Assembly: GCF_900079115.1 (NCBI RefSeq)
Contig: NZ_LT549890.1
Coordinates: 780,001 to 812,000 of the forward strand
DNA length: 32,000 nt
Direction of reading: 5' to 3'
DNA from: Saccharolobus solfataricus
GTDB lineage: Archaea; Thermoproteota; Thermoprotei_A; Sulfolobales; Sulfolobaceae
The notes beneath the pieces are model-generated. The model had not been told where the DNA came from. It saw only the letters and a program-made list of their open reading frames with translations, and ran no database searches. Both the position numbers and the translations under genes were made by a program. Numbering within the stretch: the first letter of the stretch is position 1; each line of letters starts with the position of its first letter. Of this stretch, positions 1-32,000 are shown piece after piece.

Positions 1-1
1 A

Positions 2-424
2 GGTAAAGTATGCGTTCCAGGGACTGTAAAAGTACCAGAATTAATGTATGTCGAGAAGTATAGCCATGTCCAACACATAGTATCAAAAGTGATTGGGACC
101 TTAAAGAAGAAGTATAACGCGTTAAACGTTTTATCGGCTACATTCCCAGCAGGTACAGTAAGCGGAGCACCTAAACCAATGGCAATGAATATAATTGAAA
201 CGTTAGAGGAGTATAAAAGGGGTCCTTATGCAGGTGCTGTAGGTTTTATCTCAGCTGATGGTAACGCAGAGTTCGCAATAGCGATAAGAACTGCATTTCT
301 AAACAAAGAGTTATTACGAATACATGCCGGTGCTGGTATAGTATATGACTCTAATCCAGAATCTGAATATTTCGAAACTGAACATAAACTAAAAGCACTA
401 AAAACAGCAATAGGGGTGAGGTAA
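2..424 (+). CDS. trpE: anthranilate synthase component I, C-terminal fragment (5' end lies outside window)
   Basis: Reading frame is open from the window edge (phase starts at nt 2). It carries chorismate-binding-domain motifs [25 protein letters not shown] and GAGIVYDS. Its TAA stop directly abuts the trpG ATG (TAAATG). Confidence 0.9.
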
Positions 425-1012
425 ATGGATCTGACCTTGATAATAGACAACTACGATAGTTTTGTTTACAATATAGCCCAAATAGTAGGAGAACTAGGGA
501 GTTATCCAATAGTTATCAGAAATGACGAAATAAGCATAAAGGGAATAGAGAGAATAGACCCAGATAGGATTATAATCTCACCAGGACCAGGGACACCAGA
601 AAAACGAGAAGACATAGGAGTATCATTGGATGTGATTAAATACCTAGGCAAAAGGACTCCAATATTAGGAGTTTGTCTAGGTCACCAAGCTATAGGTTAT
701 GCATTTGGAGCTAAGATAAGAAGAGCTAGGAAAGTATTTCATGGAAAAATAAGTAACATAATTCTAGTAAACAACTCTCCGCTTTCACTATATTACGGCA
801 TTGCTAAGGAGTTTAAAGCTACCAGATATCATAGTCTTGTTGTAGATGAGGTTCATAGACCTCTAATTGTCGACGCAATATCCGCTGAAGATAATGAAAT
901 AATGGCTATACATCATGAAGAATATCCAATATATGGTGTCCAATTTCATCCAGAGAGTGTTGGAACCTCATTGGGCTATAAGATACTTTATAATTTCTTG
1001 AATAGAGTATAA
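425..1012 (+). CDS. trpG: anthranilate synthase component II (class I glutamine amidotransferase)
   Basis: 195 aa. Catalytic Cys context [10 protein letters not shown] and His/Glu context YGVQFHPES. Sits between trpE and trpC. Confidence 0.93.
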
Positions 1013-1762
<750 letters not shown>

Positions 1763-1780
1763 CGTTCTTCATATACACTT

Positions 1781-2989
1781 GTGGTCTCGCTACTAGACTT
1801 TAACGGAAATATGTCACAAGTTACTGGAGAGACTACCTTATTGTATAAGGAAATTGCTAGAAACGTAGAAAAGACTAAGAAGATTAAAATTATCGACTTT
1901 GGGATAGGACAACCAGATTTACCTACATTTAAACGTATAAGAGATGCCGCAAAGGAGGCGCTAGATCAAGGTTTTACTTTCTACACTTCGGCATTCGGTA
2001 TTGATGAATTAAGGGAAAAAATAGCTCAATACCTAAATACTAGATACGGTACTGACGTAAAGAAGGAGGAAGTGATAGTAACACCTGGTGCTAAGCCTGC
2101 GCTTTTCTTAGTCTTTATATTATATATTAATCCAAGTGACGAGGTAATACTCCCAGATCCCTCCTTCTATTCTTACGCTGAGGTTGTTAAGTTACTAGGA
2201 GGAAAGCCAATATATGCCAATTTAAAGTGGAGCAGAGAAGAAGGGTTCTCAATAGATGTAGACGACCTACAATCTAAAATATCGAAAAGAACCAAAATGA
2301 TAGTATTCAATAATCCTCATAATCCGACTGGTACTCTATTCTCTCCTAATGATGTTAAGAAAATTGTGGATATAAGTAGGGATAATAAAATTATCTTACT
2401 ATCTGACGAGATTTATGATAATTTTGTATATGAAGGTAAGATGAGAAGTACTCTTGAAGACTCAGATTGGAGAGATTTCTTAATTTACGTTAATGGATTT
2501 AGTAAAACTTTCTCGATGACTGGATGGAGATTAGGTTATATTGTAGCGAAGCGTGAAATTATCCAGAAAATGGGAATTTTGGCTGCTAACGTATACACTG
2601 CTCCTACAAGTTTTGTACAAAAAGCCGCAGTAAAGGCCTTTGATACTTTCGACGAAGTTAACCAAATGGTCAGCCTATTTAAGAAGAGGAGAGACGTAAT
2701 GTATGATGAACTTACTAAGGTCAAAGGAGTTGAAGTATCTAAACCAAATGGAGCATTCTATATGTTCCCAAATGTTAGTAAGATACTTAAAACAAGTGGA
2801 TTTGACGTCAAGTCACTTGCCATAAAGCTAATTGAAGAAAAAGGCGTAGTTACAATACCTGGTGAAGTTTTCCCATTAAATATAGGTAAGGAGTTTTTAA
2901 GATTAAGTTTTGCTGTGAACGAAGAAGTTATTAAAGAGGGCATACAAAAAATTAGAGAGTTCGCGGAACAGATGATGAATTCCCGATAG
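1781..2989 (+). CDS. aspC: aspartate aminotransferase (fold-type I PLP enzyme)
   Basis: Motifs NNPHNPTG and [13 protein letters not shown] (PLP-lysine context). The GTG start gives 402 aa, the length I recall for S. solfataricus AspAT. An alternative in-frame ATG lies at 1811. Confidence 0.85.
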
Positions 2990-3002
2990 TACGATTGATG
3001 AG

Positions 3003-5423
3003 CTAAACTCCCATGGACTGATTAGCAGTTTTAATTTCCACTTTTTCTTCATTCGATTCTATTAGTTCAAGATTAGTTACCTTTAATGTCTTCATTACGT
3101 CATCTTTCACTTCATTAATTAATTCAATAACTTGCTTAGAAGCGTACAATTTTACACTAACTGGAGTATTCATTGATAATCTATTCTTTATCTTCTCTGA
3201 TCTTATGAGCGAGTTCGTTTTCTTTATTACTTCTCCAAGTTCATCTATTCTTTTATTCTCCTCAATATCATCTACTTTTGGTAATTCTTCTAGGAGAACA
3301 CTCTTCTTGTGGCCAAATAGCCTTGAGTAAATTTCCTCTGTTATATGAGGTGCGATAGGATGAAGCAATATGATTATATCTCTTATTATTCTCTGTATAG
3401 TATATTTTGCAGAGTTATCGTCATCAAATAACCTATGCTTTATCATTTCCAAATACTCGTCAGCTACGATCTCCCAGAAATAGTTATATAGCTCTTGAAG
3501 TACTAAATAAAAGTCGTAATTCTCATATGCATTTATTGCTTTAGTTACGAATTTCTTATGTTCTTGTAAGATCCATTTGTCTACTATATGTAGGCTTTTA
3601 GGTTTATCAAGTCTTTGTTTTGCTATGAAAGGGTAGACTAGTCTACTTGCATTCCATAATTTTTGCAATAACATCTTCTTTCCTTTCACTATATCCCATT
3701 TAAATGGAAAATCGTCACCAATACTTGCGTCTAGAAGAGCCATTCTAATCGCATCTGCTCCAAAATCATTAACTCTATCTAATGGTGATACTACATTTCC
3801 CTTACTTTTACTCATTCTAGTTCCATCTGGTCCAAGGACTTGACCATTAACAAGAACTGTAGTAAAAGGTACATTATTAGCTAACATTAAAGTCCTAAAG
3901 AAGGTATAGAATAACCAAGTTCTAATTATATCAGTACCTTGAAGTCTAAGTGATGCTGGGAAAGTCCTATTGAAAACGTTTTTATCTTCATAGAACTTGG
4001 TTAGGTAAAGGACTGTTACGCTAGAGTCTATCCACACGTCTGCAACATCGGTAACTGGTTTAAGTTCTGATCCGCATAATGGACATTTCTCTAATGGCGG
4101 GCTAGTTTTGATAGGATCTATTGGCAAGTCCTCTTCTTTAGCTGGTACTAAATGCCCATTTTCGCAGTACCAAAACGGTAATGGCGTACCATAAATCCTT
4201 TGCCTAGTTATATTCCAATCCCACTCTATACTCTTTATCCAATCCTCGAGATAATAGGACATTCTAGCCGGTTTAAATTTCATCTTTTTATATTCTTCTA
4301 ATAATTTTTGCTTCTTATCTAAAACTTTAATGTATATTTGCTTTTTAACTAAGAATTCTACTGGAGATAGACAATCACTTCTCTCAACGTGTGATAGTAC
4401 ATTGTGCTTTATCTTCTCTACTTTAACAAGGTATCCTTTAGTCTTTAGGAGTTCTATCATTTTATTTCTAGCTTGTTCAATTTTCAATCCATCAAGTATT
4501 CCATTTGTATTTATTATCCTTCCTTTTTCGTCAACTATAACCTTAATCGGTAAGTTGTATTTCAATTGCCACTTTATATCTTGGGGATCGCCATAAGTAC
4601 TTATCATTACTGCTCCGGTTCCGAATTCCTTTTCCACATCCGCGTCAGATATTATTTTGACCTCGATATTAAATATTGGTACCAATGCTATTTTTCCTAC
4701 TAAATTCTTATATCTTTCATCCATTGGATTTACGGCGATAGCTTGTGTAGCAGCTAGTAATTCAGGTCTGGTAGTCGCTATTACTATTTCTCCTCCTTCT
4801 TTTAATGGAAATTTTATATAGGCAAGAATTCCCTCCTTCTCTAAGTAACCTACTTCACTTTGTGCTAATGCAGTCTCACACTTAGGGCACCAAATTACTG
4901 GGCCTTCTCTCATCTCAATTAAATTCATTTTATACATGTCAATAAGACTTTTCTGGATAATTTTTCTATATTTTGGCTCATATGTCTTATATTCAAATCT
5001 TTCCCATTCTGGCCTATAACCTAGTCTAATCATTGCCTCCTTCATTTTCTTAATCATTTCTTCTGTCCATTCTATACATTTCTGGAGAAATAGTTGCCTA
5101 TTATCTTTCGGGATTCCTAACTTATATTGCACTTTTAGTTCAGTAGGTAAACCTTGTGTGTCCCATCCTTGAGGTAATAGTACATTATATCCTTCTAATC
5201 TCTTAAACCTACCTATAGTATCAGCTATTGTAACCCAATACGCGTGCCCCATATGAAGTTCTCCGCTAGTAAAAGGGGGAGGAGTATCAATAACAAATCT
5301 TGGTGCTTTATCGTCCTCATCTCTGAATCTAAATACGTCTCTCCAATATTCCTCACTTAGCCATATCTTTTGCCATTTTTCCTCAATTTCCTTAGGGTTA
5401 TAGTGTTTTGGCCACTCTTCCAT
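3003..5423 (-). CDS. valS: valyl-tRNA synthetase (class Ia aaRS)
   Basis: HIGH-type signature [14 protein letters not shown] and an exact KMSKS. Size and editing-domain layout fit archaeal ValRS better than LeuRS or IleRS; this is judged by eye, not by alignment. The start is placed at [17 protein letters not shown] (ATG 5423). The ORF track extends to 5531, but that extension reads through the divergent A/T-rich promoter and overlaps the next gene's start. Confidence 0.8.
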
Positions 5424-5518
5424 CTTCTTTAAAATTTCATCTTGGTTTAACAATAATTGACCACCTATACAGACGTTTTTATATAAATATAAATTCGAAT
5501 AGCTTATAAAATTTCGTA

Positions 5519-6514
5519 ATGAGAATAGCAATTCTGGGAGGGGGAGTCGCAGGTTCTACGTTAGCGTACTTACTCTCAAGGATTAACTATGAAGTCACAA
5601 TCTTTGATATTAATCAACATTACGTTAAACCGTGTGGAGATATAGTCCCAAACATCTATACTCCTCCCTTTAATTGGAAGGAAACTTTTGGTATAAGGAG
5701 ATTCTCCTTTTATATAGATGGCGAAAAAATTTATGACGTTGAATATAGACATACTAAGTGGCTAGTTATTGATAAATGGAAGTGGATAAACGATATGCGA
5801 AAAAGTTCAAAAGTAATAGTAACCCATGATAATAACGCTAAAGAATTTGATTACGTAATAGATAGTAGAGGGCCTTATCCAATGGATAGAGAGGTAGTTT
5901 ATACTACTAGAGCTATAATAGAAACTGAGGAGTTTGACGATGAGGCTATATTGGAATTTAATACCCGTTATACCGGTTTTTATTGGATATTTCCTAGCAA
6001 AGAAAACGAATATAATATCGGAGCTGGTTTTTTGGAATACAAGAATTCGAAAGAATTGCTTAATTATTATTTAAGGAAGAGGTTTAAGAATTTCGAAGTT
6101 AAGGATATCAGAGGAGCCCCTATTAGTATTGGGAGTGTTAAAAATAAGAAGTTAAGGATAGGGGAGGCAAGAGGACTTGTCTTCCCACTGAGCGGTGAGG
6201 GAATAAGGCCATCAGCTATCTCAGCTGAGTATGCCTTTGAGGCTATACATAAAGAAAAAGATCTGGATGGGTTTCTTAACGAGAAGCTCAGTATTATAGA
6301 GAAAAGAATTAAAATTCAAAAAATGCTACTAGATTTATACAGATATTCTAGTTTAAATTTAAGAAAGACTTTTATGAGAATATTCTTTAAGAATGAAGTT
6401 CTCATAGATACATACTTAGAGGATAAGATGGATTTGAATGGAATAATTGAGTCCTTAAAGAGTGTGAGAGCGAATGGAGGTATTATTAGAAAATTCGAAG
6501 AGCAAGAAAGGTAA
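5519..6514 (+). CDS. FAD-dependent oxidoreductase, geranylgeranyl reductase family
   Basis: N-terminal Rossmann dinucleotide motif [19 protein letters not shown]. Mid-protein WIFP...YNIGAG and C-terminal [15 protein letters not shown] are typical of the GGR/FixC-like family. 331 aa, shorter than canonical GGRs. Confidence 0.65.
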
Positions 6515-6863
6515 GCACGTAGTAAGAACCTTTTTATTCAAGGTAGACTCAAATGGATCAATACAACAGATAGAATTGCCAGGGAAACCAGTAAGACCCA
6601 CATATAAGGTAGGTGAGGCAAAGATTGTAAACATCCCAAATAAAGGTGTCTACGTTTATCTTTTTCTTTTAAGGAATATATATGGACGTGTAATGGGTAG
6701 GATAATTGTAATTAATGATGGGAAAACGGTACTAGTAATGAAGTATAGAAAGTTAAAGTTAAAGCTAATAGATGGTGATGATAAACACGTAGTAATTGTA
6801 AAAAGAATTTTCGAACAACTTAAAATTCCGGTTAAGAAAATAAATATTAACAAGAAGAAGTGA
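6474..6863 (+). CDS. hypothetical protein (lysine-rich, 129 aa)
   Basis: Only long ORF on this strand here. Its start overlaps the preceding gene by 41 nt and its stop overlaps the next start (GTGA). No recognisable motif. Confidence 0.5.
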
Positions 6864-7183
6864 GAAAAATGTTTGAAGTAGGATTTAAGGTTTTAGCTGA
6901 AGATCCTTTTAGAATAAAATACTTGTCACAATCTATTAATGACGTATTTAAGGATTTGTGTGAGCCGGTAAAAATAGGAGCGTCATACATTTGCGCTCCC
7001 AATCAAGATACTCTACTCTTGATCTACTTCAGTTCTCAGCTTTCAAAAGATATGAATGCGTCACTTAAGATAATGTCGAACAATGCAACATATGTTGTTG
7101 AGATTATGAGAGAAGTTAATAGTAGATTAAGGTCACAAGGTTTTTATATAACCATCTCGGAAACCTCTAGTACTTCATTATAA
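6860..7183 (+). CDS. hypothetical protein (107 aa)
   Basis: GTG start overlaps the upstream stop (GTGA), suggesting translational coupling. An alternative ATG lies at 6869. No recognisable motif. Confidence 0.5.
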   Translation: MRKMFEVGFKVLAEDPFRIKYLSQSINDVFKDLCEPVKIGASYICAPNQDTLLLIYFSSQLSKDMNASLKIMSNNATYVVEIMREVNSRLRSQGFYITISETSSTSL

Positions 7184-7458
7184 AGGTTTAGAAGCAAATC
7201 CTCATATATATTCTTAGTAGTAATTTCAACTATCGCATTACAAATATAGGATGAAATTTTAGTGTTACATATTATTAATTTTCTCAATATTCCATTCTTT
7301 ATCTCCTTATTTACATCCATATATATTACTCTTTCTTCATCTTTTGCACGTTTATTTACCTTTATCTCCTTATTTACATCCATATATATAATTACTCTTT
7401 CATTCTCATAAATTACAGAAAAATTTAGACCATTTATGTTGTAATTTGTTACTATCAT
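7144..7458 (-). CDS. hypothetical protein with internal duplicated peptide (E)RVI(I)YMDVNKEIK
   Basis: 104 aa. Start overlaps the stop of the upstream Zn-ribbon gene (ATGA). Its 3' end overlaps the convergent 6860..7183 ORF by 40 nt. Contains an in-frame direct DNA repeat. Confidence 0.5.
   Translation of the reverse strand: MIVTNYNINGLNFSVIYENERVIIYMDVNKEIKVNKRAKDEERVIYMDVNKEIKNGILRKLIICNTKISSYICNAIVEITTKNIYEDLLLNLYNEVLEVSEMVI
7298..7401. repeat. direct repeat of ~38-41 bp (TTTATCTCCTTATTTACATCCATATATAT(AA)TACTCTTTC), copies 63 bp apart
   Basis: Copy 1 is at 7298-7335 and copy 2 at 7361-7401. They are identical apart from a 3-nt insertion in copy 2. The repeat is in frame within ORF 7144..7458. 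Confidence 0.8.
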
Positions 7459-7673
7459 AAAATTGGTACCAACTCAGTTCCACAGTATGGGCATTTCCCC
7501 TTTAATCCTCTCTTATCTGCTTCGCAGAAATAAGCTGAATACTTCTTTTCACATTTTGGACATTTGTAGAGGATGTCTGTGCCTATTATTAGTTTCCTAT
7601 TGCATATTCTGCAATATACTGTTAGCCATCCTAAATGTCCATACGCGTTTGAGCCTCTATTTTTAATACTCAT
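7455..7673 (-). CDS. small zinc-ribbon protein (three CxxC pairs plus one extra Cys)
   Basis: 72 aa with CRIC...CPKC...C...CPYC. The spacing fits a Zn-ribbon or treble-clef fold. First gene of a two-gene minus-strand pair. Confidence 0.6.
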   Translation of the reverse strand: MSIKNRGSNAYGHLGWLTVYCRICNRKLIIGTDILYKCPKCEKKYSAYFCEADKRGLKGKCPYCGTELVPIL

Positions 7674-7782
7674 CTTACATCCATTACCACTTCATACAAA
7701 TTAACTTAAATTTTTATTCTCGACGTTATACCTTTGTCTACTTTAAAAGACTTTATAGTCTAAGAAGAGGTGTATTTATTAG

Positions 7783-8304
7783 ATGAACTTAGCATCGTAT
7801 TATAAGCTAGAACCTTTAAAAATAAACGATATAGTTGTACTTTATACTTTACGGAAGACCAAGGAAGCTGAGATTATAGACGGTATTCGTGATTTAGAAT
7901 CAATAATTCCCGATGAGTCTAACGACGTTGTAATAATTGAGGGTGATAATGAGAAATATATCAATGGTAAATTCAAGTTAGACTTTCAATTCTCTCGCCC
8001 CTTAAATGTAATTTCTATAGGCGTTCCTCAAGTTGTAAATGGAGATCAGATTCAGATTACTTCAATAGACGTAAATATGGGCAATATCATTGGTGGAGTT
8101 CTGGTTAAAAGAGATTTAGCGTTCCTGATGTTCTATACCTATGATGGTACTAAGATAATATCGATGTCAGATATTAATCCACCTATTCCTGAAAAGAAGG
8201 AAAGTGTAAAGAGGGTTAAAAAGAAGAGAAAGAGGAGTAAAAAGCGTGCTAAGAAGTCTAGTTCAAAATCCAAAAGTAAGAGCAAGAGTTCTGGAAAGAG
8301 TTGA
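7783..8304 (+). CDS. hypothetical protein with highly basic Lys/Arg/Ser C-terminal tail
   Basis: 173 aa. GAGGTG lies ~10 nt upstream of the ATG and TTTAAAAG ~35 nt upstream. The tail is [31 protein letters not shown]. The last 59 nt overlap the ogg start in another frame. Confidence 0.6.
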
Positions 8305-8869
8305 TGAATTTAGGTTAAATAATCTATCAAATGAGGAAGTATGGTTTAGAGAACTCACGCTATGCTTGTTAACTGCCAACTCGTCTTTCATTTCGGCCTA
8401 TCAAGCCCTAAACTGTTTGGGGCAAAAAATCTATTATGCCAATGAGGAGGAAATCAGAAACATTCTTAAATCGTGTAAGTATAGATTTTATAATTTAAAA
8501 GCAAAATATATTATTATGGCTAGAGAGAAGGTTTATGGAAGGTTAAAAGAGGAGATAAAGCCTTTAGCGGATGAAGACCAACAATTGGCTAGGGAAAGGC
8601 TGCTAAATATAAAAGGAATAGGAATGAAAGAAGCCAGTCATTTTCTTAGAAATGTTGGATATTTCGATCTTGCAATTATTGATAGACATATAATAGATTT
8701 TATGAGGAGAATAGGCGCAATAGGAGAAACTAACGTTAAACAATTATCAAAAAGCCTCTATATATCTTTTGAGAATATTTTGAAAAGTATCGCTTCTAAT
8801 TTAAATATGAGCGTCGGTATATTGGATTTGTTTATATGGTACAAGGAGACCAATACTATAGTTAAGTAG
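8246..8869 (+). CDS. ogg: 8-oxoguanine DNA glycosylase/AP lyase, archaeal Ogg (Ogg2) type, HhH-GPD superfamily
   Basis: Helix-hairpin-helix plus catalytic Lys/Asp context [31 protein letters not shown]. The GTG start gives 207 aa, the length I recall for the structurally characterised S. solfataricus Ogg. Confidence 0.85.
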
Positions 8870-9062
8870 CAATAAAAAATATAAACCAGTAATTAGACTT
8901 TGATATGACTCATCATGCAAAATACTGGTACACTGAAAGGGGAGTCTGAATTTACTCAATTTTTAAGTAAATTTTATCTTATTATTATTTTATTCTTTTC
9001 ATCTTTCTCAAGCTCATTCTCATCATCATGTTAAACTAGAATCACATTCTTGAAAGTTCTGG

Positions 9063-10043
9063 GTGATAAGTATGGAGACTATACAAGGTGTAAACTCTAT
9101 AGGCAAATTAGATTTCAAAGTATTAATAACTGATCCAGTAGATCAATATATGATAAGAACTTTACAAAATAATGGACTAATTGTCGATTATAAGCCCGAA
9201 ATCACAAGAGAGGAATTACTAAAGATAATAGACCAGTACCAAGTTTTAATAGTAAGAAGCAGAACTAAGGTAGACAAGGAGATAATCCGTTATGGTGTTA
9301 ATCTTAAGATTATAGCCAGAGCTGGGATAGGACTAGACAATATAGATACAGAGGAGGCGTCTAAGAGAAATATAAAAATTGTGTATGCGCCCGGGGCTTC
9401 TACAGATTCTGCAGCAGAACTTACTATAGGATTACTTATCGCCGCAGCTAGAAAACTATATGATTCCATGAATATGGCAAAGGGTGGCATATTCAAGAAG
9501 ATAGAGGGAATTGAATTAGCAGGGAAGACAATAGGTATTGTTGGATTCGGTAGAATAGGTACCAAAGTAGCTAAGGTATGTAAGGCATTAGATATGAACG
9601 TAATTGCATATGACGTTATTAATATAAAGGAAAAGGCGAATATAGTTGGAGTCAGAGTAGCTGAAAGTTTAGAAGAATTACTAAAGAACTCAGATGTGAT
9701 AACCTTTCATGTTACAGTAGGTAAAGATGCTAAGCCAATCCTTAACAAAGATACATTTAATTACATTAAAGATAATGCAATCATAATCAACACCAGTAGA
9801 GCTGTAGTGATAGATGGGAAAGCATTACTAGAATATATTGATAAAAAACACTTAACTTACGCTACAGATGTTTTGTGGAATGAACCACCTAAAGAAGATT
9901 GGGAGATTAAATTATTAAGACACGAGAGAGTGATAGTAACTACTCACATTGGTGCCCAAACTAAAGAAGCACAGCATAGAGTTGCGGTAGTTACAACAGA
10001 TAATCTCATTACTGCTTTAAAGGAAATCGGTGTTCTCAAATGA
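9063..10043 (+). CDS. serA: D-3-phosphoglycerate dehydrogenase / D-isomer-specific 2-hydroxyacid dehydrogenase
   Basis: NAD-binding motif [13 protein letters not shown]. Catalytic-domain layout with a conserved C-terminal His context (TTHIGAQT). GTG start at 9063, or ATG at 9072. Confidence 0.8.
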
Positions 10044-11161
10044 TGTTAATTCCCGGTCCAGTTAATGTGCCGTATAGTGTTTTACAAGCCTCTCTTAATT
10101 TAGTGAATCATAGATCGGAGAAATTTAGAGAAACAGTAAAAACATTGGAGTTTTTAATGAATAAACACTTTGGATCTACTCGTGTAGCGCTACTAAGCGG
10201 CTCCGGCACTTTAGCAGTAGAGTCTATGGTCTATTCGTTAGTGAAAAGAGAGGAGAAAGTAATAACATTTCCTTATGGTGAATTTGGACATAGATTAGAA
10301 GAATCGCTAATTAGACGTGGAGCAAAAGTAATTAGTTATCAGAAAAAATTGGGAGAATCCTTCACTGTTGAGGAAATAAAAAAGGCTATTGAGGAAAATA
10401 AAGATGCTACCACAGTAGCGTTAGTTCACAATGAAACTAGTACTGGTATAGCATTTAGAGACCTTAAAAAGATAGCTGATGTTGTAAAAGGCGTAGGGTT
10501 AAAGCTTCTTGTCGATTCAGTATCAGGGTTTGCAGCTTATCCGCTTTATGTTAATCAATGGAAAATTGATTGTGTAGTAACTGGCAGCCAGAAGGCTTTA
10601 GCAAGTATACCCGGGGTCGGATTTGCTGCGTTGTCTGAGGAGGGTGTGAATGAACTGGTAGAGTCAGATTTACCTAGTTATCTCGATTTATCATTTCACT
10701 TGAAGTTTCAGGATAAGGGAGAAACGCCATTTACTCCTACTGTGGGTGCGTTTTTTGCTTCTCGAAGGGCTGCTGAATTGCTGGATAAGGAAGGAATAGA
10801 AAATAGATGGAAGAGACATGAAGCTTGTGCAAGGTATTTAAGGGAAGTGATGTTGGAGATGGGATTTAAACTGTTAGGAAATGATACTAACTTTTCTAAT
10901 ACGGTAGTTGCGGCGTTTCCTCCTATCCCTCTAGATACATTTATGTCAGAGTTAAAAAAGAGAAACATAGAGATTTCTAAGGGTATGGGGGAGTTAAGGG
11001 ATAAAATAGTAAGAATAGGAATTTTAGGTGTAGTTGACGATAGGGCAATTAGAAGATTAGTTGGTAGTATGGGTGAAATACTTAAAAAGAATGTTGAATT
11101 TGAGGTTCCAAGAGAATGTAAGTTGCCGGAAGAGTTAAAAGTTGAAGTTTTATGGGATTAG
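10040..11161 (+). CDS. class V PLP aminotransferase (serine-pyruvate / phosphoserine aminotransferase-like)
   Basis: 373 aa with PLP-lysine context [14 protein letters not shown] and SGSGTLAVE. The ATGA overlap with the serA-like stop suggests a coupled serine-metabolism pair. Confidence 0.8.
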
Positions 11162-11439
11162 AGAGGGATGAAATTTTGTCCCAAGATTTACATTTTAATG
11201 AAGTTTTTATTTCCTTATGGCAGAATAGACTAACTAGATACGAGATTGCCAGAGTAATAAGTGCTAGAGCATTACAATTAGCCATGGGTGCACCAGCATT
11301 AATTGATATAAATAACTTAAGTTCGACTGATGTTATAAGTATAGCTGAGGAGGAGTTTAGGAGAGGAGTTCTTCCAATAACTATTAGAAGAAGATTACCA
11401 AATGGAAAAATAATTTTATTATCTCTTAGAAAGAGTTAA
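11152..11439 (+). CDS. rpoK: DNA-directed RNA polymerase subunit K (Rpo6/RPB6 homologue)
   Basis: 95 aa with the RPB6-family core [23 protein letters not shown]. Confidence 0.85.
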
Positions 11440-11444
11440 ATAAG

Positions 11445-13451
11445 ATGAATTTATGTAATGTAAACAACTATTACCTTATAATTGCAGAAAAATCAAAAGC
11501 TGCTAAAAAAATCGCAGAAGCTCTTTCAGAGAAGCCTATTTTGTGTAGAAAATATAACGTTAGTTATTGGATAATAAAAGATCACAATAGCAGCAAATAT
11601 GTTATAGTTCCTGCAGCAGGACATCTTTTTGGGTTAAAAGGCGAGAGCGGTTTTCCGGTATATGATGCGGACTGGAAACCTCTATGGGAAATTGATAAGA
11701 ATAGTTACTATACAAAAAGGTACTATCAACTTATCTCATCTCTTAGCAAGTATGCTTTAGGTTTTATCAATGCTTGTGATTACGATATAGAAGGTTCTGT
11801 AATCGGCTATTTAATAATCAAAAATCTAGGCGATATTAAGAAGGCTAAACGAATGAAATTTTCAGCACTGACTAAAAGTGATATATTATCTGCATTTAGA
11901 AACATTTCTGCATTAGATTACGATATGATAAACGCTGGAATAGCCAGACATAAAATTGACTGGCTATGGGGAATTAACGTTAGTAGGGCTCTTATGATCT
12001 CTCTACAAGATTTCGCAAAGAAAAGAGTGATATTAAGTGCGGGTAGGGTTCAAAGTCCAACTCTAGTTCAAGTTGTCAACTCGGAAATTGAAAGAAACCT
12101 ATTTATTCCCCTACCTAAATTTACCGTTTCAATTATCGTGAAAATTAAAGATTATTCATTAAACATTAAGGTAAATAAGGAATTCGAAAAAATTACCGAA
12201 GCAAAGGAATTCTTAAACAAACTAATAAATAAAACAGTAAAAGTTGTTGAAGTTGAAAATAGGGTTAGGTTATTAGAAAGACCCTCTCCATTTAATCTTA
12301 CTGATCTCCAAATAGAAGCTGGCAGAATATATGGTATATCCCCATATAACGTAGAACGTATAGCAGAAGATCTTTATTTGGACGGTCTAATAAGTTACCC
12401 AAGAACTAACAGTCAAAAAATTCCATCAACTATCAGCATTTATAATATAATCAAAGGCTTAGAGAACAGTTCGTATAGGAAACTAGTTGATTTAGTAAGG
12501 AAAATCACTGGGGGGAAATATGTAGTTAAGCAGGGCATTAAGGATGATCCTGCACACCCCGCAATCCACCCTACTGGTGAAGCTCCCAAAAACTTACCTA
12601 ATAGCAAATTCAAGATATATGACTTAATAGCAAGAAGATTTTTGGGGTCAGTATCTGCTGATGCTAAATTATCTAATACTATTTACACCTTGAAAGTTAG
12701 TGATTTCCCATTAGAGTTTACGGTCTCATATACAAAAATACTAGAAAGAAATTGGCTAGATATATATCACTTTCATAATGTAAAAGAAGATAAACCAATA
12801 TTTCTCTCAAAAGGTGATGAGGGTAAAATAGTAGATGGAAAAGTAAATATTAGTTTAAGCAAGCCCACTTCTAGGTATACAAAGGTTTCATTACTCAAAT
12901 GGATGGAGTCTTCTAATTTGGGTACAGAAGCCACTAGAGGAAGAATAATCGAGATCTTAGTAAAGAGAAAATATTTAACTAACAATGGGCGATACATAAT
13001 TCCTACAAAATTGGGATTCTATATTGCTGAAATATTAAACAAATTTTTCCCAGATATAGTTGATGTTAGGATGACTGCAGATATGGAAAGTAAATTAGAA
13101 ATGATAAAGACTGGCAAAGTTTTGGAAAGCAAAGTGATTAAAGAAAACATAGAAAAATTAAATAAATTCATAGAGGAATACAAGGTAAATAAGGATAAAG
13201 TAGGAGAGTCATTAGCTAAAGCGTTAGGTCTTATAAAAATTGTTAAGTGTAAGTATTGTGATCTGGAGCAGTATAAGGATGGATTATGTAAATATCACTA
13301 TGAAGCCAAAGTAAGGCTTTTAGATGCTGTGGAAATTTGGAAAGAAAGGACAAAATATGATCATAAAAAGATTTTAAAGAGAATTAGTAGTAGTAAATCA
13401 ACGGGTAAATACGTAAAAGATATAGTAACTTATATGCTAAGCAGTGAATGA
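11445..13451 (+). CDS. topA: type IA DNA topoisomerase (topoisomerase III-like)
   Basis: N-terminal Toprim region ([17 protein letters not shown] ... ACDYDIEGS). Active-site tyrosine context [11 protein letters not shown]. Also GRVQSPTL. C-terminal C-x2-C-x9-C-x2-H motif at 13248-13298. 668 aa. Confidence 0.9.
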
Positions 13452-13504
13452 TGAAAGTCATGCCAATCCGAAAAGATGAGGTAAACTCTGGGGTAACTGA
13501 GTTT

Positions 13505-14623
13505 CTATAATGCCTTAAATTTCTCTGTCCAAGCCTCATAAGCTTTTATTAATTCTGGATTAACGCTTGGCATTCTTACTTTTAATATATCCTTAAAGTC
13601 TTGGAGCGTAATTGTTCTTGGTTCACCTAAATTATTCTTAAACATTTCTTTAACGACTTTTATATGTGCAGCCTGAACTATATCCCTAATATCACTGGCG
13701 GTATATCCTTCAGTTAATTTAGCCAACTCTTCAAGGCTTACTTCAGTATCTAATTTAATCTTCGAGGTATAATATTTGAATAATGATAGTCTTTGTTCGT
13801 AATCTGGTAATGGTACATATATTCTCTTCTGGAATCTTCTTAAGAAGGCTTCGTCTAACCTCCAAGGCTTATTCGTGGCACCTATAACATATACTTTATA
13901 GTTTTCAGATTTGTCCAAAAGTCCATCCATTTCCTTTAGAAATTGGTTTCTTACTCTTGCTTCTCCTCCTACCTCCGTAGAGTAAACTCCTAGCAATGCG
14001 TCTAACTCATCTATAAATATTATTGCGGGCTTGTTTTGCTTTTTAGATTCTTCCCTAGCCATTTTGAATACGTTTGCTACATTCTTCTCTGCTTCTCCTA
14101 ACCACTTTGACATCACTGAGGCAGCATCTAATTGCATGAAAATTGAGTCTATCTCGTTTGCTACAGCTGCAGCTATCATAGTTTTACCACAACCGGGAGG
14201 ACCATACAATAAGATTCCTCTTGGCCAGCCTAATGGGAATAGGTCTGGTCTCTTAGTTGGATATATTATTGCTTCTCTTAATGCCTCTTTTACATCATCT
14301 AAACCCACTATGTCCTTAAATGAGACCTTTGGCTTCTCTGTAATTACTACTTCCTCTGGCGGACTTGTATTGTCTCCACTACCATCACTAGATGCTGGCA
14401 AGACCTTTTCCAAGTAACTTATTCTTTTCTTATATTCATTAATCATCTGCTCATACGCAGTTCTTGCCACTGATTCTGGATAGAGGACTATGATTTGACT
14501 TAAAACTTCTATAGCCTTCTTATAATACGTTATTGCATCCTCTACCTTACCCTCCTTATCAGCCTTTACTGCAAGAATAGCATATTTTCTAGCCATATCT
14601 TCTAACATTACTTGTGCACTCAT
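13505..14623 (-). CDS. cdvC: Vps4-type AAA+ ATPase of the Cdv cell-division system
   Basis: N-terminal MIT-like helical region. Walker A GPPGCGKT (nt 14180-14203), Walker B IIFIDELD and an SRH ([16 protein letters not shown]). C-terminal Vps4-type helix. Confidence 0.93.
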
Positions 14624-14638
14624 CTATGTACCCTCTTA

Positions 14639-15424
<786 letters not shown>

Positions 15425-15436
15425 TCACTAATTTAG

Positions 15437-16234
<798 letters not shown>

Positions 16235-16330
16235 CTAATAGGAGCTTTTAACCTTCATCATTAGCAGGAAATATTATGTGACCAAGCTTAAAAAGCATAG
16301 TGAACATTAATTAATATTTCGAGTAGAGTT

Positions 16331-16582
16331 ATGTCAATTCAAGCTCTTAGTAATGTATCTTCGCAGTTTTCTCATCTACTGAGCAACATAAACATAGAAC
16401 CAATAAGCTATATATTAGTTATTATAGGCTTTGCTCTTTTGTTAATTATTATAATAGGTAGTGTAATTTACGGCTTAACGAAGGCAGCTAGAGCTGTTCC
16501 ATCAATGTCAACGAAGGAGTTCATATTGTTCTTACTGGGGATAGCAATTTTCCTCGTGATCTTAGGCATATTATTACCTTAA
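16331..16582 (+). CDS. small membrane protein (two predicted TM helices)
   Basis: 83 aa with two long hydrophobic stretches ([25 protein letters not shown] and [19 protein letters not shown]). Divergent from cdvA. Its stop overlaps the enolase stop (TTAA). Confidence 0.55.
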
Positions 16583-17838
16583 AGATAAAAATATTTTCCT
16601 TCGTATTCTAATCCAAATTTATTTTCTATTTCTAATAGCTTATTATATTTGCTAGTTCTCTCTCCTCTCGCCGGTGCACCAACCTTTATGAAATCTGACT
16701 CAATTCCCACCGCAAAGTCTGCTATGAAATTGTCCTCAGTCTCTCCACTTCTATGACTTGTTATTAACTTCATTGAGTTTCTCCTAGCCAAATTAGTAAA
16801 TTCAAACGTCTCAGATATTGTACCGACTTGATTAGGCTTAACTATAACACCCTTAGTCGATCTCTTTTCTATACCTATTTTTAGATATTTTATATTTGTA
16901 GTATATAGGTCATCTCCAGTAATTATTGTTGAACTCAGCTTATTTTGTAGTTGGCTAAACATATCAAAAGAGTTCTCTTCAAACGGATCTTCCAAGTACA
17001 CTATGGGATATTGTTTAACTAAGTCAAGATAAAATTCAAGTAATTGATTAGGATCCAATTCTCTACCATCAATTATATATTTCTCTTTTTTACTATCGTA
17101 GAAATCGCTCCCTGCAGCATCCATTCCCATATATATTTTTCCTTCATAACCTGCATTATTTATGGAAGTATATATTAGATCCAAGGCCTCTCTAGTATCT
17201 TCTAAAGGTGGAGAGAATCCCCCTTCATCTCCAACTGCTGTGTAAATTTTACCATACCTCTCCGTTATTAACCCTTTTAGGGTTCTATAAACGTCTATCG
17301 CAGCGAAAAGAGCTTCTTTAAAAGTATTGAACTTAATTGGCACTATAATGAATTCTTGTATTTTTAGCTTATTTCCAGCATGTAAACCGCCATTTATTAT
17401 ATTAAGTAAAGGTATTGGGATTTTAGGTAATCTAGGCCCAGATATGTATTTAAAAACCTCTAGACCTAAGGCCTTAGAAGCAGTCTTTAATGCAGCTATT
17501 GATGTTGCAATTATTGTGTTTCCTCCTAATTTAGACTTATTCTCAGTGGAGTCTATATCTTTTAGTAATTTGTCGATTATCCCTTGTTCTCTTACATCAA
17601 TTCCATGTAATGCAGGATCTATTATGTAATTTACAATGTCTACTGCCCTCTTTACTGTAAGCCCATTTTCATCCCTAACTTCTACCGCCTCTCTTGTCCC
17701 TTTAGAAGCCCCTGCTGGTGCGTCTCCAAAGGATTCGACACCATCACTAGTTCTTATGAAAACTCTTATAGTGGGATTACCTCTAGAATCTACGATTTCT
17801 AATCCCTTAACCTTCTCTATGGAAAAACGGTTAATCAT
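16579..17838 (-). CDS. eno: enolase (phosphopyruvate hydratase)
   Basis: 419 aa with SRGNPT near the N-terminus, GDDL, IKPNQVGT and SHRSGETED signature motifs. Confidence 0.95.
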
Positions 17839-17868
17839 ATTTACTGTTGATGAACTACCAATAATTAA

Positions 17869-18177
17869 ATGTTAGCCCCTAGTATGGCCTCAATAGTATT
17901 TTTAGCATATGGTTTACTTTCTCCTATTTACTCTAGATTTTTCAAAGATAAGATAAGTAATGAAAGGCTATTTCTAGTTGCATGGTCTTTGGCTCCTCAT
18001 CTGGTGGGTTTAATATACTCACCTTCTTTTTTTATTGCACTATTAGTCTTGATATCTTTATGCGTTACTTTATTTATTGTTTATAAAGGGAAGTTTAGAA
18101 TTATATACTCAGGAATTATATTCTTATTTATGGCAGTAATTATACAGATATTTATTAATCCTTTAACGAGATTATAG
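17869..18177 (+). CDS. small membrane protein, hypothetical
   Basis: 102 aa with ~3 hydrophobic helices. Only 30 nt separate it from the divergent enolase start. The in-frame ATG at 17884 may be the real start. Confidence 0.5.
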
Positions 18178-18182
18178 AACTG

Positions 18183-18512
18183 ATGCCAAAAAAGAAACAA
18201 ATTGATCCATACGTTTGTCCAAATTGTGGGACAAAGGCAGAGAAAGCACAGAAAACATGGCAGCTAGTTTCACCTCTTCCAGATTCTTACGGCAGAATTA
18301 CAATAACAGTTATGGGTTCTTTTGTTTGTCCGAATTGCGGTCATAAATGGAAATCTGTGGTATCTAAGATAAAGGCGGGAGGTTCCTCGGTAGAGATTGA
18401 AGGTAAGAAGGGCGTTAAGAAAATAGAATCTAAGGACTCTGAGGAAAAAGCTAATGAAGGGGAGGTTATAGAATTAGACTTAAGTGATTTAGATGAAGAT
18501 GAAGAAGAGTGA
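18183..18512 (+). CDS. zinc-ribbon protein with acidic C-terminal tail
   Basis: Two CPNCG motifs (CPNCGTK...CPNCGHKW) form a 4-Cys ribbon. The tail is EVIELDLSDLDEDEEE. The last 20 nt overlap the next gene. Confidence 0.6.
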   Translation: MPKKKQIDPYVCPNCGTKAEKAQKTWQLVSPLPDSYGRITITVMGSFVCPNCGHKWKSVVSKIKAGGSSVEIEGKKGVKKIESKDSEEKANEGEVIELDLSDLDEDEEE

Positions 18513-18910
18513 TATAATCATTATCTTATTTATTGCATTAATTTACATTCTAATGTTTTCTAACATTGTGCAAAGTGCGAGTGTAGAAGGAGTTTCAATG
18601 TATCCAATATTTCAAAACGGTGCGCTGACTTTTTACGTTAAGCCAATATCCATTAATGAAGGTAACGTGATAATATATAAATCTCCGTATTTCAACAATT
18701 ACGTAATTCATAGAGTTATAGCTACAGATAACGGTTATTACATTACTCAAGGAGTAGATAAAATAACTAACCCAATACCAGATAATAGGATCGGACTAGA
18801 GCCAGCTAGTGGGATCCCAAAAAATTTAGTTGTGGGGAAGATAGTAGAGTTTGGTAACTTTACATTTTCAATACCTTATCTTGGTTACATATCTATACTT
18901 TTCTCATCTA

Positions 18911-18918
<8 letters not shown>
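18493..18918 (+). CDS. type I signal peptidase (archaeal Sec11/S26B-like)
   Basis: N-terminal TM anchor. Catalytic Ser context EGVSMYPIF and His context YVIHRVIA. 141 aa. Confidence 0.7.
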
Positions 18919-20420
<1,502 letters not shown>

Positions 20421-20437
<17 letters not shown>

Positions 20438-21788
20438 TTTTTATCGCCTCTTGTATCGTTGATACTAATAGATCTATTGACTTTTTATCATGAACCTCTG
20501 TTACACAAAAGAGAGATGTATGAATAGACAATTTTAATCCACCTTGTAGTTTTCTTTCTTTCAATTTGTCATTTATTATATTATATTCTATAGGGAATTT
20601 AATTACAAATTCTTCGAAAAAGTCTGAAGTAAATGGCATAATTACGTTATCTATTTCAGTTAGCCTTTTAGCAGCATAGTGACTTCTGAAGTAAATCTCC
20701 TCTGCAAGTTCTCTTATTCCCTCTTTTCCTAATAAGCTTAAATAGACAGCATTAGCTAACGCTAACAAGGCTTCATTTGTAGTTATATTAGAGGTTGCCT
20801 TTTCCCTCTTGATGAATTGTTCTCTAGTTTGAAGAATCAGCGTAAATCCCATATTGTTATTTACGTCTCTTGTAATTCCCACTATCCTACCTGGCATTTG
20901 CCTTACCAATCCCATATCCCATCTTACTGCAAATATCCCCATTAAAGGTCCTCCAAAATTTAACGGAAGTCCTAGTTCTTGACCATCACCTACAACTATG
21001 TCAGCTTCATAGCTTCCCGGTGGTTTTATTAGACCAAGTGAAAGCGGATTAACTCCAATAATACTTAAAGCTTTTTTATGCTTAGCAACGTCAATAATAT
21101 GTTCAATGTTACTTTCAAAAATCCCAAAGAAATTTGGTTGTTGTACATATATTGCAGATACATCATTACTACTAGATTTCTTCTCCAGATCCTCTATATC
21201 AACTTCGCCGGAATTCTTATCATACTTAACTTCCTCTATTTTTATTCCCTTTCCTTGTATCCATGTTCTCATTACTTCTTTATGAAATGGGTTAGCATTT
21301 TCAGGTACTAGGACAGTCTTTTTTCCATTTATTCTATTAGCCATTAATACGGCCTCAGCTAGTGCAGAACCCCAATCATACATTGAAGCGTTGACTACAT
21401 CCATCTCTAGTAGTTCAGCCATTAAACTTTGATATTCAAACAATGCTTGTAATATGCCTTGAGAAATTTCTGGCTGATACGGAGTATAGGATGTATAAAA
21501 TTCTGATCTGCCTATGATAAATTTTACGGCATTAGGGATGTAATGGGGGCAAATACCAGCCCCAATGAAAGGTGGTGCTTCAAGTTCTACGTTCTTCTTC
21601 ACTTTTTCATAAATTTCTTTTTCAATTTCATATTCTGATAGTGGTTTGTCTTTTGCTACTTTTAATAATCTATTTATTTTGATTTCAGCCGGTATATCAT
21701 TGAATAAGTCGTCAAGGGAGTTTACTCCTATCTCTTTCAACATCTCATCTGTTAGGTCTAGGTTTGGAAGCCAAGGATGCTTATACAT
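20421..21788 (-). CDS. gcvPA: glycine dehydrogenase (decarboxylating) subunit 1 (P-protein alpha)
   Basis: 455 aa. YTPYQPEISQG motif characteristic of the P-protein N-terminal half. Confidence 0.93.
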
Positions 21789-21822
21789 AAGCCTTAATAC
21801 AACTTTAATGCATTTTTAATAT
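21789..21822. promoter_or_regulatory. 34-bp divergent gcvPA / gcvT intergenic region with interleaved TATA-like elements
   Basis: The whole spacer is AAGCCTTAATACAACTTTAATGCATTTTTAATAT. TTAATA (21794-21799) lies ~27 nt upstream of the gcvT ATG. TTAAAAA (minus strand, ~21812-21818) lies ~27 nt upstream of the gcvPA ATG. Confidence 0.4.
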
Positions 21823-22863
21823 ATGTTTGTTTCACCTTTTCATGACGTTGAGGAAAAGTTGGGAGCAAATTTTGGAGAGTTTGCTGGTTGGGAAATGCCA
21901 ATGAGCTTCACCAGTTATGCAGAAGAGCATATGTGTGTGAGAAATTCAGTAGCGTTTTTTAACTTATCTCATATGGGCAGACTAAGGGTTAAAGGCAATC
22001 CAAGGGAGTTTGAGATGTTAGTAGCTAAGGAAGTTAATAAGGCGAATTCTGGAATTATGATAGGACCTACTGCATTTTTGAATGATAAAGCTGGTTTTAA
22101 AGATGATGTCATGGTTTATAAAGTATCTGAGAATGAATGGTTAATTGTAACAAATGCAATAAATAGAGAAAAAATTGTAAATTGGATAAAATCAAATTCA
22201 AATTTGGATGTGGAAGATCTAACATTCAAATATGGTATGATTGCCATACAAGGTAGGAAATTAGAGGAGATTTTGGGTAAAAATGAATTAAAGCAATTAG
22301 AATTTAAGCTTAATACTAGATTTATGGGATATGACGTTTTTTTAATAAGTAGATCTGGCTGGACAGGCGAAAATGGGTTAGAAGTTTGGGTTACATTAGA
22401 TGTTGGTAGACAACTAATGATGGATTTAGTGAAAATCGGAATAAAGCCTGCCGGTTTGATTGCAAGAGATAGTTTAAGGCAAGAGATGGGCTTTGTCCTT
22501 TACGGGGAGGATATTGATGAGACCATTACTCCAGTTGAGGCCAGATATTGGGTTTTCTCGTTAGAAAAGGATTTTATAGGAAAGGATAGTTTAGTTGAAC
22601 GTATAAGGAGTGGTATTGATAAAGTTAGGATAGGCTTTAAGATGAGAAAAGGTGAGAGAACTATACCTAGGCATCAATCTAAAATATACTCAATTGGAAA
22701 TGAAGTAGGTTATGTGACGAGTAGTACTTTTTCCCCTTACTTAAATAGAGTTATAGGTATGGGTTATGTAAACCCCAAGTACTTCTACCTCGGCTATAGT
22801 TTAACTGGCGAAATTAGGGGTAAACAGTATGATATAAAAATCGATGAGTTTCCATTTATCTAG
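21823..22863 (+). CDS. gcvT: aminomethyltransferase (glycine cleavage T protein)
   Basis: 346 aa. GcvT-like N-terminus ([10 protein letters not shown]) and [12 protein letters not shown] motif. Followed by gcvH. Confidence 0.9.
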
Positions 22864-22874
22864 GTGAATATTAT

Positions 22875-23288
22875 ATGAATGAAATGAAAGTAGGTAGATA
22901 CGTAGTTCTGACAGATAGATTATACACAGAGACTGACGAATGGGTGGTGCTTTCTAATGATAACGTGGCAGTAATTGGAATAACTGATTACGCACAAAAG
23001 AAGTTAAGAGATATAGTAGGAATTGAATTACCTCAACTGCAGAAGGAAGTGAAAGCTGGAGAATCTGTAGGAGTTATAGAATCTGTTAAAGCTGCTGCAG
23101 ATATTTTCTCTCCATTAAGTGGGATAATAGTTGAGGTAAACAATAAATTACTTGAGCATCCAGAGATAATAAATAAGGATCCGTATGGTGAAGGCTGGAT
23201 TTTCAAGTTAAAGGCGTCTAAGTTATCTGAAGAAAAAGAAAAACTACTTAGCCCGGAAAAGTATATTGAAAAAATAAAGGGTGGGTAG
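22875..23288 (+). CDS. gcvH: glycine cleavage H protein (lipoyl carrier)
   Basis: 137 aa. Lipoyl-lysine context [18 protein letters not shown] and C-terminal PYGEGWIFK. Confidence 0.93.
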
Positions 23289-24036
23289 ATTGAGCGAGGT
23301 ATTTGAAGTTAGGGAAAGATATGTTCCCCAGATAGGTAGACCCTCATATTTATTAGTGAGCTTACCAGATGCCGGATTAGTAGGTAGTATATCTGGAGAA
23401 TTTCTGATTAATTACTTAAATTTGAGAGAGTATGGAGAAATTTATTCAAATAAACATTTGCCTCCCATTTCTCATGTAGTTAACGGAGTAGCTAAGTCAC
23501 CTATACGTTTATATCACTATGATAATTTCCTTTTACTTCACTCTTGGATCGCAATTCCAGCAAATAGTATAAACCATTTAGCAAATTTAGTTGTTAGTTA
23601 TGCCGAAAAATATGGCATACAGACAATAATATCTATAACTGGAGTTCCAGTGCCTAATAGATTAGATCTGGAAAAACCAACTCCCTATTGGGTGGCAAGT
23701 TCTGAGGATTTTGCTAAAGAATTAGATAGTTTGAATTTAATGAAGAAATTTGTAGAGGGTTACGTAAGCGGACCATATGCTCCTATTTTGTTCCAATCCG
23801 CTAAAAAACTAATTAGAAACTTGCTTATAGTAGTTGAATCATTCCTAGACTTACCTGATCCGGAAGCCGCTGCAGTAGCCTTAGACATATTATCTAAGAT
23901 GTTAGGATTTAAAGTGGACACTTCCTCCTTACTTAAAGAAGCCGAGGAAATTAGGGAGAGAATAAAAGGTTTAATGCAACAGACAAGGCAAGAACTACCA
24001 AACTATTCTGGATTGCGTCCATCTACATATGCGTGA
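23281..24036 (+). CDS. PAC2-family protein (proteasome assembly chaperone-like)
   Basis: 251 aa. PAC2-like N-terminus [20 protein letters not shown]. The C-terminus ends ...PSTYA with a penultimate Tyr (HbYX-like). GTG start overlaps the gcvH stop by 8 nt; an alternative TTG lies at 23290. Confidence 0.6.
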
Positions 24037-24042
24037 CCTCCA

Positions 24043-24411
24043 ATGCCAGCATACAAAGACTTATATGACATGGTAAAGTCGATGATAGAAAAGGAAATAA
24101 ATAGAATGGAGAAAGAGTTTCGGAGGATAGAGAGTGAAATTAAAGAGGAAATTGAAAAATATAATGTTCCCTTGTATACTTTTTATGAATCTGAGGATTT
24201 CTATTACTACTTGATCGATGTTCCTAATGTAGATACATCTACATTATATGTGAAAGTGAAAAACGACAGTCTGAGAATCAGTTGTAAAGATAAGAGTAAT
24301 AAGGAATATGTTCTAAATATAAAGGTACCAGAAGACGCTGATATTGATAGTTTATCTGTTACAAGAGTAAAATGGTTAGTTAAAATAACTGTAAAACGAA
24401 GAAAAGATTAA
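24043..24411 (+). CDS. small protein, possible Hsp20/alpha-crystallin (CS-like beta-sandwich) domain
   Basis: 122 aa. The pattern YYLIDVPNVDTSTLYVKVKNDSLRISCK...LNIKVPEDADIDSLSVTRVKWLVKITV resembles an ACD/p23 beta-sandwich. The functional call is tentative. Confidence 0.5.
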   Translation: MPAYKDLYDMVKSMIEKEINRMEKEFRRIESEIKEEIEKYNVPLYTFYESEDFYYYLIDVPNVDTSTLYVKVKNDSLRISCKDKSNKEYVLNIKVPEDADIDSLSVTRVKWLVKITVKRRKD

Positions 24412-24483
24412 GTATTAGCTTTTCTAAGAGTTTGAAAGACTTTTATAAACACTGTTTAAGAAAATAATATAGAGGGACTATTT

Positions 24484-25485
24484 TTGAGTGAGGAAAAAAT
24501 AGCAAGGGATATAGAGACTAGAAAAGTCCAGAAACTAGGTTCTTCATCATTATTTATCACACTCCCGAAAAAATGGATAAATAAATGGAGCATAAAGCCA
24601 GGCGATAAGGTAATTCTTGAGGCCTTAGATGACGGTAGCTTAAGGTTAATAGCAGAAAAGGCTAAGACTAATGCGGGGAGGAAGACAATATTAGTCGATG
24701 TAGACTCACTAAAACAACCACTAATTAATATAATCCCTTGTCTATATATTTTGGGATTCGATGAAATAGTTTTCGAAACTAAGAAAGATTTCAATAAAAA
24801 AGATTTCGAAGAAGTTCTCTACATCTCTAAACATCTAGTTGGAGCGGAGGTTGTTGAGAGTTCAGAGAAAAAAATCAAATTGGAGTGCTTACTAGATACA
24901 GAGAAAGTCGGAGTTGAATCCTTACTGAGACGTATATTAAATATCATTTCAAAGAGAATTGATGAATTATCTAAGTTTTTAACTAATTCTCATACAATTC
25001 ATCAAAGTGGTATATCTAATAGTGATGATTTAAGGAAAATATATCTGATGTTACTTAGGAGAATAATAGGAAATAAGTATCAGTCCAGTAGTACGGAATA
25101 TTATAGAAATTCGCTTATTTTACTTAATATATCTATTTTGATAAATATAGATTATATAGTATCAAAAATTTATCAGATTAAAGACAACTTTGAGGTTAGT
25201 CCGAGCCAGACGGATATGTTAAAATCGATCTTCACTAGCATAAATGATGTATTGGATGAAATCGTGATGAGCGCTCTATTCCCTAGTGTAAAAAGAATAT
25301 CAAATGGATTCAATCTAATATTGCAAATAAAGCAAAATTTATTGAAAATTAAGGATTCTTTGCCTAACTCATTTAATTTGTATTTAGAAGATTTAGTAAA
25401 TCTATTAGAAAATGCTCTAAATAATTCCATGTGTGGAATTTTCTTAGAGGACTTACCTTGGATAGAAAAAGATTTAACAGCATAA
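24484..25485 (+). CDS. AbrB/SpoVT-domain plus PhoU-like-domain transcriptional regulator
   Basis: N-terminal swapped-hairpin motif VQKLGSSSLFITLPKKWINKWSIKPGDKVILE. The remainder is helical and PhoU-like. TTG start, with TTTTATAAA ~35 nt upstream. Lies immediately upstream of sufC. Confidence 0.7.
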   Translation: MSEEKIARDIETRKVQKLGSSSLFITLPKKWINKWSIKPGDKVILEALDDGSLRLIAEKAKTNAGRKTILVDVDSLKQPLINIIPCLYILGFDEIVFETKKDFNKKDFEEVLYISKHLVGAEVVESSEKKIKLECLLDTEKVGVESLLRRILNIISKRIDELSKFLTNSHTIHQSGISNSDDLRKIYLMLLRRIIGNKYQSSSTEYYRNSLILLNISILINIDYIVSKIYQIKDNFEVSPSQTDMLKSIFTSINDVLDEIVMSALFPSVKRISNGFNLILQIKQNLLKIKDSLPNSFNLYLEDLVNLLENALNNSMCGIFLEDLPWIEKDLTA

Positions 25486-25501
25486 AAGGAGAGGATAGAG
25501 T

Positions 25502-26248
25502 ATGGTAACATTAAAAATAGAAGATTTACATGTAGAAGTTGAAGGCAAAGAAATACTTAGGGGTATAAATCTCGAAGTTAGGAGCGGAGAAATACATGCA
25601 TTAATGGGTCCGAATGGGAGCGGTAAGACTTCATTGTCCTTAGCAATAATGGGGCATCCCAAATATAAGATTACAAAGGGAAGGATAGTATTGGATGGCG
25701 AGGATATAACTAATTTAGAACCTCATGAGAAAGCAAAAAAGGGTATTTTCTTAGCCTTTCAAAACCCTATAGAAATAGCGGGGGTTAGATTATCAACACT
25801 CTTGGTTGCGGAATATAATAAGGTAAGCGATAGTAGCGCTTCAGTAATGGAGGTAATATCAAAAGTTAAAAATATTAGCAAAGAAGTTGGAATAGCAGAT
25901 TCTCTGTTAAATAGAGGAGTATTTGAAGGCTTTAGTGGAGGCGAAAAGAAGAGAGTAGAGATCTTACAAATGCTTCTATTAAAGCCTAAGATCGCTATTT
26001 TAGATGAGCCAGATTCAGGTGTTGACGTTGATGGACTTAGAATGATTTCGTATTTTATAAATAAACTTAGAAATGAATTAAATGTAGGCTATTTAATAAT
26101 AACCCATTATAGAAGAATTTTAGATCATATAAGTGCAGATAAAGTTCACGTATTATATAAGGGGAAGATCATAGCAGAAGGAGGAATGGAACTAGCCAAA
26201 TTAATCGATGAAAAAGGATATGAAGCGGTTCTAGAGAGGAATTCATAA
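25502..26248 (+). CDS. sufC: Fe-S cluster assembly ATPase SufC
   Basis: 248 aa ABC ATPase. Walker A GPNGSGKT, signature FSGGEKKR and Walker B ILDEPDSGVD. Confidence 0.95.
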   Translation: MVTLKIEDLHVEVEGKEILRGINLEVRSGEIHALMGPNGSGKTSLSLAIMGHPKYKITKGRIVLDGEDITNLEPHEKAKKGIFLAFQNPIEIAGVRLSTLLVAEYNKVSDSSASVMEVISKVKNISKEVGIADSLLNRGVFEGFSGGEKKRVEILQMLLLKPKIAILDEPDSGVDVDGLRMISYFINKLRNELNVGYLIITHYRRILDHISADKVHVLYKGKIIAEGGMELAKLIDEKGYEAVLERNS

Positions 26249-26313
26249 GTTAATTTTTTATTAAAGATAGACTTATATTCATCTTTAACAGAGTTAAAGA
26301 ATAGGTTATAAGT

Positions 26314-27753
26314 ATGCAAGAAGATAAAATATCATTAGATCTACATGAGATAATAAACGCTACCATAGATGCCAAGTACAATAAGCTTAATCAGCTAGAA
26401 TTTCACAGAAGAATAGTAGAATCCGGACTAAGTAGATCTACAATTGAGGAAATTTCTAGAATAAAAAAAGAACCAGAATGGATGTTAAAATTAAGATTAA
26501 AGGGCTTAGAATTATTTGAAAAATTACCCACACCAAATTGGTTACCAGATGTTTTATCGAGTTTAGACATTTCAGCGTTAGAACTTTACGTTAAACCTGG
26601 TGTTGATAAAGCCCAAAGCTGGGAAGAACTACCACCAGAAATAAGAAAATATTACGATGAGTTAGGTATACCTGAAAGTGAGAAAAAGTTCCTAGGAGGT
26701 CTCGTGGCAGTATTAGAGTCAGAACCAATCTATTCTAATGTTAAAATTGAGCTAATGAAAAAAGGAGTAGTAATGCTTCCAATAGATGAGGCTGTGAGCA
26801 AATATCCAGATCTTATGAAGGAGTACTTTATGAAAATATTTCCAGCCTCTGATCACAAATTTGCGGCTTTACATGGTGCATTATGGAGTGGAGGCGTATT
26901 TGTCTACGTTCCGAAGAATGTAAAGATAACAACACCAGTTGAAGGATTCTTCGTAATAGGATCAGAGCTTGAAGGACAATTTGAGCACACTCTATTAATA
27001 GCCGATGAGGGATCATATATTCACTTTATTGAGGGCTGTACAGCGCCACAACTCAAAAAGTACTCATTCCATGATGGTATGGTAGAATTATACGCCAAAA
27101 AGAACGCTTACATAAAGTTCACTACAATACAGAACTGGAGCAAAAACGTGATTAATTTCAATAATAAGAGAGCATGGGCTGATGAAAATTCAACCGTGGA
27201 ATGGGTTGAAGGATCATTAGGTTCTAAGTACAGCTTTGTGTACCCATCAACTATCCTTAGAGGAAAGAACGCTTCATCAACAAGCTTAGTGGTCACAATG
27301 ACTAGTGGAGAAGGGGAGTGGAAAGATAGTGGTTCAAAAATGATTCACGCAGCACCTTATACTAAGAGCAAAGTAGTAAACAAAAACATAGGTTTTAACG
27401 GCGGTGTGAATGTTTATAGAGGATTAGTTAAAGTGAATAAAGGAGCAGTAGGTTCTAAGGCATTTGTGAAATGTGATTCCCTAATGCTCGATGACAAAAC
27501 TAAGGCCTATACATATCCACACAATCAAGTATTGGAAGAAGATGCAGATGTAGGGCATGAAGCCCACACATTCAGAATGAACGAGGATCAGCTCTTCTAT
27601 CTAATGACAAGGGGTATAGACGAGAAAGAGGCCACCTCAATGCTAGTATTAGGGTTCATAGACGAAATCATGAAAGAGCTACCATTTGAGTACGCTACCA
27701 TGCTAAATAAGGTTATAAAGTTGGAATTAGATAAGCTAGGTGCAGTGGCTTAA
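26314..27753 (+). CDS. sufB: Fe-S cluster assembly scaffold SufB
   Basis: 479 aa. Beta-helix core with the HTLLIADEGSYIHFIEGCTAP region and C-terminal FYLMTRGIDEKEA. Confidence 0.93.
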   Translation: MQEDKISLDLHEIINATIDAKYNKLNQLEFHRRIVESGLSRSTIEEISRIKKEPEWMLKLRLKGLELFEKLPTPNWLPDVLSSLDISALELYVKPGVDKAQSWEELPPEIRKYYDELGIPESEKKFLGGLVAVLESEPIYSNVKIELMKKGVVMLPIDEAVSKYPDLMKEYFMKIFPASDHKFAALHGALWSGGVFVYVPKNVKITTPVEGFFVIGSELEGQFEHTLLIADEGSYIHFIEGCTAPQLKKYSFHDGMVELYAKKNAYIKFTTIQNWSKNVINFNNKRAWADENSTVEWVEGSLGSKYSFVYPSTILRGKNASSTSLVVTMTSGEGEWKDSGSKMIHAAPYTKSKVVNKNIGFNGGVNVYRGLVKVNKGAVGSKAFVKCDSLMLDDKTKAYTYPHNQVLEEDADVGHEAHTFRMNEDQLFYLMTRGIDEKEATSMLVLGFIDEIMKELPFEYATMLNKVIKLELDKLGAVA

Positions 27754-28909
27754 GTTGGGAGTAGTCGATATACAGTTAGCAAAAAAAGTAATTAATGAAA
27801 ATTTTACACAAGATAAAGGAGAGAGGGAAAAAGCATTTTCCTTGTACCTTTCTAAGCCATACCAACTAATACATGATTCGCCAACTATCAAACATTATAC
27901 TGAATGGGACTTGTACGACTCCCTAAATCTTACTAATATTTCTAGACAAGAAGTAAAATATAACGATACCGCAAATGTAATTGAAATTATAGACGATACT
28001 ATAAAAATTCCTAAAAATGATATACAAATAGATGACTTATTAAACGATAGTATTATTAGTAGTGATGAGCATAAATTAGTCTCACTTGCCTATTCTTTAT
28101 CTAGAAGGATAACAATAAACAATGAGGGAGAGTATTATGTTAAGCATGTCCTTAATAAAGACAAGTATTTTTCTCCTTCGCATCTAATAATTAACGTACC
28201 TAACGATAAGCAAATTAAGGTGGTTTATGAAGTCCTAAACCTTAGCGAAAGTTCCTTAATAACACCTATTATATCTGTTAATATAGAAGATAACTCTAGT
28301 TTAGATTTCCAATTTGTGAACTTCTCTAGCGATAACAGTCTCCTTTTCTCGTACATTAAGGCTAACATAAAGGGTACGATGCACTCATCTATATTTGTAA
28401 ACGGTAATAAGATGGGTCATGTTCAATTTAGTACTAGATTAGAGGAGAGTAGCGTAAGTGAATTTTCGTCAAGAGCTTTTGGAACGCATAGCAATAAGAT
28501 AGATGTAGTTAATAATGTAATTCATCTAGGCCAGAAGAGTGTAAGTAATGGCTTTATGAAGGCAATCTCTAACGATCAAGCGTTTACTGTGGTGAGGGGT
28601 GTTGCAACTATAGATGAGACTGCGATCAATTCTTCCACGTCTATTATTGGTAGATCATTAGTCTTAGGAAAAGACGCTAAAGCAGTAGTTTCTCCCATGC
28701 TTGAAGTAAAGACTGGTAGGGTAGTTATGGCTAAACATTCAGCTGCAGTAAGTAAAATAGATGAAAATCAAATCTTCTATCTACAAACTAGAGGACTAAG
28801 TAGAAGAGAAGCAGAAGGGATTATAATAAGGGGTTTTATAATTGAAGAGCAGGATCCAGAAACACTTAAGGATAGGATAGAGGAAATACTAAAGTCTTTA
28901 GGATATTAG
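27740..28909 (+). CDS. sufD: Fe-S cluster assembly protein SufD
   Basis: 389 aa SufB/D-family paralogue (FYLQTRGLSRREAEGIIIRGF). GTG start overlaps the sufB end by 14 nt; an alternative TTG lies at 27755. Confidence 0.85.
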   Translation: MQWLKLGVVDIQLAKKVINENFTQDKGEREKAFSLYLSKPYQLIHDSPTIKHYTEWDLYDSLNLTNISRQEVKYNDTANVIEIIDDTIKIPKNDIQIDDLLNDSIISSDEHKLVSLAYSLSRRITINNEGEYYVKHVLNKDKYFSPSHLIINVPNDKQIKVVYEVLNLSESSLITPIISVNIEDNSSLDFQFVNFSSDNSLLFSYIKANIKGTMHSSIFVNGNKMGHVQFSTRLEESSVSEFSSRAFGTHSNKIDVVNNVIHLGQKSVSNGFMKAISNDQAFTVVRGVATIDETAINSSTSIIGRSLVLGKDAKAVVSPMLEVKTGRVVMAKHSAAVSKIDENQIFYLQTRGLSRREAEGIIIRGFIIEEQDPETLKDRIEEILKSLGY

Positions 28910-29116
28910 TTTCGCTCAACTCCCTCTCTATTTGCTTATAATAGAAATTTTCCTATAATATACTACTTAACCGATTTATAAAAGAGGAAAGTTGGTTAGA
29001 GTAATCACTTTTAAAGCAGAGGAGGAGCTTTTGATAAAACTGGATCTCTTTGCATTAAATAATAGAATGAGCAGAAGTGAAGTAATTAGAATGGCTATAG
29101 AAAAATATTTAGAAGA

Positions 29117-29207
<91 letters not shown>

Positions 29208-29376
29208 TTAAGAAAACTATCATAATAATAAGATTTAAAGCTTATTGCACTAAAAGGACGAGTAAGTTTTTCCTACTTCTTGTTTATTCTTCTTGTCTCT
29301 TCTATCTAGGCTAGATTATATGTTTCTTATCTAAAGTGGTAATAAACTTTTAAGTAGTGTACTATTATTTAAATAC

Positions 29377-29449
29377 AGCCGGGTAGTCTAGTGGTCAAGG
29401 ATCCAGGGCTCTGGCCCCTGGGACCAGGGTTCGAATCCCTGCCCGGCTA
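29377..29449 (+). tRNA. tRNA-Gln (anticodon CUG)
   Basis: Hand-folded cloverleaf. Acceptor AGCCGGG/CCCGGCT, anticodon stem CAGGG/CCCTG with loop CTCTGGC. T arm CAGGG-TTCGAAT-CCCTG. 73 nt including the discriminator A. Confidence 0.9.
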
Positions 29450-29562
29450 CCTAGCTAGTAAATATATCGATTGTTGCTCAGAACAACTATAATTCAATTA
29501 TTTTATAGTATCTTTTAGATTTTAATTTCTGAAAGCTAGATATTATCTTTTTGAAACATGAT

Positions 29563-29577
29563 ATGGTAATACTCCTC
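29563..29577. promoter_or_regulatory. candidate operator upstream of nrdJ: ATGGTAATACTCCTC, identical to the cdvA leader 15-mer
   Basis: Exact 15/15 identity with 16152-16166 on the same strand. Contains the GTA-A-TAC odd palindrome. Lies 53-67 nt upstream of the nrdJ ATG. Confidence 0.45.
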
Positions 29578-29629
29578 TCTTTACAACATAAAGTTAAATT
29601 GATACAAGTCATAATAATTCTTGAAGGAA

Positions 29630-32000
29630 ATGGAGCAGCTATTATACTCTACATCTTTAAGAAAGATTAAAGTAATCAAACGAGACGGTAAGGTTGATGA
29701 GTTCAAATTAGAAAAGATACTATCTAAACTTTCTTCCGTCCCAGATGAGGTAACAGATGGCATAGTCAATGATGTACAAGCTAATGTAAAAGATAATGCT
29801 ATAGATACTAGGGTAATTGCGGATATAGTTGAAAGAAACCTCATAGAGAACTCACTAAAGTATCCTTTCTTAATGGAATTAGCAAAACGATATGTCTTAG
29901 CTAGAATTTACAATCATGTTTTCGGTAAAGGGAAATGGAAAGATTTCGATGAGAAGGATTTGCTTCTCTCTTACAACGCATTAAAAGTATTGGAAGCTAG
30001 ATACTTATTGAAAGATCCTAATACTTTGCGTTATATTGAGACACCACAGATGTTATTCAGAAGAGTAGCTAGATTTCTCGCATCAGTTGAGAGAAAATAT
30101 GGTAAATCTGAGGCTGAAGTTAAACAGCTAGAAGATAAGTTTTACGAAATGATAAGTGACTTGAAGTTTGTACCCAATTCGCCAACACTGATGAATAGTG
30201 AAACTAGACTAGGCATCTTATCAGCATGTTTTGTAATTCCAGTTAAAGACGCTATGACTACGCCAGAGGGAGATGGAATATATGACGCGTTAAGAGCTAC
30301 TGCCCTTGTTCACCAACAAGGTGGAGGGACTGGTTTCGATTTCTCAGAATTAAGACCTAAGGGAGACGTAGTAGCTTCAACTGCGGGTGTGGCGTCTGGT
30401 CCGGTTTCATTTATGAAAGTATTTGATGCCTCTACTGATGTTATAAAGCAAGGTGGAAAGAGAAGAGGAGCTAACATGGGAGTGATGCACGCATGGCACG
30501 CTGATATTGAAGATTTCATTCGTGCTAAGACTGGTCAGCTAAAAGATGTTCAGTTACAGAATTTCAATATTTCTGTAGGTGCTTATGACTACTTTATGGA
30601 TGCTGTTGTGAAAGGCGAGAGTGTACCTTTAATTAACCCTAGAAAGACCAAGATAGCAGGGAGAGATCATGAATATTATATTACAAAGGCTAGGGGTTAT
30701 ATGAGTGAGGAGTGGATTCAAGAGGTCATACTATCAGAGTTAGAGGAAAAAGGTGGAGTAGTTTCTCTAGATGAGAGTAAGATTATTACGGTTGACGAAG
30801 CACTAGTAATAGCCTCAAAGGAGGGGGCTGTTGTCAAGTATGTTAATGCAAAATCATTATTCGATGAAATAGTGAAGGGGGCATGGGATAGTGGTGACCC
30901 TGGCCTTCTCTTTATCGATACTATTAATAGGAGACATCCTGTTTGGTATTTAGGTAAGATTAATGCTACAAATCCATGTGGTGAAGAGCCACTATTACCT
31001 TGGGAGAGTTGTAATTTAGGCTCTATAAATCTAGAGAAATTTGTTATAGAAAGAGATGGCAAAGCGGCGATAGATTGGGATGGATTAGCCGAAATTATTA
31101 GGTACGGGGTAAGGTTTCTGGATAACGTGATTGATGCTAATCGTTATCCGTTAAAGCAAATTGAAGATGCAACCAAGAGAACTAGGAAAGTAGGTTTAGG
31201 TGTTATGGGACTAGCTAGAATGTTTATTAAATTAGGTATTGCTTATGATAGTGTAGACGCAATATACTTGTCATACCAATTAGCCAAGTTCATATTTTAC
31301 CATGCGTATAAGGCATCTATTGAGATAGCTAAGGAGAAGGGTACATTTCCTACATATGATGCGAGGCTGTATAGGGATATTTGGGAGAGTGCATTGGACT
31401 TCGATTCATTGCTACAAACTGCTGAAATTAGTGATAAACCCTCAGATTACGTTAAAAAGTTAACTAGTGTGGTGGATAAGTTAGATTTTGATTTGCTAAA
31501 AGGTGAGAGATTAAAATATGGTTTAAGGAATTCCACTGTAGTTTCTATAGCCCCAACGGGTACTATCTCAATAATAGCTGGGACATCATCTTCAATAGAA
31601 CCACTATTTGCATTAGCGTTTGTTAGAAATGTCGCAGTTGGGAAGTTCATCGAAATTGATCCGCTTTTCCTAGAATATCTAAGAAAATATGAGTTAGATG
31701 ACCCAGAGGTTATTCAGAAAATAGCTGAAAGCGGGATAATTGGGGATAACGTATTTATGCCAAGATCATTAAGGAAATTGTTTAGAACTGCTCATGAGGT
31801 TCCACCAATTTATCACGTCATGCATCAAGCAGCTTGGCAACAGTGGAATGATTCCGGGACTTCCAAGACTATTAACTTAAGATCAGAGGAGCCACCGGAG
31901 ACTGTAGAGAAGGTCTATTTATTAGCGTGGAAACTTGGAATAAAAGGTATAACTGTCTATAGGGATAAGAGTAAGCAACAGCAAGTGATCTATTTCGGCG
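29630..32000 (+). CDS. nrdJ: ribonucleoside-diphosphate/triphosphate reductase, class II (adenosylcobalamin-dependent), N-terminal ~790 codons (3' end outside window)
   Basis: I translated the frame by hand from ATG 29630 to the window end with no stop. Motifs: N-terminal ATP-cone ([13 protein letters not shown]), [63 protein letters not shown] and TVYRDKSK. It is absent from the ORF track because it runs off the window. Confidence 0.9.

Follow-up and report, generated by a model that had tools for sequence, protein, structure and literature searches.

Genes and promoter elements at the two loci

The window (the whole 32,000-nt stretch of Saccharolobus solfataricus DNA analysed here) carries the cell-division operon cdvA-cdvB-cdvC and, at its far end, the beginning of the gene for a class II ribonucleotide reductase (RNR). 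The features of the cdvA locus are as follows.

13505–14623: cdvC (vps4), with Pfam AAA, MIT and Vps4_C domains
14639–15418: cdvB, with a Pfam Snf7 domain
15437–16153, minus strand: cdvA, with a Pfam CdvA domain, heading the cdvA-cdvB-cdvC (vps4) operon
16154–16162, no strand assigned: cdvA box 1, AGTATTACC on the sense strand, in the 5′UTR directly before the ATG
16186–16194, no strand assigned: cdvA box 2, AGTATTACT on the sense strand, abutting the TATA box on its downstream side
16194–16200, minus strand: predicted cdvA TATA box, TTTATAA on the sense strand, position inferred from the sequence

On its sense strand the cdvA upstream region reads TTTATAAGTATTACTT...GAGGAGTATTACCATG. [quoted passage not shown]

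The RNR locus contains the following features.

28992–29165, plus strand: aCcr2, a 57-aa ribbon-helix-helix (RHH) regulator (Pfam RHH_1, 27.8 bits, above the cut-off), paralogue of aCcr1, recognizing a similar box
29377–29451, plus strand: tRNA-Gln (CUG), found by ARAGORN and Rfam, the upstream neighbour of the RNR promoter
29539–29547, no strand assigned: possible weaker second box, GATATTATC, a perfect palindrome with a 7/9 match
29563–29577, plus strand: the 15-mer reported by the earlier note, made up of the box and the non-conserved flank bases AT (5′) and CCTC (3′)
29565–29573, no strand assigned: aCcr-box upstream of RNR, GGTAATACT, with an 8/9 match to GGTAWTACC
29588–29603, plus strand: predicted RNR BRE/TATA, ATAAAGTTAAATTGAT, with the TATA core TTAAAT at 29594–29599
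29611–29618, plus strand: AT-rich proximal promoter element, ATAATAAT, kept in the window and in S. islandicus
29630–32000, plus strand: class II adenosylcobalamin-dependent RNR (nrdJ, called nrdA in the literature), extending past the window end

The RNR open reading frame matches the Pfam domains ATP-cone, Ribonuc_red_lgN and Ribonuc_red_lgC. Its homologues are annotated as adenosylcobalamin-dependent, and it shares 97% identity with the proteins of S. islandicus L.S.2.15, Y.G.57.14 and L.D.8.5. Together with the gene order from cdvA to RNR, this identity places the window in a Saccharolobus near S. islandicus. The RNR promoters of S. islandicus carry an identical box at the equivalent place. 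The predicted BRE/TATA ATAAAGTTAAATTGAT is likewise identical in the window and in S. islandicus, while AGTTAAAT is found at the equivalent place in Metallosphaera.

Across 14 lineages, the A+T fraction upstream of the RNR start codon peaks at −35 (0.94) and at −15 (0.89). We infer from the sequences that these peaks correspond to the BRE/TATA and the proximal element, which would place the transcription start site (TSS) a few bases before the ATG; in the window, the TSS was predicted at about 29622–29625 from the usual 26-nt spacing between TATA and TSS. The RNR box lies in a 178-nt intergenic region and within about 150 bp of the start codon. It starts 65 nt before the ATG, and its centre is located at −61 from the ATG and at about −55 from the predicted TSS. 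Since the A+T peaks fall at −35 and −15 in all lineages, the spacing between box and TATA is fixed, and in every lineage the box precedes the predicted TATA centre by 26–30 bp. No box was found between the TATA and the RNR ATG in the lineages compared. Thus the arrangement differs between the two promoters: both cdvA boxes lie downstream of the TATA box, whereas the RNR box lies upstream of its predicted TATA.

The palindrome GATATTATC is situated 26 bp upstream of the main RNR box, within the block AGATATTATCTTTTTGAAA that is kept in the window and in S. islandicus. Across lineages, secondary 7/9 sites are more frequent than expected in the 60 nt that precede the main box (8 observed, 2.0 expected; P = 0.001). 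Judged by its sequence, GATATTATC is a possible second, weaker box at RNR.

Several S. islandicus strains and metagenome contigs carry fragments of an SSV-type integrase (PF16795) directly before the tRNA-Gln/RNR promoter (L011:983-1714, L015:99-827, L018:1-706, L020:1-721 and L021:1-706). The tRNA-Gln gene is an integration hotspot, yet the downstream box and promoter are intact.

The 15-nt repeat and its chance background

Exactly two copies of ATGGTAATACTCCTC are present in the 32-kb window, at 16152–16166 and 29563–29577, both on the plus strand, as the earlier note had reported. Allowing up to two mismatches gave zero additional copies in the window. The sequence on either side of the two copies shows no relatedness, which agrees with the note's description of a discrete element rather than a duplicated segment. 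The gap between the second copy and the RNR start (29630) is 53 nt. At cdvA, part of the 15-mer had been described as doubling as Shine-Dalgarno sequence and start codon. We found the Shine-Dalgarno-like GAGGAG there, but the overlap with the cdvA ATG (16153..16151, minus strand) is limited to 'AT'. The further argument that the opposite orientation at nrdJ speaks for protein binding carries no weight, given the palindromic core.

The significance of the repeat depends on how it is counted. The chance expectation of about 1e-4 given by the earlier note is valid for a 15-mer named beforehand, but the occurrence of any repeated 15-mer is to be expected: in 100 dinucleotide shuffles, exact 15-mer repeats arose with a mean of 3.8 events per window, and at least one was found in 98% of the shuffles. 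In a targeted test, any 15-mer of the cdvA upstream region (16140–16240) recurred elsewhere in only 2 of 300 shuffles. The total number of GTAWTAC sites in the 32-kb window is unremarkable (4 observed versus 4.4 expected). Three of these four sites fall in the cdvA and RNR promoter regions, and the fourth is inside an aminotransferase gene; in the non-genic 4.1% of the window, 3 sites were observed versus 0.31 expected (Poisson P = 0.004). These results show that the length of the 15-mer per se is not significant, while the core is. The other RRTAWTAYY matches in the window are all within coding sequences, except one at 6479 that overlaps the start of an open reading frame, and no further promoter boxes were found in the window.

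Other isolated exact 15-mer pairs exist at 24756–24770/30859–30873 (direct) and 2556–2570/4949–4963 (inverted), all in coding sequence, and exemplify the chance 15-mer background of the window. A longer exact direct repeat of 30 nt, CTTTATCTCCTTATTTACATCCATATATAT, occurs at 7297–7326 and 7360–7389, 63 nt apart, within the open reading frame 7144–7458 (minus strand), for which neither a Pfam match nor a TRF array was found. A third copy of the 11-mer GGTAATACTCC is located at 2143–2153 within the class I/II aminotransferase coding sequence, where it encodes D-E-V-I-L-P. This copy is an intragenic box-like site, and many intragenic aCcr sites have been seen in published ChIP-seq.

Conservation of the box upstream of RNR

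RNR upstream regions were gathered from species genomes, metagenomes and assemblies. In an alignment of five Saccharolobus-like lineages, GGTAATAC is the sole invariant run in the intergenic region of about 180 nt, and the conserved core in relatives is GGTAATAC(T/C). The earlier note had suggested looking for the element upstream of nrdJ orthologues, and there the core is indeed kept: a match of at least 8/9 to GGTAWTACC, starting at −60 to −69 from the RNR ATG, was identified in 14 of 17 distinct Sulfolobaceae lineages, with flanks that cannot be aligned. Boxes occur at a background rate of 0.26 per kb, which makes the chance probability 0.0026 for a single lineage and gives a binomial P of about 5e-34 for 14 lineages. 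The box-positive lineages include Saccharolobus, Sulfurisphaera javensis, Stygiolobus, Metallosphaera sedula, M. javensis, Sulfuracidifex tepidarius, several metagenome lineages and S. acidocaldarius, the last with the variant GGTGTTACC. Three Sulfolobaceae-like metagenome lineages among the 17 (L033, L038 and L045) are without a good box at −65; 7/9 sites are present farther upstream in L033 and L038, and nothing of at least 7/9 is present in L045.

The bases that extend the box to 15 nt behave differently. The S. islandicus RNR upstream region reads cgaGGTAATACTCTTC, in which the 5′ AT and 3′ CCTC of the 15-mer are not kept, and these flank bases differ at S. islandicus and at every other locus compared. 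Similarly, the 11-mer GGTAATACTCC is absent from all other RNR loci compared. At cdvA, the extra matching bases make up the Shine-Dalgarno-like GAGGAG and a portion of the ATG. The functional part of the 15-mer is only 9–10 of its 15 bases, and the repeat reaches 15 nt by coincidence, through four to six further matching bases.

Outside the Sulfolobaceae, three Desulfurococcales/Thermodiscus MAGs (L004:853, L006:2762 and L007:4651) have a perfect 9/9 GGTAWTACC about 147–150 nt before RNR. These palindromes lie far upstream of a TATA-like element at −35 and are the sole match at the locus in two of the three. Ignisphaera (L051) and another Desulfurococcaceae genome (L052) carry only 7/9 variants, and the box was not found upstream of the distant bacterial and other archaeal RNR loci. 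Taken at the level of sequence, this distribution suggests that the link between RNR and the box may predate the Sulfolobaceae.

The shared element is the aCcr-box

The sequence shared by the two promoters is the aCcr-box (also termed aCcr1-box or ccr-2 box), the 9-bp palindrome GGTAWTACC. Within the 15-mer, TAATACT corresponds to AGTATTA on the opposite strand, and the sequence, with its GTA-W-TAC core, also agrees with A(T/G)G(A)TA(G)A(T/G)TACN, both consensus forms being those of PMC9976878 and PMC9976892. The AGTATTA site has been equated with the ccr-2 box (TGTATTAT) of Lundgren and Bernander (PMC9976892). The box is recognized by aCcr1 (SiRe_0197/SiL_0190/Saci_0942), which has the paralogues aCcr2 and aCcr3 as well as viral homologues such as SIRV2 gp21, and which is reported to be ubiquitous in Sulfolobales (PMC9976892); its own gene lies outside the window.

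Binding and expression data are available for the orthologous promoters of S. islandicus. In competition EMSA, aCcr1 (SiL_0190) and SIRV2 gp21 specifically shifted the promoters of sil_1169 (cdvA) and sil_1153 (nrdA), and nrdA (sil_1153, RNR) is listed among the box-positive genes (PMC9976892). Overexpression of aCcr1 in S. islandicus changed nrdA by +3.8 log2 and cdvA by −2.5 log2 (PMC9976892). The S. acidocaldarius nrdA orthologue, Saci_1353, is cyclic at G1/S (PMC9976892); in this species RNR also went up on aCcr1 overexpression, RNR mRNA has its maximum at D/G1, and 5 of the 29 genes that went up show aCcr1 occupancy (bioRxiv 10.64898/2026.09.06.749720). The earlier note had postulated a protein-binding element, and the EMSA results on the S. 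islandicus promoters support it (PMC9976892). Its hypothesis that cdvA and RNR share one cell-cycle regulator also holds, with both promoters bound and both genes changed in expression in S. islandicus (PMC9976892). Because TAATACT in the 15-mer is the reverse complement of AGTATTA, the hypothesis is correct but already published, having been shown in this sister species. The sequence-only reading thus recovered a published cdvA-RNR link and is mainly a confirmation.

When compared with the published aCcr1-box regulon, the window element has the same motif (AGTATTA, the GTAWTAC palindrome) in the same Sulfolobales clade, and the same targets, namely cdvA with two boxes between TATA and ATG and RNR with a box no more than 150 bp from its start; nothing essential is different. 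The RNR box in the window is probably a binding site for aCcr-family proteins of the window's own species. A box alone does not prove regulation, because the 7-mer motif is common, with 240 S. islandicus genes having it upstream, and expression did not change for most of the genes bound in ChIP (PMC9976892, PMC9976878). Altogether, we consider it highly probable that the element belongs to an aCcr-box system in which RHH regulators shut off cdvA and their binding at the upstream box accompanies RNR induction.

Box position and the opposite responses of cdvA and RNR

In the mechanism favoured here, GGTAWTACC is bound by dimers of the RHH regulators aCcr1, aCcr2 and aCcr3, or of viral mimics such as SIRV2 gp21. 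Binding to the cdvA boxes blocks the pre-initiation complex or RNA polymerase, so that cdvA is turned off late in division; published EMSA, box-mutation and expression data show this repression of cdvA via boxes downstream of the TATA. At RNR, a regulator bound about 26–30 bp upstream of the TATA and at about −55 from the TSS would not occlude TBP/TFB, and its occupancy at the transition from division to G1 may accompany RNR induction, coupling the end of cytokinesis to the dNTP supply for S phase. The best-supported reading is therefore one of a single RHH family and a single motif in two architectures, in which downstream boxes repress cdvA and an upstream box accompanies RNR induction. Placement downstream of the TATA is a trait of the repressed subset and not of the motif family.

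Activation of RNR through the aCcr-box may be direct and dependent on position; the RNR rise could also be indirect, resulting from the cell-cycle arrest that overexpression causes. We tentatively propose, while judging it somewhat less than an even chance, that the RNR box is an upstream activating site located about 2.5–3 helical turns before the TATA, where the bound RHH protein, otherwise known as a repressor, would directly recruit or stabilize TBP/TFB, and that RNR is among the oldest members of the regulon. If so, a single pulse of aCcr1 would turn cdvA off and RNR on by box position alone. This would also explain the activation by aCcr1 at a few S-phase genes, which 'remains to be elucidated' according to a recent study (bioRxiv 10.64898/2026.09.06.749720), and the Desulfurococcales/Thermodiscus palindromes would make the link between RNR and the regulon older than the Sulfolobaceae.

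The main rival explanation is that the RNR box is a repression operator. Here, constitutive aCcr2/aCcr3, possibly together with the site at 29539–29547, would keep RNR low in G2, and release at D/G1 would follow from phosphorylation of aCcr2 by aCcrK; in that case the RNR rise seen with overexpressed aCcr1 would come indirectly from an S-phase-like arrest or reflect displacement of a stronger repressor. A 2026 NAR study, in which RNR is not mentioned, describes aCcr1, aCcr2 and aCcr3 all as repressors with similar motifs, and control as repression and de-repression. The enriched secondary sites upstream of the main box could support cooperative binding, and the aCcr2 gene adjoins RNR in the window genome. 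However, that adjacency is not kept outside Saccharolobus, and in every lineage the box occupies the place some 26–30 bp upstream of the TATA, with none between TATA and ATG. A site upstream of the TATA is an unusual place for archaeal repressors to occlude TBP, TFB or RNAP. Moreover, overexpression of aCcr1 or gp21 raised RNR, in two species. Both the location of the box upstream of the TATA and the rise in expression speak against the repression operator, which we regard as unlikely.

A chance repeat that is functionless at RNR would be consistent with the shuffles, with the two other isolated 15-mer pairs, with the ordinary GTAWTAC total and with the GGTAATACTCC copy in the aminotransferase gene. 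On the other hand, the core stands at an equal distance from the RNR ATG in 14 lineages with diverged flanks (P ~5e-34), it is the sole invariant intergenic block as GGTAATAC, and the orthologous S. islandicus promoter was bound in EMSA. For the core, chance is refuted by the conservation data and holds for the extra flanking bases of the 15-mer only, so that a functionless repeat is very improbable.

Least probable of all, and hardly credible, is an element of another nature: the ATG at 29563 does open a 35-codon reading frame ending at 29670, but this ATG is missing in S. islandicus (GAGGTAATAC) and other lineages; an RNA leader was rejected by an Rfam search at E ≤ 1, which gave two tRNAs only plus noise far below the gathering scores; a remnant of an element integrated at tRNA-Gln, to which the SSV-type integrase fragments beside this gene in several S. 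islandicus strains and metagenome contigs might point, does not fit the retention of the box where the RNR neighbour is ArgRS or PGK and neither tRNA nor integrase is present; and the predicted TSS is downstream of the box. An upstream promoter with the box at its TSS was rejected as well, as the AT-rich stretches upstream of the box show no conserved spacing across lineages.

Relation to other regulatory systems

Returning to the two-architecture reading, a similar dependence on position is known from Thermococcales, in which TrmBL1/Tgr and SurR use one motif to repress downstream of the TATA and to activate upstream of it. By analogy, the same effect is proposed for cdvA versus RNR. These regulators differ from aCcr1 in having TrmB or winged-helix folds rather than RHH and in responding to metabolic or redox signals, and direct activation by aCcr1 is so far only proposed.

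CdrS of Halobacteria is likewise a small RHH protein that acts on cell-division genes through a palindromic site similar to the aCcr1-box (PMC9976878). It differs in belonging to an FtsZ-based division system, in its few targets and in its low sequence similarity to aCcr1. To our knowledge, CdrS has no link to RNR.

Bacterial NrdR-boxes and eukaryotic MBF/E2F also use a dedicated operator to match RNR transcription to the demand for DNA synthesis, and the MBF/E2F factors that act on RNR at G1/S control other cell-cycle genes too. NrdR, in contrast, is an ATP-cone/zinc-ribbon repressor with 16-bp boxes overlapping the promoter, and MBF/E2F are unrelated proteins, so that homology is not implied.

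The coupling of completed division to dNTP supply by one small regulator is central to the archaeal cell-cycle circuit, and viruses exploit it, with SIRV2 gp21 switching RNR on. RNR is a very well conserved aCcr target. The present analysis adds the position of the RNR box relative to the BRE/TATA, its fixed place at −65 across genera and its occurrence in Desulfurococcales MAGs, all of which are absent from the aCcr papers. The upstream-of-TATA position of the RNR box, as opposed to the cdvA arrangement, offers a testable reason for the opposite effects of one factor.

The aCcr2 gene beside RNR

The window itself encodes an aCcr-family RHH regulator. Its open reading frame at 28992–29165 is aCcr2 (SiRe_1157/SiL_RS14755) by sequence, with clear orthology. 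The order and number of genes counted from cdvA are consistent with SiRe_1173 to 1157 and with sil_1169 to 1153, and 81 records of Sulfolobales viruses contain homologues of aCcr2. The five residues Arg3, Thr6, Lys8, Ser24 and Thr49 described for aCcr2/SiRe_1157 are all found in the S. islandicus orthologue (L010:1375-1548). In the window protein Arg3, Thr6, Lys8 and Thr49 are present, and Asn24 replaces Ser24. Ser24 is the site phosphorylated by aCcrK, and a phosphomimetic substitution there abolishes DNA binding (PMC13199686). With Asn24 in place of Ser24, the phospho-switch may differ in the window species.

The aCcr2 gene is located 400 nt upstream of the RNR region, before the tRNAs. Its adjacency to RNR is limited to Saccharolobus, the RNR neighbours elsewhere being ArgRS or PGK, and is probably incidental. 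An intron-containing tRNA gene, detected by Rfam (62.7 bits) and missed by ARAGORN, occupies 29117–29206 on the minus strand, and the last ~16 codons of aCcr2, including the reported Thr49 phosphosite, are antisense to it.
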